From the NCBI GenBank assembly GCA_046329555.1, contig JAXLUK010000005.1, positions 91,186-155,185 of the forward strand: a DNA stretch of 64,000 bases, in the 5' to 3' direction. The stretch is from Chitinophagales bacterium. GTDB lineage: Bacteria; Bacteroidota; Bacteroidia; Chitinophagales; LD1. The notes under the pieces were generated by a model. The model worked only from the letters and a program-made list of their open reading frames with translations, was not told where the DNA came from and made no database searches. The position numbers and the translations under genes were made by a program. Shown here one piece after another: positions 1-64,000 of the stretch (position 1 is its first letter; each line of letters starts with the position of its first letter).

Positions 1-777
1 ATGCTGATGGTATATCATTCGTACGATGCCTTTGTTCGGGGGCGTTTGAATCCGTTTAACATCATCATGATTGCCATTTCGGCCTATGTGGTTTCGATGA
101 TTCGATCCTTCTTCATCGTTATCATGGTTCCCTGTATGTTTTTGTGGTATTTTGTGAGTTACCGCGACAAAATCAGGAACCGCACTTTGCGAAGAATCGC
201 GCTTCCGCTGGTAATTGTGGTATCGGTAGTAGCCATTTTCTTCGGTTTCTCCACCTTTGTAAGCAATTCGCAGGAGTTTAATCAGGATGCGTTGAAGGAG
301 CGGACCAAGAGTATTCAGGACTGGCACGGCTCGCTGGGCGGTTCGGCGTACACCCTGGGAGATGACCTGGATTATTCGATGGGGGGTATTTTGCAAAAGT
401 TCCCTTTAGCGGTGAATGTGACCCTGTTCAGGCCGTATATCTGGGAGGTGCATTCGTTTTTTCAGTTGATTACCGCCATTCAAAGTCTGTTTTTCCTCAT
501 CTATACCCTGCGTACTATTTTCAAAGCCGGGTTAGGTTATTTTTTCACGGTAATTGGCAGTGATTCATTGGTGATTTTCTGCCTTACCTTTAGTGTTTTC
601 TATGCCTTCGTAAGCGGTTTTACCAGCTATAATTTCGGGGCTTTAGACCGATACAAAATTCCGTGTTTGGGGTTCTACATGGTGGCCATGGTGGTGATCA
701 ACATGAAGGCGCGTGTGTGGAAGTCGCGCGGGCGGGCCAAGGAAGTAAGTTTTTCCGCTGTAAATTCACGGAAATAG
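1..777 (+). CDS. Polytopic membrane protein, 5' end probably cut by the window edge; Wzy/O-antigen-polymerase-like hypothetical
   Basis: Several hydrophobic segments around a periplasmic loop; the P(W/Y)xW...F.ALDRYK pattern resembles Bacteroidota polysaccharide-locus membrane proteins. The ORF starts at base 1, so the true start is uncertain. Confidence 0.45.
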   Translation: MLMVYHSYDAFVRGRLNPFNIIMIAISAYVVSMIRSFFIVIMVPCMFLWYFVSYRDKIRNRTLRRIALPLVIVVSVVAIFFGFSTFVSNSQEFNQDALKERTKSIQDWHGSLGGSAYTLGDDLDYSMGGILQKFPLAVNVTLFRPYIWEVHSFFQLITAIQSLFFLIYTLRTIFKAGLGYFFTVIGSDSLVIFCLTFSVFYAFVSGFTSYNFGALDRYKIPCLGFYMVAMVVINMKARVWKSRGRAKEVSFSAVNSRK

Positions 778-814
778 GTAGGTTTGGGCGAAATTCAAAG
801 CGGAAGTTAGCAGC

Positions 815-1840
815 ATGGCCTTATTTAATTTTTTCATGGAGGAAATTGCCATCGATTTGGGCACGGCAAATACCCTCATTATTCATAACGATAAAGTAGT
901 AGTAGACGAGCCGTCTATTGTGGCCATTGACCGGCGCACCGACAAGGTAATTGCCGTAGGGCACCGCGCCATGCAGATGCATGAAAAGACCCACGAAAAC
1001 ATCAAAACCATCCGGCCGTTGAAAGACGGTGTGATTGCCGATTTTTATGCGGCTGAGAATATGATCAGGGAGATGATTAAGATGATTTTTCAGAAGAAGA
1101 AGTTTCTTTTTCCTCCCCGTTTTAAAATGGTGATTTGTATTCCTTCCGGTATTACGGAAGTGGAAAAGCGCGCGGTGAAAGACAGTGCTGAGCAAGCCGG
1201 CGGCCAGGAGGTGAAGATGGTGTATGAGCCCATGGCGGCGGCCATTGGTATTGGCATTGATGTAGAAGAGCCGAATGGCAATATGATTATCGACATTGGC
1301 GGCGGCACAACTGAAATTGCGGTGATTGCGCTGAGTGGTATTGTGTGCGATCAGAGTATTCGCGTGGCCGGTGATGAATTTACGCTGGATATTGTTGATT
1401 ATATGCGGCGTCAGCACAATATGCTGATTGGCGAACGCACGGCAGAGAACATCAAGATTAATGTGGGATCGGCCATGACGGATATTGATTCTCCTCCGGA
1501 TGATTATGCCGTTAACGGAAGGGATTTGATGACCGGTATTCCGAAGCAAATCATTGTGTCGTATTCAGAAATTGCGCATGCGCTGGATAAGTCGATTGCC
1601 AAGATTGAAGAAGCGATTTTGAAGGCGTTGGAAACTACGCCTCCTGAGCTGGCGGCTGATATTTTTAAGACCGGTTTATATCTCACCGGCGGCGGCGCCT
1701 TGCTGCGCGGGCTGGATAAGCGCATCAGTCAGAAAACCAAGCTGCCGGTGCATGTAGCGGAAGATCCATTGCGCGCAGTGGTGCGTGGTACCGGTATCGC
1801 CTTGAAGAATATAGACCGGTTTACGTTCCTGATGGACTAG
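815..1840 (+). CDS. mreB: Rod shape-determining actin-like ATPase MreB
   Basis: IAIDLGTANTL, IDIGGGTTE and LTGGGALLRGLD actin-fold motifs; followed by mreC and mreD. Confidence 0.98.
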   Translation: MALFNFFMEEIAIDLGTANTLIIHNDKVVVDEPSIVAIDRRTDKVIAVGHRAMQMHEKTHENIKTIRPLKDGVIADFYAAENMIREMIKMIFQKKKFLFPPRFKMVICIPSGITEVEKRAVKDSAEQAGGQEVKMVYEPMAAAIGIGIDVEEPNGNMIIDIGGGTTEIAVIALSGIVCDQSIRVAGDEFTLDIVDYMRRQHNMLIGERTAENIKINVGSAMTDIDSPPDDYAVNGRDLMTGIPKQIIVSYSEIAHALDKSIAKIEEAILKALETTPPELAADIFKTGLYLTGGGALLRGLDKRISQKTKLPVHVAEDPLRAVVRGTGIALKNIDRFTFLMD

Positions 1841-1890
1841 TGCAATTTTTAATTTCAGATATTTTATTTGAAATTGAGTAAGCCTCGATC

Positions 1891-2733
1891 ATGTATAATC
1901 TATTACGCTTCCTCGTCAGGTACTACCTGTTTTTCTTTTTCCTGTTGTTGGAAGGCGTATGTTTCTTTCTGATTTACGAAAACAACCGGTATCACCAGGC
2001 GGCGTATGTGAATGTGGCCAATGAGGCCAGCGGCCGCGTGTATCAGTCGTATGCCCGCGCCAGCGAGTATTTGTCGCTGGGTGCAGTAAACGATTCGCTG
2101 GTGGCGGAAAATGCCCGGCTACATGCACAATTGCTGCAATCGAAATATGAAAATGTGAAGATGGTGGGAGCGATAACCGATTCTCCCGAAATGAAATTCG
2201 AACAATTGTACACATACATTCCCGGCAAGGTGATTCGCAACACGGTGAATCAGGCATCTAATTACGTGTATATCGACAAAGGCTCGCTTCAGGGGATTCA
2301 GCCGCAAATGGGGGTGATTAATCTGAATGGTGTAGTAGGACAGGTGGTGAATGTAACGCCGCATTATTCCGCCATCATGTCGTTGTTGAACAAGAATTTT
2401 CGGGTGGGTGCCAAGTTGAAGAAATCGAAATATTTTGGGCCATTATATTGGGAAGGAAAATCGGCCACTGATGCGCGGCTGGAAGAAATTCCGAAGCACG
2501 TAAAGATAGCGGTTGGCGATACGGTGGTGACCAGTGGTTATTCAGAATTATTTCCGGAAGGCATTATGATTGGCCGGGTGAAACGGTTTAAGGCAGAGGC
2601 CGACAAGAATTTTCTGGACATCGAGGTGACGCTTTCCGCCAACATGAACAATCTGGATTACGTTTATGTTGTTAATCATTTACTGAAAAAAGAATTGGAA
2701 GTACTGGACACTTCCGTAGTGAAGAAAAAATGA
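1891..2733 (+). CDS. mreC: Rod shape-determining protein MreC
   Basis: N-terminal TM helix, coiled coil (ENARLHAQL), IDKGSLQGI and VVTSGYSELFPEGIMIG motifs. Confidence 0.96.
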   Translation: MYNLLRFLVRYYLFFFFLLLEGVCFFLIYENNRYHQAAYVNVANEASGRVYQSYARASEYLSLGAVNDSLVAENARLHAQLLQSKYENVKMVGAITDSPEMKFEQLYTYIPGKVIRNTVNQASNYVYIDKGSLQGIQPQMGVINLNGVVGQVVNVTPHYSAIMSLLNKNFRVGAKLKKSKYFGPLYWEGKSATDARLEEIPKHVKIAVGDTVVTSGYSELFPEGIMIGRVKRFKAEADKNFLDIEVTLSANMNNLDYVYVVNHLLKKELEVLDTSVVKKK

Positions 2734-3251
2734 TTGCTACCATTCCCATCAATCTGTTGAGGCTGGTATTGTTACTGGCCGTTCAGGTATTGGTTTTTTC
2801 CAATATTCACCTGTCGCCCATGACCGCGATTTATATCTATCCGCTCTTTATTTTTTTGCTGCCCTTTGAAACGCCGCGCTGGTTACTGTTGATGTTAGGT
2901 TTTGGTTTTGGTTTACTCCTGGATGTGTTTTTAGGAACCATGGGGATGCATGCTGCAGCCAATACGTTGCTGGCTTACTTGCGGCCCTATCTCATTAAAA
3001 TTATCACGCCCACCAGTACAGAATTTGAAATTTCTCCCAGCATTTATCTTCAAGGTGCCGGATGGTTTTTGATTTATTGCGGCATTGGCACGCTGGTTCA
3101 TTTGTTGTTTTATTTTTTGCTGGAAAGCGGAACCTTTTATAACCTGTTTTACTTGTTACTGCGCACCGTGCTGAGCACGGCGCTATCGGTTATGTTCATG
3201 ATGATTTTCATGTATCTTTTTGCCTCCAGCAAGAAACGCCGAATGACCTGA
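2730..3251 (+). CDS. mreD: Rod shape-determining protein MreD
   Basis: Hydrophobic 173 aa; YIYPLFIFLLPF and GLLLDVF...GMHAAA motifs; overlaps the mreC stop by 4 bp. Confidence 0.92.
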   Translation: MIATIPINLLRLVLLLAVQVLVFSNIHLSPMTAIYIYPLFIFLLPFETPRWLLLMLGFGFGLLLDVFLGTMGMHAAANTLLAYLRPYLIKIITPTSTEFEISPSIYLQGAGWFLIYCGIGTLVHLLFYFLLESGTFYNLFYLLLRTVLSTALSVMFMMIFMYLFASSKKRRMT

Positions 3252-4258
3252 TGCCGAATCAGTCGCCATACACCATCGTTGCCATGTACCGGCAAAGTTT
3301 CGAAACGGTAGCCAGCTATGGTTTCGATAAAAGAAAGTTATATGAAGAAGCGGGCATTGATTTGGACGCCTTGCCGGCAGAGCAACATCTTGACCCCAGG
3401 ACGTGGAGTGATAAGATGTGGCGCGTGCTCACGCAATATATCAGCGAAGATGAAATTGCTTTCAAAATCATGGACCGCTTCAACATGGGGGTTTTTGGTG
3501 TTGCTGGATATGTGATTCTGAATTCACCCAACTTCATTACGGCATTTGCCAATTTTGTGCGCTACACCCATCTGCATACCAATTCTTACAACCTGCGGTT
3601 GGAACAAAATGAACAGCACATCACACTGTTGTTTGAACGCACCTTGCCGCTGATGTATGCCGACCGTTTCAATCTGGAAATGTATGTATTGGGATTCACC
3701 TTGAATATTTTGAAAGTGATGCCGGGGAAACAGTTTCCTCTGGAAGTACATTACGAAACCCCGCCGCCCGCTAACTTTGCGGCATACGATGCGCTATTTG
3801 GCAAGAACACTAAGTTTTTCTTCAACGCACCGGCTAACAAAATGATTTATGATGCCGCGCTTACGCATGTGCCCGTGCTGAACGCTAATGAGCAACTGTA
3901 TCTGTTGTTTGATAAGATGGCTACCGATAGTTTGCAACAGAAAACCGGAGAATCGGCCATAGTGCGCGCGGTGAAATTAGAAATCAGTAAACGCATCAAG
4001 GGCGCGCTTCCCGCTATTGAAGACGTGGCACAGGCGCTGCTGCTCAGCGTGCGTTCGCTACAATTGAAGTTGAAGGCAGAACATTCGGGTTACCGCGAGT
4101 TGTTGGACGAAGTGCGCTGTGATATCGCTATTTCACACCTGCGCAACCGCACGCTGAACATCAGTGAAATTGCCTACTTGTTAGGCTTCAGCGAAGTCAG
4201 CTCGTTCTCTGCTGCATTCAGAAAATGGACAGGCAAGGCGCCATCTCAATTCGTTTGA
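3251..4258 (+). CDS. AraC-family transcriptional regulator (OruR/Arabinose_bd_2 type)
   Basis: C-terminal double HTH (VAQALLLSVRSLQLKL; ISEIAYLLGFSEVSSFSAAFRKWTG). Confidence 0.93.
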   Translation: MPNQSPYTIVAMYRQSFETVASYGFDKRKLYEEAGIDLDALPAEQHLDPRTWSDKMWRVLTQYISEDEIAFKIMDRFNMGVFGVAGYVILNSPNFITAFANFVRYTHLHTNSYNLRLEQNEQHITLLFERTLPLMYADRFNLEMYVLGFTLNILKVMPGKQFPLEVHYETPPPANFAAYDALFGKNTKFFFNAPANKMIYDAALTHVPVLNANEQLYLLFDKMATDSLQQKTGESAIVRAVKLEISKRIKGALPAIEDVAQALLLSVRSLQLKLKAEHSGYRELLDEVRCDIAISHLRNRTLNISEIAYLLGFSEVSSFSAAFRKWTGKAPSQFV

Positions 4259-4344
4259 CTTTGCGCAATTACGCAACTCTTTTTCGTTTCTGAAAAAGCA
4301 CCCCGTCTTCATTAGGCGCACTTTTGTACCATCAAACAAAAGCT

Positions 4345-6714
4345 ATGCGACCACTACTACTTACGTTATTATTCGGGGCAACCAGTTTGTTTTTACGTGC
4401 CCAAACGGGCCTGATGCAAACGGTTCGGGGTACGGTTACCGACAAGGTAAGCGAACAGCCGTTAATTGGTGCCAATGTGATTCTTCAAGGCAGCAATCCC
4501 ATCCTCGGCGCTACGACCAATGAAAAAGGTGTTTTTGAGTTACAGGCGCCGCTAGGTCGCCATTCCTTTTTGATTCAATATATCGGCTACAAGCCCGCTA
4601 CCATTCCCGAAGTACTGATTACGGCTGGAAAGCAAGTTCAACTGGATGTAACTATGGAAGAAAATGTAACGGAGATGAAGGATGTGGTGGTGCGCGCCAC
4701 CGCGCAAAAAGAGCGACCGCAAAATGAATACAGCGCGGTAAGTGCAAGAACTTTCAGTATGGAAGAAGTAACGCGTTACAGCGGCGGAAGGAATGATGTA
4801 GGCCGCCTGGTGACCAATTTCGCCGGTGTTTCTACGTCGAACGATTCGCGCAATGATATTGTGGTGCGCGGCAATTCGCCCAGTGGTGTGTTGTGGCGGC
4901 TGGAAGGGGTACCTATTCCTAACCCGAATCACTTTGCCACGCTGGGCACCTCAGGTGGCCCGGTGAGTGCGGTGAACACCAATTTGCTACGCAACAGTGA
5001 TTTTATGACCGGCGCCTTTGCCGCCGAATACGGCAACGCCAACTCCAGTGTTTTTGATTTAGGATTCAGAAGTGGTAACACGCAAAAGCATGAATTCATG
5101 TTTCAACTGGCGGCGTTCAGTGGATTTGAGCTGATGGCGGAAGGGCCGGTTAACAAGGCGAAAACGGGGAGTTATGTAGTAGCCGCACGATATTCTTTCG
5201 CGGGTATTGGTGCTGCGCTGCACATTCCTATCGGTACGGCTGCGGCGCCGCATTACACGGATTTAAGTTTTAAAATTGATTTACCGCAAACCCGGAAATC
5301 AGGCAAGTTTTCACTTTTCGGTATCGGTGCTTATTCCTTCATTGATTTTATTGGGAAGAAGTTAACGTCAGAAGATCTGTTTGCCGATCCGTATAGCGAC
5401 CGATATCCGCGCAGCGCCTTTGGTGTGCTGGGGGTTCGGCACAACATCTCGTTAGGAGAAAAAGCCTATGTAAAAACTACGCTGAGCGCCTCTTTTGAAC
5501 ATGCGCGTTTTGATCAGTACGATTATCCCGATAGTGTAACCCGTTTGCAGACCATCAAAAACCGCGACTACACCGCAGCGCTTCGTTTGAATTCATTTTA
5601 CAACAGAAAATTCAATGCGCAATTGTCGATGCGCGCAGGAGCAACTATTGAAGCGTTCTATCTGCGAAATTTTCTGCAATCGCGCACCGAGACACCGGTA
5701 TGGATAGATGTGCGTAATCACAGCGGCTTGCTGGGGTTGATACAGCCATATGCGCAATTGCAATATAAAATCACGGAAAAGTTTACGTTGAATGCCGGTT
5801 TACACGGCACCTGGTTAACGCTGAATAACTCATGGAGTTTAGAGCCGCGCGCTTCAGTGGCCTGGCGCTTTTTGCCCGGGCAATCACTCACGCTGGCTTA
5901 CGGCTGGCATTCACAAAACCAACCCTTACCAGTATATTTTTATCAGGCTCGCCAAAGCGATGGCTCCTACAACACCAGCAACCGCGATTTAGGATTCACC
6001 CGAGCCCATCATCTGGTGCTTGCGTATGATGTGAAATTCAAGAACGACTGGCGCATTAAAGTGGAACCGTATATTCAGTTTATTACGAATGCGCCGGTTG
6101 AGCGCACGGCTTCATCGTTCAGCATGCTGAACGCCGGGGCAGATTTTGTGTATCCCGATCGCGGCTTTCTGGTAAACAAGGGCGTTGGAAGAAACATGGG
6201 TGTTGAACTGACCCTGGAGAAGTTTTTCAGCAAAGGTTATTATGGTTTGCTTACCGTAAGTGTTTTCGACAGTAAGTACAAGGGCAGCGATAATGTTTGG
6301 CGCAACACTACGTTCAACAACCGGTACGTAGTGAATTTTCTGGCAGGAAAGGAATTCCGCGTTGGTAAAGATAAGCGCCATGCCATTACAACCGATTTGA
6401 AGTTTACTACCAGTGGCGGGCGTTGGTATACGCCAGTAGATTTGGCGGCCAGCACTGTAGCGGGAAAGGAAGTTTTGGATGAGGCGCAGGCGTTCAGTAA
6501 GCAGTACAAATACTACTTACGACTGGATTTGAAACTGGGGTTCCGTTTAAACAGCAAGAAGAAAAAAATCAGTAATGCATTCTTTGTTGACTTACAGAAT
6601 CTCACTTTTCAGAAGAACATTTTTGAAAGTCGCTACAATCCGCGCACGCAGCGCATTGACAATGTGTATCAGATTGGCTTTTTCCCGGACCTGATGTATC
6701 GAATTACTTTCTAA
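4345..6714 (+). CDS. TonB-dependent outer-membrane receptor with N-terminal carboxypeptidase-regulatory-like domain
   Basis: Signal peptide; VRGTVTDK..EQPLIGANV domain; plug motif NDIVVRGNSP...WRLEGVPIPNPNHF; C-terminal aromatic YRITF. ATG at 4345 preferred over TTG at 4324. Confidence 0.92.
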   Translation: MRPLLLTLLFGATSLFLRAQTGLMQTVRGTVTDKVSEQPLIGANVILQGSNPILGATTNEKGVFELQAPLGRHSFLIQYIGYKPATIPEVLITAGKQVQLDVTMEENVTEMKDVVVRATAQKERPQNEYSAVSARTFSMEEVTRYSGGRNDVGRLVTNFAGVSTSNDSRNDIVVRGNSPSGVLWRLEGVPIPNPNHFATLGTSGGPVSAVNTNLLRNSDFMTGAFAAEYGNANSSVFDLGFRSGNTQKHEFMFQLAAFSGFELMAEGPVNKAKTGSYVVAARYSFAGIGAALHIPIGTAAAPHYTDLSFKIDLPQTRKSGKFSLFGIGAYSFIDFIGKKLTSEDLFADPYSDRYPRSAFGVLGVRHNISLGEKAYVKTTLSASFEHARFDQYDYPDSVTRLQTIKNRDYTAALRLNSFYNRKFNAQLSMRAGATIEAFYLRNFLQSRTETPVWIDVRNHSGLLGLIQPYAQLQYKITEKFTLNAGLHGTWLTLNNSWSLEPRASVAWRFLPGQSLTLAYGWHSQNQPLPVYFYQARQSDGSYNTSNRDLGFTRAHHLVLAYDVKFKNDWRIKVEPYIQFITNAPVERTASSFSMLNAGADFVYPDRGFLVNKGVGRNMGVELTLEKFFSKGYYGLLTVSVFDSKYKGSDNVWRNTTFNNRYVVNFLAGKEFRVGKDKRHAITTDLKFTTSGGRWYTPVDLAASTVAGKEVLDEAQAFSKQYKYYLRLDLKLGFRLNSKKKKISNAFFVDLQNLTFQKNIFESRYNPRTQRIDNVYQIGFFPDLMYRITF

Positions 6715-6724
6715 AATCATAATC

Positions 6725-7147
6725 ATGGATAACAACACAAAAAGGATGTGCGGCCTGGTGCTGCTTTCAATGCCCACTATTGAGTTTGGCGGTTATTTTT
6801 TGTTGCGGGTTTTAAGCGGCGGGCATCAGGAGTTGGCGCTAACGCCATTTCAACAAAGTATGTTTCGCGCCGGCCATGCGCATGCCGGTGTGCTGGTGAT
6901 TCTTGCGCTGGTCGCTATTCTGCTGGCGCCGCACAGTGGTTTAAGTCAGCGGCTGAAAGGGTTGGTGCAGTGGGCATTTCCCGTTGCGGCCATCTTGATT
7001 AGCGGAGGTTTTTTTGCTGCCGCATCCGGAAAAGGAATAACAGCGCCCACTGGTGGTATCGTTATTCTTTACGCAGGCATTGTTGTGTTAGCAACGGGCA
7101 TGGTGTTACTTGGCGTTGGTTTGTTGCGGAATAAAGAATCGGTTTAA
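6725..7147 (+). CDS. Conserved 4-TM membrane protein
   Basis: Four hydrophobic helices with an FRAGHAHAGVL His motif. Confidence 0.7.
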   Translation: MDNNTKRMCGLVLLSMPTIEFGGYFLLRVLSGGHQELALTPFQQSMFRAGHAHAGVLVILALVAILLAPHSGLSQRLKGLVQWAFPVAAILISGGFFAAASGKGITAPTGGIVILYAGIVVLATGMVLLGVGLLRNKESV

Positions 7148-7193
7148 TACAATTTCCGCCATAACAAATCGTCAGAATAGTAAAATTAAACCC

Positions 7194-8120
7194 ATGCAAA
7201 CTATTCTCGGCAGCGGCGGTGCTATTGGAACAGAATTGGCGAAGGCGCTTACTGCTTACACAACCGATATCAGATTGGTGAGTCGCCAACCTAAAAAAGT
7301 TAATCCCGGAGATGCCTTGTTGCCGGCCGATCTTACCAAGCCTGAAAACGTAGCGACGGCCATTGCAGGGAGTGAAGTGGTATATGTTACAGTTGGCTTT
7401 GCATACAGCACCCCGGTTTGGCAGCAATACTGGCTACCGCTGGTACAGGCGGTTACGGCCGCTTGTGAACAACAAGGTGCCAAACTGGTTTTTTTCGACA
7501 ACGTTTATGCAATTGGAAAAGGTAACACGCATCATATCACTGAGGCGTCGCCCATAAGTCCTACCAGTAAAAAAGGCACCATACGCGCAGCAGTTGACCA
7601 ACACATTTTGCAGCGTATAGAAAGTGGAAAACTGAACGCCATTATTGCGCGTGCCCCTGATTTTTTTGGTGCGAAGAAAGAAACCAGCATGCTCATGAAT
7701 CTGGCCTATGATAATTTAATTAAGGGAAAGAAGGCGCAATGGTTGTGCAATGCGAAAGTGCCGCACACCATGGGTTATGCTCCGGAAATGGGAAAGGGAA
7801 CGGCCATGTTGGGTAACACGCCAGATGCGTATAACCAAATTTGGAATTTACCTACTGATCGGGAAGCGTGGAGCGGCGAGCGTTGGGTGCATGAAATGGC
7901 AACCATCATGGGCAAAAGCGATGGCGTGCAGGTGCTTCCTGATTGGATGGCCGGCGTGATTGGCTGGTTTGTGCCTATCATGAAAGAATTGCGCGAAATG
8001 AATTATCAATTTGCAGAACCGTATTATTTTGATTCTTCAAAATTCAGCAAGCGGTTCAACTACGAGCCCATGTCGAATCGCGCCGCATTGGAAGAAACCC
8101 TTCGGATTTTAGCTGGTTAA
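7194..8120 (+). CDS. NAD-dependent epimerase/dehydratase family protein
   Basis: TILGSGGAIG Rossmann motif, FFDNVY, IARAPDFFG. Start moved to ATG 7194. Confidence 0.88.
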   Translation: MQTILGSGGAIGTELAKALTAYTTDIRLVSRQPKKVNPGDALLPADLTKPENVATAIAGSEVVYVTVGFAYSTPVWQQYWLPLVQAVTAACEQQGAKLVFFDNVYAIGKGNTHHITEASPISPTSKKGTIRAAVDQHILQRIESGKLNAIIARAPDFFGAKKETSMLMNLAYDNLIKGKKAQWLCNAKVPHTMGYAPEMGKGTAMLGNTPDAYNQIWNLPTDREAWSGERWVHEMATIMGKSDGVQVLPDWMAGVIGWFVPIMKELREMNYQFAEPYYFDSSKFSKRFNYEPMSNRAALEETLRILAG

Positions 8121-8235
8121 ACGCTATTCAAAAATTGTTCTCTTTCTTTTTGTAAGAAAACACCGTGTAAACATCCGGGGTGGGCGATGCAGTCCATTTT
8201 TATTTATTCTTGATAATCTTTTTAAAAAGCTCACT

Positions 8236-10140
8236 ATGGAAACAATTTTATATTATGGATGGATACCAGCGCTGATTGTGTGTCTGGTGCTTTACAAATT
8301 TATTCTGCGCGTTTTCTTCGGCATGGTGATTGTGCCTGAAGATAAGATTGGTTTGGTGACGAAGAAATTCGTGTTGTTCGGCGATAAAAAATCGTTGCCC
8401 GACGGGCGCATTATTGCAACCGATGGTGAGGCGGGATTTCAGGCGAAGACGCTGGCTCCGGGTTTGTATTTCGGTATGTGGATCTGGCAATACGATGTAA
8501 CGATGGAAGCCTTCACTGTTATTCCTGAAGGGAAAATTGGATTGTTATTGGCAAAAGACGGCGCAGAGATTCCCACCGGAAGCATTTTGGGTCAGTATGT
8601 AGATTGCGACAACTTTCAGGATGCTGCAAAGTTTCTGGCGAATAAAGGACAGCGCGGACGGCAGGCTGCCTATATCACAGCCGGATCATATCGTATCAAT
8701 ACGCTGTTGTTCCAGGTTTCTACCACCGATATGGTGCGTATTCAGGAAAGTATGGTGGGTATTATTACCACGTTAGACGGACAGCCCATTGAAGCCGGAC
8801 AGATTGCCGGTAAGTTGGTTGAGGGACACAATAACTTTCAGGATTTTGATGCTTTCATCAGGAATGGTGGTAACCGCGGTTTACAGCCGCAAGTTATTCT
8901 TGCAGGTTCTTACAATTTGAATCCGTGGGCAGTGCAAATTGAAGAAACGCCAATGACCGAAATTCCAATTGGTTTTATGGGTGTAGTGATTTCTTATGTT
9001 GGACAGGAAGGACATGATCTTACCGGCGCTGATTTTAAACACGGCAATATTGTTGAAAAGGGATTTAAGGGCGTTTGGCTGGAACCGCTGGGTCCGGGCA
9101 AGTATCCCATTAACAAGTACACGATGAAAGTAGAATTAGTGCCCACTACTAATTTGGTGTTGAACTGGGCATCGGCGCGCAGCGAGGCGCATAATCTGGA
9201 TAAAAACCTTTCTACCATTACCGTTCGTTCGAAGGACGGGTTCCCGTTCAATCTGGATGTAGCGCAGATTATTCACGTGCCCACTACAGAAGCACCGAAG
9301 GTAATTGCGCGATTTGGCAATATGGTGAACCTGGTGTCGCAGGTGCTGGAACCTACTATTGGTAACTATTTTAGAAACTCGGCGCAAGACAGCGACGTGA
9401 TTGCGTTCTTATCTACCCGTAAAGAGCGTCAGGATTCCGCCAAGGCGCATATTAAGAAGGTGCTGGATGAATACAATGTGAATGCCGTGGATACGCTGAT
9501 AGGCGATATCGTTCCACCGGAATCATTGATGAAAACCCTTACGGACAGGAAGATTGCCGAAGAGCAAAAAGTGACTTACGAAACTCAGAAGAAAGCGCAG
9601 GAAACCCGTCAGGGCATGGAAAAGGAAACCGCTATTGCTGATATGCAGAAAGACATTGTGAAGGCACAGCAAAGCGTGGAGATTGCCGAGCGCACGGCTA
9701 ATGCCACGGTGAAGAAAGCCGAAGGTGATGCCGCCGGAGTGAAGTTGGCTGTTGGCGCCGAAGCGGAAGCTACCAAGCTGCGCGCTTATGCCGAGGCAGA
9801 GTCCACCAAGGCGCGTGCGCAAGCCGATTCAGAGGCTATCAAGCTAAAGGCTTCAGCAGAAGCAGAACAGATTTCCTTAACGGGTACGGCAGAAGCCGGA
9901 AAAATTCTGGCCATAGGTAAATCAACGGCTGAGGCCTATGAGTTGGCGGTTAAAGCAATTGGCGGCGAAAACTTCACGAAGTATAAAATTACTGAGGAGC
10001 TGGCTAAGGGCAATGTGAAATTAATTCCGGATGTATTCATTAATGGCGGCGGCAGTGGTAATGCTATGGACGGACTTTTAGGTTTGAAGCTGATGGAGAT
10101 GATGGGCCCGAAGAAGGAAAGCGCTGAGGGCGAAAAATAG
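8236..10140 (+). CDS. SPFH/flotillin-family membrane protein (YqiK-like)
   Basis: N-terminal TM, repeated GxRGxQ...PG.Y segments, band-7 domain (RSKDGFPFNLDV) and an Ala/Glu-rich flotillin coiled coil. Confidence 0.9.
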   Translation: METILYYGWIPALIVCLVLYKFILRVFFGMVIVPEDKIGLVTKKFVLFGDKKSLPDGRIIATDGEAGFQAKTLAPGLYFGMWIWQYDVTMEAFTVIPEGKIGLLLAKDGAEIPTGSILGQYVDCDNFQDAAKFLANKGQRGRQAAYITAGSYRINTLLFQVSTTDMVRIQESMVGIITTLDGQPIEAGQIAGKLVEGHNNFQDFDAFIRNGGNRGLQPQVILAGSYNLNPWAVQIEETPMTEIPIGFMGVVISYVGQEGHDLTGADFKHGNIVEKGFKGVWLEPLGPGKYPINKYTMKVELVPTTNLVLNWASARSEAHNLDKNLSTITVRSKDGFPFNLDVAQIIHVPTTEAPKVIARFGNMVNLVSQVLEPTIGNYFRNSAQDSDVIAFLSTRKERQDSAKAHIKKVLDEYNVNAVDTLIGDIVPPESLMKTLTDRKIAEEQKVTYETQKKAQETRQGMEKETAIADMQKDIVKAQQSVEIAERTANATVKKAEGDAAGVKLAVGAEAEATKLRAYAEAESTKARAQADSEAIKLKASAEAEQISLTGTAEAGKILAIGKSTAEAYELAVKAIGGENFTKYKITEELAKGNVKLIPDVFINGGGSGNAMDGLLGLKLMEMMGPKKESAEGEK

Positions 10141-10174
10141 TGAGCCTATGTGTTATTAAAATTGGTTCAGAACC

Positions 10175-10597
10175 ATGAGTATACCATTTCAGATTCATGA
10201 TTTCATTTCTGGATTGCCGGAAGCCAAACAGGCGGATGTTTTATTTTTGCATACGCGTATACAGGAGTTAATGCCAGGATGTAAATTATGGTTTCTGGAT
10301 GGAATTAAAAATGGAAAGGTGATAGCCAATCCAAATATTGGATATGGCCATCACACCATTAAATATGCCAACGGATCAACCAGAGAATTCTATCGAATCG
10401 GAATCAGTCCAAATAAAACAGGTGTTTCTATTTATATTATGGGATTGCCAAACAACAAAATTTTGGAAGAAAAATTTAGTTCTCGCATTGGCAAGGCTAC
10501 CGTTAGTGGGTATTGTGTAAAATTAAAAACGCTGGAAAATGTCGATTCCGCAGTTCTCCATGAGATCATTCAGTTCGGCGCCAACCTGGGGTATTAA
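10175..10597 (+). CDS. DUF1801-domain protein
   Basis: NPNIGYG, FYRIGISPNKTGVSIY and GKATVSGYCVK patterns typical of DUF1801. Confidence 0.75.
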   Translation: MSIPFQIHDFISGLPEAKQADVLFLHTRIQELMPGCKLWFLDGIKNGKVIANPNIGYGHHTIKYANGSTREFYRIGISPNKTGVSIYIMGLPNNKILEEKFSSRIGKATVSGYCVKLKTLENVDSAVLHEIIQFGANLGY

Positions 10598-10621
10598 CTT
10601 TTATAGAAGATAAATGCCGCA

Positions 10622-12022
10622 TTAAAGGCCCAACCTGAAGCGCTCCAAGCGATCAGACAAGCCGCGAATCAAACTGCTGCTGCAAGCATAGTATAACAAT
10701 CCGGGAATGAAGCAGAACATACCGCGTTTGAAGGAGCTTTCCATCAGGCTGGAAATAGAGGCTTCCTGCCGGGTTTCGTCAATGAGATAGAAAACCATGA
10801 AGTAGATAACAAAGCTGATAGCCAAAAATAAAAGCAGTTGCGGCCGGTCGGTTTTCCAGTTGCGGAAATTCAGTAAGATGATCAGCACTGGCAGCATCAA
10901 TCCTAACCCGTACAACTGAATACCCGGTGGCATATTGCCAAATTGAATCCAACTAAAGTATGACAACACATAATTAGCCATCAGGCTGAGTTTTCCCATA
11001 CTCCAACCCAAATGATCGCCAAATCGTTCCCCTTGAGAGGTAGCTAATTTTAATTTAAGGTAGAGAGTCCAGATGATGATGGGCGTTAATACTGCGGCGC
11101 TGTATGTCAAAACATTTTTCCATGGTGAGGGTGCTGCGTTGCGCCGGTTCCAGGCGTCGAGAATCAATACTATGCCGCCGGCTATGGCAAAGCCGATGGT
11201 ATCATTTCGAATCCAAAGGGATAAAGCCATGAGGATGGCGGTGAGCCAGAAGTAGCGCTGCTCGCGGGTTTCCAGCAAGATGAAGAGCGCCAGGGTGGCA
11301 CCGCCTACATACATAGCCGTAGGCATATTACCCAACAGCAAGGCGGCGTGAGAATACATTTCCGGAACCATCTCTAATAACAAGGTGAAGAACAGCGCCA
11401 TCATGCTGCTCACATACCGCTTCATAAAGGCGTAGAAGCCCAACAGCATCGAACAGTAAAACAACGTAGTGATAATTTTGGGTTGATGCGCCCCGAACAA
11501 ATAGCAATACGCAATGCCTCCGTGGAACAGTGGTGGGTAGATACCGCCGGCTCCTTGAAGTCCGTATTGAAACAAGCTGATTTTTACGCGGCCTTCCAGT
11601 GCCATAACGATGCCGAGTTTATCAAACGAACCAATGGCATCGTGCTCGGTAGTTGGCCAATACAGATTTTTTTCGGTGATGATATACAGTAAAATAAGGA
11701 TGATGCTGAACAACAGAACGGCGGGATAATTGAGCGTTTTAAGCGACCAATTGCCCAGATGGATATCAGCTTTCTTTTTTTGCCAGAAGGCCATTAACGT
11801 ATCGTAGCCGGCAATAACAACAGCAAAGCTGGCGAAGAATAAAACAATGTTGGAAAACTGAAAACCGATGCTGTCGCAGATCACCATCACCACGGTTTCT
11901 ACCGCAATACCGATGGGAAACGAAAAGGCCAATAGTTCTTTCCAACTCCATTGCTGGCTGATGCGGGTAAGGATACCGGCGCCGGTGAGGTAAACCATTA
12001 ATAGTCCTACAAAAAGCAACAT
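10622..12022 (-). CDS. GT-C fold (ArnT/PMT-like) polytopic membrane glycosyltransferase
   Basis: About 12 TM helices, acidic loop WPTTEHDA, YPPLF, and IRND motif. Confidence 0.6.
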   Translation of the reverse strand: MLLFVGLLMVYLTGAGILTRISQQWSWKELLAFSFPIGIAVETVVMVICDSIGFQFSNIVLFFASFAVVIAGYDTLMAFWQKKKADIHLGNWSLKTLNYPAVLLFSIILILLYIITEKNLYWPTTEHDAIGSFDKLGIVMALEGRVKISLFQYGLQGAGGIYPPLFHGGIAYCYLFGAHQPKIITTLFYCSMLLGFYAFMKRYVSSMMALFFTLLLEMVPEMYSHAALLLGNMPTAMYVGGATLALFILLETREQRYFWLTAILMALSLWIRNDTIGFAIAGGIVLILDAWNRRNAAPSPWKNVLTYSAAVLTPIIIWTLYLKLKLATSQGERFGDHLGWSMGKLSLMANYVLSYFSWIQFGNMPPGIQLYGLGLMLPVLIILLNFRNWKTDRPQLLLFLAISFVIYFMVFYLIDETRQEASISSLMESSFKRGMFCFIPGLLYYACSSSLIRGLSDRLERFRLGL

Positions 12023-12633
12023 CAGTTATTGGTGGATTTAAATTTATCGAAATCGAGACCTTGCGGTTTTTGCGCCGGACCTAGCGCTGTGGCGCTGTCA
12101 ATTTTCGGCGGCTCTATAGAAAATACCGCTTCCGATGGTTGACTGGTAGGGGTGTATTTTAGTTTTTGGTAACCCCAACCATTCACTACGGCCACATGTG
12201 TTGCTTTGGCGTATAAATCGGCATGCGATGTTTTCCAGTCTTCGGAAACGCACAACCGCGGAAACAGGAAGTACTCCATGTATTCGGGGTCGTTGATCAG
12301 ATTGAATTCAGGGGTAGAATCGACGGCTGTTTTGGGCGGAAGTAAAATGACGGCATTCATGGGCGTGTGTTCGCGCAGGTATTGGATATACCAGTAATCT
12401 TCGATCTTAAAGAGTCGTTTATTCTCTAGCGTAAGCTCTTCCATGCCAGCATTAAGTCGGCGTGTTTCAATGCGGTCAATCAGTTGTTTGTTTCGGATGG
12501 CCATTTCGGTGATGGCCCAGTTGTAGCCCGGCACCGCCACATACAGCATTAGGATGAGCAGCAACAGCGCGAAGGTAAGCAGCAAGTTACGCCGGAACAC
12601 GGCATTAGCGCCCGTATTTTTAACATCAGACAT
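12022..12633 (-). CDS. Hypothetical membrane-anchored periplasmic protein, coupled to the GT-C gene
   Basis: Single N-terminal TM; its stop overlaps the start of the downstream gene at 12022. Confidence 0.6.
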   Translation of the reverse strand: MSDVKNTGANAVFRRNLLLTFALLLLILMLYVAVPGYNWAITEMAIRNKQLIDRIETRRLNAGMEELTLENKRLFKIEDYWYIQYLREHTPMNAVILLPPKTAVDSTPEFNLINDPEYMEYFLFPRLCVSEDWKTSHADLYAKATHVAVVNGWGYQKLKYTPTSQPSEAVFSIEPPKIDSATALGPAQKPQGLDFDKFKSTNN

Positions 12634-12846
12634 CTTAGCGAATATCGGATTCCTGCCGATAATGAACTAACGCGCTACGGGCAAATAGCGTGCACGGTGT
12701 AGCTTGTAGCGTACAGTACGCGGGCCTCAGGTTGTTGTTTTCATTTTTTAACTAGAAGACAGGTGTTGCTTCTTTATGTTTCGTTTCGAAAGCAATATGC
12801 TTTCCTCAACATGCTCTTTTCATTCACCTGGATAAAAACCTTAATC

Positions 12847-13224
12847 ATGGACGAAAATCAATTGTCGCACAAAATTATTGGAACGGCTATGGCGTTGCAC
12901 AAAGCGCTGGGGCCGGGTTTATTGGAATCTGCCTATGAAGCGGCTTTCGCTTTTGATTTAAGGGCGGCTGGTTTAAAAGTAATGACCCAGGTGCCAATGC
13001 CATTGGTTTATAAAGAAGTGAAACTGGATGTGGGCTACAGAATTGATTTACTTGTTGAAGACAAAGTTGTTATTGAGTTGAAATCAATAGAACATCTGGC
13101 CCCGGTGCATTTTGCACAAACCTTGACCTACTTAAAACTATCTGAGAAAAAGCTCGCCTTACTAATCAATTTTAATAACAGGCTTTTAAAGGATGGGATA
13201 CATCGGTTGGTGAACAATTTGTAG
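12847..13224 (+). CDS. GxxExxY protein (PD-(D/E)XK nuclease superfamily)
   Basis: LGPGLLESAYE (GxxExxY), RIDLLVEDKVVIELK, QTLTYLKL and LLINF motifs. ATG at 12847. Confidence 0.95.
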   Translation: MDENQLSHKIIGTAMALHKALGPGLLESAYEAAFAFDLRAAGLKVMTQVPMPLVYKEVKLDVGYRIDLLVEDKVVIELKSIEHLAPVHFAQTLTYLKLSEKKLALLINFNNRLLKDGIHRLVNNL

Positions 13225-13249
13225 CATTTGTTTAAGCGCGGAAGTTTAC

Positions 13250-13410
13250 ACGCAAAGAGCGCAGAGGATATTCACGCAAAGAGCGCAATGGTTTATACGC
13301 AAAGGGCGCAAAGGATATAAACGCAGAGAGCGCGAAGGATATACACGCAAAGTACGCAGAGGATGTACACGCAAAGAGCGCAATGGTTTATACGCAAAGA
13401 ACGCAAAGGA
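13250..13410 (+). repeat. Tandem repeat, 7 units of 23-24 bp, core ACGCAAAGAGCGCA(A/G)AGG
   Basis: Units start at 13250, 13274, 13297, 13321, 13345, 13369 and 13392. Confidence 0.95.
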
Positions 13411-13535
13411 CGGCCCTTTAGCTGGGGTTGGCATAGAAAAATCGGAATTAGTGAAACCTTTTTAAGCACCTGCCGTATTACTACTCACGAACACTTAACA
13501 ATTTCCGAAAGGAGTGGCTATTAAACTATTGCTAT

Positions 13536-13880
13536 ATGAAAAATTGTATTACCTGTGTTCTGTTGTTCCTCGGTTTGGCCGCCATGGCCAATACGGCTAA
13601 TGTAAGCTGGAACAATGCCGATTTTACCAAACACGTATTTAAAGTTAAAGCAACCATCAAGAAGGTAGGGAACGATTTTGTAATTGTTCCGGAAGAGAAT
13701 AAAAATCAGCAAATGACGCCTACCTACCTGCCTGATGAATACAAAATCAACGGATTGAAAGTAACTTTCGATGGCGATGTTTCCAGCGCTGATGCCACCT
13801 TGAATTTACGCAAGATTTGGGTGGAATACGAATTGAAAGAAAAATACCGCCTCGCACATAAGATGTACGAGTTGAATTAA
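13536..13880 (+). CDS. Small secreted hypothetical protein
   Basis: Signal peptide; LPDEYKINGLKVTFDG OB-fold-like motif. Confidence 0.7.
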   Translation: MKNCITCVLLFLGLAAMANTANVSWNNADFTKHVFKVKATIKKVGNDFVIVPEENKNQQMTPTYLPDEYKINGLKVTFDGDVSSADATLNLRKIWVEYELKEKYRLAHKMYELN

Positions 13881-13963
13881 GATACTGCCTGGCCTTGGCG
13901 CGAGCTTCGCAAGAGTCGGGTTAAGGCCGGCACAACAAATTACGCACCACCGCGCATGGTGCA

Positions 13964-13997
13964 GAAAGCCCGGGTTCACCCCGGGCTTTTCTTTTTT
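13964..13997. terminator. Bidirectional intrinsic terminator
   Basis: gaaagcccggg-ttcac-cccgggcttttc hairpin with a T-run, between convergent genes. Confidence 0.85.
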
Positions 13998-13999
13998 AG

Positions 14000-14680
14000 C
14001 TATTGGAAGTTTTTATACTCGATAACGTAGCTATCGGGGTACGTCTTTTTCACTTTTTGGCGCAGCACTTCGGCTTCTTCAGCAGTAGCGAAGTTACCGG
14101 CAAAAATCCGGTAGAGGTTGCCGCGCAGCAGTTTTACCGATTGGATGAAGCACCATTCGTTATACTGCTGTTTCATTTCTCTTGCAATATTAAAGGCCAG
14201 TTTGGCGTCTTCGTAACTGGCAATTTTTACGCCGAAGTTGAGGTGCGTGGATGTGTCGGTTTCCGTAACCATCATCATCCTGGGGGCGCCCGGCGCAGCA
14301 GTGACGGTATCTTTGGGCGGTGCAGCAGCCACATCGCTAACCACTTCATAAGATACTCTTGCGGTGCCTTGCTGCAGATAGCCTAGAATTTTCGCAGCAG
14401 ATTTAGAGAGATCCAGCAGCCGGCCTTTCACGTATGGGCCGCGGTCGTTCACACGCACAATTACTGATTTGTCATTATCGAGATTCGTAACTTTCAGGAC
14501 CGTGCCCATGGGTAGTGTTTTATGGGCGCAGGTGAGTTTTTTTTCGTCATACAGTTCACCACTGGCGGTTCTTTTACCGTTAAAATAGTCATGGTAAAAC
14601 GAGGCGGTTCCGGCCTCCTGAGAAAAAGCAGGAAGGCCAAAACTGCACAGGAAAAAAATAAGATGGAGCAGTTTTTTCAA
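14000..14680 (-). CDS. rlpA: Septal ring lytic transglycosylase RlpA (DPBB domain plus SPOR domain)
   Basis: ASFY...G.RTASGELY, AHKTLPMGT and VRVNDRGPY motifs plus a C-terminal SPOR domain. TTG at 14680 gives signal peptide MKKLLHLIFFL and removes the overlap with the next gene. Confidence 0.9.
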   Translation of the reverse strand: MKKLLHLIFFLCSFGLPAFSQEAGTASFYHDYFNGKRTASGELYDEKKLTCAHKTLPMGTVLKVTNLDNDKSVIVRVNDRGPYVKGRLLDLSKSAAKILGYLQQGTARVSYEVVSDVAAAPPKDTVTAAPGAPRMMMVTETDTSTHLNFGVKIASYEDAKLAFNIAREMKQQYNEWCFIQSVKLLRGNLYRIFAGNFATAEEAEVLRQKVKKTYPDSYVIEYKNFQ

Positions 14681-14715
14681 GGAAAGCAAATTACAAAAAG
14701 ATTCATCTTTGGGCA

Positions 14716-15786
14716 ATGAGCGTGCCACAATCGCCATTGTCGCAGTTTTCAAGGCGGCGTATTGCGTTGCCCATAGCCATTGGTGTAGCAGTATCGGTGT
14801 ATTTACTGTTTGGGATATCGCGCATTGATGTAGCGGCTTTGCGCGAGATAGCTTTGAGTAAGCATTTGTTGTTAGGATTAATTTTTGCGCTGGCCACGGT
14901 AGCCGTGCGCGATTTGGCCTATATCTATCGCATCAGGCGGTTGACGGGTGAGAAATTAAGCTGGCGCAAGTGTTTCGAGGTAATTTTTTTGTGGGAATTC
15001 GGTAGTAGTGTGACGCCGGCTTCCGTGGGAGGCATAACGCTGGCATTATTTATTTTGAAGAAGGAACATATTAGCTACGGCAAGGGAACGGCGGTAATCA
15101 TGTTGTGTTCTTACCTCGATAACATTGCCTTTGTTACTGTTTTTGCGCTGTTGTACCTGGCTATGGGGCCTGCCATGTTTGATTTATCGGCCAGTTGTGG
15201 CGCACTGGCTGAAAGTAGCGCTATTAGCGGGTTTCGGGCTGTAGGGCAATATGTTTGGATTGGCTTTTTGGTGGTGGCCGTGATTGGTGGCTTGTTGGGC
15301 TTCGCCATCTTTGTGCGGCCGCACTGGGCGCGCGGCGTAGTGCGTCGCGTGGCTGGATGGAGCTGGCTAAATCGCTGGCATGCACAACTGGAATTACTAG
15401 GCGATGAAATTGAAAACACCTCAAAAGAATTCAAACATCAGGGCAAGGGATTTCTAATATCTGTTTTGATGGCAACTATCGTGAGTTGGTGTGCGCGTTA
15501 TGCTTTGGCTAATGCCATCTTGTGGACTTTTAGCGATGGTGAGTTTTCGCAACTTGCCGTTTTTGCCCGGCAGTATGTGCACCGGGTGATTGTAATGATT
15601 CCCACTACACCCGGTGGCAGCGGTTTGGCAGAATGGTCGTTTATAGCCATGAATTGCGAGTTTATGAAGGAAGGGCTGGCCGGCGTTATTGCCACCGTAT
15701 GGCGGTTATTTAACTTCTATTTCTACATCGCTATGGGGTTACTCATTCTTCCCGGATGGCTCCGGCGCGTGCGCGAGGGCCAATAG
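14716..15786 (+). CDS. Lysylphosphatidylglycerol-synthase TM-region / UPF0104 flippase-like protein
   Basis: TPASVGG, IPTTPGGSGLAE and WRLFNFY motifs; multiple TM helices. Confidence 0.85.
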   Translation: MSVPQSPLSQFSRRRIALPIAIGVAVSVYLLFGISRIDVAALREIALSKHLLLGLIFALATVAVRDLAYIYRIRRLTGEKLSWRKCFEVIFLWEFGSSVTPASVGGITLALFILKKEHISYGKGTAVIMLCSYLDNIAFVTVFALLYLAMGPAMFDLSASCGALAESSAISGFRAVGQYVWIGFLVVAVIGGLLGFAIFVRPHWARGVVRRVAGWSWLNRWHAQLELLGDEIENTSKEFKHQGKGFLISVLMATIVSWCARYALANAILWTFSDGEFSQLAVFARQYVHRVIVMIPTTPGGSGLAEWSFIAMNCEFMKEGLAGVIATVWRLFNFYFYIAMGLLILPGWLRRVREGQ

Positions 15787-15847
15787 CTTTGTTTTTCCGG
15801 TGCTTTAGTTCCTTTTTATACCTTCGCCAGTCGTAAAAATCAAAACC

Positions 15848-17173
15848 ATGGGAGAAAAAATTTCGATTGTCAATGGGACGCTGAATGTTCCTAACAATCC
15901 GATTGTGCCCTTCATAGAGGGCGATGGAACCGGTCCGGATATCTGGCGGGCATCGGTTCGCGTTATTGATGCTGCTGTTGAGAAAGCTTATGGCGGCAAG
16001 CGCAAAATTGAATGGAAGGAGGTACTGGCCGGAGAAAAGGCCTTTAACCAAACCGGCAACTGGCTGCCTGATGAAACGCTGGCTGCGTTTAACGAGTATC
16101 TTGTCGGCATCAAAGGACCGCTTACTACGCCAGTAGGCGGTGGTATCCGTTCACTGAATGTGGCCTTGCGTCAAATTCTGGATTTGTATGTGTGTCTTCG
16201 TCCGGTGCGTTATTACGCTGGTACGCCTTCACCAGTGAAGCGGCCCGAAGCGGTAGAGATGACCATTTTCCGCGAGAACACCGAAGATATCTATGCGGGT
16301 ATAGAATACGTTGGCGGCAGTGCAGAAGCACAGTTGCTGTTAGATTTTCTAAAAACAAACTTTCCTAAAGATTTTGGGAAAATTCGCTTTGGCACGAAGG
16401 AGAAGGCGGCTGAGTTTTGGAGTAAAACGGGCTTGGCTGAAAGTTCCGATGTATGTGTAGGCTTGGGTATTAAGCCGGTGAGTAAATCAGGCAGTGTACG
16501 TTTGATTCAAAGTGCTATTGAGTATGCCATTAAGCACAAACGCAAGTCGGTGACCTTGGTACACAAGGGCAATATTATGAAGTATACGGAAGGTGGTTTC
16601 CGCGACTGGGGCTATGAGTTGGCCGAGCGCATGTATGGCGATAAGACCTATACCTGGAACACCTGGGAGAAAACGAAGAAAGAAAAGGGCGAAGCAGCGG
16701 CCAACGATGAAATGAAGGCAGCTGTGGCAGCGGGCAAGGTGATTGTTAAAGATGCGATTGCTGATATTGCCTTGCAGCAAGTATTGACACGGCCTGAAGA
16801 TTTTGATGTAATTGCAACATTAAATCTGAATGGTGATTATTTGAGTGATGCCTTGGCGGCTCAGGTAGGCGGTATTGGTATTGCTCCTGGTGCCAACATC
16901 AATTACATCACTGGTCATGCCATTTTTGAAGCCACACACGGCACCGCTCCCAAATACGCGAATTTGGATAAAGTGAATCCAGGTTCGGTTATTTTATCGG
17001 GCGCGATGATGTTGGAGTATTTTGGTTGGCTGGAAGCTTCTGAAATGATTCACCGTGGATTGGGCGGTGCCATTAATTCGAAACGCGTTACGTATGATTT
17101 CGCTCGCTTGATGGAAGGCGCTACAGAAATAAAGTGTTCTGCCTTCGGCGATGAAATCATCAAGAATTTCTAA
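15848..17173 (+). CDS. icd: NADP-dependent isocitrate dehydrogenase, E. coli-type dimer
   Basis: [49 protein letters not shown] and [12 protein letters not shown]. Confidence 0.97.
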
Positions 17174-17197
17174 ACAGCTATAGAACAAAATAGTAAT

Positions 17198-17228
17198 CCG
17201 GTGGCCCATGGTCTCCGGATTTTTTATT
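17198..17228. terminator. Putative terminator between icd and the convergent ArsR gene
   Basis: atccgg...ccggat stem followed by a T-run. Confidence 0.55.
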
Positions 17229-17565
17229 GCAGCACTATGGGGATGTTTTGTTGCAAGATCAGTTTATGGGCAATGAATAGATGGAACTGGCGCAGCTTGG
17301 TTAACGTTAATTCGTTAAGCTGGAAGTGCAGCAGTTTATCTTTTTCAAAGCAATAAAGCAGCTCCGCTGCTTTCATTTCATCAATATGCTGCCAGATGGT
17401 AGCAGAAGCCAAAGGGATAGCGTCAAGAATATGCACATAGCTGATGGTTTTATTTTCCAGCAGCAGATTAATAATTTCGAGACGTGCCGGGTGGCCAAAC
17501 GCCCGGGAAATGGCGGCAATTTCATTTTGCGCCGAGGGGAAGAGGTGTGTTTTTCGGGTGCCCAT
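17224..17565 (-). CDS. ArsR/SmtB-family winged-helix regulator lacking the usual Cys motif
   Basis: MGTRKT..F...QNEIA..SRAFGHPARLEII and LPLA-like IPLASATIWQH match the Bacteroidota ArsR pattern as I recall it; KTISYVHI replaces the C(I/V)CGD segment. ATG at 17565. Confidence 0.82.
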   Translation of the reverse strand: MGTRKTHLFPSAQNEIAAISRAFGHPARLEIINLLLENKTISYVHILDAIPLASATIWQHIDEMKAAELLYCFEKDKLLHFQLNELTLTKLRQFHLFIAHKLILQQNIPIVLQ

Positions 17566-17678
17566 AGATGAACGGATGAGCCACAAAATTATTGGTTAAG
17601 GGAAAACCACGTATTAAGTTTTGTTAAATAGTTATCCTTAAGCTATTTATCGATTGACATGAGCCTTCGTCTCCGCAT

Positions 17679-17854
17679 ATCGTATTATTGCGATAGTACG
17701 ATTCGATTAGCCAAAACCCGCACCACTGCTTGTTTACCGTACTATTGCGATTTTACGATTTAGGCTGAAACCCGCGCCACCGCTTGTTTACCGTACTATT
17801 GCGATTCTACGATTTGGCCGAAACCCGCATGAATGCTTATCGTAATATTGCGAT
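17679..17854 (+). repeat. Four-unit array of an ATCGYAATATTRCGAT-like palindromic motif upstream of the ArsR-family gene
   Basis: Motifs at 17679, 17736, 17790 and 17839 (spacing 57, 54, 49 bp). Same units as the arrays at 39.7-40.4 kb and 45.7-46.2 kb. Confidence 0.92.
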
Positions 17855-17943
17855 ACGACAAAAAAAGGGTAACCGGAAAACGCTAACACCCCAAAACTCG
17901 AATTAATCACCGGCGGCATGCACCTGTAAATAACATTATTGAT

Positions 17944-18164
17944 GGCGGCCGCCGCGCCCGCCTGCGTACCTTGGCGGGGTGCGGCGCCAGGTGCTCCACT
18001 CCCAAGGTTTTTTGGGTGGCGGCGGCGGCGGAAGACTTACGATATTTCAAACCGTATTTACCCCATGAAGGGCTATTTACTACAATATCGTAAGTCTCGC
18101 TCGCCGCTCCCCAAAAAACGCTTTCCGTTTCGCCCCTTGCCGCATTTTAGGAACCACTGCGCCA
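17944..18164 (+). repeat. Partial copy of the mosaic element's terminal hairpin module
   Basis: Close match to 45421-45660 (ggcggccgccgcg..., ctccactcccaagg, gacttacgatatt...aatatcgtaagtc); the first hairpin is half deleted. Confidence 0.93.
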
Positions 18165-18290
18165 GGCTCAAAAAATGGTGGAAATGCCCGATAATAAGTT
18201 TCAAATTGCTTCGCCCGATTTACCGCCATACGGCTATTTCCTCTAGTTCCAATTTTCAAACTAAGCCTTAGCTTTGCCGAAAACTCAGGA

Positions 18291-19223
18291 TTGCGCGTTT
18301 TCCATAGTATTACAGACCTGCCAAAATTCAATCATGCCGTCATCACCATCGGCACCTTCGATGGCGTTCATAAGGGTCATCAGCAAATCATTTCTCGCCT
18401 GCACGAACTGCGCCAGCAAGTGGCTGGTGAAAGCATTATTATCACCTTCCACCCTCATCCTCGCCTGGTCATCAATCCTCAGGATGCCAGCGTTCAATTG
18501 CTTAACACGATTGAAGAAAAAATCGCGCTTCTGGAAAAGTATGGGGTCGATAATGTAGTGGTAGTTCCCTTCTCTCGCGCCTTCTCTGAAATGGAAGCCG
18601 AAGAATATGTGGCTGATTTCCTCGTAAAAAATTTCCAGCCAAAAGCCATTGTAATCGGTTACGACCACCGCTTTGGGAAGAATCGCAGCGGCGGACTGGA
18701 ACTGCTGGAACAGTTGCAAGCGCGCTATCATTATCATCTGGAAGAAATCCCTAAACAGGAACTGGATGCCATCGCCATAAGCTCAACAAAAATCAGACAG
18801 GCGCTGAAAGATGGAGAAACAACATCAGCTAATGACTTGCTAGGGCATCGATACAGCATTTCAGGCGTAGTGGTAAAGGGGTTACAAAATGGAAGAAAGC
18901 TGGGATATCCAACCGCCAACATGCAATCTACCGATAACAACAAATTAATTCCCCGCAATGGAATTTATGCGGCAAGGGCGCTAGTACGCGGCCGCTGGCA
19001 CGGCGGATTGCTGAGTATTGGATACAATCCAACATTTAATGGCACCGCCAAAACAGTTGAGGTGAACATCCTTGATTTCAATGAAGAAATTTACGGAGAA
19101 ACCATCGCAGTTGAACTGATTCAATATATGCGCGATGAAAAGAAGTTCGATTCCATTGAATCGCTGATAGCCGCCATGGACGCAGATAAACTAGCCATTG
19201 AGGCGGTACTAAAAAATAGCTAA
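18291..19223 (+). CDS. ribF: Bifunctional riboflavin kinase/FAD synthetase
   Basis: TIGTFDGVHKGHQ, IGYDHRFG, ISSTKIR, GRKLGYPTAN and MRDEKKFDS. Confidence 0.97.
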   Translation: MRVFHSITDLPKFNHAVITIGTFDGVHKGHQQIISRLHELRQQVAGESIIITFHPHPRLVINPQDASVQLLNTIEEKIALLEKYGVDNVVVVPFSRAFSEMEAEEYVADFLVKNFQPKAIVIGYDHRFGKNRSGGLELLEQLQARYHYHLEEIPKQELDAIAISSTKIRQALKDGETTSANDLLGHRYSISGVVVKGLQNGRKLGYPTANMQSTDNNKLIPRNGIYAARALVRGRWHGGLLSIGYNPTFNGTAKTVEVNILDFNEEIYGETIAVELIQYMRDEKKFDSIESLIAAMDADKLAIEAVLKNS

Positions 19224-19226
19224 GCC

Positions 19227-20807
19227 TTAGAACGGAGGATCTTCATCATCCATCTGACCCTTGGCGAAATCATTGCTGCCGTGCTTTTTCTTAATTTCTA
19301 CATCGTCATTCATGCGCGACTGCACGCGGCGGAAGATGCGCTTTTCGTCGCCAGCCTGAACTTCGAAGGTGGTTTCTTCCTTGGTGAATTCATCCAGGTC
19401 GGCAAACTTCGCGAAACGGTCGATGAATTTCGCCATCACCGTTTTCAGCGGACCGTTCCGGTGCTTCGCAATAATGATTTCTGCTAAACCGCGAATGTCG
19501 CGTTGCTCTTCATCTGTGGTAATACCGTAATACTCGCCGCGATATAGAAAGATGACAATATCCGCATCTTGCTCAATGGCACCCGATTCACGGAGGTCGG
19601 AAAGAATCGGCTTTTTATTGCCGCCGCGCGTTTCTGGCGCCCGGCTTAACTGCGACAACGCAATCACCGGAATATTCAACTCCTTGGCCAAACCTTTCAG
19701 AGACCGCGAAATCTGTGAAATCTCCTGCTCGCGGTTGCCGCCGCCCTTGCCGTCGTTGGTGCCGCTCATCAACTGCAGGTAATCAATAATCACCATGCCG
19801 ATATCGTGTTTCTGCTTTAGCTTTCTGCACTTCGAACGCAGTTCAAAGATGTTGATGCCGGGTGTATCATCAATGAACAACTGCGCATTGCGCAACGTAT
19901 CAATCTTAGTGGTGAGCTGCTGAAACTCGTACTGCTCTAAATTACCGCGCCTGATTTTTTCAGCAGAAATTTCTGATTCCATCGAAATCAAACGCTGTAC
20001 CAACTGGTTGCTCGACATTTCTAAAGAGAAAATGGCAACGGGCTTTTTGTGATCCACAGCGCTGTTGCGCGCCAGCGCCAGCGTGAAGGCCGTCTTACCC
20101 ATGCCCGGACGAGCCGCCACAATGATCAAATCGCTTTTTTGCCATCCGCCGGTGGCCCGGTCTAATTCCATAAATCCTGATGGCACACCATTCAAATGTT
20201 CATCGCTATTGATGCGGATGTCAATTTCCTCTAACTCTTTCTTGATAATCGAACCAATATCTTCTGTTGATTTCTTCGCGTTATTCTCACTAATGCGCAT
20301 TAAATCAGATTCCGCGCGGTCTAACAACTCAAATACATCCGTAGTATCTTCATAAGCATCGCGAATGGTTTGAGACGACGAGTGAATCAACTCGCGTTGA
20401 ATATATTTTTGCGCAATGATGCGGGCATGATATTCAATGTTAGCAGCCGAGCCTACTTTATTGGTAAGCTGCGCTACAAAGTACGCACCACCAACCTCAT
20501 CCAGATGGCCATTCTTTTTTAACTGCTCACATACCGTCAGCAAATCAATGGGGTGCTCACCGGCGTATAACATGCGAATGGCACGATAAATTTTCTGATG
20601 CGCCTCCACATAAAAAGAATCTTCGTGCAGAATATCGATAACATCATCAATCGCCTTGCTTTCTATCATCACGCCGCCTAATACCGCTTCTTCAAAATCA
20701 CGCGCCTGAGGCGGCAGTTTGCCAAACTCTAACACGCTGGCATCGTTGCCGGCGCTGCGGCGGTTACTGCCAACCGCCTTTTTAATTACTTCATATTTAT
20801 CTGCCAT
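19227..20807 (-). CDS. dnaB: Replicative DNA helicase DnaB
   Basis: LPPQA.DFEEAVLG, AARPGMGKT Walker A, IIDYLQLM, LSQLSR, DLRESGAIEQDAD and AKHRNG. Confidence 0.98.
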   Translation of the reverse strand: MADKYEVIKKAVGSNRRSAGNDASVLEFGKLPPQARDFEEAVLGGVMIESKAIDDVIDILHEDSFYVEAHQKIYRAIRMLYAGEHPIDLLTVCEQLKKNGHLDEVGGAYFVAQLTNKVGSAANIEYHARIIAQKYIQRELIHSSSQTIRDAYEDTTDVFELLDRAESDLMRISENNAKKSTEDIGSIIKKELEEIDIRINSDEHLNGVPSGFMELDRATGGWQKSDLIIVAARPGMGKTAFTLALARNSAVDHKKPVAIFSLEMSSNQLVQRLISMESEISAEKIRRGNLEQYEFQQLTTKIDTLRNAQLFIDDTPGINIFELRSKCRKLKQKHDIGMVIIDYLQLMSGTNDGKGGGNREQEISQISRSLKGLAKELNIPVIALSQLSRAPETRGGNKKPILSDLRESGAIEQDADIVIFLYRGEYYGITTDEEQRDIRGLAEIIIAKHRNGPLKTVMAKFIDRFAKFADLDEFTKEETTFEVQAGDEKRIFRRVQSRMNDDVEIKKKHGSNDFAKGQMDDEDPPF

Positions 20808-21007
20808 AATAATTGCGAAAGGGCGACAAAAATATTTTTAGGAATATGGTTCACAATAAGAAGATACGGATAAAGTTCGGCACATGCAATCCACCGGGTT
20901 TTTGGACCAGTGTGGATTTTTATCTTCTTGAAAAACAAGCAATTGATAAAATTGCCTGTGCATAACTAAAAGCGCGCACAGCGCTGTTTATTCTGGGTAA
21001 AAAGAAG

Positions 21008-23911
21008 TTACTTAAGCGATTTGTACATGACTTTTTGAAGCGCACTGCGAATATTCATCTTCACCAGCTTACCATTGTCGGCCGTTGGGTAAACCCGGTT
21101 CGATAAGAAGATAAACGTAAGCTGATTGGTAGGGTCGGTCCATACACAGGTTCCTGTAAAACCGGTGTGGCCAAATACGGTAAGCGGAATACCTTCCAGC
21201 GCAGGACTTAATTTCTTCGAATCCGGCTCTGGCTTGTCGAAACCGAGTCCACGCCGCGAGCGCGACGAATATTGCTTCGTAAAATAATGCACCGTGCTAT
21301 CCGAAAAGAAGCGCTGGCCGTTATACACCCCTTTATTCAGCAATAGCTGCATCAATTGGGCTAAGTCGAAGGCATTGGAAAAAACACCGGCGTGGCCGGC
21401 AACGCCCCCATAAAGTGCCGCTCCCGGATCATGTACAAAACCTTTTACTACCTGCTTACGAAATACCGTATCGTTTTCTGTTGGTGCAATTCGGCTTGCT
21501 GGAAATTTTTCAGTAGGCCGGTAAGTGATGCGCGTCAATCCCATGGGTGCATAAAAGGTTTCATCTACATACACATCCAAAGGCAACTGCGTTACCTGCT
21601 CTACTACTTTTTGAAGAATGTAGAAGTCAATATCGCTATATAAGTAACCCGGATCGTTCTTTATCGGACTATGCGCCATAATATACCACATGGTATCACG
21701 GTAATTCGTACAATACAAACCATGACAAACCGGAACAATAAAAGTATCGTTCTTCGCAAAGCGGAAAAACTTATTGAAGTTGCTATCGATGGTGTTTCGG
21801 TAGAATTCATAAAAAGCTTTGAGGCCGGCCTGATGTGTGAGAATATCCGCTAGTTTTAATTTGCGAATCGTAGCGCTGTCATCTAAAGCCACATAATCGC
21901 CAACAGTTTTGTTAAGGTCAATTTTCTTTTCATCATACAATTTCATGATGGCCAGTGTGGTTGCTGCTATTTTAGATACCGAGGCCAAATCGTATAAATG
22001 ATTTTCATTGATTTTCTCCCGGGAATCTTCATAAGTCATACTGCCATACGCCTTATTCCAAACCACAGTATTGTTTCGTGCAATGAGCAACTGACAACCC
22101 GGATAGGCATGCGCGATGATGCCATTCAGCACAATATCATCCATCTCGCGCAGATAATCGGTGCGCAGGCCAGCTTCTTCGGGTACACCTTGTTTCAGCC
22201 GGTAGATAGAATCAAGTTGAAGTCCTGTGCCTACAGTGAATCGTCGGGAAGCGGAAACGGGTAATCTGCCCGACACTTTCATAGCGCCGACCGCGGCATT
22301 AGCGGCCGCGCGATTCGTAATCTCATTGTCTTCATAAGCGACCATCACATTATTCAGCGAATCGAAATTGCGCAGACTGTAAGGAGAGCCGAATAGCACT
22401 ACACCCACCTTGGTTTTTTGGGCTAGTGTGTTGATGAAATTCACCGTGGCATCGGCCAAACCGTAGTTCCTGGATGATTGACGCGACATGCCATGCACAT
22501 CAATAATTACACGGGAAAATTTCTGAAGAGAATCGAGTAAAGGATTTAGCGAGGCTTCGCTTTCATCTTTTGCCCGAAACAAAGGCAACTCTGCAACATT
22601 AAACAGGCTCCTTTGGAATTCAGAAGTGGCTTTGCAATCGATACAAACCGATGCAATTTGGGCAGAACGGAGTTCACGTATTGGAAAGAAGGTGTCTGTA
22701 TTGGCAGCCAGAGTAAGCGCATTTTCATACAACTCGCGCCGTAAATTGGCAGCAGTATCATTGTTCAGATCGTAGTATAGATTTTCTGTTTCTACCGGGG
22801 TGTACTCTTTTAATCCTAACAGGTATTTGTACGCCAGCACTTTTTTTACGCGCTTTTCCATGTACGTTTCTTCCAACTTACCATTGGCCCAGGCGTTGGT
22901 GATTTTATCAACGCCTAGCTGACTATTTTTTGAGAACAGCAGAACATCGTTGCCCGCCATAAAAGCGATGCTATCTACCACACCGGGCGCATAATTGTCG
23001 CTAATGGCGCGCATGTTCAGCGCGTCAGAAAACACCAGGCCGTTATAGCCCATTTCCTTTTGCAGTTTTTGCTGAATGATGCGTGCTGATAACGAGGCTG
23101 GAAGTTTAGAAGCGCCATCTAGCGCTGGTACATTCAGGTGCGCTACCATCACCGAACCCACGCCATTGGCAAAGAGTGCCTTAAATGGAAAGAGCTCGAA
23201 CTCATCTAACTTGTTTTGTGGTTTTGAAATAGTGGGCAAGGTGAGATGTGAATCCTTATCGGTATCGCCATGGCCCGGAAAATGTTTGGCGCAAGCCAGC
23301 ACGCCTTGCTGCTGCATGCCATCCGCATATTCCACACCGCGCACCGCTACTTGCATTTTATCCTCACCAAATGAACGATCATTGATGACCGGGTTGTGCG
23401 GATTACTGTTAATATCTACATCCGGAGCAAAGTTCACGTGTACGCCGATGCGCTTGCATTCACGCCCTATTTCCTTTCCCATTTCGCGAATCAGGTAGGT
23501 ATCGTGAATTGCCCCCAGGGTAAGTTGATGCGGAAAAATCGGCGTAGAATCTAACCGCATGGAAAGACCCCACTCTCCGTCTATACCAATCATTAGCGGC
23601 AACTTCGCTACGGCTTGCAAGCGATTGGTCCAGTAAGCCTGAGCGGTTGGATGGCCTCGAAAAAAAATAACGCCGCCGATACGCCCTTTCTTCGCCAGTG
23701 CTTCTACTTCCAGCATATTAAATTCAGGTGTATCGGTGTAGGCCGCAACCATAAAAAATTGGGCCACGCGCTGTTCTAAACCCAGCGCACCATACGTTTC
23801 ATTGACCCATTGATTACAGGCAGAATCCGTTTCCCAATGCAGAAAATCGGGACTTTGTGCCTGCGCCACTTGCAGGCAATACATCGAAAGAAATAGCAGC
23901 AAACGCTTCAT
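21008..23911 (-). CDS. GH3 beta-N-acetylglucosaminidase fused to a serine-hydrolase/beta-lactamase domain
   Basis: KHFPGHGDTDKDSH (NagZ-type), FSDALNM, and C-terminal LASVSK (SxxK), YSD and FGHTGFTG. Confidence 0.93.
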   Translation of the reverse strand: MKRLLLFLSMYCLQVAQAQSPDFLHWETDSACNQWVNETYGALGLEQRVAQFFMVAAYTDTPEFNMLEVEALAKKGRIGGVIFFRGHPTAQAYWTNRLQAVAKLPLMIGIDGEWGLSMRLDSTPIFPHQLTLGAIHDTYLIREMGKEIGRECKRIGVHVNFAPDVDINSNPHNPVINDRSFGEDKMQVAVRGVEYADGMQQQGVLACAKHFPGHGDTDKDSHLTLPTISKPQNKLDEFELFPFKALFANGVGSVMVAHLNVPALDGASKLPASLSARIIQQKLQKEMGYNGLVFSDALNMRAISDNYAPGVVDSIAFMAGNDVLLFSKNSQLGVDKITNAWANGKLEETYMEKRVKKVLAYKYLLGLKEYTPVETENLYYDLNNDTAANLRRELYENALTLAANTDTFFPIRELRSAQIASVCIDCKATSEFQRSLFNVAELPLFRAKDESEASLNPLLDSLQKFSRVIIDVHGMSRQSSRNYGLADATVNFINTLAQKTKVGVVLFGSPYSLRNFDSLNNVMVAYEDNEITNRAAANAAVGAMKVSGRLPVSASRRFTVGTGLQLDSIYRLKQGVPEEAGLRTDYLREMDDIVLNGIIAHAYPGCQLLIARNNTVVWNKAYGSMTYEDSREKINENHLYDLASVSKIAATTLAIMKLYDEKKIDLNKTVGDYVALDDSATIRKLKLADILTHQAGLKAFYEFYRNTIDSNFNKFFRFAKNDTFIVPVCHGLYCTNYRDTMWYIMAHSPIKNDPGYLYSDIDFYILQKVVEQVTQLPLDVYVDETFYAPMGLTRITYRPTEKFPASRIAPTENDTVFRKQVVKGFVHDPGAALYGGVAGHAGVFSNAFDLAQLMQLLLNKGVYNGQRFFSDSTVHYFTKQYSSRSRRGLGFDKPEPDSKKLSPALEGIPLTVFGHTGFTGTCVWTDPTNQLTFIFLSNRVYPTADNGKLVKMNIRSALQKVMYKSLK

Positions 23912-24013
23912 CCTTCAAAACTTCAAAAATTACGCCGGAATATTTCCCGGCTACTGCCACGTTATGTGTTAATGAAGCCCTAAAGTGTAGCACAAAGCCA
24001 TCAGTTGAATCGA

Positions 24014-24658
24014 TTAATGCTTCAACCGCTCTTTAAACACCTTTTCGAACTTCTCAATTTTTGGCTGAATTACAATTCGGCAATACGGCTCGTAGCCATG
24101 CTCGTTGTAATAATTCTGATGATAATCTTCCGCCTTATAAAAAGCGGTGAATGGCGATACTTCCGTTACTATTTTAGAAGGGTAGGCGCCTGTTTTATCC
24201 AATGCTGCTATAATTTCACGGGAAGCCTTTTCCTGTTCTGCATTGCGGAAGAAAATTACAGAGCGGTATTGCGTGCCTACATCTGCTCCTTGTTGGTTCA
24301 AGGTGGTGGGATCGTGCACCGTGAAGAAGACTTTTAGAATATCCTCCAGAGAGGTTTTCTTTTTATCGTAAACAATCTGTACTACCTCTGCATGACCCGT
24401 TGAGCCGGTACAAACCTCCCGGTAGCTCGGATTTTTGATAGAGCCGCCGCTAAAACCCGAAACCACGCTTTGTACGCCATCCAGGCGCTGATATATGGCT
24501 TCTACACACCAATAACAGCCGCCACCCAGCGTAATAGTATCCAGTATATGTTCAGAAGAAGATGGTGTTGCGTTAGCTTCCATAGTTGATTGATGTTTTT
24601 GTGCGCAGCCCGGCAAACTTAGCGAAAGCAGCGCTATGAATAACATGGCGTATTTCAT
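24014..24658 (-). CDS. msrA: Peptide-methionine (S)-S-oxide reductase with signal peptide
   Basis: GGGCYWCVEA, GHAEVVQI, QGADVGTQYRS and AEDYHQNYY. Confidence 0.96.
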   Translation of the reverse strand: MKYAMLFIALLSLSLPGCAQKHQSTMEANATPSSSEHILDTITLGGGCYWCVEAIYQRLDGVQSVVSGFSGGSIKNPSYREVCTGSTGHAEVVQIVYDKKKTSLEDILKVFFTVHDPTTLNQQGADVGTQYRSVIFFRNAEQEKASREIIAALDKTGAYPSKIVTEVSPFTAFYKAEDYHQNYYNEHGYEPYCRIVIQPKIEKFEKVFKERLKH

Positions 24659-24712
24659 ATAGCGAATAACGTCAGAACAATTAATTCTGAATATGGTTTA
24701 ACACAAATTGGC

Positions 24713-26281
24713 CTAATACTTTGCTATACGCGAGACAAAGCGTTGGCTCGCTACTAGAAGCGACACCTCGTAAATGCCTGCTGGCAAATGCTGATTATCT
24801 TCCCAAGTTACAATTTGAACGCCCTTTTTAACTGGTGTGTGCAGCGCTGAAACAACAGCTCCCTGCGCGTTACGCCATTCTATTACAGCCAATCCCTCTC
24901 TTTCCGCGGTGAACTGAAAAGTACAGTGGTCAGACACCGGATTGGGAAACACCTTGGCATCAAACTTTTCTATCGCTGCAATGCCAGTAGCTGCAGTATA
25001 AGTTTCGTATGTGTAATAAATATTTTGTTCTGATTGCCAGTTGCCAACCCATAGTTGGTACGCTGAAAGTGTTAGAAGCCTGTAATTGTTGTATTGATAC
25101 AAATATTGCCAGGTGTTCGTCCAAACACCACTATTCCAAAGGGCCTGACTAAATGAAAGGCGGTTGTTCAGATTATCGTAGGTGTACGTACGCCGTTCAT
25201 GCGGATTGCTTTGCAGCCAGTACGTTTCCGAAAGGCGATTACCCCGGGTGTCAAAAGTAAATTGCACTTGCGAAGAAGGAAGCCATCCAGAGGTGCTTCC
25301 GGTAGAATCCAGCATAGCAACTATAGAGTCTTTCGCATCATAAATAGTGATGCTTTTGTGATACGGATCCCACTGTGTTGTGGTTTGATTCCAGGAAAAT
25401 GTTTCGTGTAGTGTTTCCAGATGATTTTGATATTGAAAAACCTCTTTTCGTTGGTTTACCCAGCCACCTCCATTATGGCCGTAATTAAAAACCTGTACCA
25501 CATCAGTTCCTGAAAAAATGTAGGCGGTACTATCTGCAACATCAAGGTTTATTCCGGCCTCGTATATCGATGCTATTCGCAACCCATTCACAAAAACAAA
25601 ACGAAAGCGGTAACTATTTTGCCAAACGCCGCCAACCCATTCCTGCCATAAATCGCTGGTTACCCTTCCCGCAGCATCATATTCACGTGTTTGCAAACTT
25701 ATTTTTCCAAACACGCCAGAACTCACACCCTCTGTTTGTGCCGTGTGAAACAAACCATTGGCACCAGTATAGGTAAACGTACTTCTGCTATCAAGGGTCC
25801 AACCCGAGCCATCCCAAAACTCGAAACTCTGCAAAGTCATTCTGCCGTTACTGTCGAAAGTGTAACGTTGCCGGCTGTCATTTCTCCATTGCGCACCATC
25901 CCATACAAGATTGTCCTCACCCACTACATGTCCAGCCCCATCGTAGCTGAAAACGGTTTTCGAACTGTTCACAAAAGTATCGGCATTGGCATTTTGGGTT
26001 ATTGAGCTCACTTTTCTGCCTTGTCCGTCATAGGTATTGATGTTCCGGCTTTCGGGTTTAAGGCCTTGAGCAATCAAACTGTAATGCGTTTTACTGGAAA
26101 AAACATCATTATTTTCAAAAGCCGAGCCGCGATGTTGTTCATACTGCCAGACGGTAGAATCAGTATGTATCATGGAGCCGCTAGCACCTTCAATCAGTTT
26201 TATAATCAATCTGGGAAAAGTGTTTTGAGCAGATACGTTAATGGCAAGCAGACAGCAGCCAAAAATTGAGGCAATGCGCAT
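24713..26281 (-). CDS. T9SS cargo protein with tandem W..N..R.TYTYD beta-repeats (DUF3836/YD-like)
   Basis: Signal peptide, repeated WxNxSRxxYT(F/Y)DxNG units, and a CTD (KVFPNPV...LPAGIYEVSL). Confidence 0.82.
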   Translation of the reverse strand: MRIASIFGCCLLAINVSAQNTFPRLIIKLIEGASGSMIHTDSTVWQYEQHRGSAFENNDVFSSKTHYSLIAQGLKPESRNINTYDGQGRKVSSITQNANADTFVNSSKTVFSYDGAGHVVGEDNLVWDGAQWRNDSRQRYTFDSNGRMTLQSFEFWDGSGWTLDSRSTFTYTGANGLFHTAQTEGVSSGVFGKISLQTREYDAAGRVTSDLWQEWVGGVWQNSYRFRFVFVNGLRIASIYEAGINLDVADSTAYIFSGTDVVQVFNYGHNGGGWVNQRKEVFQYQNHLETLHETFSWNQTTTQWDPYHKSITIYDAKDSIVAMLDSTGSTSGWLPSSQVQFTFDTRGNRLSETYWLQSNPHERRTYTYDNLNNRLSFSQALWNSGVWTNTWQYLYQYNNYRLLTLSAYQLWVGNWQSEQNIYYTYETYTAATGIAAIEKFDAKVFPNPVSDHCTFQFTAEREGLAVIEWRNAQGAVVSALHTPVKKGVQIVTWEDNQHLPAGIYEVSLLVASQRFVSRIAKY

Positions 26282-26313
26282 CGTGTTTTTTTTCTAATAT
26301 AAGAAAACGAAAT

Positions 26314-27828
26314 TCAATGGACCTGCGGCCATACGGCTGCCATAGGTTGCTGCTGCACATGCGCTTGTACCCAAAACACATATTGAAACATATTTAATAC
26401 CGCTGATGAATCCGGCCTGGTGGCTTCGGGCAACAAGCGCTTTTCCAACAACCGCCAATGCTGTAAGCTAACGCCACCAGATTTACTTTGCCGCTGCAGA
26501 AACGATAACACCAACTGCACCAACGGCGGCAACGCAGACCACTGGCGCCGCACCGATTTTATCAAACTTTCTACCAATAACCAATCGCCCTTTTCGGCAT
26601 GAGTAAGCAGTTGCAGCAGGCGTGCGCCCTGTTGCACTTGCTCGGCCACGGCACTTTCCTTTTCCTGTAAAATGGGTTGCAAATAATCCAATGCACGATC
26701 ATACCGATGCTGTACAAAGGCCACATATGCCATCAGATATTGCAGCGTGATACGGTTGTGTTTTACAATGCGTTGGCCAAATTGTTGCAACCCTTTTTCA
26801 ATAGCTGGCAATCGTTTTTCGGCTGCGGCAAACTGGCCCGTTGCCATTCGGTAATTCAATTCAAGTAAGGCGCCTAAGCGAAATTCATTGACATCAAAAT
26901 TGGCTAACCGTTTAAACGCCGGCTCCTTGGCCAGATGACGCAATTGCGCCAGCCCCGTTTCTACCTCTGCATAATGCTTTAGCACAAAAGCATCAATTAA
27001 GTAATTATTCAGCACCGAAAAATATCGGTCGGCCAGCAATTGCTTCAATGGTAATCGTTGGTCGAGTGCAGCAAGGAAACGTCGGTTGAAATCAGCCGCC
27101 TTGGCCGTTTCGCCATTAGTAAAATGATATAGTGCCCGCACCTGGTAGTAATCAAGTTGGGCGCGTAGTGTAGTGGCATTTTTTTCTGAACGAAATTCCG
27201 GCAACCGAATTACTTCCCGCATACGCGCTGCCAATTCACTGCCGCGGGCACCCGCTTCGTATTGCATTTGATAAACCGTTGCACTTAAATACCGGTAGCG
27301 CGATGTGGTTTGCATCTGATGCAACACCGCTTCGGTTTGTCGGTGCCATTCAACAATGCCCGCAGCGGTAATGTTTCGGTAATAGCGCCGCGACATCAAC
27401 TGCAGCCGCAATTGCTGCAACTGCCACAACACTTCTGGTAAATCTACTGACATGGCCTGCTCCCAAACTGCTGTTAGTCGCTTCTCGCACCAATCCAGGT
27501 GGCCTTTCTGTAATAATAACTGGCATTGATGCACCGACCGTTGTAATTGCTGTTCGGTATTGGTATGCAAATCATACAAGTGCAATGCCTGCAGCAATTG
27601 TTCTGCCAATTGTTTCTTCAACACGGCGTAGGCTGCAGGCTTGTTGTTGCATCTACAATGCCGGCGCGCCTCAGTAGCATCGTATTTCGGCGCCTTCAGC
27701 AGGTATTCGTAAAGCACTACATAGCGGTTCTTGCTCATATGCTTTTGCAGAAACAGCCGGCAATAGCGCTTCTCCGCCATGGTCAAACTGGCCACAAAAT
27801 CGAATAAGGCAGGAGAGGAAGTGTTCAC
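26314..27828 (-). CDS. Conserved all-helical 504-aa hypothetical protein (TPR-like), no signal peptide
   Basis: LFDFVASLTMAEKRY N-terminus recalls a recurrent Bacteroidota family; helical repeats throughout. Confidence 0.7.
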   Translation of the reverse strand: MNTSSPALFDFVASLTMAEKRYCRLFLQKHMSKNRYVVLYEYLLKAPKYDATEARRHCRCNNKPAAYAVLKKQLAEQLLQALHLYDLHTNTEQQLQRSVHQCQLLLQKGHLDWCEKRLTAVWEQAMSVDLPEVLWQLQQLRLQLMSRRYYRNITAAGIVEWHRQTEAVLHQMQTTSRYRYLSATVYQMQYEAGARGSELAARMREVIRLPEFRSEKNATTLRAQLDYYQVRALYHFTNGETAKAADFNRRFLAALDQRLPLKQLLADRYFSVLNNYLIDAFVLKHYAEVETGLAQLRHLAKEPAFKRLANFDVNEFRLGALLELNYRMATGQFAAAEKRLPAIEKGLQQFGQRIVKHNRITLQYLMAYVAFVQHRYDRALDYLQPILQEKESAVAEQVQQGARLLQLLTHAEKGDWLLVESLIKSVRRQWSALPPLVQLVLSFLQRQSKSGGVSLQHWRLLEKRLLPEATRPDSSAVLNMFQYVFWVQAHVQQQPMAAVWPQVH

Positions 27829-28004
27829 AGACCTTTAATAAATATTAATGGAAAGATATTAAAAAACGGAGAAAATAAGAATATAAAAAACGAAAATGAT
27901 GCAATTCCAATCAAAGTAATCGCTTTACAGACTTTTAATATATCGTCAAAAAATGGTTTGATTTTATATAAGACAAAGCGTTCTTTCGTCACTAACAAAA
28001 TTGC

Positions 28005-30047
28005 ATGGCCATGAAAAAGACGATGACACTGATACTAGGCGCGATATTGCTGCAAAGCGCCTTCGCTGCCGCACCTACCTGGATGAACATATCGAACTAC
28101 ACCCGTGTAACCGCAGTGTTGGCGGATGGCAATGAGGTATGGGTTGCCGCTAAAGGTGGATTGATGAGGTATTCCACCAACTCTGGTAACCGCAATTTTT
28201 ACAAAAAAGCGCCTGGCGCACTGCCTTCCTTGTCTATAGAAGCGCTGGCCCGCAATGTGGTGAATGGTGATATCTGGATTGGCACCTACGACAACGGACT
28301 GGTTAAATTTGACGGCAATCAGTTTACCACCATTCCTTTGCCATCAGGAAGCGGGAAATTATACACCATTAAAACTGCCCCTGATGGCGCGGTTTGGGCG
28401 GTTACGGAAAATGCGGTTTACCAATATAAAAACGGCACCTTTAACACCTTTCTTGCGGCAATGAATGTGTGGGATGTAGCTCCCATGCCGAATGGAAAGT
28501 TGTTTTGCGGAAATACTGCACCCTTCATTTTCGATCCGGCAACACAACAATCGCAAATGCTGCATACCTCCACCTTTTCTTACAGCCATGCTACCGTTGC
28601 TGCTTTCGACGATCATCACTTCGCTTTCGCCAGCGATCATAGTGTATTGGCCACCTTCGTAGATACCACCGAAGTAGATACAGTACAGGTAGGGTTGGTA
28701 CAGCAATTGAAATATGAATCAAGTGGGAAGTTGTATGCGTTGAATAGTGAAGGACAGCTTTTTCTAATCGGCAGCACCGTTGCACCTGTTCCGCTGGTAG
28801 GTCAACATCCGGTGGCCGTAGATATTACTTCAACCGGTGTTATTTGGGGAGGAGCAACCGATACCAAAGGAGCTTGCAATTTGTTTGGGTTGGCAGGAGG
28901 ATCGATCACGAATATATCTTTACAACAAAATCAGTTGGCTAGTAATTGGGTGTACCGCGTTACTCCCAAAAACAATAACACCTTGTTACTGCAAAGTAGC
29001 GCAGGAGTGCAGGAATATGATTTAGATGCACAGGCCATTTTAAGCATGTGGGACACCACCGGCATGCCCAATACCTATGGCGGTGGCATAGAAGTAAACG
29101 GAAAGAAGTATCTATATACCTCTTCACAGTATTTATGGGTGTATCAAAACGGACAATGGCAGCAGTTAGGGGTAGGCATTCTTCCTAGCAGTGAAATTCG
29201 TCGCGCTGTTGCCGATGCAGCAGGCAATTTGTGGCTTTGCGGATATGGATACATCGCAAAGTATGACGGTAATAATTTTACTGTGTATGATGCGTCAGAC
29301 GATTATCATCTTACCCAGTATGTTCACGACATCCACATAGATGAAACACACGGCAATGTTTGGTTCGGAACCTATGATGGCATTTTCAAGCTTCATAATA
29401 ATGCCCTCACTTTTTACAACGACAGCACACCGGGTATCCAACAATTTTATGATCCGATAGAATGTATTTCTGAAGATCCGCAACACAACATTTGGTTCGG
29501 AACAGTATATGGCGGCTTAATTAAATACGATGGCAACGGATTTTCTACGCAGCTATTGCCTTACCATGTAGGCAATCAGATGGTAACCGATATGGTGTTT
29601 GATGGCAACACCATGTATGTGAGCGATAATTTAAACAGCCTGTGGAAACTGGAAAATGGCGTGTGGGACAGTTTAAATATTCGCACCAGTGGTGTTACGT
29701 CGAACTTTGTGACCTCGTTGCTGCTTGATAAGCGCGGCAACCTATGGCTATCCAACCTGGAATACGGCATCGATATCTACAACAAAAACGGAGTGACACT
29801 CACCGGAGTTACGGAACCGTTAGCAATTTCTGCAGAGGTAATGCCCAATCCTTCTACCGGTCGCTTTCTGGTGCGCACCGATGGGGCAGCCCAATTGCGC
29901 GTCTGGGAAACAACCGGAAGATTGTTAACAGCAACTGAAATAGACCGTGAAGGCACGATTGATCTAACCAATTTTAGCAGTGGCTGCTATTGGTTAGAAA
30001 TACAAACAGCAGCAGGTACTACAACGAGAGCCATCTTCAAGCAATAA
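28005..30047 (+). CDS. T9SS cargo beta-propeller protein (two-component-regulator-propeller/PorZ-like repeats)
   Basis: Repeated DxxGNLWxGT/IWIGTYDNGL blades and a CTD (VMPNPSTGRF...SSGCYWLEI). Confidence 0.85.
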   Translation: MAMKKTMTLILGAILLQSAFAAAPTWMNISNYTRVTAVLADGNEVWVAAKGGLMRYSTNSGNRNFYKKAPGALPSLSIEALARNVVNGDIWIGTYDNGLVKFDGNQFTTIPLPSGSGKLYTIKTAPDGAVWAVTENAVYQYKNGTFNTFLAAMNVWDVAPMPNGKLFCGNTAPFIFDPATQQSQMLHTSTFSYSHATVAAFDDHHFAFASDHSVLATFVDTTEVDTVQVGLVQQLKYESSGKLYALNSEGQLFLIGSTVAPVPLVGQHPVAVDITSTGVIWGGATDTKGACNLFGLAGGSITNISLQQNQLASNWVYRVTPKNNNTLLLQSSAGVQEYDLDAQAILSMWDTTGMPNTYGGGIEVNGKKYLYTSSQYLWVYQNGQWQQLGVGILPSSEIRRAVADAAGNLWLCGYGYIAKYDGNNFTVYDASDDYHLTQYVHDIHIDETHGNVWFGTYDGIFKLHNNALTFYNDSTPGIQQFYDPIECISEDPQHNIWFGTVYGGLIKYDGNGFSTQLLPYHVGNQMVTDMVFDGNTMYVSDNLNSLWKLENGVWDSLNIRTSGVTSNFVTSLLLDKRGNLWLSNLEYGIDIYNKNGVTLTGVTEPLAISAEVMPNPSTGRFLVRTDGAAQLRVWETTGRLLTATEIDREGTIDLTNFSSGCYWLEIQTAAGTTTRAIFKQ

Positions 30048-30055
30048 ACGCCAGG

Positions 30056-30084
30056 AAGGGCGCCGCAAGGCGCCTTTTTCTTTC
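30056..30084. terminator. Intrinsic terminator
   Basis: aagggcgcc-gcaa-ggcgccttt stem, GNRA tetraloop, T-run. Confidence 0.85.
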
Positions 30085-30836
30085 TACAACAAACCGGGAA
30101 TAACCGCCTTGCGCGATGCCGGATAGTCGGGGAATTTGGATTGATACCAACGGTGATGATCTAAGGCGCGGGGCAATAAATTCACCACCGTCCATAACGC
30201 AAATGAAAACGCCGGAAGGCTCCACACCATCACCGCAAAGCCGCACCATTCCACCATTTCCCCAAAAAGGTTCGGACAAGAAACCCATCTGAAAAAACCG
30301 CCTTCAGGAATTTTGTATCCGGTCTCTCCGGGTTTACGTAGCGACAACAATATATTGTCGCTTTGTACATTGATGAATACGCCGGTAAGAAAAATGGCAA
30401 AGCCGGTAAAAAAACGGGGCGAAGTAAAAAAGCTGTCGTCGTAATTTCCACCAACACTCCCGAAATAATAACCATTCAAAATGCCATTCCACAAATTGAA
30501 GAAAATGGCGCTGGCAACAATCAATACCGGAATAGTTTTGCCTTGTGTTTTCGTTCTGAATGGAAAAATAAACGAGCGGTGAATGTAATGCAGCGACCAC
30601 AGCGCCCAGAAAAAATACGAAGCATGGGTCTTGGGCAACGAGCCGGTAAAAAAGAAGAAAGTCACTAACAGAAAGGAAGGCGCCTCCTGAACCACCCAAC
30701 CCCAGGTATTGCTCATCACCGGGCCCCATTGGCGCGTGGTATGCCGGCCATAAGGCGCTGTTACTTTTAAAAGTATCGGAAAAATAACTACCGCACAGCC
30801 AATCCAAAACCAGGTGAACACATGGAAATAATCCAT
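30084..30836 (-). CDS. 3-oxo-5-alpha-steroid 4-dehydrogenase (steroid 5-alpha-reductase-like)
   Basis: APYGRH, W.VQEAPSF, HYIHRSFIFP, YKIPEGGFFRWVSCPNLFGE and HHRWY. Confidence 0.9.
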   Translation of the reverse strand: MDYFHVFTWFWIGCAVVIFPILLKVTAPYGRHTTRQWGPVMSNTWGWVVQEAPSFLLVTFFFFTGSLPKTHASYFFWALWSLHYIHRSFIFPFRTKTQGKTIPVLIVASAIFFNLWNGILNGYYFGSVGGNYDDSFFTSPRFFTGFAIFLTGVFINVQSDNILLSLRKPGETGYKIPEGGFFRWVSCPNLFGEMVEWCGFAVMVWSLPAFSFALWTVVNLLPRALDHHRWYQSKFPDYPASRKAVIPGLL

Positions 30837-30876
30837 AACAAAAAATTTAGCGGTGAAGGTGCAAAAAATAAAATCG

Positions 30877-31941
30877 CTACTTCAAACGCACCGTCATGCG
30901 CACCGGATTGTGGTCGCTGTTGCGGAATTGCGCATGGATGCCCTGTACCGTATCCACCTGCACATTGGGCGATACAAAGAAGTAATCTATTACCGTGGTG
31001 AATGTAGTGGCCGGATCATAGGCATGATTATTCTTACGGTTAGAAGGGGTTTTGCCATCATACACATACTTCCATTCATGAATGTAGTTCGGATCGTTAT
31101 TCATAAAGTATAGCGAATCAGAAATTTTCTCCTTCTCCCATTGATGTACATTAAAATCAGGTGGCGCAATATTCCAGTCGCCGCCAATAATCACATAGTT
31201 ACCGCGGGCGTACTCTTCTTCTACAATAGATTTTGTTAACGCCATTTGCTTGCGCTTGATGTTGCCATTATCATACGCTTCAAAATGCGTATTCACCACA
31301 ATTAATTCCTTGCCATTGGCCACCGGAAAACGTTGCATCAGCAAGCAGCGTTTCAGGTAGAACAACCGCCGGGGAAAATCAGTGATATTGGCCAATGCGA
31401 TCCGCTCCGATTGCGTAGGCTGGTATGACGTTAAACTCAACAACCCGCCATAGATGCGCCCCAGCGGCTCTGTCCATGGAAACGGCAAATTCTTCACATC
31501 GTAATTAACCGCAAAACAAGAAGCGTGATCGGCTAGCGAAGCGCTGAGTGCCGCCGCTTCATCTATATAATAACTTCTTTTACTGCCGCGGTCAGCCTCC
31601 TGAATCAATACAAAATCTGTTTTCGCATGTTCGCGGATGGTAGCGTCGATACCCGCCATGTATTGCTTAACCAATGGTTCAGGTGTAATCACCATCTTTC
31701 CATCATCGTAAAAAAAGTCGGTCTCCGCACCTAATCCAGCATAGCCAATATTCCACGTGAAAAACGTCAGCGCCGAATCCACCGGAATTATTTTTTTTGA
31801 CGAAGCCGGAATTTGCGCTTCCAGTTTTTCGCGGGGCTCCGGTCGCAATTGCGTGAAATACGCCACCGCAATATTTCCACCTACATACAACAACGGCAAC
31901 CCAACCAAAACGAGCACCACCCAAAGTCCTTTCTTTTTCAT
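30877..31941 (-). CDS. Endonuclease/exonuclease/phosphatase family protein
   Basis: TWNIGY, LIQEAD, NTHFEAY, GGDWN, IDYFFV and SDHNPV; N-terminal TM. ATG at 31941. Confidence 0.9.
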   Translation of the reverse strand: MKKKGLWVVLVLVGLPLLYVGGNIAVAYFTQLRPEPREKLEAQIPASSKKIIPVDSALTFFTWNIGYAGLGAETDFFYDDGKMVITPEPLVKQYMAGIDATIREHAKTDFVLIQEADRGSKRSYYIDEAAALSASLADHASCFAVNYDVKNLPFPWTEPLGRIYGGLLSLTSYQPTQSERIALANITDFPRRLFYLKRCLLMQRFPVANGKELIVVNTHFEAYDNGNIKRKQMALTKSIVEEEYARGNYVIIGGDWNIAPPDFNVHQWEKEKISDSLYFMNNDPNYIHEWKYVYDGKTPSNRKNNHAYDPATTFTTVIDYFFVSPNVQVDTVQGIHAQFRNSDHNPVRMTVRLK

Positions 31942-31966
31942 AGCATGAAAAGGTATAGTTTTTTTA

Positions 31967-33595
31967 TCAGCCCAGGTATTTTCCTTCAATATTCATTCTT
32001 CTGCCCATGCCAAATGCCTTTTGGGAAACGCGCAGGATAGGCGGCGCCTGAAAACGCTTCCATTCATTGCCATTCACCATCTTCAGCACACGCTGTACCA
32101 GCGCCGGCTCAAAACCTTGCTGCTCCAACTCGCGCGGACCTTGCCGTTGCTCAATATACTGATACAGCAGTTGATCCAGCAACGCATAATCAGGCAGTGA
32201 ATCGCTGTCTTTTTGCCCCGGACGCAGCTCGGCCGAAGGCGCCTTGGTGATAATGTGGTTCGGAATTATTTCCGAAGAACGATTGATGTAATGCGCCAAC
32301 GCATACACCTGCATTTTATATACATCACCCAACACGGCCAGTCCACCGCACATATCTCCGTACAACGTGCCATAGCCCACAGCCGCTTCGCTCTTGTTGG
32401 TGGTGTTCAGTAAAATATAACCGAATTTATTGCTCAGCGCCATCAGCAAGGTGCCGCGAACCCGCGCCTGTAAATTTTCTTCAGCTACTGAAAAGGGCAA
32501 GTCCTTAAAAATGGGTTGTAACGTATGCAGAAACGATTGATAGGTAGATTCAATCGGAATGATTTCATGTGGCGATTGCAGATTGTTCACTAACGCCAGC
32601 GAGTCATCTACTGAATGACCCGACGAATAACCCGAAGGCAGCAATACCGAAAGCACATTTTCCCGACCTAATGCCGCGGCAGCCAAACACAATACCACAG
32701 CCGAATCAATGCCGCCACTCAATCCCAGCACGGCTTTTTTGAATCCCAGTTTCGCAAAATAATCGCGGATGCCTAAAACCAACGCGTTGAAAATTCGCTC
32801 TGTTTCTCCCTGTGGCGTACTGGCAACAGATAGCTCCTGTTCTAAATCAACGGTAGTAACACGCTCTTCAAACATCGGCAACTGCGCCAGCAATTCACCC
32901 GATGCACTCATCACCCGGCTATCGCCATCAAAAATTAACTCGGTTTGCGCGCCTACCTGGTTCACATATACCATAGGCAATTGGTAGCGTTTGCAATTGG
33001 CACTTATCACATCGTTGCGCACTTCATGTTGGCGATAGTTGAAGGGCGATGCCGAAAGATTAATCATCACATCGGGCTGTTGTTGAATGAGCTGATCCAT
33101 CGGACAAATGGTATACAGCGGATTTTCATTGCCGATATTCCAAATGTCTTCGCAAATCGTTACGGCCAGTTTGCGCCCTTTCCAGGCAACACATTCAAAT
33201 ACCGTGTTCGGTTCAAAATAACGGTATTCATCAAATACGTCGTACGTAGGCAATAGCGTTTTGCGCACCACTTGTTGCACGGCGCCATCAGCCAGAAAGT
33301 ACGCGCAGTTATATAAATCTTTCCCATCGCGCTCCGGATTTTTCATAGGCGCGCCAACCAAAACAGCCAGCTTCGTGGCCGCGGCGGCGATGCGCAGTAA
33401 TGACGACTCGCAGCGGTTGATGAAATCATCGAACTCCAAAAAATCGCGGGCCGGATAGCCGCACACCGCCAGTTCACTGCACACCAGCAATTCAGCACCC
33501 AGTTGTTCAGCCGTCTGTATGGCGCGGATAATCTTTTCGGTATTGGCTTCAAAATTTCCAACGTGAATATTGAGTTGCGCCAGAGCTATTTTCAT
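31967..33595 (-). CDS. nadE: Glutamine-dependent NAD+ synthetase
   Basis: Nitrilase domain (SELAVCGYP, KTLLPTYDVFDEYRYF, TICEDIW) plus synthetase domain (GLSGGIDS, ENLQAR, KAPSAELRP.QKDSDSL). True start ATG 33595. Confidence 0.97.
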   Translation of the reverse strand: MKIALAQLNIHVGNFEANTEKIIRAIQTAEQLGAELLVCSELAVCGYPARDFLEFDDFINRCESSLLRIAAAATKLAVLVGAPMKNPERDGKDLYNCAYFLADGAVQQVVRKTLLPTYDVFDEYRYFEPNTVFECVAWKGRKLAVTICEDIWNIGNENPLYTICPMDQLIQQQPDVMINLSASPFNYRQHEVRNDVISANCKRYQLPMVYVNQVGAQTELIFDGDSRVMSASGELLAQLPMFEERVTTVDLEQELSVASTPQGETERIFNALVLGIRDYFAKLGFKKAVLGLSGGIDSAVVLCLAAAALGRENVLSVLLPSGYSSGHSVDDSLALVNNLQSPHEIIPIESTYQSFLHTLQPIFKDLPFSVAEENLQARVRGTLLMALSNKFGYILLNTTNKSEAAVGYGTLYGDMCGGLAVLGDVYKMQVYALAHYINRSSEIIPNHIITKAPSAELRPGQKDSDSLPDYALLDQLLYQYIEQRQGPRELEQQGFEPALVQRVLKMVNGNEWKRFQAPPILRVSQKAFGMGRRMNIEGKYLG

Positions 33596-33746
33596 GAGGT
33601 GAAAATAGCAAAAGCGAAGCGGGTTGTTGATGAAAAGAACGCTCATGAACCTCGTCAGCACTAAAGTTGTTTTCCGCCAATACCGGCTGTAATGGCCGTA
33701 TGGCGGCGGCTCAACAAGGTGATGTAATTTTTCATTTGATGTATTT

Positions 33747-33873
33747 GGGCGTGCCCCCTCAGGCAGCGGCACCGTGCGCAGGACTCTAACAACACATCGC
33801 TGCCTTCGGGGTCGGTTGCTTCGTTGCAAGTCCTCGCGCACTCGTACCTCGTGCGCTGCGGGCTTTCCACTTC
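33747..33873 (+). repeat. REP-like palindromic intergenic element
   Basis: GGGCGTGCCCC ... CAAGTCCTC-[gcgcac/gtgcgc hairpin]-TGCGGGCTTTCC; the same frame occurs at 39552-39657 and, reversed, near 46.3-46.4 kb. Confidence 0.65.
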
Positions 33874-34062
33874 GCCACCTCACGCGGCATCTGTAAGCAA
33901 TAATTAAAAAATAATCGAGGCGCTTGATCTTACCGATAAAGATTTGATTCAAGGCCAAACGGCGCGAGGGGGACCTCGATAAAGTATTTTAATAAAATTT
34001 TCTTATTAATTATTACTTTTAATAATTAAGATTAGATTTACAGTCAATTAAATTAATTCACC

Positions 34063-34482
34063 GTGAAAAAAATCGTACCGTTTTTATTTCTCGCCGTTTG
34101 CTTTTCAGTTAAAGTATTTTCCCAATGTCCGGAAGAGGGAACCCTTGTACCTATCCAAAAAGTAATGAATCCCGCTACCTCCAAAGATTATCAGTCGTGC
34201 GACATTACTATCGAGAGTGAATTTATATTCTCTACGGTCACCAACTTTCAACACCCGGGTAAAATCTCAAAAATGGTAGTGTTTCAGGTGGCCCCCGTTG
34301 GAGAAGGTGAAAATTATGCCGACCGTCGCGGACAGCGCGGCCTAATGGTGGCAATTGACAAGTCAAAATCTGACGAAATGTTTACTTGGAAGAAAGGACA
34401 GAAAGTCTCTTTTGAGGGGCATACTCAGGTAGTAATGGGTAGCATCGTTTATTTTCTTGCCGACTCCTATAAGACATTTTAA
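34063..34482 (+). CDS. Secreted hypothetical protein
   Basis: Signal peptide MKKIVPFLFLAVCFSVKVFSQ; possible OB-fold C-terminus. Confidence 0.65.
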   Translation: MKKIVPFLFLAVCFSVKVFSQCPEEGTLVPIQKVMNPATSKDYQSCDITIESEFIFSTVTNFQHPGKISKMVVFQVAPVGEGENYADRRGQRGLMVAIDKSKSDEMFTWKKGQKVSFEGHTQVVMGSIVYFLADSYKTF

Positions 34483-34484
34483 TA

Positions 34485-35714
34485 ATGATAACCATTAAAT
34501 CTATCATCGTGAATAATCTGCTCCGTTTAATTGCTGTTGTTCTCATATTTGGCTCCTTTGCCTCTTCTTTCGCACAAATACCTCAAGCTATAAATTATCA
34601 GGCAGTAGTCAGGGATAACAGCGGAAGTATCATGCCTAACAAGGCGGTTGCCCTAAAACTGACCATCAGACAAGGAAACAGTTCTGGTAATGCCATATAT
34701 CAAGAACGCCATGCGGTAACATCCAATCAACTCGGTATGGTAAATCTCGCTATTGGTCGTGGCGCTGCCTTATCCGGCACATTTGCGAATATCGATTGGT
34801 CGTTAGCACCGTTTTTCTTAGAGGTGGCGCTAGATGTCAACGGCGGCACCAATTATGTGGTGATGGGAACGCAAGAATTAATTAGCGTTCCGTACGCACT
34901 ATATGCCAAACGAGCAGAAGAACACCAAACACTATCCATCAATGGCAATCAGCTGTCCATTTCTAATGGTAATTCAGTTAATCTGCCCACCTCCGGTGGC
35001 GGTAGCGGTGGTGTGTTCGAACAAAACTTTCAGCGCGAAGGAAATTTCTTTTTTATCAAATGCACCTCTGAGCCTGGGGTCGATTCCTTTCTGGCTGTGT
35101 TTTCAGCCCAAATAAGCAACATCAGTTACGGGTATGTTCAAGTAGTCAAGAAAGACCCCCTCACCGGAGCCTACCAGCTTTTTTACCGTGGTGGATCATT
35201 TAATGGTTGCAATAATGGCGTATTCATCAATAGCGCTACTACGCACCGAGGCGAGTTATATATAAATATCGACGATGGTTGCTCCAATAAGCGACTGACT
35301 ACGCCAACCACAACGGTTACTTACGATGTACAGCCATCCAATAGCAACGGAATTATTTTTTCAGATGGACAATATCTCTACGTAAACAACAACAGCAATT
35401 ACTTAAAATATACCGCCGCAGGAAACCAATTGACATTGGTAAGTACCCTCACCTTTACACCTCCTCTAAATAACAATGTTACCTCCGTCTTGTGCGACGG
35501 ATCATACATTTATGCCCTTTCTTCTGTCGACTACTACTTGCTCAAATACACCCTCAGTGGCGCCTTCATCTCGCGCACTGAAATTTCGCCGGGAGCCGTT
35601 GGTTTAGTGAACATCGATGCCAGCAAAATTTACTTAGCCTTTGCTAATACACCATACTCCAACAACTCAGTTATAAGGGCGGGTTTTACCATTAAACCAA
35701 TTTCTAAGCCGTAG
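34485..35714 (+). CDS. Surface fibre-like protein with the common Bacteroidota QAINYQAV...SVPYALYA N-terminal domain
   Basis: Conserved N-domain, LSINGNQLSISNGNSVNLP neck, Gly linker and a variable C-terminal head. Confidence 0.75.
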   Translation: MITIKSIIVNNLLRLIAVVLIFGSFASSFAQIPQAINYQAVVRDNSGSIMPNKAVALKLTIRQGNSSGNAIYQERHAVTSNQLGMVNLAIGRGAALSGTFANIDWSLAPFFLEVALDVNGGTNYVVMGTQELISVPYALYAKRAEEHQTLSINGNQLSISNGNSVNLPTSGGGSGGVFEQNFQREGNFFFIKCTSEPGVDSFLAVFSAQISNISYGYVQVVKKDPLTGAYQLFYRGGSFNGCNNGVFINSATTHRGELYINIDDGCSNKRLTTPTTTVTYDVQPSNSNGIIFSDGQYLYVNNNSNYLKYTAAGNQLTLVSTLTFTPPLNNNVTSVLCDGSYIYALSSVDYYLLKYTLSGAFISRTEISPGAVGLVNIDASKIYLAFANTPYSNNSVIRAGFTIKPISKP

Positions 35715-35814
35715 GCTTCCCTTCGCTAGAGATATCCGGGTGGCCGCCAATCCACCTCCCGAAACGCTCAGGGGGATTCTAAAAACCCTCCCCCAATTTC
35801 CCTACCTTCACCCC

Positions 35815-36381
35815 ATGCCGAAAGAAAAAATACGTTGCCTCTGGTGCGGTACCGACCCTATTTACGTAGCCTATCACGATGAAGAATGGGGCGTGCCGGT
35901 GCACGACGACCGCCTGTTGTTTGAATTCCTGGTACTGGAAAGTTTTCAGGCGGGACTAAGCTGGCTTACCGTCCTGAAAAAACGCGAAAACTTCAGAACA
36001 GCCTTCGCCAACTTTGATGCGAAAAAAGTAGCGAAATTCGACCAGAAAAAAATTGAATTGCTGATGCAGGATGCCGGCATCATCCGCAACCGCCTCAAAA
36101 TTGAAGCCGCTATCAACAACGCCGCCCGCTTTCTGGAAATCCAAAAAGAGTTCGGCAGCTTTGATCATTATATCTGGAGCTTTGTCAATCACCAACCACT
36201 GATCAATCGCGTGAAAAGTATGAGCGATGTGCCGGCCAAAACAGCCCTTTCTGATGCTATGAGCAAGGATATGGGCGCGCGTGGCTTCAAATTCCGCGGT
36301 TCTACCATCTGCTACGCCTTTATGCAGGCTGTAGGCATGGTGAACGACCACCTCGATACCTGCTGGCGGAAGAAGGTATAG
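35815..36381 (+). CDS. tag: DNA-3-methyladenine glycosylase I
   Basis: RC.W, YHDEEWG, LESFQAGLSW, IIRNRLKI and GMVNDH...C. ATG at 35815. Confidence 0.96.
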   Translation: MPKEKIRCLWCGTDPIYVAYHDEEWGVPVHDDRLLFEFLVLESFQAGLSWLTVLKKRENFRTAFANFDAKKVAKFDQKKIELLMQDAGIIRNRLKIEAAINNAARFLEIQKEFGSFDHYIWSFVNHQPLINRVKSMSDVPAKTALSDAMSKDMGARGFKFRGSTICYAFMQAVGMVNDHLDTCWRKKV

Positions 36382-36422
36382 CGAATTTTTATCTTATGAA
36401 ACTTTTTTAACTTGCAGGAATT

Positions 36423-36785
36423 ATGCCATCCGGAAAGAAAAATAAACCCATTGCCGGCTACCATCTGCTGATGATCCTCTCGGCCGTTGACCACCAATTT
36501 ACCGCCGATGAAGACCGCGTGATTGTGGATTACCTTACTGAAAACTTTCCGATTCCGGTGAGCTTAGACCGCGAATTGGAAGTTATCAGCGCCCTGCCGG
36601 AAGAAGAATGGCTGCCCCATTTCAAAAAGTGTATGGACGATTTCTATGAAGACAGCACCGAGAAAGAACGCATGGAGCTCATAAAATTCGCCATTGAACT
36701 CACCAAGGCAACCCTGCCCATCACCCGGGAAGAAAACCTGTACCTGAGCGAACTCTACAACGAATGGACCGAAACGGTCGAATAA
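36423..36785 (+). CDS. TerB-family (tellurite-resistance-like) protein
   Basis: GYHLLMILSAVD.QF...E...I and FA..L.KA...ITREEN pattern. Confidence 0.7.
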   Translation: MPSGKKNKPIAGYHLLMILSAVDHQFTADEDRVIVDYLTENFPIPVSLDRELEVISALPEEEWLPHFKKCMDDFYEDSTEKERMELIKFAIELTKATLPITREENLYLSELYNEWTETVE

Positions 36786-37522
36786 ATGCTTTCTGCCTAC
36801 TGTTGCTCAGCGCCTTGTTGGCGCCGGTGTTGGTGTATGGTCAATCTGCCAATAACACCAGCAAAAAAGTAACCCCTAACTATACTTCTACCGATATCTA
36901 TATTCCGCTTCGCGGCCGCGAAGAAGTGACCCTGGTTCCCTTGCTCGACACCTTGCTCTCGCAAAAGGAATACCGCTTCAAGATTCGTTTTTCCGACCGC
37001 TATAAATTCGCCGAATTGTTGTTCGACCGCGGCATCGCTGTACGCACCGATTCTATCATTCGCGTAGTGCCCAGTACGCACAAAACCTGGGGTTATGATA
37101 CGTCTACCTTGCGCATCATCGGCTTTGCAGGAGGCTCGCGTATCCTGCTGTTTCACCAGTTTTATGTTGAACCCGCGCAGAAAGTCTATCCGGTCATTCC
37201 TAAAACACCCATGAATGTGGTGGTAGATCATCTGGCGCTGGAACGCAATGAAAAATATCAGCGCGATAACTTTACTGAAAAGTCGGTCTTCATGCTGGCC
37301 GAAGACGGCGACTTCAACCCATCTACCATCATCACGGCCATCACCATATCATTGATTCATCCTTCCGGCAATAAAAATATGTACGCCAAGGCCGATCGTC
37401 CTACCAAAGAAATGCTGCAAAGCATTCGCTTAGCCAAGCCTGGCTCGCTGTGTTACATTCGATTGGATGTGCGCAACGGCAAGAAAGCAAAAAGTTGCTG
37501 GACGCGTTTTACGCTGTTATAA
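36764..37522 (+). CDS. Secreted hypothetical protein, possible GldM C-terminal-like domain
   Basis: Signal-like N-terminus; the C-terminal TKEMLQSIRLAKPGSLCYI resembles the last GldM domain. Start uncertain. Confidence 0.45.
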   Translation: MDRNGRINAFCLLLLSALLAPVLVYGQSANNTSKKVTPNYTSTDIYIPLRGREEVTLVPLLDTLLSQKEYRFKIRFSDRYKFAELLFDRGIAVRTDSIIRVVPSTHKTWGYDTSTLRIIGFAGGSRILLFHQFYVEPAQKVYPVIPKTPMNVVVDHLALERNEKYQRDNFTEKSVFMLAEDGDFNPSTIITAITISLIHPSGNKNMYAKADRPTKEMLQSIRLAKPGSLCYIRLDVRNGKKAKSCWTRFTLL

Positions 37523-37524
37523 AT

Positions 37525-38493
37525 TTATTCCACCACCACCTTGGCGGCATAGCTGCCGGTATTGGCCGCATTAAACACCGATTCGTAAATAGCGAGATAA
37601 ATAATTCCGGTGCCGGAAGCATGGCCCATATAATTATCGCCTACCTTCACCGGTACGCCATTCTCACCCACCTTCATTACCAAACAACCATACAGCAAAT
37701 CGCTGCCCTTCGCGCCGGGCGAGCCATTTACACCGCCATCAGGAGTATAAGCATTGTTAGAAATGCTGGCCAGATTCACCACGCCGCTGGCATTGATTTT
37801 TATATTTTGTCCTTGCTTCACCAAAATGCCCGTATTGAGCCAGCCACTGTTCGTATTCCCCGAAATATGCTGATTAGCTTGTAGCTTGAAAGTGCCGCTG
37901 TTGGTGCTGTTTACATCGCGAAACACCACTTGCATCGACTGAATTTTTGAACGCGCCACCGAGATGCGGCCGTAATCGCTTTCCAACGTGATAGATTCAA
38001 AATTGTAGTTACCTTCAATAGAAGTAGCGCCTGTTGTTTGCAAAATATCCTTGGTAGAAAACGAGCGCTTCAGATTGTTTCTCGACAGCAACACCTCATA
38101 AGCCAGATCAACAGTTAAATCGCCATCGCGCTTTTTGTACGAAGGCGATTGCAGGTATTCGCGCAACACAGCCGCTGCACCCGCATCCATCTTAATTAAT
38201 TTATCAAAGGCAATAGCCGCATCAGAAAGCGTGTAATTCTGAATGCGGTCGGCCAAATCAAACACCTCTTTTTTATCAATGCCGTTAGTATTTACGCCCA
38301 GCGTTATCTGCGCGACCTCGCGAACAGGAAAAGCCAGTTCGCCATAGCTGGTTTTGAACGTCACCGTGCTGATATCGGCAATGCCGCTTAACGCATCGCC
38401 ATTATGCATGCGCACGGTGATTATACATTTCTCGTTTTGTGCAAAAGCGCTACCGCCCAAAGCCAGCAACAGCAATACCAACCAATTCTTCAT
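37525..38493 (-). CDS. Secreted protein with two Sm-like F(K/E)(T/S)xYG modules and a PA-IL/LecA-like C-terminal domain
   Basis: Signal peptide; FKTSYGEL and LESDYGRI repeats; WLNTGI.VKQGQ.IKINASG and GCLVMKVG motifs. Confidence 0.5.
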   Translation of the reverse strand: MKNWLVLLLLALGGSAFAQNEKCIITVRMHNGDALSGIADISTVTFKTSYGELAFPVREVAQITLGVNTNGIDKKEVFDLADRIQNYTLSDAAIAFDKLIKMDAGAAAVLREYLQSPSYKKRDGDLTVDLAYEVLLSRNNLKRSFSTKDILQTTGATSIEGNYNFESITLESDYGRISVARSKIQSMQVVFRDVNSTNSGTFKLQANQHISGNTNSGWLNTGILVKQGQNIKINASGVVNLASISNNAYTPDGGVNGSPGAKGSDLLYGCLVMKVGENGVPVKVGDNYMGHASGTGIIYLAIYESVFNAANTGSYAAKVVVE

Positions 38494-38520
38494 GGCATCA
38501 AAGGTAAAAAAACCAAAGGC

Positions 38521-39366
38521 TTAGTAATCGGCGCCGGTATCCTGCAATTGCGCCAGCGCTGCTTTGAGCTGCTCGTCATTAGGCGCAACGCCATGCCATT
38601 TGTGCGTGCCTTCCATAAAATCAACGCCGGCGCCCATGGCGGTTTTCATGATAATGAAAATGGGCTTGCCCTTACCGGTACGGTTTTTAGCTTCCTGCAA
38701 TCCAGCCAGTACCGCCTCCAAATCATTTCCCTTTTCAATGGTCAGCACATCCCAGCCAAAGGCCACCAGCTTGGCATGTAAATCGCCAAGCGACAGAACT
38801 TTGTCTGTTGGTCCGTCAATTTGTTGTCCGTTATAATCGCAGGTGGCAATCAGGTTATCTACTTGATGATGAGCGCCAAAAAGCAAGGCTTCCCAAATTT
38901 GACCCTCATCTAATTCACCGTCGCCATGAAGCGAAAAAACCAAGCGGTTATCGCCATTCAGTTTTTTGCTCAATGCCGCGCCCAGCGCCACACTCAGGCC
39001 TTGCCCCAGCGAGCCCGAAGCCATACGAATGCCCGGCAAATGCTCATGTGTAGTGGGGTGCCCTTGCAGGCGCGAGTTGATGCGACGAAAAGTGCTCAGC
39101 TCTTTAATATCAAAGTATCCGCGGCGGGCTAACGTAGCATAAAACACCGGCGAAATATGACCGTTACTGAGAAAAAACAAATCTTCTCCCACACCATCCA
39201 TATTGAAGGATGGGTCGTTCTTCATCACCTCAAAATACAGCGCCACAAAGAATTCTACGCAACCCAGCGAACCACCCGGGTGACCGCTTTGCGGGGCGTG
39301 TACCATACGCAAAATATCGCGGCGAATTTGTGTACATAGTTGACGAAGTTCAGCAGTTGAGGCCAT
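38521..39366 (-). CDS. tktA: Transketolase, N-terminal (TPP-binding) subunit
   Basis: SGHPGGSLG, LSNGH, LQGHP, SGSLGQG, GDGELDEGQIWE and NGQQIDG. ATG at 39366. Confidence 0.94.
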   Translation of the reverse strand: MASTAELRQLCTQIRRDILRMVHAPQSGHPGGSLGCVEFFVALYFEVMKNDPSFNMDGVGEDLFFLSNGHISPVFYATLARRGYFDIKELSTFRRINSRLQGHPTTHEHLPGIRMASGSLGQGLSVALGAALSKKLNGDNRLVFSLHGDGELDEGQIWEALLFGAHHQVDNLIATCDYNGQQIDGPTDKVLSLGDLHAKLVAFGWDVLTIEKGNDLEAVLAGLQEAKNRTGKGKPIFIIMKTAMGAGVDFMEGTHKWHGVAPNDEQLKAALAQLQDTGADY

Positions 39367-39477
39367 GCAAATTGTTTCAGGCGAAAGTAGGGAATAAAAG
39401 GAATTAGAAATCGGTAATGTGGAAGTAGGGCCACAGATATAAGCGCTCAGCCAGGTCAATTCGATTTAATGCCAGAT

Positions 39478-40695
39478 GATGATTATGGCGGCTGCGGCAG
39501 CAGGCGCGAAAGTTGCAGCGGCCGCCTGCTGCCGCACCGCGCTTTTCACTTCAAGTCCTCACGCCGGCCGCAACTGCATCTCTCTTGACGGCTCCATTTG
39601 AAGACATCGTAAGTCTTTAAGACTTACGATGTCTTCAGGCCGGCGCTGCGGGCTTTTCGTTGCAATCGCTGCCGCTCGGCGCAAATACTTCGGGGCCACA
39701 ACCAAAACAATCATGACCATCCAGCGCCTTAAATCGTAAAATCGCAATAATACGGCAAGCAAGCAGTAGCAAGGGTTCCAGCCTAATTTTGTTTAAAGCT
39801 CAAAACCTTAAATAGGCAACTGCCTTTGCTCGACCCCCATAGAGGTCGCATCCCTGTAGCACCGAGATTCATCGAATCGTAAAATCGCAATAATACGATA
39901 AGCAATGGCGCGGGTTCCAGCCGATGCCACCCCCAAATCGTAATATTACGACAAGCATTCATGCGGGTTTTGGCCAAATCGTAGAATCGCAATAGTACGG
40001 TAACCCAGCAATGGCGAGGGTTTTAGCCTAAATCGTAAAATCGCAATAGTACGGTAAACGTGCCGTGACGAGGGTTTCAGGCCAGGTTGTCCTTTACCGC
40101 AAATCATTAAATACAGATACGCCTTTCGATACCGACCCCGTAGGGGTCGCATCCCTGTAGCACCGAGATTCAGCAATTCGTAAAATCGCAAAAATACGAT
40201 AAGCAATAGCGCGGGTTTCAGGCGATGTCACCCCCAAATCGTAATATTACGATAAGCATTCATGCGGGTTTTGGCCAAATCGTAGAATCGCAATAGTACG
40301 GTAACCCAGCAATGACGCGGGTTTTAGCATCTATCGTAAAATCGCAATAGTACGGTAAACGTGCCGTGACGAGGGTTTCGGCGCATCGGTAAATCTGAAA
40401 TGCATACCCAAGCGCAGCAGTTTTCAATTTACCACCTACCATTTGCCCTATCTTGTGGCGCAGTGGCCCTTAAATCGCGGCAAGGGGCGAAACGGAAAGC
40501 GTTTTTTGGGGCGGCGGCGTAAGACTTACGATATTGTAGTAAATAGCCCTTCATGGGGTAAATACGGTTTGAAATATCGTAAGTCTAGCTCGCCGCCCCC
40601 AAAAAACCTTGGGAGTGGAGCACCTGGCGCCGCACCCGCCTGCGTACACCCGCCTCAACTCAAACACCCGGTACGCAGGCGGCGCGGCGGCCGCC
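39478..40695 (-). mobile_element. Non-coding mosaic repeat element (BIME/MITE-like), copy 1, 1218 bp, 9 operator-like units
   Basis: Inverted homologue of 45421-46498. Motifs at 39741, 39884, 39937, 39986, 40040, 40185, 40238, 40287 and 40341; perfect 39-bp palindrome at 39599-39637. Mobility is inferred. Confidence 0.8.
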
Positions 40696-40738
40696 ATACT
40701 TTGATGTACATTCTCTTCAATTTCCCTAACTTCCCTTC

Positions 40739-41503
40739 ATGAAATTATCGCGCATTGATACTCGTGCTCCGAAAAAGTTGCACAAAGACAAAATCAAAAA
40801 TGAACTCATTAAACTTAAAATCAGGCTGGGCGAGTTGCAGAATGTTCTTTTCGCACAAGGTAAGCACAGTGTACTGGTGGTGCTTCAGGGCATGGATGCC
40901 TCGGGAAAAGATGGCGCCGTGCGCAAGGTGTTTGATGCGGTGAATCCCGCTGGTTGTAAGGTGTTCTCCTTCAAAAAACCTACCGATTTGGAAATGAAGC
41001 ACGACTTCCTGTGGCGGGTGCACCAAGTGGTGCCCGAAGCCGGCATGATTCATATTTTTAACCGCTCGCATTACGAAGATGTACTGATTCAACGGGTGCA
41101 TCATTGGGTAGATGAAAAAACCATTGCGCAACGGTTTAAACACATCAACGCCTTCGAAAAACTACTGACGCAAAACCATACCGTAGTACTCAAGTTTTAT
41201 CTTCATGTTTCGAAAGAAGAACAGTTGGTTCGACTGAAAGAGCGCATCAGCGATCCTACTAAAAACTGGAAATACAACGCCAATGATTTGCAGGAGCGGA
41301 AGTATTGGGACGACTACCGCAAAGCCTATGAAGATGTCTTTAAGGAATGTTCCAAAGCTGCGCCATGGCATATCATTCCGGCCGACGATAACTGGTACAA
41401 AGAGTATCTCATTTGTTCGGCCATCGTGCGCGAGCTCGAAAAACTATCGCTTGCTTTTCCCAAACTGCCAGCGCAGCCAGCTACCAGTAAAAAAACTAGC
41501 TAA
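40739..41503 (+). CDS. ppk2: PPK2-family polyphosphate kinase (polyP:nucleotide phosphotransferase)
   Basis: LQGMDASGKDG, HDFLWR, FNRSHYEDV, KFYLHVS and ADDNWY. Confidence 0.95.
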   Translation: MKLSRIDTRAPKKLHKDKIKNELIKLKIRLGELQNVLFAQGKHSVLVVLQGMDASGKDGAVRKVFDAVNPAGCKVFSFKKPTDLEMKHDFLWRVHQVVPEAGMIHIFNRSHYEDVLIQRVHHWVDEKTIAQRFKHINAFEKLLTQNHTVVLKFYLHVSKEEQLVRLKERISDPTKNWKYNANDLQERKYWDDYRKAYEDVFKECSKAAPWHIIPADDNWYKEYLICSAIVRELEKLSLAFPKLPAQPATSKKTS

Positions 41504-42215
41504 ACACCGCCTCCAGCACTTCATGCGATTTCAGCGCGCCGAAACCATCGATGTGCAATTGATAATATCGAAGCAAGGCGTTTAAGAGCTCGCGCCGCGC
41601 CGACTTGGGTATTGATTGCTGCGCCACAGTAGTTTGCATCAACTGGTGTAAATACGCGCTTAACGATTGGTTCAGCACGCGGTTCGACATCGAGCCGGCC
41701 GCTACAAAAACGCCTTCCTGCAAATCGAAGCACGGGGTTTCCGGCTCGAAATTATCGTGCGGACCAAACCCCAGCAGATGCGCATATTGTAACAGGAATT
41801 GCAAATGGAAAAACGGGGCAACTGTTGCCGCTTCATCCAGCGCCACCAACTGATCATACACCAACTCGAACAACTCCTCATGCACATCGTGCTCTTTTAG
41901 CGTTTTCGACACCACCTCAACCAGAAACAACGCCAGTCCTGATTTTACCGTATCGTAAGGAATGGTTTGAAAAGTAAATGCCCGGCGGAATTCGCGGATG
42001 CGCTGTAACGATTTATTGTCGCGCTGCGTGACATCTAACTCCAGCAACGACAACGGCCGCATCATCACGGCCTTGCTGAGGGTGCGTTGCGACCGCACCC
42101 CATTCACCAGGTATGACACCAGACCTGCCTTTTCCGTAAAAATGCGCGCAATCACACTCGTTTCCGAGTATTTGATGGATTGTAATACAATGCCGCGCGT
42201 TTTTAGTTCCACCAC
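41496..42215 (-). CDS. recO: DNA repair protein RecO
   Basis: TRGIVLQSIKYSETSVIARIFTEKAG, RPLSLLE and KSHEVL. Confidence 0.95.
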   Translation of the reverse strand: MVELKTRGIVLQSIKYSETSVIARIFTEKAGLVSYLVNGVRSQRTLSKAVMMRPLSLLELDVTQRDNKSLQRIREFRRAFTFQTIPYDTVKSGLALFLVEVVSKTLKEHDVHEELFELVYDQLVALDEAATVAPFFHLQFLLQYAHLLGFGPHDNFEPETPCFDLQEGVFVAAGSMSNRVLNQSLSAYLHQLMQTTVAQQSIPKSARRELLNALLRYYQLHIDGFGALKSHEVLEAVFS

Positions 42216-42254
42216 GCAATATTAGAGGAAATCAGGCAGCAGGCCTTTCCTTTC

Positions 42255-43160
42255 CTACGCCTTAAAATGTTTCGCGATGATTTCCGCTTTGTGCTCGCGG
42301 ATATTCTCCAGCAACGCAGCCGCGGCCGGACTCAACTTCTTCCCCTTCATCCAAACCAGGCGCCACATGGTTTGCAGCGGCAGGCCGGGATAGGGCAGCA
42401 CCTGTAAATCGCCGCTTTTGAGTTCGTTCTTCAAGCCAATCAACGGCATTATCGAATAGCCCAATCCGGCCATCACCGCCTGCTTCACCGCTTCATTTGA
42501 CGTCAGCTCCATAGCCGGTATTACCGAAGGCGCCTGTTTTCTGAGAAAGCGTTCCATCACCATGCGCGTAGCCGACCCCTGCTCTCTGAAAATCCAGGGC
42601 AACTGCGCCAGTTGCTTTCGCTGCAGGGGTTTTCGCGCCCGTTCTTTTCTTCCTACCAACACCAAATGATTGGGCATTAGGTTCACCTGGTCTAAGGCCA
42701 GCTTTTCAGGCAATACCGATACCAACGCAAAATCAGGCGTGTTTTGATGTAAAGCCTCTACTACCAATCCTTTGTTGGTAACATCCATAGCGATCTTCAC
42801 CCGCGGATGACACTGCACAAAATCACTGAGAAAATAGGGCATTACATATTTTCCGGTCGACACTACCGCTATGGAAACGCGACCCGTTAATTCGCCTGCT
42901 TGCTGCAACACCTGCTCTTCTATGGCATCCGCTTCGCGCAGCATGGTAGCCGCATGACTGGCTATCTGCTGACCAAGAGCCGTTACATACACCTGCCGGC
43001 CCACCACTTCCAGCAAGGGTGCACCGCATTGTTCCTGCAGGTTTTTTAGCTGGATGGAAATAGCCGGTTGCGTAAGGTGCATGTCTTGCGCCGTTTTCGA
43101 CATGCTGCGCGTAGCGCATACGCTTAGAAAAATGCGCAACTGATGTAAGGAAAGATGCAT
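42255..43160 (-). CDS. LysR-family regulator (CbbR/CysL-like)
   Basis: LHQLRIF...HLTQPAISIQLKNL HTH, REQGSATR and SNEAVKQAVMAGLG; divergent from icd. Confidence 0.95.
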   Translation of the reverse strand: MHLSLHQLRIFLSVCATRSMSKTAQDMHLTQPAISIQLKNLQEQCGAPLLEVVGRQVYVTALGQQIASHAATMLREADAIEEQVLQQAGELTGRVSIAVVSTGKYVMPYFLSDFVQCHPRVKIAMDVTNKGLVVEALHQNTPDFALVSVLPEKLALDQVNLMPNHLVLVGRKERARKPLQRKQLAQLPWIFREQGSATRMVMERFLRKQAPSVIPAMELTSNEAVKQAVMAGLGYSIMPLIGLKNELKSGDLQVLPYPGLPLQTMWRLVWMKGKKLSPAAAALLENIREHKAEIIAKHFKA

Positions 43161-43254
43161 ATCTCAATATAAATTAACGTTTATATTATAGATTAAAATT
43201 ATAAATTTTAATTTATGATTAAAGAACCGCCTCTTTGCATCACAAAATCAAACT

Positions 43255-44691
43255 ATGCAAAAAATAACTGTAGCCAAGGGCGATGGAATTGGCCCGGAGA
43301 TTATGGATGCCACGCTGAAGATTTTATTCGCAGCAGGCGCCAAAATTGAAGTGGAAGAGATTGAAGTAGGCGAGAAAGTATATCTGGCCGGAAACACCGC
43401 CGGTATTGCCAAAGAATCATGGGATAGCATCCGCCGCAACAAAGTTTTCTTAAAAGCCCCAATCACTACCCCGCAGGGCGGTGGTTACAAAAGCCTGAAC
43501 GTGACCACGCGCAAATTTTTGGGCTTGTACGCCAACGTTAGGCCGTGTGTCAGCTTCGATCCGTTTATCAAAACCAAGCATCCGAATATGGACGTGGTCA
43601 TTATCCGCGAGAACGAAGAAGATTTGTACGCTGGCATTGAGCACCAGCAAACCGACGAGGTAGTACAGTGCTTAAAGCTGATTAGCCGGCCGGGCTGCGA
43701 GAAAATTGTGCGCTACGCCTTTGAATATGCCCGTCAGTACAATCGCAAAAAAGTGACCTGCTTCACGAAAGACAATATCATGAAGCAAACTGATGGCTTG
43801 TTCCATCAGGTGTTTGATGAAATCGCGAAGGAATATCCCGAAATTGAAAACGAACACTGGATCATTGACATTGGCGCCGCAAAACTGGCTGATACACCAG
43901 AAGCGTTTGATGTGGTGGTGATGCCGAACCTGTACGGCGATGTATTGTCGGACGTAGCTGCGCAAATTGCCGGCTCTGTTGGTCTGGCCGGCTCTGCCAA
44001 CATCGGCGAAACCTGCGCCATGTTCGAAGCGATCCACGGTTCAGCACCGCGCCGCGCAGGCCAAAACATGGCTAACCCTTCCGGTTTATTGCAAGGTGCC
44101 ATCATGATGCTGAGTCATATCGGACAAAGCGATGTGGCTGAAAAAATTCAAAATGCGTGGCTGAAAACAATTGAAGACGGCCTGCACACCTACGACATCT
44201 TCAAAGAAGGTGTGAGCAAGCAAAAGTTAGGCACTTCAGAATTTGCCGATGCGGTGATTGCGAACTTAGGACAACAGCCTAAAACGTTGAAGGCGGTGCA
44301 TTATGGCGAAGCGAAGCCGATTCAACTACCAAAATACCAACGCAAGGAGAGCAAGAAAAAGGAGTTGGTTGGCGTAGATATTTTTGTTCAATGGAGTGGC
44401 TTGCGCGCCGACGAGTTGGCCGAAAAAGTGCAACAACTGAATGCCGATGGCGTGGCCTTGAGCATGATTACCAATCGCGGTATTAAAGTATGGCCAGAGG
44501 GATTTGAAGAAACCTTCTGCACCGACCACTGGCGCTGTCGTTTCAAGCCGGTGAACGGCCATCACATCAGCAAGCAGGAGATTATTCGGTTGCTGGCAAA
44601 GGCCGAGGAAATTCATTTGGACACCGTAAAAACAGAGAACCTGTATGAGTTCGATGGAAAGCCCGGCTTCTCGCTCGGACAAGGACAATAA
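43255..44691 (+). CDS. icd: Second NADP-dependent isocitrate dehydrogenase (long type with C-terminal extension)
   Basis: KGDGIGPEIM, KAPITTPQGGGYKSLNV, KDNIMK, PNLYGD, FEAIHGSAP and C-terminal MITNRG...FCTDHWRCRF. Confidence 0.95.
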   Translation: MQKITVAKGDGIGPEIMDATLKILFAAGAKIEVEEIEVGEKVYLAGNTAGIAKESWDSIRRNKVFLKAPITTPQGGGYKSLNVTTRKFLGLYANVRPCVSFDPFIKTKHPNMDVVIIRENEEDLYAGIEHQQTDEVVQCLKLISRPGCEKIVRYAFEYARQYNRKKVTCFTKDNIMKQTDGLFHQVFDEIAKEYPEIENEHWIIDIGAAKLADTPEAFDVVVMPNLYGDVLSDVAAQIAGSVGLAGSANIGETCAMFEAIHGSAPRRAGQNMANPSGLLQGAIMMLSHIGQSDVAEKIQNAWLKTIEDGLHTYDIFKEGVSKQKLGTSEFADAVIANLGQQPKTLKAVHYGEAKPIQLPKYQRKESKKKELVGVDIFVQWSGLRADELAEKVQQLNADGVALSMITNRGIKVWPEGFEETFCTDHWRCRFKPVNGHHISKQEIIRLLAKAEEIHLDTVKTENLYEFDGKPGFSLGQGQ

Positions 44692-44965
44692 CGAACTGCA
44701 ACTGCCGGCAAAATTCCCCTTGATTAAAGGGGAATTTTTGCCCTCGGAAGCGCGTGATTTACTGGTGAACCTGATTAACTCAAAAATTCAGTTTCATCAA
44801 ATGCGTTCTTTTAGTCACCGCGAGCGATTCGGCGAAGTAGACCATGCTTCTGAACAACGCATTGAGCAGCTCACACAGCAACGCCGCAATCTGCAACAAA
44901 TGCTGGAGCACGCGCAAGGCGTGTTATCGATTCGCGCTGAAATTGTGATGGAGAAAACGATTTAG
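44645..44965 (+). CDS. Small conserved hypothetical protein downstream of icd
   Basis: LIKGEF...EARDLL.NLINSKIQFH...S.RERFG pattern. The true start is probably downstream of 44645. Confidence 0.6.
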   Translation: MSSMESPASRSDKDNNELQLPAKFPLIKGEFLPSEARDLLVNLINSKIQFHQMRSFSHRERFGEVDHASEQRIEQLTQQRRNLQQMLEHAQGVLSIRAEIVMEKTI

Positions 44966-44971
44966 TATCAT

Positions 44972-45340
44972 TTACTTCTTAAAAGTGAAGTAAACCGCCA
45001 GCACCAGAAATCCAAAGCCAATGAGATGGTTGGTGCGCAGCGGTTGTTGCTTAAAGAATACCACGGTAAATAGCACAAAAACGCTAAGCGTAATTACTTC
45101 CTGAATAACTTTTAATTGCCACAAGGTAAATGGTCCGCCATTTTCAATAAATCCGATTTTATTGGCTGGCACTTGCGCACAATATTCAAAAAAGGCAATA
45201 GCCCAGCTGATGACTATTACCGCAAACAATCCTAACTGGCTAAACGCCGGATATTCTTTAAATTTCAGATGGCCATACCAGGCCATGGTCATAAAAATAT
45301 TCGAGGTAATCAACAGAAGAATGGTGTAAATGCCGCGCAT
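44972..45340 (-). CDS. DMT-superfamily small membrane protein (DUF486)
   Basis: SNIFMTMAWYGHLK, SWAIAFFEYC.QVPAN and LKVIQEVITL. Confidence 0.92.
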   Translation of the reverse strand: MRGIYTILLLITSNIFMTMAWYGHLKFKEYPAFSQLGLFAVIVISWAIAFFEYCAQVPANKIGFIENGGPFTLWQLKVIQEVITLSVFVLFTVVFFKQQPLRTNHLIGFGFLVLAVYFTFKK

Positions 45341-45420
45341 GATTCAAAGATGCAAAATTAGCGTACCATCGTCATCTTATTGTCCTGCAAGCATCGCTAT
45401 AACTGAATAGTTATTTTTTG

Positions 45421-46498
45421 GGCGGCCGCCGCGCCGCCTGCGTACCGGGTGTTTGAGTTGAGGCGGGTGTACGCAGGCGGGTGCGGCGCCAGGTGCTCCA
45501 CTCCCAAGGTTTTTTGGGGCGGCGAGCTAGACTTACGATATTTCAAACCGTATTTACCCCATGAAGGGCTATTTACTACAATATCGTAAGTCTTACACCG
45601 CCGCCCCAAAAAACGCTTTCCGTTTCGCCCCTTGCCGCGATTTAAGGGCCACTGCGCCACAAGATAGGGCAAATGGTAGGTGGTAAATTGAAAACTGCTG
45701 CGCTTGGGTATGCATTTCAGATTTACCGATGCGCCGAAACCCTCGCCACGGCTTGTTTACCGTACTATTGCGATTTTACGATAGATGCTGAAACCCGCGT
45801 CATTGCTGGGTTACCGTACTATTGCGATTCTACGATTTGGCCAAAACCCGCATGAATGCTTATCGTAATATTACGATTTGGGGGTGGCATTGGCTGGAAC
45901 CCGCACCATTGCTTATCGTATTATTGCGATTTTACGATTTGCTGAATCTCGGTGCTACAGGGATGCGACCCCTATGGGGTCGGTATCGAAAGGCGTATCT
46001 GTATTTAATGATTTGCGGTAAAGGACAATCTGGCCTGAAGCCCTCGTCACGGCACGTTTACCGTACTATTGCGATTTTACGATTTAGGCTGAAACCCGCG
46101 TCATTGCTGGGTTACCGTACTATTGCGATTCTACGATTTGGCCGAAACCCGCATGAATGCTTGTCGTAATATTACGATTTGGGGGTGGCATCGGCTGGAA
46201 CCCGCGCCATTGCTTGCTTGCCGTACTATTGCGATTTTACGATTTAAGGCGCTGGATGGTCATGATTGTTTTGGTTGTGGCCCCGAAGTATTTGCGCTGA
46301 GCGGCAGCGATTGCAACGAAAAGCCCGCAGCGCCGGCCTGAGGACATCGTAAGTCTTTAAGACTTACGATGTCTTCAAAGGGAGCCGTCAAGAGAGATGC
46401 CGTTGCGGCCGGCGTGAGGACTTGAAGTGAAAAGCGCGGTGCGGTAGCAGGCGGCCGCTGCAACTGATGCGCCTGCTGCCGCAGCCGCCAAAATCATC
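45421..46498 (+). mobile_element. Non-coding mosaic repeat element, copy 2, 1078 bp, 8 operator-like units
   Basis: Motifs at 45759, 45813, 45862, 45915, 46060, 46114, 46163 and 46220; terminal hairpin modules; near-perfect palindrome at 46339-46377. Confidence 0.8.
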
Positions 46499-46520
46499 GG
46501 TAGTTGTAAATAAACTTAGA

Positions 46521-47819
46521 TCAATCAAACTTGCGCTTCTGGAACCAAAGGTTGCTCAGCGTAAATCCGAAAAATACGCGATAGTAGTTTTCAGACAATA
46601 AGGTTTTGTCGCCTGTGTTGTGCGAGCCGATATCGGCGCTGATGTGAATGCGGGCCGCCTCGCGGAAGATAGCGCTGATGCGCACGGGCAAACTAATGCC
46701 TAAAGTACCGCCGTATTCTTTCAGTGTTTTTCCGGCGTAAACAATATTGGTATTGCCGTAGTAAGCACCGCCCTTGTATTGCACGCGCGCCAAAAAGTTT
46801 TTCGATTCCACATTAGGCACAATACCTAAGCCCAGCGATGCGCGCCAGCTATCGGCCAGTTTATCGGGATTGATTGGAGAGGAGAACTTACTCCATCCGG
46901 CATAGGTAAAATCAAATCCGGCAATCCACCACGCTTCATTGCCCACGGTGAAACCCAATCCAAAGTTATAAGGCATCACAATTTTTCCTTGCACATTGGC
47001 GTAACTCAGCGGCGTATCGATGATAATATCCGTTCCAGCCGAATTGGAGTAGTAGTAGCGTTCCCAGTTGTTGCTCAGTTTGGCGTTAAACTTAAGTCCG
47101 CCTGCGCCATACGCACCGGCGGTAAAATTGATATCGCTGTTGAGGGCGTTATCTGATGTTTTCTTCTTCAACCGTGTTTTGTATTGCACGCCAACGCTAT
47201 AATTAAAACCGCCCACGCGCGCTTGCGCGCTGTTGCGTGAATTCAGCGCCAGCAGGGAATCGGTAAACGCAAATCCGCGGTAGTAATCTAATCTGCCAAA
47301 AACATAACCTACGTTGATGCCAAACGAAAATCCTTTTACTTTAAATCCGGTGCCGATGTACACTTGCGACAGGCTGCCGCTGCCACGGTACACCTTGAAG
47401 GTATCGATATTGCTTTGCGTAAAGTTGTAATTCAGATTGGTGTAAGGTAACAAACCAATACTCATGCCCCAGCGGCCACGCCATAGTGGAAAGCCGAGCG
47501 CCAAATGGCTCATAGCGCCATTGAAGCCATTGTAAAGCGAATCCTTGGTGCGGATGGTAGCAGCATGGAGGCCGGCGCCTACTTCGAAAGAGGTAAGCGT
47601 TAACTCGCTATACGAAGCGGGATTGGTGGGGTTGAGGTACATGTGGCTACTGTACCCGGCGCCTATTTCTCCCAGGGCGCGGTTGCTGCTAAACGCATTG
47701 TTGTGCAGATAGCCTAACCCAAACCGCGAAAACGGCGAGCTAGATTGCGCCTGTGCTGGTTGCACACAAGCCAGCAGGATAAAGCAAAACACCACTGCAG
47801 TACGGCAGGCGGTATTCAT
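46521..47819 (-). CDS. Outer-membrane beta-barrel protein (FadL/OmpP1-like), commonly next to coaX
   Basis: Signal peptide, SPFSRFGLG, NPTNPASY and terminal WFQKRKFD. ATG at 47819. Confidence 0.75.
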   Translation of the reverse strand: MNTACRTAVVFCFILLACVQPAQAQSSSPFSRFGLGYLHNNAFSSNRALGEIGAGYSSHMYLNPTNPASYSELTLTSFEVGAGLHAATIRTKDSLYNGFNGAMSHLALGFPLWRGRWGMSIGLLPYTNLNYNFTQSNIDTFKVYRGSGSLSQVYIGTGFKVKGFSFGINVGYVFGRLDYYRGFAFTDSLLALNSRNSAQARVGGFNYSVGVQYKTRLKKKTSDNALNSDINFTAGAYGAGGLKFNAKLSNNWERYYYSNSAGTDIIIDTPLSYANVQGKIVMPYNFGLGFTVGNEAWWIAGFDFTYAGWSKFSSPINPDKLADSWRASLGLGIVPNVESKNFLARVQYKGGAYYGNTNIVYAGKTLKEYGGTLGISLPVRISAIFREAARIHISADIGSHNTGDKTLLSENYYRVFFGFTLSNLWFQKRKFD

Positions 47820-47859
47820 GAATCGCGCGGGCGACAAAAAAATACGATGCGAAAAACGG

Positions 47860-48567
47860 TTACGACTCATGATTGATAATTGCGTTCAGCCCTTCCAGGG
47901 CCAGCGCAGGGCGGGCAAATATGCTATTTTTCAGATGGGGCAGCAACATTGGCATATCGCCACCGGTCATAATAATCCTTAATTGAGGATAAAGCTGCTG
48001 ATAGCGCTCACAGAATCCATTTATTTCCAGTGCAGCGCCCAGTTGTGCGCCGGTTTGTAAAGAAGCTTCTGTGGTGGTGCCGGTAAGTTGCGGTGAGGTG
48101 GCCATGGGCGCCTGCGGCAACCGGTTGGTGAAGGTATGCATGGCGCGCAGGCGCATGGGTACGCCAGGCGAAATGGCGCCGCCGGCAAATGTTCCTGAGG
48201 CATCCAGAAAGTTATAGGTGATACAGGTGCCACAGGAAATCACCAGGCAGGGTTGCGCCGGAAACAGCGCCTGCGCTCCGGCCACCACCGCCAAGCGGTC
48301 GGCACCCAGGGTATCGGGCGTTTCGTAGGAAAGGTGAAATGGCAGGGGCGTTTTTGCCGTTAACCGATTGGCCGGCAAGCCGTGTTTTTCCAGCAGCTGT
48401 TGAAGCCCGGCTTCTGCTGCAACCGCGCAGTACAACACCCGTAGCAGCCGGTGCTGCTGCAGCGCTTTTTCCAGCGCTTCCAGTCCAAACCCTTCTGCTA
48501 TACATTCCTGCTGTTGAAAGAAGGCATATTTGAGTCGGGTATTACCGATATCTATACACAAATTCAC
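47860..48567 (-). CDS. coaX: Type III pantothenate kinase
   Basis: IDIGNTRLK, TLGADR, ISCGTCIT, GGAISPG and TGGD. Confidence 0.96.
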   Translation of the reverse strand: MNLCIDIGNTRLKYAFFQQQECIAEGFGLEALEKALQQHRLLRVLYCAVAAEAGLQQLLEKHGLPANRLTAKTPLPFHLSYETPDTLGADRLAVVAGAQALFPAQPCLVISCGTCITYNFLDASGTFAGGAISPGVPMRLRAMHTFTNRLPQAPMATSPQLTGTTTEASLQTGAQLGAALEINGFCERYQQLYPQLRIIMTGGDMPMLLPHLKNSIFARPALALEGLNAIINHES

Positions 48568-48624
48568 CGTTGCAAGGTAGGAAAAAGAACCGGGCGCAGC
48601 CGGTCACCGGCGTTCCAACAGGGC

Positions 48625-48657
48625 AAAAAAAATCCCGCCTGAAAACTCAGGCGGGAT
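48625..48657 (-). terminator. rpsA intrinsic terminator
   Basis: atcccgcctga-aaac-tcaggcgggat stem with an A-run on + (U-run on -). Confidence 0.88.
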
Positions 48658-48679
48658 GCTTTATAGCTGCGGGGATTGA

Positions 48680-50521
48680 TTATGCCTCGCCGTTCTTTTC
48701 TTCTGAAGCTTTCTTGCTTTCCGCTTCCATGCGGTTTTTCAGATCGCTCAGTGCAGAAAGATCACCCAGGGTAGTTTTCTCGATACCTTTTTGAATGTCT
48801 TTCACTTTCTTAGTTGCTTTTTCAGCTTCTGCGCGTTTTTCCTGGCGTTCGCCTTCAACCGCTTCACGCTTCACCTCTTCCCAAATGCGCGCGTGGCTCA
48901 ACATGATTTTCTTGTCGTTGCGATTGAAGTCAATCACGCGGAACTGCGCTTTCTCATCAGTGGCCAGGAAGCCACCGGCTTCTTTAGCACTATGCTTCTT
49001 GCCGCAGTAGCCTTCCAGTCCGTATGGCAGTAATACCACGCAGCCTTTTTCGTCGGCGTGAACTACAGTTCCTTCGTGCTGGCTGCCAATTGGGAATACA
49101 TTTTCAAAAGTATCCCATGGATCTTCCTCGATCTGCTTGTGGCCTAAGCTCAGCTTGCGGTTATCGGTATCAATATCCAGCACTACTACATCCAACTCGT
49201 TACCTACTTTGGTGAATTCACTTGGATGGTTGAAGCGCTTGGTCCATGATAAATCGCTGACGTGTACCATGCCGCCGATTCCGTCGCCCAGCTCAACAAA
49301 TACGCCATAAGGAGTCAGGTTCTTTACCAATCCTTTCAGGCGGGTGCCTACCGGGAATTTCTCGGCAATTTTAGTCCAAGGATCTTCTGTCAGACGCTTA
49401 ATAGACAGCGACATTTTGCGCTCTTCGCGGTCCAGGGTCATTACCACAGCTTCGTGGATTTCGCCCATTTTGAAGAAATCGCGTGAGTTCATCGGTGCGC
49501 TTGACCATGAAATTTCTGATACGTGTACCAGTCCTTCCACACCCGGTGTAATTTCCAGGAATGCACCGTAATCTTCGATGTTCACCACTTTGCCTTTCAC
49601 TTTTGAACCGATTTCGATTTCTGAAGTGAGGGTATCCCATGGGTGAGGCATCAACTGCTTCAGACCTAAAGAAATACGCTTCTTGGTGTCGTCGTAATCC
49701 AATACCACTACGTTCAGTTTCTGGTTCAGTTCCAGTACATCTTTCGGATGTACGATACGTCCCCATGAAATGTCGGTGATGTACAACAAGCCATCTACGC
49801 CGCCCAGATCGATGAACGCTCCGAAATCGGTGATATTCTTGATGGTTCCTTCCAACACCTGACCTTTTTCCAGTTTGCCGATAATGGCTTCGCGTTGAAT
49901 TTCAATATCAGATTCAATCAGCGCTTTGTGAGACACTACGGCATTCTTGATTGATTCATTGATCTTCACCACTTTCAATTCCATGGTTTTACCCACGTAC
50001 ACATCGTAGTCGGTGATTGGCTTCACATCAATTTGTGAGCCTGGCAGGAAGGTTTCTAATCCAAATACATTGGCGATGAGACCACCCTTGGTTTTAGACG
50101 TAATTTTACCCATTACTACTACGCCTGAATCGGCAGCAGCAACAATGTTTTCCCAAGCCTTCAACAACTTGGCATTTTTGCGGCTCAGGATCAGATGACC
50201 TTTGCGGTCTTCTTTAGAAACTACGTAAACGTCGAAAACGTCGCCTACTTTAATTTCTTCCTGGTCGCCACGGAATTCTGAAATGGGCACCAGGCCGTCA
50301 GATTTGAAGCCAATATTGAAAACCACATCCGTATCGGTGATAGCTACCACCTGACCTTTTACGATTTCATTGTCTTCCAGTGTTTTTAACGTGCCGCTGT
50401 AGAGGTGCTCATACTTTTTGCGGTCGTCTTCAGTGTAATGCGCTACGTTCCGTTTGTCTACCGACCAATCGAAATCGTCGTGCGCGGTGGTTGGGGTTAC
50501 TGCAGCGGTTGAATCGCTCAT
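48680..50521 (-). CDS. rpsA: 30S ribosomal protein S1
   Basis: Six S1 repeats (FLPGSQID, FGAFIDLGGVDGLL, EGLVHVSEISW). ATG at 50521. Confidence 0.98.
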   Translation of the reverse strand: MSDSTAAVTPTTAHDDFDWSVDKRNVAHYTEDDRKKYEHLYSGTLKTLEDNEIVKGQVVAITDTDVVFNIGFKSDGLVPISEFRGDQEEIKVGDVFDVYVVSKEDRKGHLILSRKNAKLLKAWENIVAAADSGVVVMGKITSKTKGGLIANVFGLETFLPGSQIDVKPITDYDVYVGKTMELKVVKINESIKNAVVSHKALIESDIEIQREAIIGKLEKGQVLEGTIKNITDFGAFIDLGGVDGLLYITDISWGRIVHPKDVLELNQKLNVVVLDYDDTKKRISLGLKQLMPHPWDTLTSEIEIGSKVKGKVVNIEDYGAFLEITPGVEGLVHVSEISWSSAPMNSRDFFKMGEIHEAVVMTLDREERKMSLSIKRLTEDPWTKIAEKFPVGTRLKGLVKNLTPYGVFVELGDGIGGMVHVSDLSWTKRFNHPSEFTKVGNELDVVVLDIDTDNRKLSLGHKQIEEDPWDTFENVFPIGSQHEGTVVHADEKGCVVLLPYGLEGYCGKKHSAKEAGGFLATDEKAQFRVIDFNRNDKKIMLSHARIWEEVKREAVEGERQEKRAEAEKATKKVKDIQKGIEKTTLGDLSALSDLKNRMEAESKKASEEKNGEA

Positions 50522-50860
50522 GTGTGAAACTCCGTTATTGTTTATTCCCGTCCGGAACACGGGTTTTGTTAATGAATTGGTTTAAGGGGGTGCGAAGATA
50601 GGAAAATAATGTCAAACCGACCATAGTCACAGGTCCTGGGATTTATAGTTTGACCTTAAAAGTTCTTGCTTGTTCAAGCTAAATTATAGCATCATGGGAA
50701 AGGAATCCCTTTCCGGGAGGTACCCACCCAGCATGAGCAGGTTATTGCGGACGATTCAGCCCAAAACTGCTAAGGAAAGAATGGGTCTTTATAATGCATA
50801 GAAAATCAGCGCAATGAAAGGCTTTCCTCAAATCCGAATACAATTTCTAAGGATGACGAT

Positions 50861-52360
50861 TTACGGCTCCAAAACACATTTGAACACCTTCTGGTAACCA
50901 TTCCCCGCATTGACCTTTATTAGGTAATGGCCCACAACCAGCCCATTCAAATCGCAGTTAATATTCCCACTCTTACCCATCCCAACATACATTTTTAATC
51001 GGCGCTCTTCCAGGTCAAATACACTGATGGTAAAGTTGGTTTCGCTATTGAATAGATAATTGAATTGGGCATCTCCGCGAATCGGATTTTCAACTAAGCG
51101 AAAAAATTGTGGCTCGCTTTTTTGGGTCTCAGCAATGTTCGTGGTAAAAGTTGTATCGCAGCCACTGCCAATTAGCTTGCCGGTTTTGTAGGATGGCAGA
51201 TTGGGAAGTGGATAGGTTTGATGCAGCAAGGGTATGGCCATGGGTTCATACCGGCAGGCCAGGCCAGGGCTATCCGGCGCATGAATAACATGCAGCTTAC
51301 TTGTTAAATCCCAGGTATCGTAATAGATTTCGCCAAAAGGAGTTAACAATCCATGGCCGATTGGATTAGGTTGCCCATCGTAGGTAGCCGAGTCCCATTT
51401 ACAAATCAGTATCGCAGAACTAAGGATATCGGGGGCCTGTAAATCATACTGTCGAATAGTCCAGTAATTATTAACGTACAAATATCTGCCGGAAGGAGAG
51501 AACACGCTGGAAAGCGCCCCTGTAATCCCTGCAGGCACAACCAAAGTATCACCATGAGGGCCAATGAACGGAGGGGTAAATTGGGTGACTCCTGTAAACA
51601 CGCCTTCACAGCGATCAAAATCCAAAATATTTATGGGTACATGAACTGTGCTAAAAACGTATTTATCGCCCTGCTCTGAGAATTTCGCATAACCATATCC
51701 TTCTCCCAAAATGGAATCGCCGATTACCTGGGTTTTCATTAGCCGAATCGTATCGGGGGTAACTAAAAAAATAAAGTATTTATTGTTGTAGCCTTCTTTT
51801 TGCACCAGCCACCAATCGCGGCCGTTGCCATGCCTTGTGGCGGTAATGTTTCTGGAAGTAGGTGCGTAGTTAATGCGGTTTCTTTTCGACTTAAGCACAT
51901 AACCATTGTTTTGGCGTTGCACTACGGCATAGTACAAAACGGTTTGTAAAGTATCGTGTTTCTGATGAAAATCCTCATCGCTAACGGAGGGATATACCAA
52001 ATAGAATTCGTTAGAATTCTTTGGGAGAAAAATAGAATTCTGAACGCCCTGATTGTTATGCGGGAAATACACAGCAAATGCCGTATCGGTTAAGGGGTAG
52101 GCATTGGCTAAGGTGTCAAAATTATCTGTTACAATATGTTGCCCTTCCGAGTATAGGGTGCGGGCAGTAACAGAATCGTATATGCTTGCTGCCGTCCCAA
52201 TGGCAAACAAAGGGAGATATGGCGGATTGGTAACTTGCGGTGGATTAGAAGAAAAGGTTAACGAACTAAAAAATGAGGCAACCGGCCATTTATAATCAAA
52301 TTGACCAAAAACGCTTAGGGAAACTCCCATAAAAAGCAATACCCCCAAAAGCCGATGCAT
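50861..52360 (-). CDS. T9SS cargo beta-propeller-like protein, copy A1 (original CTD)
   Basis: Signal peptide, RHGNGRDWWL, FSPSGRYLYV, PDSPGLAC and LPNLPSY motifs; CTD RLVENPIRG...GHYLIKV. Confidence 0.88.
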   Translation of the reverse strand: MHRLLGVLLFMGVSLSVFGQFDYKWPVASFFSSLTFSSNPPQVTNPPYLPLFAIGTAASIYDSVTARTLYSEGQHIVTDNFDTLANAYPLTDTAFAVYFPHNNQGVQNSIFLPKNSNEFYLVYPSVSDEDFHQKHDTLQTVLYYAVVQRQNNGYVLKSKRNRINYAPTSRNITATRHGNGRDWWLVQKEGYNNKYFIFLVTPDTIRLMKTQVIGDSILGEGYGYAKFSEQGDKYVFSTVHVPINILDFDRCEGVFTGVTQFTPPFIGPHGDTLVVPAGITGALSSVFSPSGRYLYVNNYWTIRQYDLQAPDILSSAILICKWDSATYDGQPNPIGHGLLTPFGEIYYDTWDLTSKLHVIHAPDSPGLACRYEPMAIPLLHQTYPLPNLPSYKTGKLIGSGCDTTFTTNIAETQKSEPQFFRLVENPIRGDAQFNYLFNSETNFTISVFDLEERRLKMYVGMGKSGNINCDLNGLVVGHYLIKVNAGNGYQKVFKCVLEP

Positions 52361-54087
52361 AACTAAGGGATTAAAGTGAACTTAATCATATCAACCGCTC
52401 CGCTACCGTAGGTAGCTTTAATCAGGTAATTGCCTGAGCTGAGGTCGCCGATATCCCAAAATAGATTTCCTTCCAACCCGTGATTTTGGTAGTGCCTTAA
52501 AGGCCTGCCTTGCAGATCAATTACATCGATTTTGTATTCCATGGCACAAGTAAATTTATAAGCAATATTTAACTGGCCGTGTACTGGATTTTCAACTAAG
52601 CGAAAAAATTGTGGTTCGCTTTTTTGGGCCTCAGCAATGTTCGTGGTAAAAGTTGTATCGCAGCCACTGCCAATTAGCTTGCCGGTTTTGTAGGATGGCA
52701 GATTGGGAAGTGGATAGGTTTGATGCAGCAAGGGTATGGCCATGGGTTCATACCGGCAGGCCAGGCCAGGGCTATCCGGCGCATGAATAACATGCAGCTT
52801 ACTTGTTAAATCCCAGGTATCGTAATAGATTTCGCCAAAAGGAGTTAACAATCCATGGCCGATTGGATTAGGTTGCCCATCGTAGGTAGCCGAGTCCCAT
52901 TTACAAATCAGTATCGCAGAACTAAGGATATCGGGGGCCTGTAAATCATACTGTCGAATAGTCCAGTAATTATTAACGTACAAATATCTGCCGGAAGGAG
53001 AGAACACGCTGGAAAGCGCCCCTGTGATCCCTGCAGCTAAGGCCAGGGTATCACCATGAGGGCCAATGAACGGAGGGGTAAATTGGGTGACTCCTGTAAA
53101 CACGCCTTCACAGCGATCAAAATCCAAAATATTTATGGGCACATCAACCGTACTAAAAACGTATTTATCGCCCTGCTCTGAGAATTTCGCATAACCATAT
53201 CCTTCTCCCAAAATGGAATCGCCGATTACCTGGGTTTTCATTAGCCGAATCGTATCGGGGGTAACTAAAAAAATAAAGTATTTATTGTTGTAGCCTTCTT
53301 TTTGCACCAGCCACCAATCGCGGCCGTTGCCATGCCTTGTGGCTATTATGTTTCTGGAAGTAGGTGCGTAGTTAATGCGGTTTCTTTTCGACTTAAGCAC
53401 ATAACCATTGTTTTGGCGTTGCACTACGGCATAGTACAAAACGGTTTGTAAAGTATCGTGTTTCTTATGAAAATCCTCATCGCTAACGGAGGGATATACC
53501 AAATAGAATTCGTTAGAATTCTTTGGGAGAAAAATAGAATTCTGAACGCCCTGATTGTTATGCGGGAAATACACAGCAAATGCCGTATCGGTTAAGGGGT
53601 AGGCATTGGCTAAGGTGTCAAAATTATCTGTTACAATATGTTGTCCTTCCGAGTATAGGGTGCGGGCAGTAACGGAATCGTATATGCTTGCTGCCGTTCC
53701 AATAGCATACAAAGGGGGATGAGGCTGATAGGTAATTTGCGGCGGATTAGAAGAAAAGGTTAACGAACTAAAAAATGAGGCAACCGGCCATTTATAATCA
53801 AATTGACCAAAAACGCTAAGGGAAACTCCCATAAAAAGCAATACCCCCAAAAGCCGATGCATAACTAAGGGATTAAAGTGAACTTAATCATATCAACCGC
53901 TCCGCTACCGTAGGTAGCTTTAATCAGGTAATTGCCTGAGCTGAGGTCGCCGATATCCCAAATTAGATTTCCTTCCAACCCGTGATTTTGGTAGTGCCTT
54001 AAAGGCCTGCCTTGCAGATCAACTACATCGATTTTGTATTCCATGGCACAAGTAAATTTATAAGCAATATTTAACTGGCCGTGTACT
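51084..54087. repeat. 1502-bp direct tandem duplication
   Basis: The 19-mer ggattttcaactaagcgaa recurs at 51084, 52586 and 54088; the intervening units are nearly identical. Confidence 0.97.
52363..53862 (-). CDS. T9SS cargo protein, copy A2 (chimeric: A body plus CTD of the upstream gene)
   Basis: Same body as 50861-52360, but the CTD after RLVENP matches 53865-54087 with 2 substitutions. Confidence 0.88.
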   Translation of the reverse strand: MHRLLGVLLFMGVSLSVFGQFDYKWPVASFFSSLTFSSNPPQITYQPHPPLYAIGTAASIYDSVTARTLYSEGQHIVTDNFDTLANAYPLTDTAFAVYFPHNNQGVQNSIFLPKNSNEFYLVYPSVSDEDFHKKHDTLQTVLYYAVVQRQNNGYVLKSKRNRINYAPTSRNIIATRHGNGRDWWLVQKEGYNNKYFIFLVTPDTIRLMKTQVIGDSILGEGYGYAKFSEQGDKYVFSTVDVPINILDFDRCEGVFTGVTQFTPPFIGPHGDTLALAAGITGALSSVFSPSGRYLYVNNYWTIRQYDLQAPDILSSAILICKWDSATYDGQPNPIGHGLLTPFGEIYYDTWDLTSKLHVIHAPDSPGLACRYEPMAIPLLHQTYPLPNLPSYKTGKLIGSGCDTTFTTNIAEAQKSEPQFFRLVENPVHGQLNIAYKFTCAMEYKIDVIDLQGRPLRHYQNHGLEGNLFWDIGDLSSGNYLIKATYGSGAVDMIKFTLIP

Positions 54088-54320
54088 GGATTTTCAACTA
54101 AGCGAATGGCATTATGCCGGGTGAGTTGCGCCATTGGCTCTACATCCTCATCGGGCGCACTGTTCTTGTAATAATTCAGAGAAGAGCATAATTCTTTGTC
54201 ATCCACAAAAAAGCTATCGTTATAAAGTGCATAAAGGCCGCGTGCGCGAAAAACTGCCGGGCCCTTTATTATTCCAAAATTAAATCGGCGCTCAACACAT
54301 CGATATAAAGATATTAAAAT
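53865..54320 (-). pseudogene. 5'-truncated remnant of a T9SS cargo gene
   Basis: Frame is open from a stop at 54321-54323 with no ATG before the conserved GPAVFRARGLY...DDKELC pre-CTD motif; no signal peptide; CTD intact. Confidence 0.7.
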
Positions 54321-54662
54321 TTATTACAGGTGAGGCAAAAATCTAATGGCACAATAGTGCAACCTAAACCAGCACCAGAAATATAATTGAGGCCATGGTG
54401 GCCATACTGAAAAAAACACACGGCCACGTGTTACGCGGAATGGTAAAACCGTATCGCCTAGGTGTATCAGAAATGATTTATGTACCTGATTAACGCATTT
54501 TCAAAGTAGTTCGGCAACTATTGCCGCAAATTTAGCTGGTGCGCCAGATGGTATTACCCAAAAACCATAAAATGAAAATAGTATGACAAATTATACTGAG
54601 ATTCTATTTGGCCTTGGGGTATGCCAGTTTATTCCTACCTTTAAACTTTAAAACACAATTCT

Positions 54663-54938
54663 ATGCGAAACCTGTTGTATCTCTTGCTTTTAGTAGCTAC
54701 CAGCGCCTTTGCGCAATCGGGTGTAAACGTCACCAACAAGGGCGCTTCTGCCAAAAACTCGCGGGGCGCGGGTGTGGAAGTGAAGAAAAATGATGTGTCT
54801 GCAAAAAACAGCAAAGGCCAGGGCGTCCAGGCCAATAAAAAAGGACTGGAAGTGAAAGGCTCGAAAGGCGGTATGAATGTAGATAAGAAGGGGGTGCGCG
54901 TTCAAAGCAAGCACTTCAACGTTAAACTGGGCAAGTAA
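54663..54938 (+). CDS. Small secreted Lys/Gly-rich repeat protein
   Basis: Signal peptide followed by repeated GVxVxKK-like units. Confidence 0.7.
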   Translation: MRNLLYLLLLVATSAFAQSGVNVTNKGASAKNSRGAGVEVKKNDVSAKNSKGQGVQANKKGLEVKGSKGGMNVDKKGVRVQSKHFNVKLGK

Positions 54939-54980
54939 GTTTTTCGGGGTTTACGTTGCCACATTCCGTGGCGGGTGTAT

Positions 54981-54988
54981 TATATTTG
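54981..54988 (+). promoter_or_regulatory. Bacteroidota -7 promoter element (TAnnTTTG)
   Basis: TATATTTG 5 bp before ATG 54993, with a TTG about 22 bp upstream. Confidence 0.6.
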
Positions 54989-54992
54989 CCGT

Positions 54993-56279
54993 ATGAAAAC
55001 CGAGCAAGTAGATGTATTGGTAATCGGTGCGGGTCCGGCCGGAACGGTAGCCGCTTCCATCATTAACCAGGCGGGCTTCAAAACCCGGATTGTAGAGAAA
55101 GAGCAGTTTCCCCGGTTTGTTATCGGAGAGAGTTTGTTACCGCGCTGCATGGAAGCGCTTGACGCTGCGGGATTTCTGCCGGCACTGAAAGCGAAGGGGT
55201 TCCAGGAAAAATTCGGAGCGAAATTCGTGGATAGCCATGGCGGGGTGATGGATTTTAATTTTTCAGATCAGTTTACGAAGGGCTGGACCTGGACCTGGCA
55301 GGTACCACGCGGCGATTTCGATATGACCCTGGCGCAGGAAGTAGAGAAAATGGGCGTTCCTGTTTCTTTTCAAACAACCGTTACCGGTATTGAGTTCAAC
55401 GGATCTGATTCGGTGACCACTACGGTAGATGCTCAGGGTAACCAGTCTAAAATTGCGGCCAGATATATTGTGGATGCTTCTGGTTACGGAAGGGTTATTC
55501 CGCGGTTGTTTCAACTCGACCGTCCGTCGAATCTTCCACCGCGTAAAACCCTTTTCGCGCACATGCGCGATCCGCGCCGTCAGAATTACGTGGAACCGAA
55601 TCGCATTCTGATTATTGATCACCAGCCCGGGGTTTGGATTTGGTGTATTCCTTTCAGCAACGGAACTACTTCGGTTGGATTTGTTGGTCATCCGGAATTC
55701 TTTGAACCGTTCACCGGAACACCGGAAGAACAGTTGCGGGCGATGATCAACAGCGATGCGCATTTAAAAGAGCGCTTTGGTGATGTGGAATTCATGTTCG
55801 AACCCAGAACCATTATGGGCTGGAGTGTGACCACCGAAAAATTCTTCGGCGATGGTTTTGTGCTAACCGGCAATGTGACTGAGTTTTTGGATCCGGTTTT
55901 TTCCAGTGGCGTTACGCTGGCAACGGTGTCTTCGCATTTGGCGGCCACCTTGGTGGTGCGGCAGTTGCAGGGAGAAAAAGTAGACTGGCAAAAAGAATAT
56001 ATGGATCGCGCCATGGTTGGCGTGAATGTGTTCCGAACCTATGTGATGGCGTGGTATGATGGCACTTTGCAAAAAGTGTTTTTTGCCAAAGAAACGCAGC
56101 CGGATGTGATTCAGAAAATTTGTTCTGTACTGGCGGGCTATGTTTGGGATATGGAAAATCCATTCGTTCGCGAACACGATACTCAGTTGAAGCGGTTGGT
56201 ACGCTTAATTGATGTAGAACAGCGGATGCGCGAATCGGCGCAGGTTATTGACGAAGGTCGTTTTGTACCGCAGCCCTAG
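54993..56279 (+). CDS. FAD-dependent oxidoreductase of the flavin-dependent halogenase family
   Basis: IGAGPAG, FPRFVIGESLLP, VPRGDFD, WIWCIPF (WxWxIP) and FLDPVFSSGV. Confidence 0.88.
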   Translation: MKTEQVDVLVIGAGPAGTVAASIINQAGFKTRIVEKEQFPRFVIGESLLPRCMEALDAAGFLPALKAKGFQEKFGAKFVDSHGGVMDFNFSDQFTKGWTWTWQVPRGDFDMTLAQEVEKMGVPVSFQTTVTGIEFNGSDSVTTTVDAQGNQSKIAARYIVDASGYGRVIPRLFQLDRPSNLPPRKTLFAHMRDPRRQNYVEPNRILIIDHQPGVWIWCIPFSNGTTSVGFVGHPEFFEPFTGTPEEQLRAMINSDAHLKERFGDVEFMFEPRTIMGWSVTTEKFFGDGFVLTGNVTEFLDPVFSSGVTLATVSSHLAATLVVRQLQGEKVDWQKEYMDRAMVGVNVFRTYVMAWYDGTLQKVFFAKETQPDVIQKICSVLAGYVWDMENPFVREHDTQLKRLVRLIDVEQRMRESAQVIDEGRFVPQP

Positions 56280-56281
56280 CG

Positions 56282-57301
56282 TTATTGCCCGCGCTTCAGC
56301 GTGAAGGTGAATGTGGTGCCAATGCCAACTGTACTTTGTACCGCTATGGTTTGCTTGTGTGCTTCCAGAATATGTTTTACGATGGCTAACCCTAAACCGG
56401 TTCCGCCTTTATCCCTTGAACGCGCTTTATCAATGCGGTAGAAGCGTTCAAATAATCTGCCCAGATGTTCTTGCGCTACACCCGGGCCGTTGTCGCTGAT
56501 TTCTACTATTACCGTATCGTGGTGCGCGGTAAGTGCAACAGACACAAATCCGCCTTCATTGTTGTATTTAATTGCGTTGGAAATGAGATTGCTGATCACC
56601 TCGCGAATGCGCTTCTTATCTGCTTCCACCCAAAACGGTTCTGTATACGGCTGCCGGAAACGCAAATCAATGTGCCGCATCTGCGCTTGTAACTGAAACG
56701 ACTCAAAAACCTCTTCGCATTGCAGCCTGAAATCATATTGCTCTAAAGTCAATTTCAGTTCACCGCTTTCGTACTGTGATATCGACAATAAATCATTGAC
56801 AATATCACTTAGCCGATCAGCATTGGCCGAGGCCTTTTGCACATAACCCGTGGCGAACTGGGTATTGTCAAAACCATCTTCCAGCAAGGTTTCCAGATAA
56901 CCCTGGATATTGAAGATGGGTGTTTTCAGTTCATGTGAAACGTTACCTAAAAATTCTTTGCGGTATTTTTCTAACCGTTTCAGTTGTTCAATTTCGGTGC
57001 CTTTGCGTAACGAAAACTCCTGCAGTTTTTCTTTTAACGCATCTAATGAAACTTCTTGTTTGTTGCCTGATGTATCTGAACCCAATTCATTCACTACGGC
57101 ATGAATGGTTTCAATTTTTCGAAAAACCATGCGCCTCAGCAGCAAGGCCGTTACGGCATACACCACCAAGGCGGCCATTAAACCCGACAAAAAAATCACC
57201 ATCCTAGTAGGCGGCTCCATCATGCCTAAGGCCACTGCTACAGCGGCAAAGCAGCCGCAAATCAGGCCGGCTAAAACGGCTATTTTGTTGGAATCAGACA
57301 T
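56282..57301 (-). CDS. PhoR-like sensor histidine kinase
   Basis: Two N-terminal TM helices, NVSHELKTP H-box, NLISNAIKYN, DNGPG and GTGLGLAIVKH. Confidence 0.95.
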   Translation of the reverse strand: MSDSNKIAVLAGLICGCFAAVAVALGMMEPPTRMVIFLSGLMAALVVYAVTALLLRRMVFRKIETIHAVVNELGSDTSGNKQEVSLDALKEKLQEFSLRKGTEIEQLKRLEKYRKEFLGNVSHELKTPIFNIQGYLETLLEDGFDNTQFATGYVQKASANADRLSDIVNDLLSISQYESGELKLTLEQYDFRLQCEEVFESFQLQAQMRHIDLRFRQPYTEPFWVEADKKRIREVISNLISNAIKYNNEGGFVSVALTAHHDTVIVEISDNGPGVAQEHLGRLFERFYRIDKARSRDKGGTGLGLAIVKHILEAHKQTIAVQSTVGIGTTFTFTLKRGQ

Positions 57302-58845
57302 TATCCCTGATATTCTCCGTACACGCCGCGCAGTACATCCGCAATTTCACCAAGGGTACAATACGCTTCTACGGCAGTAATTACAAAGGGCATAATATTC
57401 TTGTTTTCCATTACCGCGCTTTTCAATGCAGCGAGTGCTTCAGTGGCAGTGGTAGCATTACGGGAGGCGCGCAATTTCGCCAGTTTTTCACTCTGAATTT
57501 TCCGGATGGAATCATCAATGCGCAGCATTTCAATAGGCGCTTCTTCTTCTTCCGTAAACTTATTGACACCCACAATTACTTTGCTGCCATTTTCAATAGC
57601 GGTTTGATATTGATATGCAGCGCGCGCAATTTCATCCTGCATATAGTGTTGTTCAATAGCCGCCACGCTGCCGCCCAATGTATCAATATGGCGGATGTAT
57701 TGCCATGCTTTCGCTTCTATGTCATCCGTAAGCGCCTCTACAAAATGCGAGCCGCCCAACGGATCAACCGCGTCGGTAACACCGCTTTCGTAACCGATGA
57801 TTTGTTGCGTGCGCAAGGCCAGTTTGGCAGCGTGTTCTGTGGGCAGCGACAAGGCTTCGTCGTATCCATTCGTATGCAGCGATTGGGTGCCGCCCATCAC
57901 CGCGGCCAGCGCCTGAAGGGTAACCCGCGCCACGTTAATCAGTGGCTGTTGTGCCGTTAAGGTGCTGCCGCCGGTTTGGGTGTGAAAACGCAGCATTTGC
58001 GCCCGCGCATCAGTTGCGCCTAGCTGCTGCGTGATTTGCGCCCACATCCTGCGCGCCGCTCTGAACTTGGCAATTTCTTCAAAGAAATTGTTGTGTGCAT
58101 TGAAGAAGAAGGAAAGCCGTTGGCCAAAGGCGTTAATGTCTAACCCCTTCCCAATGGCCGCTTCGCAATACGCCTTGCCGTTGGCCAGCGTAAACGCCAG
58201 TTCCTGCGCTGCGGTAGATCCCGCTTCGCGGATGTGATAACCGGAAATGGAAATGGTATTCCACTTGGGCACTTCAGCGTGGCAGAATTCAAAAATATCG
58301 GTGATGATGCGCATGGATGGTTTGGGTGGATAGATGTAGGTGCCGCGTGCCGCATATTCTTTTAGAATATCGTTTTGAATCGTTCCGGAAATTTTCCGGA
58401 TATCGGCGCCCTGCTCTTTAGCAACAGCAATATACAGCGCCAGCAAAATAAATCCGGTGGCATTAATGGTCATGGAAGTAGAAACATCTTCCAGTTGAAT
58501 ACTGCTGAACAGCGTGCGCATATCTTCAATGGAATCAATGGCCACGCCCACTTTGCCCACTTCTCCTTCGGCCAGCGGATGGTCGCTGTCGTAACCAATT
58601 TGTGTAGGCAAATCAAACGCCACACTTAAACCCATGACGCCTTGCGACAGCAGATACCGATAGCGTTTATTGCTTTCTTCTGCGGTACTAAAACCGGCGT
58701 ACTGGCGCATCGTCCACAGTTTGGAACGATACATATCGGGGTGGATGCCCCTCGTAAACGGAAAGGTGCCCGGCGCTTCAAGCGGGGTGGTGCGCGGTGG
58801 ATAGGTGGCTTTCACTTCAATGCCGGAGTCAGTTGTTCGTTGCAT
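57301..58845 (-). CDS. Methylmalonyl-CoA mutase, substrate-binding (large) subunit of a split enzyme
   Basis: [14 protein letters not shown] (Tyr, MCM rather than ICM type), [11 protein letters not shown] and [13 protein letters not shown]; no B12-binding domain. ATG at 58845. Confidence 0.93.
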
Positions 58846-58865
58846 CCGGCAAATGAAGGGTTTGC

Positions 58866-59837
58866 CTACCACTTCAGCAAGTAGGCAAAAATAAGCGGTG
58901 CCACAATGGTGGCATCTGATTCAATAATGAATTTCGGCGTGGTGATATCCAGCTTGCCCCAGGTGATTTTCTCATTGGGAACAGCACCTGAATAAGAACC
59001 ATAAGAAGTGGTGGAATCAGAAATTTGGCAGAAATAACTCCAGAACGGAACATCATGCCATTCCAAATCCTGATACATCATTGGCACCACGCAAATCGGG
59101 AAATCGCCGGCAATACCGCCGCCAATCTGGAAAAAGCCCACACCTTTGCCACCTGAATTTTTGCGATACCAATCAGCCAGCCATACCATGTATTCAATGC
59201 CGCTCTTCATGGTGGAAGCCTTGAATTCGCCCTTAATCACATAAGAAGCGAAAATGTTACCCATGGTAGAATCTTCCCATCCCGGAACTACAATCGGAAT
59301 ATTTTTCTCTGCAGCCGCCAGCATCCAGGAGTTCTTCGGATCAATCTCATAATACTGCTTTAAATCGCCGCTCAGCAACAATTTATACATGAACTCGTGC
59401 GGGAAGAAGCGCTCCCCTTTGTCATCAGCCTCTTTCCAAACCTGATGAATGTGCTTCTGCAACCGGCGGAAGGCTTCTTCTTCCGGAATACAAGTATCGG
59501 TTACACGGTTGTAGTGATTTTCCAGCAAATCCCATTCTTCCTGCGGAGACAAATCGCGGTAATTGGGCACGCGCTTGTAGCTGTTGTGCGCCACCAGATT
59601 CATAATGTCTTCTTCCAGATTAGCCCCTGTACAACTGATGATGGCTACTTTATCCTGGCGAATCATTTCGGCCAGCGACAAGCCCAATTCGGCCGTACTC
59701 ATAGCACCCGCCAGGGTAATCATCATTTTTCCGCCTTCTGCCAAATGGGTTTCATAGCCTTTGGCCGCATCTATTAAAGCCGCTGCGTTGAAATGGAGAT
59801 AATGCTTGGTGATAAAATCGCGAACTGGTGACGACAT
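58866..59837 (-). CDS. Deoxyhypusine-synthase-like protein (probably homospermidine synthesis)
   Basis: [46 protein letters not shown] and SDATIVAPL. Confidence 0.92.
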
Positions 59838-59882
59838 AGTTGAAATTTTAGGCCGCGAAAGTAAGAAAAGATAGGCAAGGCG

Positions 59883-61748
59883 CTATACAATCAACACCGC
59901 ACATTGCACCCGGTGTTGCACGGCCCTGATGGTTTCGCCGAAAATAAAATCCTGTACCCCCGCATGGCCGTGCGAACCAAATACCAGCAAGCCGGCATTC
60001 ACCTGTCGTACCAAATCGGGGATGACCGTCTTGGCATCGCCAAAGCCCAGGTGTAATTGTATCTGGAATCCCTGTGCGGCGAGCTGCGTTTTGTAGTGTT
60101 GCAGCATCTTCCAGTCTTCGTGCGTTTCCTGATCGCGCGTTTCGGCACCCGTGGCCCGCGCCACCGCCGATTCTACCACGTGAATGAGGTGATACTGCGT
60201 GCTGGTTTTGCTGCCATGCGCCAATCCTTCTAACAAAGCCTTGGTATCGCTGGAAGAAAAATCCAAACAAATCGCCACCTGCTGATACTCGCGTTTTTCG
60301 ATAAGCGGCAACACATCCGGCGGCTGATGCATAGTGCCGGTTTGCGGTCTGGCGCGGCCCAGCAACGGATACACCGTAGCCACCACCAACAGCACAAACG
60401 CCACGGCCACCAACGGAAGAATAACGCCATCAAATAACCACGGCATGGCCGATAATTGCTGCCGCCATTCGACCAGCGTCTGAATCACTAAACGAATATT
60501 GAGCGCCACAATAATGATGGCCGACAGCCAGGCCGCGGCTTTTACTACGGGGCCAATCGCAAACTGGCCCATCGTTTCCTTATTACTTACAAAATGTATT
60601 AATGGAATGACGGCGAAACCTAATTGCAAACTCAGCACCACTTGGCTGAAGATGAGCATATCACCTACTTTTTCTTCACCCAAATAATAGATCACCGCTA
60701 CGGCGGGAATGATGGCCAGCGCGCGGGTGATGAGGCGGCGCAGCCACGGCGCAATGCGTAAGTCGAGGTAGCCTTCCATGATGATCTGCCCGGCCAGCGT
60801 ACCGGTAATGGTGCTGCTTTGTCCGGAAGCAATGAGCGCTACGGCGAATAGCACTGGCGCCAAAGCCTTGCCCATCAACGGTTCCAGCAATCCATGCGCA
60901 TCCTGAATTTCTACAATACCGAAATATCCTTTGCTGTAAAATACGGCGGCCGATACCACTAATATGGCTGCGTTCACGAAGAAGGCGAGGTTGAGTGCAA
61001 TGGCCGAATCAAAGAAATTATAGCGGATAGAGCGGGCGATACTGGTGGCATCGGTGCCGTTGCGGCGCGTTTGTACCAGGGATGAATGCAGATACAAATT
61101 GTGCGGCATCACCGTAGCGCCAATTATTCCGATGGCGATATACAAGGCCTCGTTATTCAGCGCACCGGGAATAAATCCGTGCAGGAGCGGCGATAGTTGC
61201 GGCCTGGCGAAAAACAACTCAATAAAAAAGCATCCGCCGATGATGGTCACCAGGCTGAAGATGAACAGCTCCATGTACCGAATCCCTTTTTGTTGCAGGT
61301 ACAGAATAAGGATGGTATCCAGCGCGGCTAAGCCAACGCCATACAACAACGGCACATGAAAAAGCAGATTCAGGCCGATAGCCATACCCAGCACTTCGGC
61401 CAGATCGCAGGCCGAGATGGCTATTTCGGCCAGGATATACAACGCCAGATTGATGGCCCGCGGATACATCTCGCGCGAGGCCTGCGCCAGATCTTTGCCG
61501 CGCACAATGCCCAGGCGTGCGCTTAAACTCTGCAGCAACAGCGCCATGCCGTTTGATAACAACAGTACCCAAAGTAATTGATACCCAAACTTGCTGCCGC
61601 CGGCAATGTCGGTGGCCCAGTTGCCCGGATCCATGTAGCCCACGCACACCATGAAAGCCGGACCGATGAATAGCACAAAGCGCTTCCACCAACCCATGGT
61701 GCGGGTGGTGTCAATAGTGCCGTGAACTTCTTCGAGGGAGTGCGCCAT
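59883..61748 (-). CDS. mntH: Nramp divalent metal transporter with C-terminal universal-stress-protein domain
   Basis: GYMDPGNW, IIGATVMPHNLYLHS and SGQSSTITGTLAGQ; USP tail GSHGH...IFG. Confidence 0.95.
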   Translation of the reverse strand: MAHSLEEVHGTIDTTRTMGWWKRFVLFIGPAFMVCVGYMDPGNWATDIAGGSKFGYQLLWVLLLSNGMALLLQSLSARLGIVRGKDLAQASREMYPRAINLALYILAEIAISACDLAEVLGMAIGLNLLFHVPLLYGVGLAALDTILILYLQQKGIRYMELFIFSLVTIIGGCFFIELFFARPQLSPLLHGFIPGALNNEALYIAIGIIGATVMPHNLYLHSSLVQTRRNGTDATSIARSIRYNFFDSAIALNLAFFVNAAILVVSAAVFYSKGYFGIVEIQDAHGLLEPLMGKALAPVLFAVALIASGQSSTITGTLAGQIIMEGYLDLRIAPWLRRLITRALAIIPAVAVIYYLGEEKVGDMLIFSQVVLSLQLGFAVIPLIHFVSNKETMGQFAIGPVVKAAAWLSAIIIVALNIRLVIQTLVEWRQQLSAMPWLFDGVILPLVAVAFVLLVVATVYPLLGRARPQTGTMHQPPDVLPLIEKREYQQVAICLDFSSSDTKALLEGLAHGSKTSTQYHLIHVVESAVARATGAETRDQETHEDWKMLQHYKTQLAAQGFQIQLHLGFGDAKTVIPDLVRQVNAGLLVFGSHGHAGVQDFIFGETIRAVQHRVQCAVLIV

Positions 61749-61799
61749 CGGGGCATAAAGGTATAAGGATATCAGGCAAACAACAAGAAAGTTGCCTGC

Positions 61800-62291
61800 C
61801 TACGGAATCTTCTCAACAAAACGCACCTCGCTAGATGAGGTGAAATCGGCACACCTAATTTTGACTTTAGAAAAATGGAGGCCATACTTTTCTGAAAAGT
61901 AGATCAACAACGTATCCAGATGACGTAATGCCTTACTGAAATGTTTGCTATTCGTAAAGTACGCCTGATTATCACCTAACTTACCATCTTTTAAATTCAC
62001 CAGGTAGCGAGACCTTCTGGAAAGCACTTGCAACTTTTGATAGGCGGTAAATACGTGTTCCGGAAGCGCGCAAGGTGAAAGCCGGTTGAATGGGTTTATG
62101 GCGTTTTCTACATCCTTATGCTTTCGAAACTGAAGATGGGCATTTGAAATATGAGCATTGATGAGATGCAATCCGGCGTAGAAGCAAGCCGTTACCTGCC
62201 AGTCATCACAATCCGGTACACTGGTGTTGATACGTTGCATGAAGGCAAGATTCCGCTCTGCCTGCAATAGGTGTTCTTTAAAGGAGGGCAA
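61800..62291 (-). CDS. HEPN-like domain protein (putative toxin)
   Basis: EHLLQAERNL helix, DWQVTACFYAGLH and YQKLQVLSRRSRY resemble UPF0332-type HEPN motifs. Confidence 0.6.
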   Translation of the reverse strand: MPSFKEHLLQAERNLAFMQRINTSVPDCDDWQVTACFYAGLHLINAHISNAHLQFRKHKDVENAINPFNRLSPCALPEHVFTAYQKLQVLSRRSRYLVNLKDGKLGDNQAYFTNSKHFSKALRHLDTLLIYFSEKYGLHFSKVKIRCADFTSSSEVRFVEKIP

Positions 62292-62294
62292 GGT

Positions 62295-62768
62295 TTAGCT
62301 GATTAGTGACTCGTAGTGATGGGGGATTTTGATATGGTCGGAAGCTTCAACAATCATACTATTCATCGTGAAGCCCGGATAAAATTCAGCATTAATTTTG
62401 GCTTCTGCCAATAAAAGCCTGTCTTCAGTAGCTTCGTCGCCATCTTGTATTTCAGCCCAAACCAACACTTCGCTTTCATTGAAATTAAAGGCCAGCTTTA
62501 GCGGCAATTGCCCTTTCAGCTCCTGTACATAAGCGGCAACAATTTTCCTGACAAAATATTGCTGGCGAGCCGATTCGTGCAGCTTAAACACATCGTCTAA
62601 ATTTCCAGTAATCAAGGTGTCAAAAAACTTTTTGTCAGCAGCTGAGGCAGTTTCTGTTTCCAATTTCAACTGCTCCACTTTTAGCTTTGCAATGAAATCG
62701 GAAAACCACGCATCATACTTGCTTCCTAAAAGTTCAGGTGAATTGACTTTGGGCTGCATTTTTTTCAA
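62295..62768 (-). CDS. Acidic hypothetical protein, putative antitoxin/degenerate nucleotidyltransferase-like partner
   Basis: 3 bp upstream of the HEPN-like gene; C-terminal VLVWAEIQD.D...ED.L..AE..IN pattern. Confidence 0.55.
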   Translation of the reverse strand: MKKMQPKVNSPELLGSKYDAWFSDFIAKLKVEQLKLETETASAADKKFFDTLITGNLDDVFKLHESARQQYFVRKIVAAYVQELKGQLPLKLAFNFNESEVLVWAEIQDGDEATEDRLLLAEAKINAEFYPGFTMNSMIVEASDHIKIPHHYESLIS

Positions 62769-62870
62769 ATGAATAAATCAAATATAGGAAAAACGCCGTT
62801 GTGAAAGCTGCGGCCCGAATATAGTGTAGAAGCAATACCCGTAAAAAAAGGCTTTGGGGCCTAACCAATT

Positions 62871-63188
62871 TTACATCCCGCACCTTTCGCGCACGCGGCG
62901 CTTAAATTCCTCGCGCTCTTCGTCGCTCATGTGCTGCATCTTCATCTTCATTCGCTCGCGCCAGAAACGCTGGCCATTGCTGTTGTTCATCCACCTAAAA
63001 CCAAATCCGCCAAACAACATCCGCGATATCACCAGCAAGCCCAGCGCCTGCCAGTACGTTATGGTTCCCAGATGCAATACATCCGGAATAATCGCATTCC
63101 ACAGATACTGAAAACCCAGAATCAGCAGGAAGAAAAGCCCTACGGCCACAATGGTTAGCGCTATTCCCTTTACGATCCGTGTTAACAT
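62871..63188 (-). CDS. Small membrane protein associated with ECF sigma factors
   Basis: LWNAIIP.V..L..ITYWQALGLLVISRMLFGGF plus a charged tail MSDEEREEFK. Confidence 0.8.
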   Translation of the reverse strand: MLTRIVKGIALTIVAVGLFFLLILGFQYLWNAIIPDVLHLGTITYWQALGLLVISRMLFGGFGFRWMNNSNGQRFWRERMKMKMQHMSDEEREEFKRRVRERCGM

Positions 63189-63206
63189 ATCGGTGTGTTT
63201 AATCAG

Positions 63207-63785
63207 TTATTGAAAAACTTCTTCGTACAAGCCTTGCAACTCGCTTCGCAGAAACAATACGGCATATCGTTTTCTGGATAACAACGTATTCAGATTGGCA
63301 CCGGTGATTTCAGCAATCTCCTGAAAACTTTTATCCTCCAGCTCGTGCATCACAAATACATCGCGCTGATCCTTCGGCAGTTTTTCCAGTGATTCCGTAA
63401 TCGTTTTCATAATCAGCTCATTCATCATGGCCGATTCTGGCGTGCCGTCATTGGCCGGTAGCATATCGCTTAACGATAAGGTGTCGCCGTCTTCACTGGC
63501 GCTTACACGCTGATCATCCAGCAATCCGGCCCGTTTTTTCCGGTAGAAATCAGTAATGCGGTTTCTGGCTACGGTGAACATCCAGGAAGCTACCTGCTCA
63601 ACCGGACGCATCACGCGGAACGAATTCACAAATTCATACATCACATCCTGCAAAATGTCTTCTGCATCTTCGGAAGTAGGTACCCGCTGACGAATAAAAT
63701 TCAACAACCGCTTGCTTTCTTTACGAAAGGCGTTTACCACTTTTACGTTTGCTGAATCAGGCATGGTGAGCGCAATAGTAGTCAT
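63207..63785 (-). CDS. ECF (sigma-70 family) RNA polymerase sigma factor
   Basis: DAEDILQDV, WMFTVARNRITDFYRKK, LPKDQRDVF and TLLSRKRYA. ATG at 63785. Confidence 0.94.
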   Translation of the reverse strand: MTTIALTMPDSANVKVVNAFRKESKRLLNFIRQRVPTSEDAEDILQDVMYEFVNSFRVMRPVEQVASWMFTVARNRITDFYRKKRAGLLDDQRVSASEDGDTLSLSDMLPANDGTPESAMMNELIMKTITESLEKLPKDQRDVFVMHELEDKSFQEIAEITGANLNTLLSRKRYAVLFLRSELQGLYEEVFQ

Positions 63786-64000
63786 TTGAATGCTAATGTG
63801 GGATTGTAGACGCGCTGCGAAAAGGAATATTTTAATTCCTTCAACATTCTTTCCAATCAACAGAAAACCAGTTGCTTATAACTGCCTGAATACCCTGCAA
63901 GGGCAAGTCCTTTTTTAGCCTAAATTAACGCTTGCGGGCAGGTTGCTTCGTCTTTTTTGCGGGCTTCAGAATGTCATGCCCCATTTTATCGCGCTTGGTT

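Follow-up and report, generated by a model that had tools for sequence, protein, structure and literature searches.

On balance, we read the ArsR-type protein encoded in the 64,000-nucleotide stretch of DNA analysed here (the window) as an intact, fast-diverged and effector-blind member of the Bacteroidota ArsR lineage (MGxxK...HPAR...), placed in a subgroup with a TIWQH recognition helix, in a genome where a mosaic repeat has multiplied the operator of that lineage. Judging from the loci compared, this operator, ATYGYAATATTRCRAT, stands once or twice in front of arsR in the lineage. Here a mosaic non-coding repeat appears to have carried it to ~108 boxes in 11 intergenic arrays, one of which lies against the putative promoter region of the ArsR-type gene.

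The gene is present in the list of open reading frames as 17224-17586 on the minus strand, and translation almost certainly begins from the ATG at 17565, because every member of the lineage begins MGxxK. An AlphaFold2 model of the protein, computed from a 17-sequence alignment, has a pLDDT of 91.4 and the ArsR/SmtB topology, with its elements in the order H-H-H-H-E-E-H. The top 35 Foldseek matches in the PDB are all ArsR/SmtB proteins (TM 0.6-0.8), the best being SrnR, an RHA1 ArsR-family protein, CadC, HlyU, CzrA, the As(III)-ArsR structures 6J05 and 6J0E, PagR and NolR. The ArsR/SmtB membership proposed in the original prediction is therefore borne out by the fold, although the family HMMs score the protein below their curated cut-offs (29.9 bits against 55 for NF033788 and 21.3 against 21.9 for Pfam HTH_24, with no HTH_5 match in the HMM search), and by this measure its sequence is very divergent. 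A word-based homologue search returned no sequence beyond the protein itself. An exhaustive search of 1.84 billion representative proteins gave a best relative of 42% identity and only seven relatives at E<=1e-10, with 497 library matches at E<=1e-3, and the only identical copies come from two metagenome runs of the same strain. All 11 lineage-invariant columns of the alignment are nonetheless kept (M1, G2, K5, H25, A27, R28, I31, P51, L52, T56 and H60). An open frame, intact invariant residues and a confidently predicted fold at such divergence argue for selection and not decay; on the same three observations we reject a pseudogene, the decaying state named in the original prediction. The base composition of the gene matches that of the genome (GC 0.45, GC3 0.53, similar to the neighbouring core genes), which rules out recent horizontal transfer as the cause of its divergence.

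The canonical As(III)-responsive ArsR proteins of Bacteroidota, encoded in arsR-arsM-arsC and arsR-DUF6428 operons and with AfArsR and CgArsR (PDB 6J05 and 6J0E) as solved relatives, share with the window protein the signature MGxxK..., HPAR and PL..T..QH, the predicted fold and the 16-bp box. Against these proteins, to which it is 33-40% identical, the window protein falls in the separate TIWQH subgroup and lacks CxC, CYC and the C-terminal CC: the alignment sets TIS against CxC in alpha3 and HFQ against CYC, in agreement with the earlier observation that KTISYVHI stands in place of CxCGD. The earlier description of the protein as Cys-less holds for all six canonical sensor positions and fails when taken strictly, as a single cysteine, C71 (LLYCFEK), lies in the wing region at a non-sensor position. 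Such loss is not unusual: 24 of 139 clusters in the lineage are without the alpha3 cysteines. The neighbours of the gene are icd (convergent), ribF (divergent) and dnaB, with no ars or metal-efflux genes beside it, as had been noted, and the absence of ars genes extends to the genome as a whole: tblastn found no ArsM, LMW-PTP ArsC or DUF6428 in the 100%-complete assembly, and neither Acr3 nor ArsB was found there. With the As(III)-ligand cysteines absent and no ars genes in the genome, the proposed loss of arsenic sensing stands. The protein is also the sole, and best, match to its lineage in its own genome.

HlyU provides a precedent for an ArsR fold that has no metal site and is used for other regulation (PMC1665450). 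HlyU (Vibrio), NolR (Sinorhizobium) and PagR (B. anthracis), ArsR folds without metal sites that are among the top structure and sequence matches of the window protein, differ from it in having defined regulons and ordinary single operators. We know of no genome-wide site amplification for any of the three.

The box itself can be traced through the relatives. ATYGYAATATTRCRAT sits 2-25 bp before the arsR start codon at at least 15 loci and in about 20 related genomes (in the reading by locus, ATYGYAATATTGCRAT, 2-25 bp upstream of the arsR ATG in at least 15 loci), so that the Bacteroidota arsR box given in the original prediction is found where it was said to be. Across 40 relatives the box pattern occurs 0-5 times per genome, and in ~20 of them a match lies directly beside a tblastn match of an ArsR homologue. 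The loci hold a canonical arsR (CxCGD, CC tail) heading arsR-arsM-arsC or arsR-DUF6428 operons. Five loci from the same genus or family (L013, L014, L016, L017 and L018) carry a pair of boxes separated by 365-380 bp, the first ahead of arsR and the second in the interval from arsR to arsM. The array box and the operator of the same-genus arsR genes are identical at 16 of 16 positions. Unlike the canonical arsR genes, the window gene has no box 2-25 bp before its ATG, the nearest lying about 113-114 bp away within the repeat. No operator box overlaps the -7 match TAATTTTG at 17584..17591, and the gene does not have the arrangement of an autoregulated repressor, in which the operator would overlap the repressor's own promoter or follow closely behind it.

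A closer link between protein and arrays comes from its subgroup. In a maximum-likelihood tree, the protein groups with P0003, P0006 and P0015 (support 91/89), separately from the genus's own arsR, and no TIWQH-type orthologue was found in the genus. Its terminal branch is very long (1.8 against a median of 0.58); the placement is therefore tentative, and specificity may have drifted. The three uncharacterised proteins, its sister group in the tree and 31-38% identical to it, share with it the unusual recognition helix S(R/A)ATIWQH, and the window protein keeps T56, H60 and the near-invariant Q59 in this helix. They differ from it in keeping one or two cysteines in the alpha3 segment and in lying within a small operon, where a single operator cluster stands 25-40 bp from the ATG. 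The genes for P0003, P0006 and P0015 have rhodanese and OsmC genes as neighbours. At loci L040-L045, genes of the TIWQH-helix subgroup directly follow rhodanese, OsmC and YgaP-like genes, a context that suggests a sulfur or redox regulon and not arsenic.

Upstream of P0003, P0006 and P0015, the box occurs 25-40 bp from the ATG as runs of tandem 8-bp half-sites, gACGTAAT-ATTGCGAT-ATTGCAAT-ATTGCAAT and TTCGTAAT-ATTGCAAT-ATTGCAAA-ATTGCAAA, and the motif that was to be sought upstream of homologues is thus present even in the nearest subgroup. These operators resemble the array units, the commonest of which have the same left-right-right (L-R-R) layout, ACCGTACT-ATTGCGAT-TYTACGAT. This half-site layout, common to the TIWQH operators and the array units, is the most specific evidence tying the protein to the arrays. 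It also weighs on a reading that we consider very unlikely, in which the specificity of the protein has changed (S to W in the recognition helix, long branch) or it has another target, and its place beside an array is coincidental. The long terminal branch, the HMM scores under the family cut-offs, the lack of a box at the usual operator position and the frequency of sensor-less members in the lineage, presumably with their own regulons, all fit a changed specificity, but the other TIWQH-helix proteins still have the box upstream of their genes, T56, Q59 and H60 are kept, and outside the arrays there is no consensus box for the protein to use. In addition, with 11 arrays in roughly 3000 intergenic regions, the chance of an array falling in the 5' region of a given gene is ~0.4-0.8%, as estimated from the array count.

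The four 16-bp boxes upstream of the gene have exactly the sequences quoted in the original prediction and lie at the predicted distances from the ATG at 17565 (Table 1). The repeat similarity begins at about 17675, and the 109 bp between there and the ATG are unique in the genome: the four boxes are one copy of the mosaic repeat, present at 10 other loci, and not a private operator of the ArsR-type gene, contrary to the earlier view of them as its own operator array. The count of 21 matches to the box pattern in the window (<=1 mismatch, against 0 expected by chance) was reproduced; it corresponds to 19 distinct sites, because two perfect palindromes were counted on both strands. On the far side of the repeat copy, a -7-like box, TAGCTTTG, just precedes ribF, and the mosaic element would therefore stand upstream of both divergent promoters.

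Table 1. Elements of the ArsR-type locus and of the box-bearing repeats in the window, with the box types
Feature	Position	Strand	Remarks
Sensor-less ArsR-lineage winged-helix coding sequence	17224..17565	-	113 aa; ATG 17565; stop codon 17224-17226
Leader/promoter region of 109 bp without a box	17566..17674	-	Unique in the genome; operator position in relatives
TAATTTTG, match to the Bacteroidota -7 promoter consensus TAnnTTTG	17584..17591	-	18 nt before the ATG; putative promoter element
Mini-array of four box-bearing repeat units	17675..17863	+	Boxes 114-289 bp from the ATG
Box 1	17679-94		One mismatch to the operator consensus
Box 2	17736-51		Two mismatches to the operator consensus
Box 3	17790-05		Two mismatches to the operator consensus
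Box 4	17839-54		Perfect match to the operator consensus
GC-rich segment and long-hairpin module (module Y) of the same mosaic repeat	17939..18165	+	From repeat-family comparison
TAGCTTTG, -7-like box just before ribF	18269..18276	+	ribF start 18291; putative promoter element
Mosaic element of 1.2 kb with box arrays	39478..40695	-	Left arm of the inverted pair
Mosaic element of 1.1 kb with box arrays	45421..46498	+	Right arm of the inverted pair
Box, p-type			ATCGTAATATTACGAT
Box, t-type			ATCGTATTATTGCGAT
Box, a-type L-R-R unit			ACCGTACTATTGCGATTYTACGAT

Between the convergent icd and ArsR-like genes (17197-17227 of the window), an imperfect GC-rich hairpin, CCGGTGGCC-CAT-GGTCTCCGG, is followed by a T-run and is probably the shared terminator of the two genes; a terminator scan gave no call. 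In the closest genome (G010), icd is still beside ribF, and the slot between them is filled by an unrelated 127-aa open reading frame. Neither an empty site nor an insertion boundary was recovered in G010, where synteny is broken at the loci compared, including the ppk2 neighbourhood. Elsewhere in the window, a 24/47-bp tandem repeat (TACACGCAAAGAGCGCAAAGGATA, about seven copies) occupies an intergenic region at 13244-13410, and a 1502-bp tandem duplication (98% identical over 300 nt) at 51075-54106 spans two adjacent 499-aa open reading frames.

Across the whole genome, the box pattern gives 132 matches in 11 arrays and one isolated single match. The arrays hold ~108 boxes within two mismatches of the operator consensus, of which 20 are perfect, 36 have one mismatch and 52 have two. 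Outside the arrays there is no perfect box and one with a single mismatch, leaving the arrays with 20/20 of the perfect and 36/37 of the one-mismatch boxes, and the genome is therefore without an ordinary single-copy operator. About half of the array boxes (those of the ACCGTACT... type) differ at two positions that are invariant in the genuine operators sampled. All 11 arrays are intergenic and are built of 53-54-bp units with a 301-bp higher-order repeat, within composite elements 0.5-1.4 kb long; in the 53-bp unit, conservation is strongest over the box and TYTACGATTT. Two further modules belong to the mosaic, module X (205 bp, with a palindrome) and module Y (170 bp, with a long hairpin), and both are also present on their own, without boxes, at more than 25 further sites. 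The genes beside one array are unrelated to those beside another, and a search of the other arrays found no remnants of the ArsR-type gene. Derivation of the array flanks from the ars promoters of relatives is ruled out, as the similarity is confined to the 16-18-bp box.

This architecture gives substance to the main rival of our reading, in which the arrays represent a MITE-like repeat with minisatellites, selfish or neutral in nature, that was seeded from an ArsR operator or converged on one, the ArsR-type protein is a leftover, and any binding is incidental and of no benefit. The element is modular, with X and Y spreading independently of the boxes, and therefore repeat dynamics alone can explain the amplification; the arrays are found only in this genome (1 of 401 of the order), which suggests recent expansion; and 10 of the 11 arrays, all but the ArsR-adjacent one, have unrelated neighbours. 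There is also a precedent in BrickBuilt of Porphyromonas gingivalis, an intergenic MITE with an internal minisatellite (Klein et al. 2015, PMC4596501). The arrays resemble BrickBuilt in being species-restricted, strictly intergenic and modular, with internal tandem units at about 10-20 loci, and by their multiple copies, intergenic position and internal tandem units they are candidate members of its class. Unlike BrickBuilt, however, the tandem unit here carries a recognisable transcription-factor operator, and the only factor of the cognate type is encoded beside one of the copies, a candidate pairing. We hold a purely selfish or neutral repeat to be unlikely. The gene is intact with every invariant residue kept at <=42% identity, which speaks for DNA binding being still under selection; conservation within the unit is highest in the box; and box arrays recur with different flanks in another organism.

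A pair of inverted arms, 1.1-1.2 kb long and 95-100% identical (Table 1), flanks a 4.7-kb block of core genes (ppk2, recO-like, lysR, a second icd-like gene and a small membrane protein), and this block could be invertible. REP/BIME clusters, which carry protein-binding sites, are likewise species-restricted, intergenic and modular elements with internal tandem units. It could be argued that the arrays act through DNA structure or another factor, such as REP/BIME-like hairpins, a recombinase or transposase, or a nucleoid protein, and that their likeness to an ArsR operator is irrelevant. The long perfect palindromes and hairpin modules within the composite elements are in keeping with such a role, as are the 1.2-kb inverted copies around the 4.7-kb block. 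We regard it as a remote prospect in view of the 16/16 identity to the same-genus arsR operator and the confinement of the likeness with the relatives' ars promoters to the box, which leaves a protein-binding site as the shared feature. Moreover, a search of the whole window against Rfam returned no family, and the region is therefore not a known RNA.

Apart from one isolated match, the repeat unit is absent from 185,579 species genomes, and of 401 genomes sampled from the order, this one alone has box pairs at the array spacing, the other 400 having none; confinement on this scale suggests that the expansion is recent. Within the genome, arrays lie only on C4 (615-772 kb), C7, C8 and C11, the last of which ends inside an array, and C1, C5 and C6 (2.2 Mb with small contigs) are free of them, a distribution with a chance of ~6e-6 under uniform placement. 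GC skew switches on C6 only and does not place the arrays relative to origin or terminus.

Scanning metagenomes also yielded box arrays from a distant, Bacteroidota-like organism of low GC content, 36% (Ga0209512, contigs _1000002 and _1000048), at 4940-5300 on the minus strand of locus L056 and 9480-10060 on the plus strand of L055, on contigs of 1.02 Mb and 313 kb. The tandem 56-bp units there combine a box, AACGTAATATTGCGAT, with a ATTGCAAT half-site, and this looks like an independent ArsR-box array; because the sequence between its boxes is unrelated to that of the present genome, it is the box that recurs and not its surroundings. A 2.8-kb contig (Ga0209450; L057, 1800-2090) holds ~22 head-to-tail copies of the 13-bp CGTATTATTGCGA, the core of the box, without spacer.

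On a further reading, in which the arrays are confined to part of the chromosome and similar ones arose independently in a distant Bacteroidota lineage, the sensor-less ArsR and its more than 100 boxes would form a dedicated, effector-independent DNA-docking system that silences the repeat or organises a chromosome domain, in the manner of MatP/matS or ParB/parS or of a repressor tamed to silence a repeat. We consider a dedicated system of this kind quite unlikely. The arrays that titrate or dock one protein, namely the P1 incA iterons with RepA, F sopC with SopB and E. coli datA with DnaA, are comparable in having a tandem palindromic or iterated site for one DNA-binding protein, and offer an analogue for a sponge or docking role. 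They differ in serving replication or partition, usually from a single locus; here, 11 chromosomal loci and an ArsR-type protein are involved, and the role is putative.

Returning to the reading that we favour, of an effector-blind ArsR protein whose lineage operator was multiplied by a repeat, we infer both the binding of the protein to the arrays and any benefit to the cell from sequence comparison. Binding to the array boxes is plausible, and likely because the helix residues are kept, the operator layout is shared with the subgroup, the protein is the sole member of its lineage in the genome, and the chance of its adjacency to an array is ~0.4%. Having no As(III)-ligand cysteines, and with no ars genes in the genome, the protein would most likely sit on the boxes permanently, as a dimer, and higher-order complexes of it may arise on the L-R-R half-site units. 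Titration of the protein, local repression or insulation at the arrays, or both, would be likely consequences; what this might do for the cell, whether by titration, silencing or insulation, or DNA organisation, is speculative.

Bacterial transcription-factor sites are normally single and local. In this genome, the only regulator of its type has lost its ligand sensor, and a repeat element has made more than 100 copies of the regulator's operator. A further outcome of the analysis is an operator for the Bacteroidota ArsR lineage that is verified by comparison. To our knowledge, the repeat-driven spread of transcription-factor sites, well known in eukaryotes, is hardly documented in bacteria. 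The locus would thus represent a natural case of such spread, and its arrays may be a natural decoy or sponge.

Follow-up and report, generated by a model that had tools for sequence, protein, structure and literature searches.

The 64,000-nt window from a Chitinophagales bacterium (the whole stretch of DNA that was analysed) harbours a mosaic non-coding element, present in two inverted copies of 1.1–1.2 kb and one rearranged partial copy. A first-pass annotation, made from the sequence, had proposed these three copies. They are borne out by inverted-repeat arms of 95–100% identity and by the copy at 17679–18164. The copies, the parts of copy B and the gene of a candidate DNA-binding protein are listed below. 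Coordinates refer to the window unless a contig is named, and copy A was delimited from inverted-repeat pairs, sequence and segmentation.

17224..17565, minus strand: P0001, a 113-aa cysteine-less ArsR/SmtB-family protein, predicted array binder (translation, family alignment, PDB profiles, AlphaFold2)
17679..18164, plus strand: rearranged partial copy of the element
39478..40695, minus strand: full mosaic element, copy A
40238..40253: the other perfect ATCGTAATATTACGAT of the window
45421..46498, plus strand: full mosaic element, copy B
45421..45731, plus strand: left flank, modules M1–M3 (terminal GC hairpin, ~110-nt long hairpin with AGACTTACGATAT stems, spacer)
45732..45940, plus strand: operator block 1 of copy B (subunits A, B, C and D of a 213-bp higher-order repeat)
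45862..45877, no strand: perfect 16-bp palindrome ATCGTAATATTACGAT, the same as the lone operator that precedes the ArsR homologues at L089 and L094
45941..46032, plus strand: linker (module L) with small GC hairpin GCGACCCCTATGGGGTCG
46033..46245, plus strand: operator block 2 of copy B
46246..46498, plus strand: right flank, modules M4–M6 (structured dispersed repeat)

The inverted arms 39900–40612 and 45503–46215 share 97% identity over 713 nt, the arms 39478–39783 and 46193–46498 share 95% over 306 nt, and the inner 99 nt of the two copies (40597–40695 and 45421–45519) are 100% identical. In element orientation, copy A runs from the terminal hairpin M1 through the long hairpin M2, M3 and the operator blocks to M4–M6; sequence and segmentation thus reproduce the module order first described. 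Its operator part consists of two A-B-C-D blocks with linkers between, plus one extra linker and unit. In the partial copy, four operators (17679–17854) come first, and M1–M3 (about 17944–18164) stand after instead of before them. Linker L occurs in some arrays and is missing where 213-bp units directly abut.

The ends of the element, GGCGGCCGCCGC and GGCGGCTGCGGC, match at 10 of 12 positions and recur in the full copies, as the terminal inverted repeats of a MITE do. Their description as imperfect inverted repeats therefore holds for these 12 nt. It does not hold further in, where the two ends show no significant likeness (alignment score 26 vs a shuffle mean of 21 ± 4); long homologous terminal repeats joining both ends were rejected on this account. 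Every copy is intergenic, and the ORFs inside the element reach at most 115 aa and have no Pfam match, in agreement with the earlier view that it holds no credible ORF.

The array unit and its distribution in the genome

At the core of the arrays lies a higher-order tandem repeat whose 213-bp unit is made up of four diverged subunits measuring 57, 54, 41 and 61 bp. In each subunit, a GAAACCCGC box is followed by a short variable segment and then by the 16-bp palindrome ATCGTAATATTACGAT or a close variant, with the array consensus [A][T/C]CGTA[A/C/T]TATT[A/G]CGAT. Three of these subunits have an extended palindrome, to which another right half-site is added 8 bp further along. Genome-wide, 118 units with box and palindrome were identified, in the order A-B-C-D throughout and all head-to-tail. 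Each locus has 1 to about 5 copies of the 213-bp unit and 4–20 operators.

Within the window we counted 21 distinct sites, the number reported initially, with perfect copies at 40238 and 45862; across the genome, 15 sites are perfect 16-mers. The 14-mer core has 7 matches in the window vs 0 expected from 100 shuffles. Measured centre to centre, the 16-bp cores lie 54, 49, 53 and 57 bp apart, which corresponds to 4.7–5.4 helical turns. The proposed spacing of about five turns (49–57 bp) is thus correct as an approximate value, but the phasing is loose and not strict. Likewise, the hairpin stems reuse the ATCGTAA half-site in the copies of the window, but genome-wide the stems mostly carry GACTTACGAAGTC (81 copies of this hairpin motif vs 19 of GACTTACGATGTC) and ATCGTAA is barely enriched (734 occurrences vs about 548 expected).

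Information content amounts to 1.83 bits per position in the palindrome, 1.66 in the box, 1.42 in the spacer and 0.81 at the junction; across copies the motif is accordingly better conserved than the spacers, as the first reading required. Unit identity is 0.85 within arrays vs 0.83 between them, indicating that the four-subunit unit is older than its dispersal. The high sequence conservation of the units may reflect recent amplification rather than selection. Two other identities for the unit were rejected. CRISPR arrays combine identical repeats with unique spacers of at least about 25 nt, and cas genes mostly accompany them; here the variable stretch is too short (~8–16 nt) and recurs between units, and the repeat is a higher-order one of four types. 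A Bacteroidota promoter in each unit (TTTG, 19–21 nt, TAnnTTTG) does not fit the spacings when judged by eye.

The 3.5-Mb genome contains 11 such loci, which settles the copy number that the first-pass annotation had left to a genome-wide search, and at least 118 sites. All motif matches in the whole genome fall inside arrays (24-mer with ≤4 mismatches, 16-mer with ≤2). Singleton operators marking a regulon were rejected, none being found outside the arrays at these limits. Nine of the 11 arrays are concentrated in two ~150-kb stretches, and contigs C1, C5 and C6 hold none. Unit number differs among arrays and some are truncated; one, C4e, is a 157-bp variant in which a portion of module M4 has been co-amplified. 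The arrays occupy divergent, tandem and convergent intergenic regions, in both orientations relative to the neighbouring genes, and an all-against-all comparison of the ORFs within 5 kb of each array revealed no recurrent partner gene. Genes beside the arrays include tkt, ppk2, DUF486, ribF, secA, mdh and OsmC–rhodanese.

The array operators never take up the canonical promoter position. The nearest start codons are >100–250 bp away, with hairpin modules in between, and the sites neither overlap nor adjoin a core promoter. The suggested rewiring of the adjacent ribF, tkt, ppk2 or DUF486 is unlikely to work by classical operator action, because the hairpin modules keep the operators at this distance.

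The exact unit pattern has no match among 185,579 species representatives. Compared with these and with metagenome contigs, arrays were found in the present genome only, the one metagenome match being an unrelated single operator. Neither the unit nor a flank module is present in 80 loci fetched via the conserved isocitrate dehydrogenase gene, all of them ≤83% identical.

The palindrome and its candidate binding protein

Autoregulatory operators of the ArsR/SmtB family are imperfect palindromes in the regulator's own promoter and are normally used once. The palindrome of the arrays is letter-for-letter the one found 10–50 bp upstream of ArsR homologues. It stands there alone in no fewer than four unrelated lineages, two of which have the exact sequence and two a near-exact one. 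Across homologues it is located in the regulator's own promoter: as the exact 16-mer at L089/L090 (P0009; ATG 22 bp downstream) and L094 (P0005; ATG 12 bp downstream), as ATCGTAATATTGCAAT at L091 (P0026; ATG 10 bp downstream), as CGTAATATTGCGAT with ATTGCAAT repeated after it every 8 bp at L082/L083/L088 (P0003, P0015), and as TTCGTAATATTGCAAT at L086/L087 (P0006). P0026 is a canonical CxC ArsR with ArsM and ArsC-like genes after it. At L085 (P0007), ACGTAAAAATGCAATATTACGT matches 17 of the 20 positions of the long form.

A blind metagenome scan with the long form returned one match, a perfect 10-4-10 palindrome that covers the -10 box of a gene of the ArsR family. The 14-mer CGTAATATTRCGAT occurs only in ArsR-homologue loci, with 0 occurrences in 80 control Bacteroidota loci (1.37 Mb). 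The exact and near-exact 16-mers before ArsR homologues, together with this absence from controls, support by comparison the reading of the array palindrome as the autoregulatory operator type of a Bacteroidota 'MGxSK...GHPAR' ArsR subfamily. As a by-product, the comparison provides a candidate operator consensus for this Bacteroidota ArsR family. Unlike such operators, the arrays hold at least 118 copies, away from the canonical promoter position and beside housekeeping genes. The conserved GAAACCCGC box is a feature for which an ArsR-only model gives no explanation.

The first-pass annotation had pointed to the ORF at 17224–17565 as an ArsR-type candidate, and the same or near-identical 16-mers before its homologues suggest that this is the right candidate binder. 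We collected 497 relatives of P0001, the best identity to any of them being ≤42%. Compared with the PDB, the family profile matches PagR, YgaV and BigR at E about 1e-15, and CzrA as well, over a range of 1e-15 to 1e-12; P0001 alone scores 30.1 bits against the NCBIfam ArsR model, which has a cut-off of 55. Its AlphaFold2 model (pLDDT 87) has ArsR-family proteins as top Foldseek matches. The predicted fold can be assigned with confidence to the ArsR/SmtB winged helix-turn-helix type (α1–α5, β hairpin).

P0001 retains the T-I-x-Q-H recognition helix in the family alignment. It carries KTISYVHI where its relatives have xCICGDI, and the CxC As(III)-binding cysteines of helix α3 are lost. The gene is an orphan without cargo genes, and its start codon lies 114–116 bp from the nearest palindrome, compared with 10–50 bp in homologues. 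The low identity of P0001 to its relatives and its low score against the ArsR model could signify changed specificity or decay. The genome encodes two ArsR-family ORFs, with P0001 as the sole member of the subfamily whose proteins start with 'MGxSK'. The other one (C4:350360–350731) belongs to another subfamily, has no motif upstream and was rejected as the binder.

Two arrays are placed at arsR-related positions. Array C7b adjoins the P0001 gene, an adjacency whose chance corresponds to roughly 22 flanks in about 3000 genes. Array C4a (C4:615104–616113) follows YgaP-like, OsmC and rhodanese genes at the site syntenic to the arsR of relatives, in which the gene order is YgaP-like, OsmC, rhodanese, operator, arsR. 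Its OsmC and rhodanese neighbours are 65% and 63% identical to those of the relatives.

Comparison with known modular repeats

The initial statement that no named element has such an architecture was too strong, as BrickBuilt (PMC4596501), BOX (PMC3049150) and BIMEs (PMC2817692, PMC3333891) are similarly modular. What is new is the cargo: there are no repressor-operator arrays in BrickBuilt, BOX or BIME.

The overall organisation of the element resembles that of BrickBuilt, a MITE with an internal minisatellite from Porphyromonas gingivalis, of which about 19 copies are known, many incomplete (Klein et al. 2015, PMC4596501). Both come from the same phylum, are always intergenic, consist of a leader, a tandem-repeat core and a tail with small inverted ends, and have many incomplete copies. 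Target duplications are inconsistent in BrickBuilt, and our element likewise lacks consistent ones. However, BrickBuilt is built of a 23-nt repeat with no spacers and no described protein-binding site, whereas the present unit measures 213 bp and has an operator in each of its four subunits. The two show no similarity in sequence.

Pneumococcal BOX elements are composed of boxA, repeated boxB and boxC, and their action is attributed mainly to RNA structure (Croucher et al. 2011, PMC3049150). They share with our element a modular, non-coding mosaic structure, terminal modules that can pair, a variably repeated internal module and a dispersed intergenic location. The 45-bp boxB is not a known operator, however, and BOX belongs to another phylum and has no homology to the element.

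When comparing the element with the BIMEs and REP clusters of E. coli, which are associated with IHF sites (RIP/RIB) and RAYT transposases (PMC2817692, PMC3333891), the similarity lies in intergenic mosaics of GC-rich hairpins and linker motifs, some of which carry a site for a host DNA-binding protein; a Y1 transposase gene is present in the genome. Whereas BIMEs have one site per element for the general nucleoid protein IHF, the arrays hold the predicted operator of a specific repressor 4–20 times per locus. REP hairpins alternate in orientation, in contrast to the head-to-tail units described here.

Possible roles and origin of the arrays

We consider it fairly probable that the element is a non-coding mosaic repeat with a satellite-like core of ArsR-family operators, the arrays of which form a sink or docking platform for P0001. 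Four observations are in hand: the identity of the operator, the confinement of all sites to arrays, the array beside the P0001 gene and the position of C4a at the syntenic arsR site. P0001 dimers would occupy the arrays, probably constitutively since the sensor cysteines are gone, and the arrays would serve not as promoter operators but as a sink or docking platform of high capacity for this one protein. They could have originated by amplification of an arsR promoter-operator segment and spread as multi-unit blocks along with separately dispersed GC-rich hairpin repeats, which would supply the short inverted ends of the element. The divergence of P0001, the start-codon distance of 114–116 bp, the loose helical spacing and the occurrence of arrays in one genome count against a sink or platform.

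Transcription-factor decoy arrays have been built in synthetic biology and are discussed for eukaryotic satellites. In the searchable literature we found no bacterial chromosome described as naturally carrying the operator of a specific repressor in a tandem array, and a 2024 review of prokaryotic MITEs lists IHF sites as the only ones. Engineered DNA sponges or decoy operator arrays (PMC7686491, PMC7826281) and natural PhoB decoy sites (PMC8599769) resemble the present arrays in offering many transcription-factor sites able to titrate the factor. The former are engineered and the latter are scattered single sites, whereas here the arrays are natural and tandem. The one sensor-less 'MGxSK' ArsR of this genome may therefore have a natural 'sponge' or docking platform in the arrays. 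With one small protein, one 16-bp site and 11 arrays, the locus lends itself to direct testing. It further illustrates a concrete way in which a mosaic repeat can amplify and scatter the operator that a regulator uses for itself; the outcome could be either new regulation or a regulator released for an architectural function.

Somewhat unlikely, in our view, is a neutral or selfish satellite, namely a minisatellite derived from the arsR operator and carried on a MITE-like mosaic, which would have no host function and for which occupancy by P0001 would be slight or irrelevant. Such a repeat would grow by unequal recombination or slippage and spread by recombination or trans-mobilisation. Divergent, tandem and convergent contexts without a recurrent partner gene are the pattern expected of it; the clustering of nine arrays in two ~150-kb stretches, with none on C1, C5 and C6, suggests local spread; and the variable unit number, the truncated arrays, the 157-bp variant C4e, the restricted lineage and the architecture shared with BrickBuilt and BOX (PMC4596501, PMC3049150) are all in line with it. 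However, conservation within the unit is highest in the palindrome, and 15 sites remain perfect 16-mers. In addition, an intact, folded protein of the cognate family is kept beside an array, and if P0001 is expressed, at least 118 high-quality sites make some occupancy hard to avoid.

We also regard as unlikely a more far-reaching version of the sink or platform, in which sensor-less P0001 constitutively coats ~120 operators in 11 arrays as a DNA sponge or chromatin-like domain marker. Here, a metal-sensor repressor would have turned into a dedicated array-binding protein, after its promoter-operator had been amplified and spread by a MITE-like vehicle, and the arrays would be confined to a few hundred kilobases. 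The logic would be comparable to that of MatP–matS or of the ArsR-fold centromere protein AspA.

The GC-rich hairpin modules at the flanks are structured repeats with a dispersal of their own. M4–M6 (M456) has about 30 genome copies (nhmmer) and contains a 37-nt palindrome (46340–46376) and a terminal hairpin between conserved AGCGCGGTGC and GCAGCCGCC; M1–M3 occurs without an array at C4:892650–893000, and M1 alone at C10:39011. These modules behave like REP/MITE repeats. Together with the short inverted ends, the strand bias of M456 (nearly all copies on C1 and C4 are on one strand), an IS110-family element that targets the M456 loop and a Y1 (IS200-like) transposase gene, itself flanked by another hairpin family, they could suggest that the palindromes serve the element's own transposition or recombination machinery instead of ArsR, in the manner of multiple transposase sites in transposon ends. 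We consider this very improbable: the identical palindrome stands alone before arsR in unrelated genomes without such an element, and in the arrays it occupies the interior of the element, not its ends. No transposase gene in this genome is bracketed by element ends or recurrently adjacent to arrays. The search for target-site duplications, also proposed at the outset, gave no consistent ones, as the flanks of four full copies share no direct repeat.

Equally hard to credit is an action of the arrays as RNA, through processed ~53-nt units or a cis-regulatory structure. It draws on M456, whose hairpin is kept across seven different stem sequences in the alignment, with compensatory stems and conserved internal loops, and which weakly matches the Flavo-1 RNA motif (RF01705; Weinberg et al. 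2010, PMC2864571). The two share conserved loops (GAUUGaAaCGaAAAG and CUUGnAGyGaAAAGCG) around a central stem and are multi-copy in Bacteroidota, but M4–M6 differs in a 91-nt insert (17 nt in the model), an extra 3' hairpin and the GCAGCCGCC tail. At 21.5–21.6 bits, against a gathering score of 42, it falls outside the family, and in the whole 64-kb window no Rfam family attains its gathering score. A known RNA family was therefore rejected, the sub-threshold match being confined to the flank. Moreover, Flavo-1 matches lie sense, antisense or outside transcripts in Flavobacterium psychrophilum (PMC9723704), which points to a DNA repeat. The conserved unit core is a DNA palindrome identical to promoter operators, and the arrays lie in both orientations relative to neighbouring genes.

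Creation or inflation of the copies by mis-assembly is extremely improbable: although 213-bp tandem repeats are hard to assemble and the array on C11 ends its contig, the other ten arrays are contig-internal with unique flanks, the copies differ by 3–6%, as real paralogous repeats do, and independent Logan short-read assemblies of three runs, which break where the repeat starts, reproduce the P0001–array and DUF486–M1 junctions.

The mosaic element in the window

The two full copies and the partial copy described in the first-pass annotation are present in the window:

39478-40695, minus strand: full mosaic element (copy A)
45421-46498, plus strand: full mosaic element (copy B), inverted relative to copy A by sequence comparison
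17679-18164, plus strand: rearranged partial copy, found by repeat comparison within the window; its array lies outside the left-flank hairpin module M1

Copies A and B are 95-100% identical by block (713 nt at 97%, 306 nt at 95% and the innermost 99 nt at 100%). The perfect identity of the inner 99 nt, against 94-97% elsewhere, suggests gene conversion or an invertible segment at 40696-45420. This 4.7-kb stretch between the two copies carries housekeeping genes (ppk2, recO, lysR-type, icd and DUF486). Tandem Repeats Finder reports 53-54-bp periods in all three copies. As had been noted, the element holds no credible ORF: those within it reach at most 115 aa and none has a Pfam match. The flanking genes are of housekeeping type, encoding the transketolase N-terminal subunit, PPK2, RecO, a LysR regulator and isocitrate dehydrogenase, together with a DUF486 membrane protein, a second Iso_dh-family dehydrogenase and RibF.

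Independent Logan assemblies of SRR26348420, SRR26348422 and SRR26348423 recover the ArsR-family gene P0001 together with the region upstream of it and are interrupted precisely at the first palindrome; the DUF486-M1 junction is likewise present. This support concerns the gene-element junctions, and unit numbers within arrays rest on the source assembly. Two further repeats were seen in the window. An intergenic tandem repeat at 13247-13410 (24-bp unit TACACGCAAAGAGCGCAAAGGATA, 6.9 copies) is unrelated to the mosaic element, and two adjacent 499-aa paralogous ORFs at 50861-53862, 98% identical over 300 nt (51075-51374 / 52577-52876), look like an ordinary tandem gene duplication.

Arrays across the genome

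The source genome comprises 3.5 Mb in 11 contigs with 46% G+C, and the window corresponds to C7:91186-155185. Searching it with a profile of the ~53-bp unit yielded 103 matches in 11 arrays:

Contig C4: about 615, 655, 680, 732 and 771 kb
Contig C7: about 6, 109, 131 and 137 kb
Contig C8: about 31 kb
Contig C11: about 29 kb; the contig terminates in the array

Dispersal looks local, since two stretches of about 150 kb hold nine of the 11 arrays, and the same search found none on contigs C1, C5 and C6 (2.1 Mb together). Scans of species representatives and metagenomes found the arrays in no other genome.

Segmentation revealed a 213-bp higher-order repeat of four subunit types in constant order:

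Subunit A: 57 bp, long palindrome form
Subunit B: 54 bp, long palindrome form
Subunit C: 41 bp, short palindrome form
Subunit D: 61 bp, long palindrome form

The 213-bp units abut directly in some arrays. Elsewhere, as in the window copies, they are spaced by a ~90-bp linker that carries a small GC hairpin, and the period becomes 301 bp. Counting more strictly, with both the GAAACCCGC box and the palindrome required, gave 118 units, 94 long and 24 short. The long form (e.g. ACCGTACTATTGCGATTTTACGAT) consists of the 16-bp short-type core and a second right half-site 8 bp further on. The palindrome has the highest information content of the unit (1.83 bits per position), followed by the GAAACCCGC box (1.66), the spacer (1.42) and the junction (0.81). 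The motif is thus more conserved than the spacers, the opposite of the outcome that the first-pass annotation had named as refuting its reading, with all parts of the unit still fairly conserved; the conservation of the GAAACCCGC box is not explained by the ArsR operator account developed below. Palindrome spacing is loose (54, 49, 53 and 57 bp). Because unit identity within one array (0.85) hardly exceeds that between arrays (0.83), the four-subunit unit is older than array dispersal. A variant array at C4:771195-772042 repeats a 157-bp period six times, each period consisting of one long-form unit and ~90 nt akin to the beginning of right-flank module M4, which indicates that tandem amplification can capture neighbouring modules.

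The palindrome and its candidate regulator

Scanning metagenome contigs for the long motif returned one match, which comes from an unrelated organism: a perfect 10-4-10 palindrome (ATCGTATTAT-TGCG-ATAATACGAT) overlapping the promoter -10 box of an ArsR-family gene. P0001, the 113-aa protein that the first-pass annotation had proposed as binder, has 497 relatives at E <= 1e-3 (identity at most 42%), a Bacteroidota family starting MGxSK...QNxIA...GHPAR. Upstream DNA was read for nine of them.

Sites upstream of genes for P0001 relatives (loci in other genomes)
L089/L090, P0009, then a MIP channel gene: ATCGTAATATTACGAT, identical to subunit C, 22 bp before ATG
L094, P0005: ATCGTAATATTACGAT, the same 16-mer as in L089/L090, 12 bp before ATG
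L091, P0026, a canonical CxC ArsR, then ArsM-like and LMWPc ArsC-like genes: ATCGTAATATTGCAAT, 10 bp before ATG
L082/L083/L088, P0003 and P0015: CGTAATATTGCGAT, then ATTGCAAT repeats at 8-bp steps, about 45 bp before ATG
L086/L087, P0006: TTCGTAATATTGCAAT..., upstream of ATG
L085, P0007: ACGTAAAAATGCAATATTACGT, 17/20 positions of the long form, 60-80 bp before ATG

Upstream DNA at L084 and L095 had no clear site. The 14-mer CGTAATATTRCGAT occurred only in ArsR-homologue loci and was absent from 80 control Bacteroidota loci (1.37 Mb) fetched for another purpose. Position and recurrence before homologue genes, with negative controls, therefore identify the palindrome, at the sequence level, as the operator type of the MGxSK ArsR subfamily to which P0001 belongs, in line with the ArsR-type reading first proposed. 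The promoters at L082, L086, L088, L089, L091 and L094 yield a candidate operator consensus for this Bacteroidota family, ATCGTAATATT(A/G)C(G/A)AT, with ATTGCAAT repeats at 8-bp steps after it in some cases; no description of the motif or of a Bacteroidota ArsR operator consensus was found in the searchable literature.

Every site of this operator type in the genome lies within the arrays: no motif match occurs outside them, and no gene has a singleton site. A family profile search found only two ArsR-family ORFs, P0001 scoring 126 bits. The other (C4:350360-350731, 55 bits), from a different subfamily, lacks an upstream motif. In P0001 the CxC cysteines of helix alpha3 are gone, but the T-I-x-Q-H recognition helix is retained. 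Its predicted structure adopts an ArsR/SmtB fold (pLDDT 87), with ArsR-family repressors as top structural matches. The gene (17224-17565, minus strand) is monocistronic, and array C7b begins its palindromes 114-116 bp away, a first positional link to the arrays.

A second positional link comes from relatives sharing the TIWQH recognition helix, where the order is YgaP-like, OsmC, rhodanese, operator, arsR. The source genome encodes YgaP-like, OsmC (65% identical) and rhodanese (63% identical) proteins at C4:613560-614838, and hairpin repeats and array C4a occupy the expected arsR position. The locus C4:613560-616113, where C4a stands at the place at which the L082 and L086 relatives carry arsR and operator, may have given rise to the array family. 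With 22 array flanks among about 3000 genes, the chance of each link is roughly 1%; these two independent links tie the arrays to the P0001 regulator system.

Taken together, the arrays consist, by their sequence, of canonical ArsR operators, and the sole protein of the cognate family is intact, predicted to fold and encoded beside an array. P0001 would bind the arrays, probably constitutively because the sensor cysteines are absent. As the sites are not at promoters, the role of the arrays could be that of a high-capacity sink or a docking platform, and not that of classical operators. An arsR promoter-operator segment may have been amplified into the four-subunit unit, perhaps at the OsmC-rhodanese locus, and then dispersed as multi-unit blocks with hairpin repeats. 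The main rival explanation, which keeps some probability, sees the present-day arrays as a neutral or selfish minisatellite.

Flanking modules, mobility and known repeat families

The first-pass annotation knew of no named element with such an architecture. However, BrickBuilt of Porphyromonas gingivalis (leader, 23-nt minisatellite and tail; ~19 intergenic copies with inconsistent target duplications; PMC4596501), pneumococcal BOX elements (PMC3049150) and E. coli BIMEs (PMC2817692, PMC3333891) are similarly built, although by sequence the element is a member of none. The only protein site described in these families is that for IHF, and the words "transcription factor", "operator" and "repressor" are all absent from a 2024 MITE review (PMC10969869). 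Operator arrays are known as sponges in synthetic devices (PMC7686491, PMC7826281), and PhoB is a known case with scattered natural decoys (PMC8599769). The vehicle, a mosaic repeat, is familiar; the cargo of operator arrays is not.

The right flank M4-M6 (M456; 46246-46498 in copy B) has about 30 copies in the genome, mostly without an array. Its loop sequences are conserved and its central hairpin is variable, with seven different stem sequences between invariant AGCGCGGTGC and GCAGCCGCC, all preserving the hairpin. Compared with Flavo-1, M4-M6 scores 21.6 bits, below the gathering score of 42; Flavo-1 matches in Flavobacterium psychrophilum lie sense, antisense or outside transcripts (PMC9723704), a placement that would fit a DNA repeat.

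The left flank M1-M3 is also found alone. The full order M1-M3, array, M4-M6 occurs at four or five loci, and one or both flanks are missing elsewhere. The inverted-repeat ends noted earlier hold up as a 12-nt imperfect match, and the two ends show no significant similarity outside it. Given such short, imperfect ends and no consistent target duplication at the element copies, the 1.1-1.2-kb "element" is best described, from its sequence, as a recurrent mosaic rather than a demonstrated transposon.

An IS110-family insertion sequence (Pfam DEDD_Tnp_IS110 and Transposase_20) is present in five copies (C4:653543-654927, C4:272948-274330, C4:839811-841145, C1:688131-689445 and C1:612738-614039). 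Four of these are inserted at one and the same position of M456-type hairpin repeats, within the conserved loop (GCACCGCGCTTTTC^ACTNCAAGTCC), so the IS110-family element appears to target the M456 family. Other IS110 members target REPs. Nearly all stand-alone M456 copies on C1 and C4, where GC skew is uniformly negative, lie on the same strand, and orientation is mixed on C7. Such a pattern suggests that orientation is biased with respect to replication, as with elements mobilised as single strands (HUH/Y1). A Y1_Tnp (IS200-like) gene at C4:888635-889742 is preceded by a tandem array of REP-like hairpins, read through as a repetitive pseudo-ORF; a stand-alone M1-M3 copy (C4:892650-893000) is 3 kb away.
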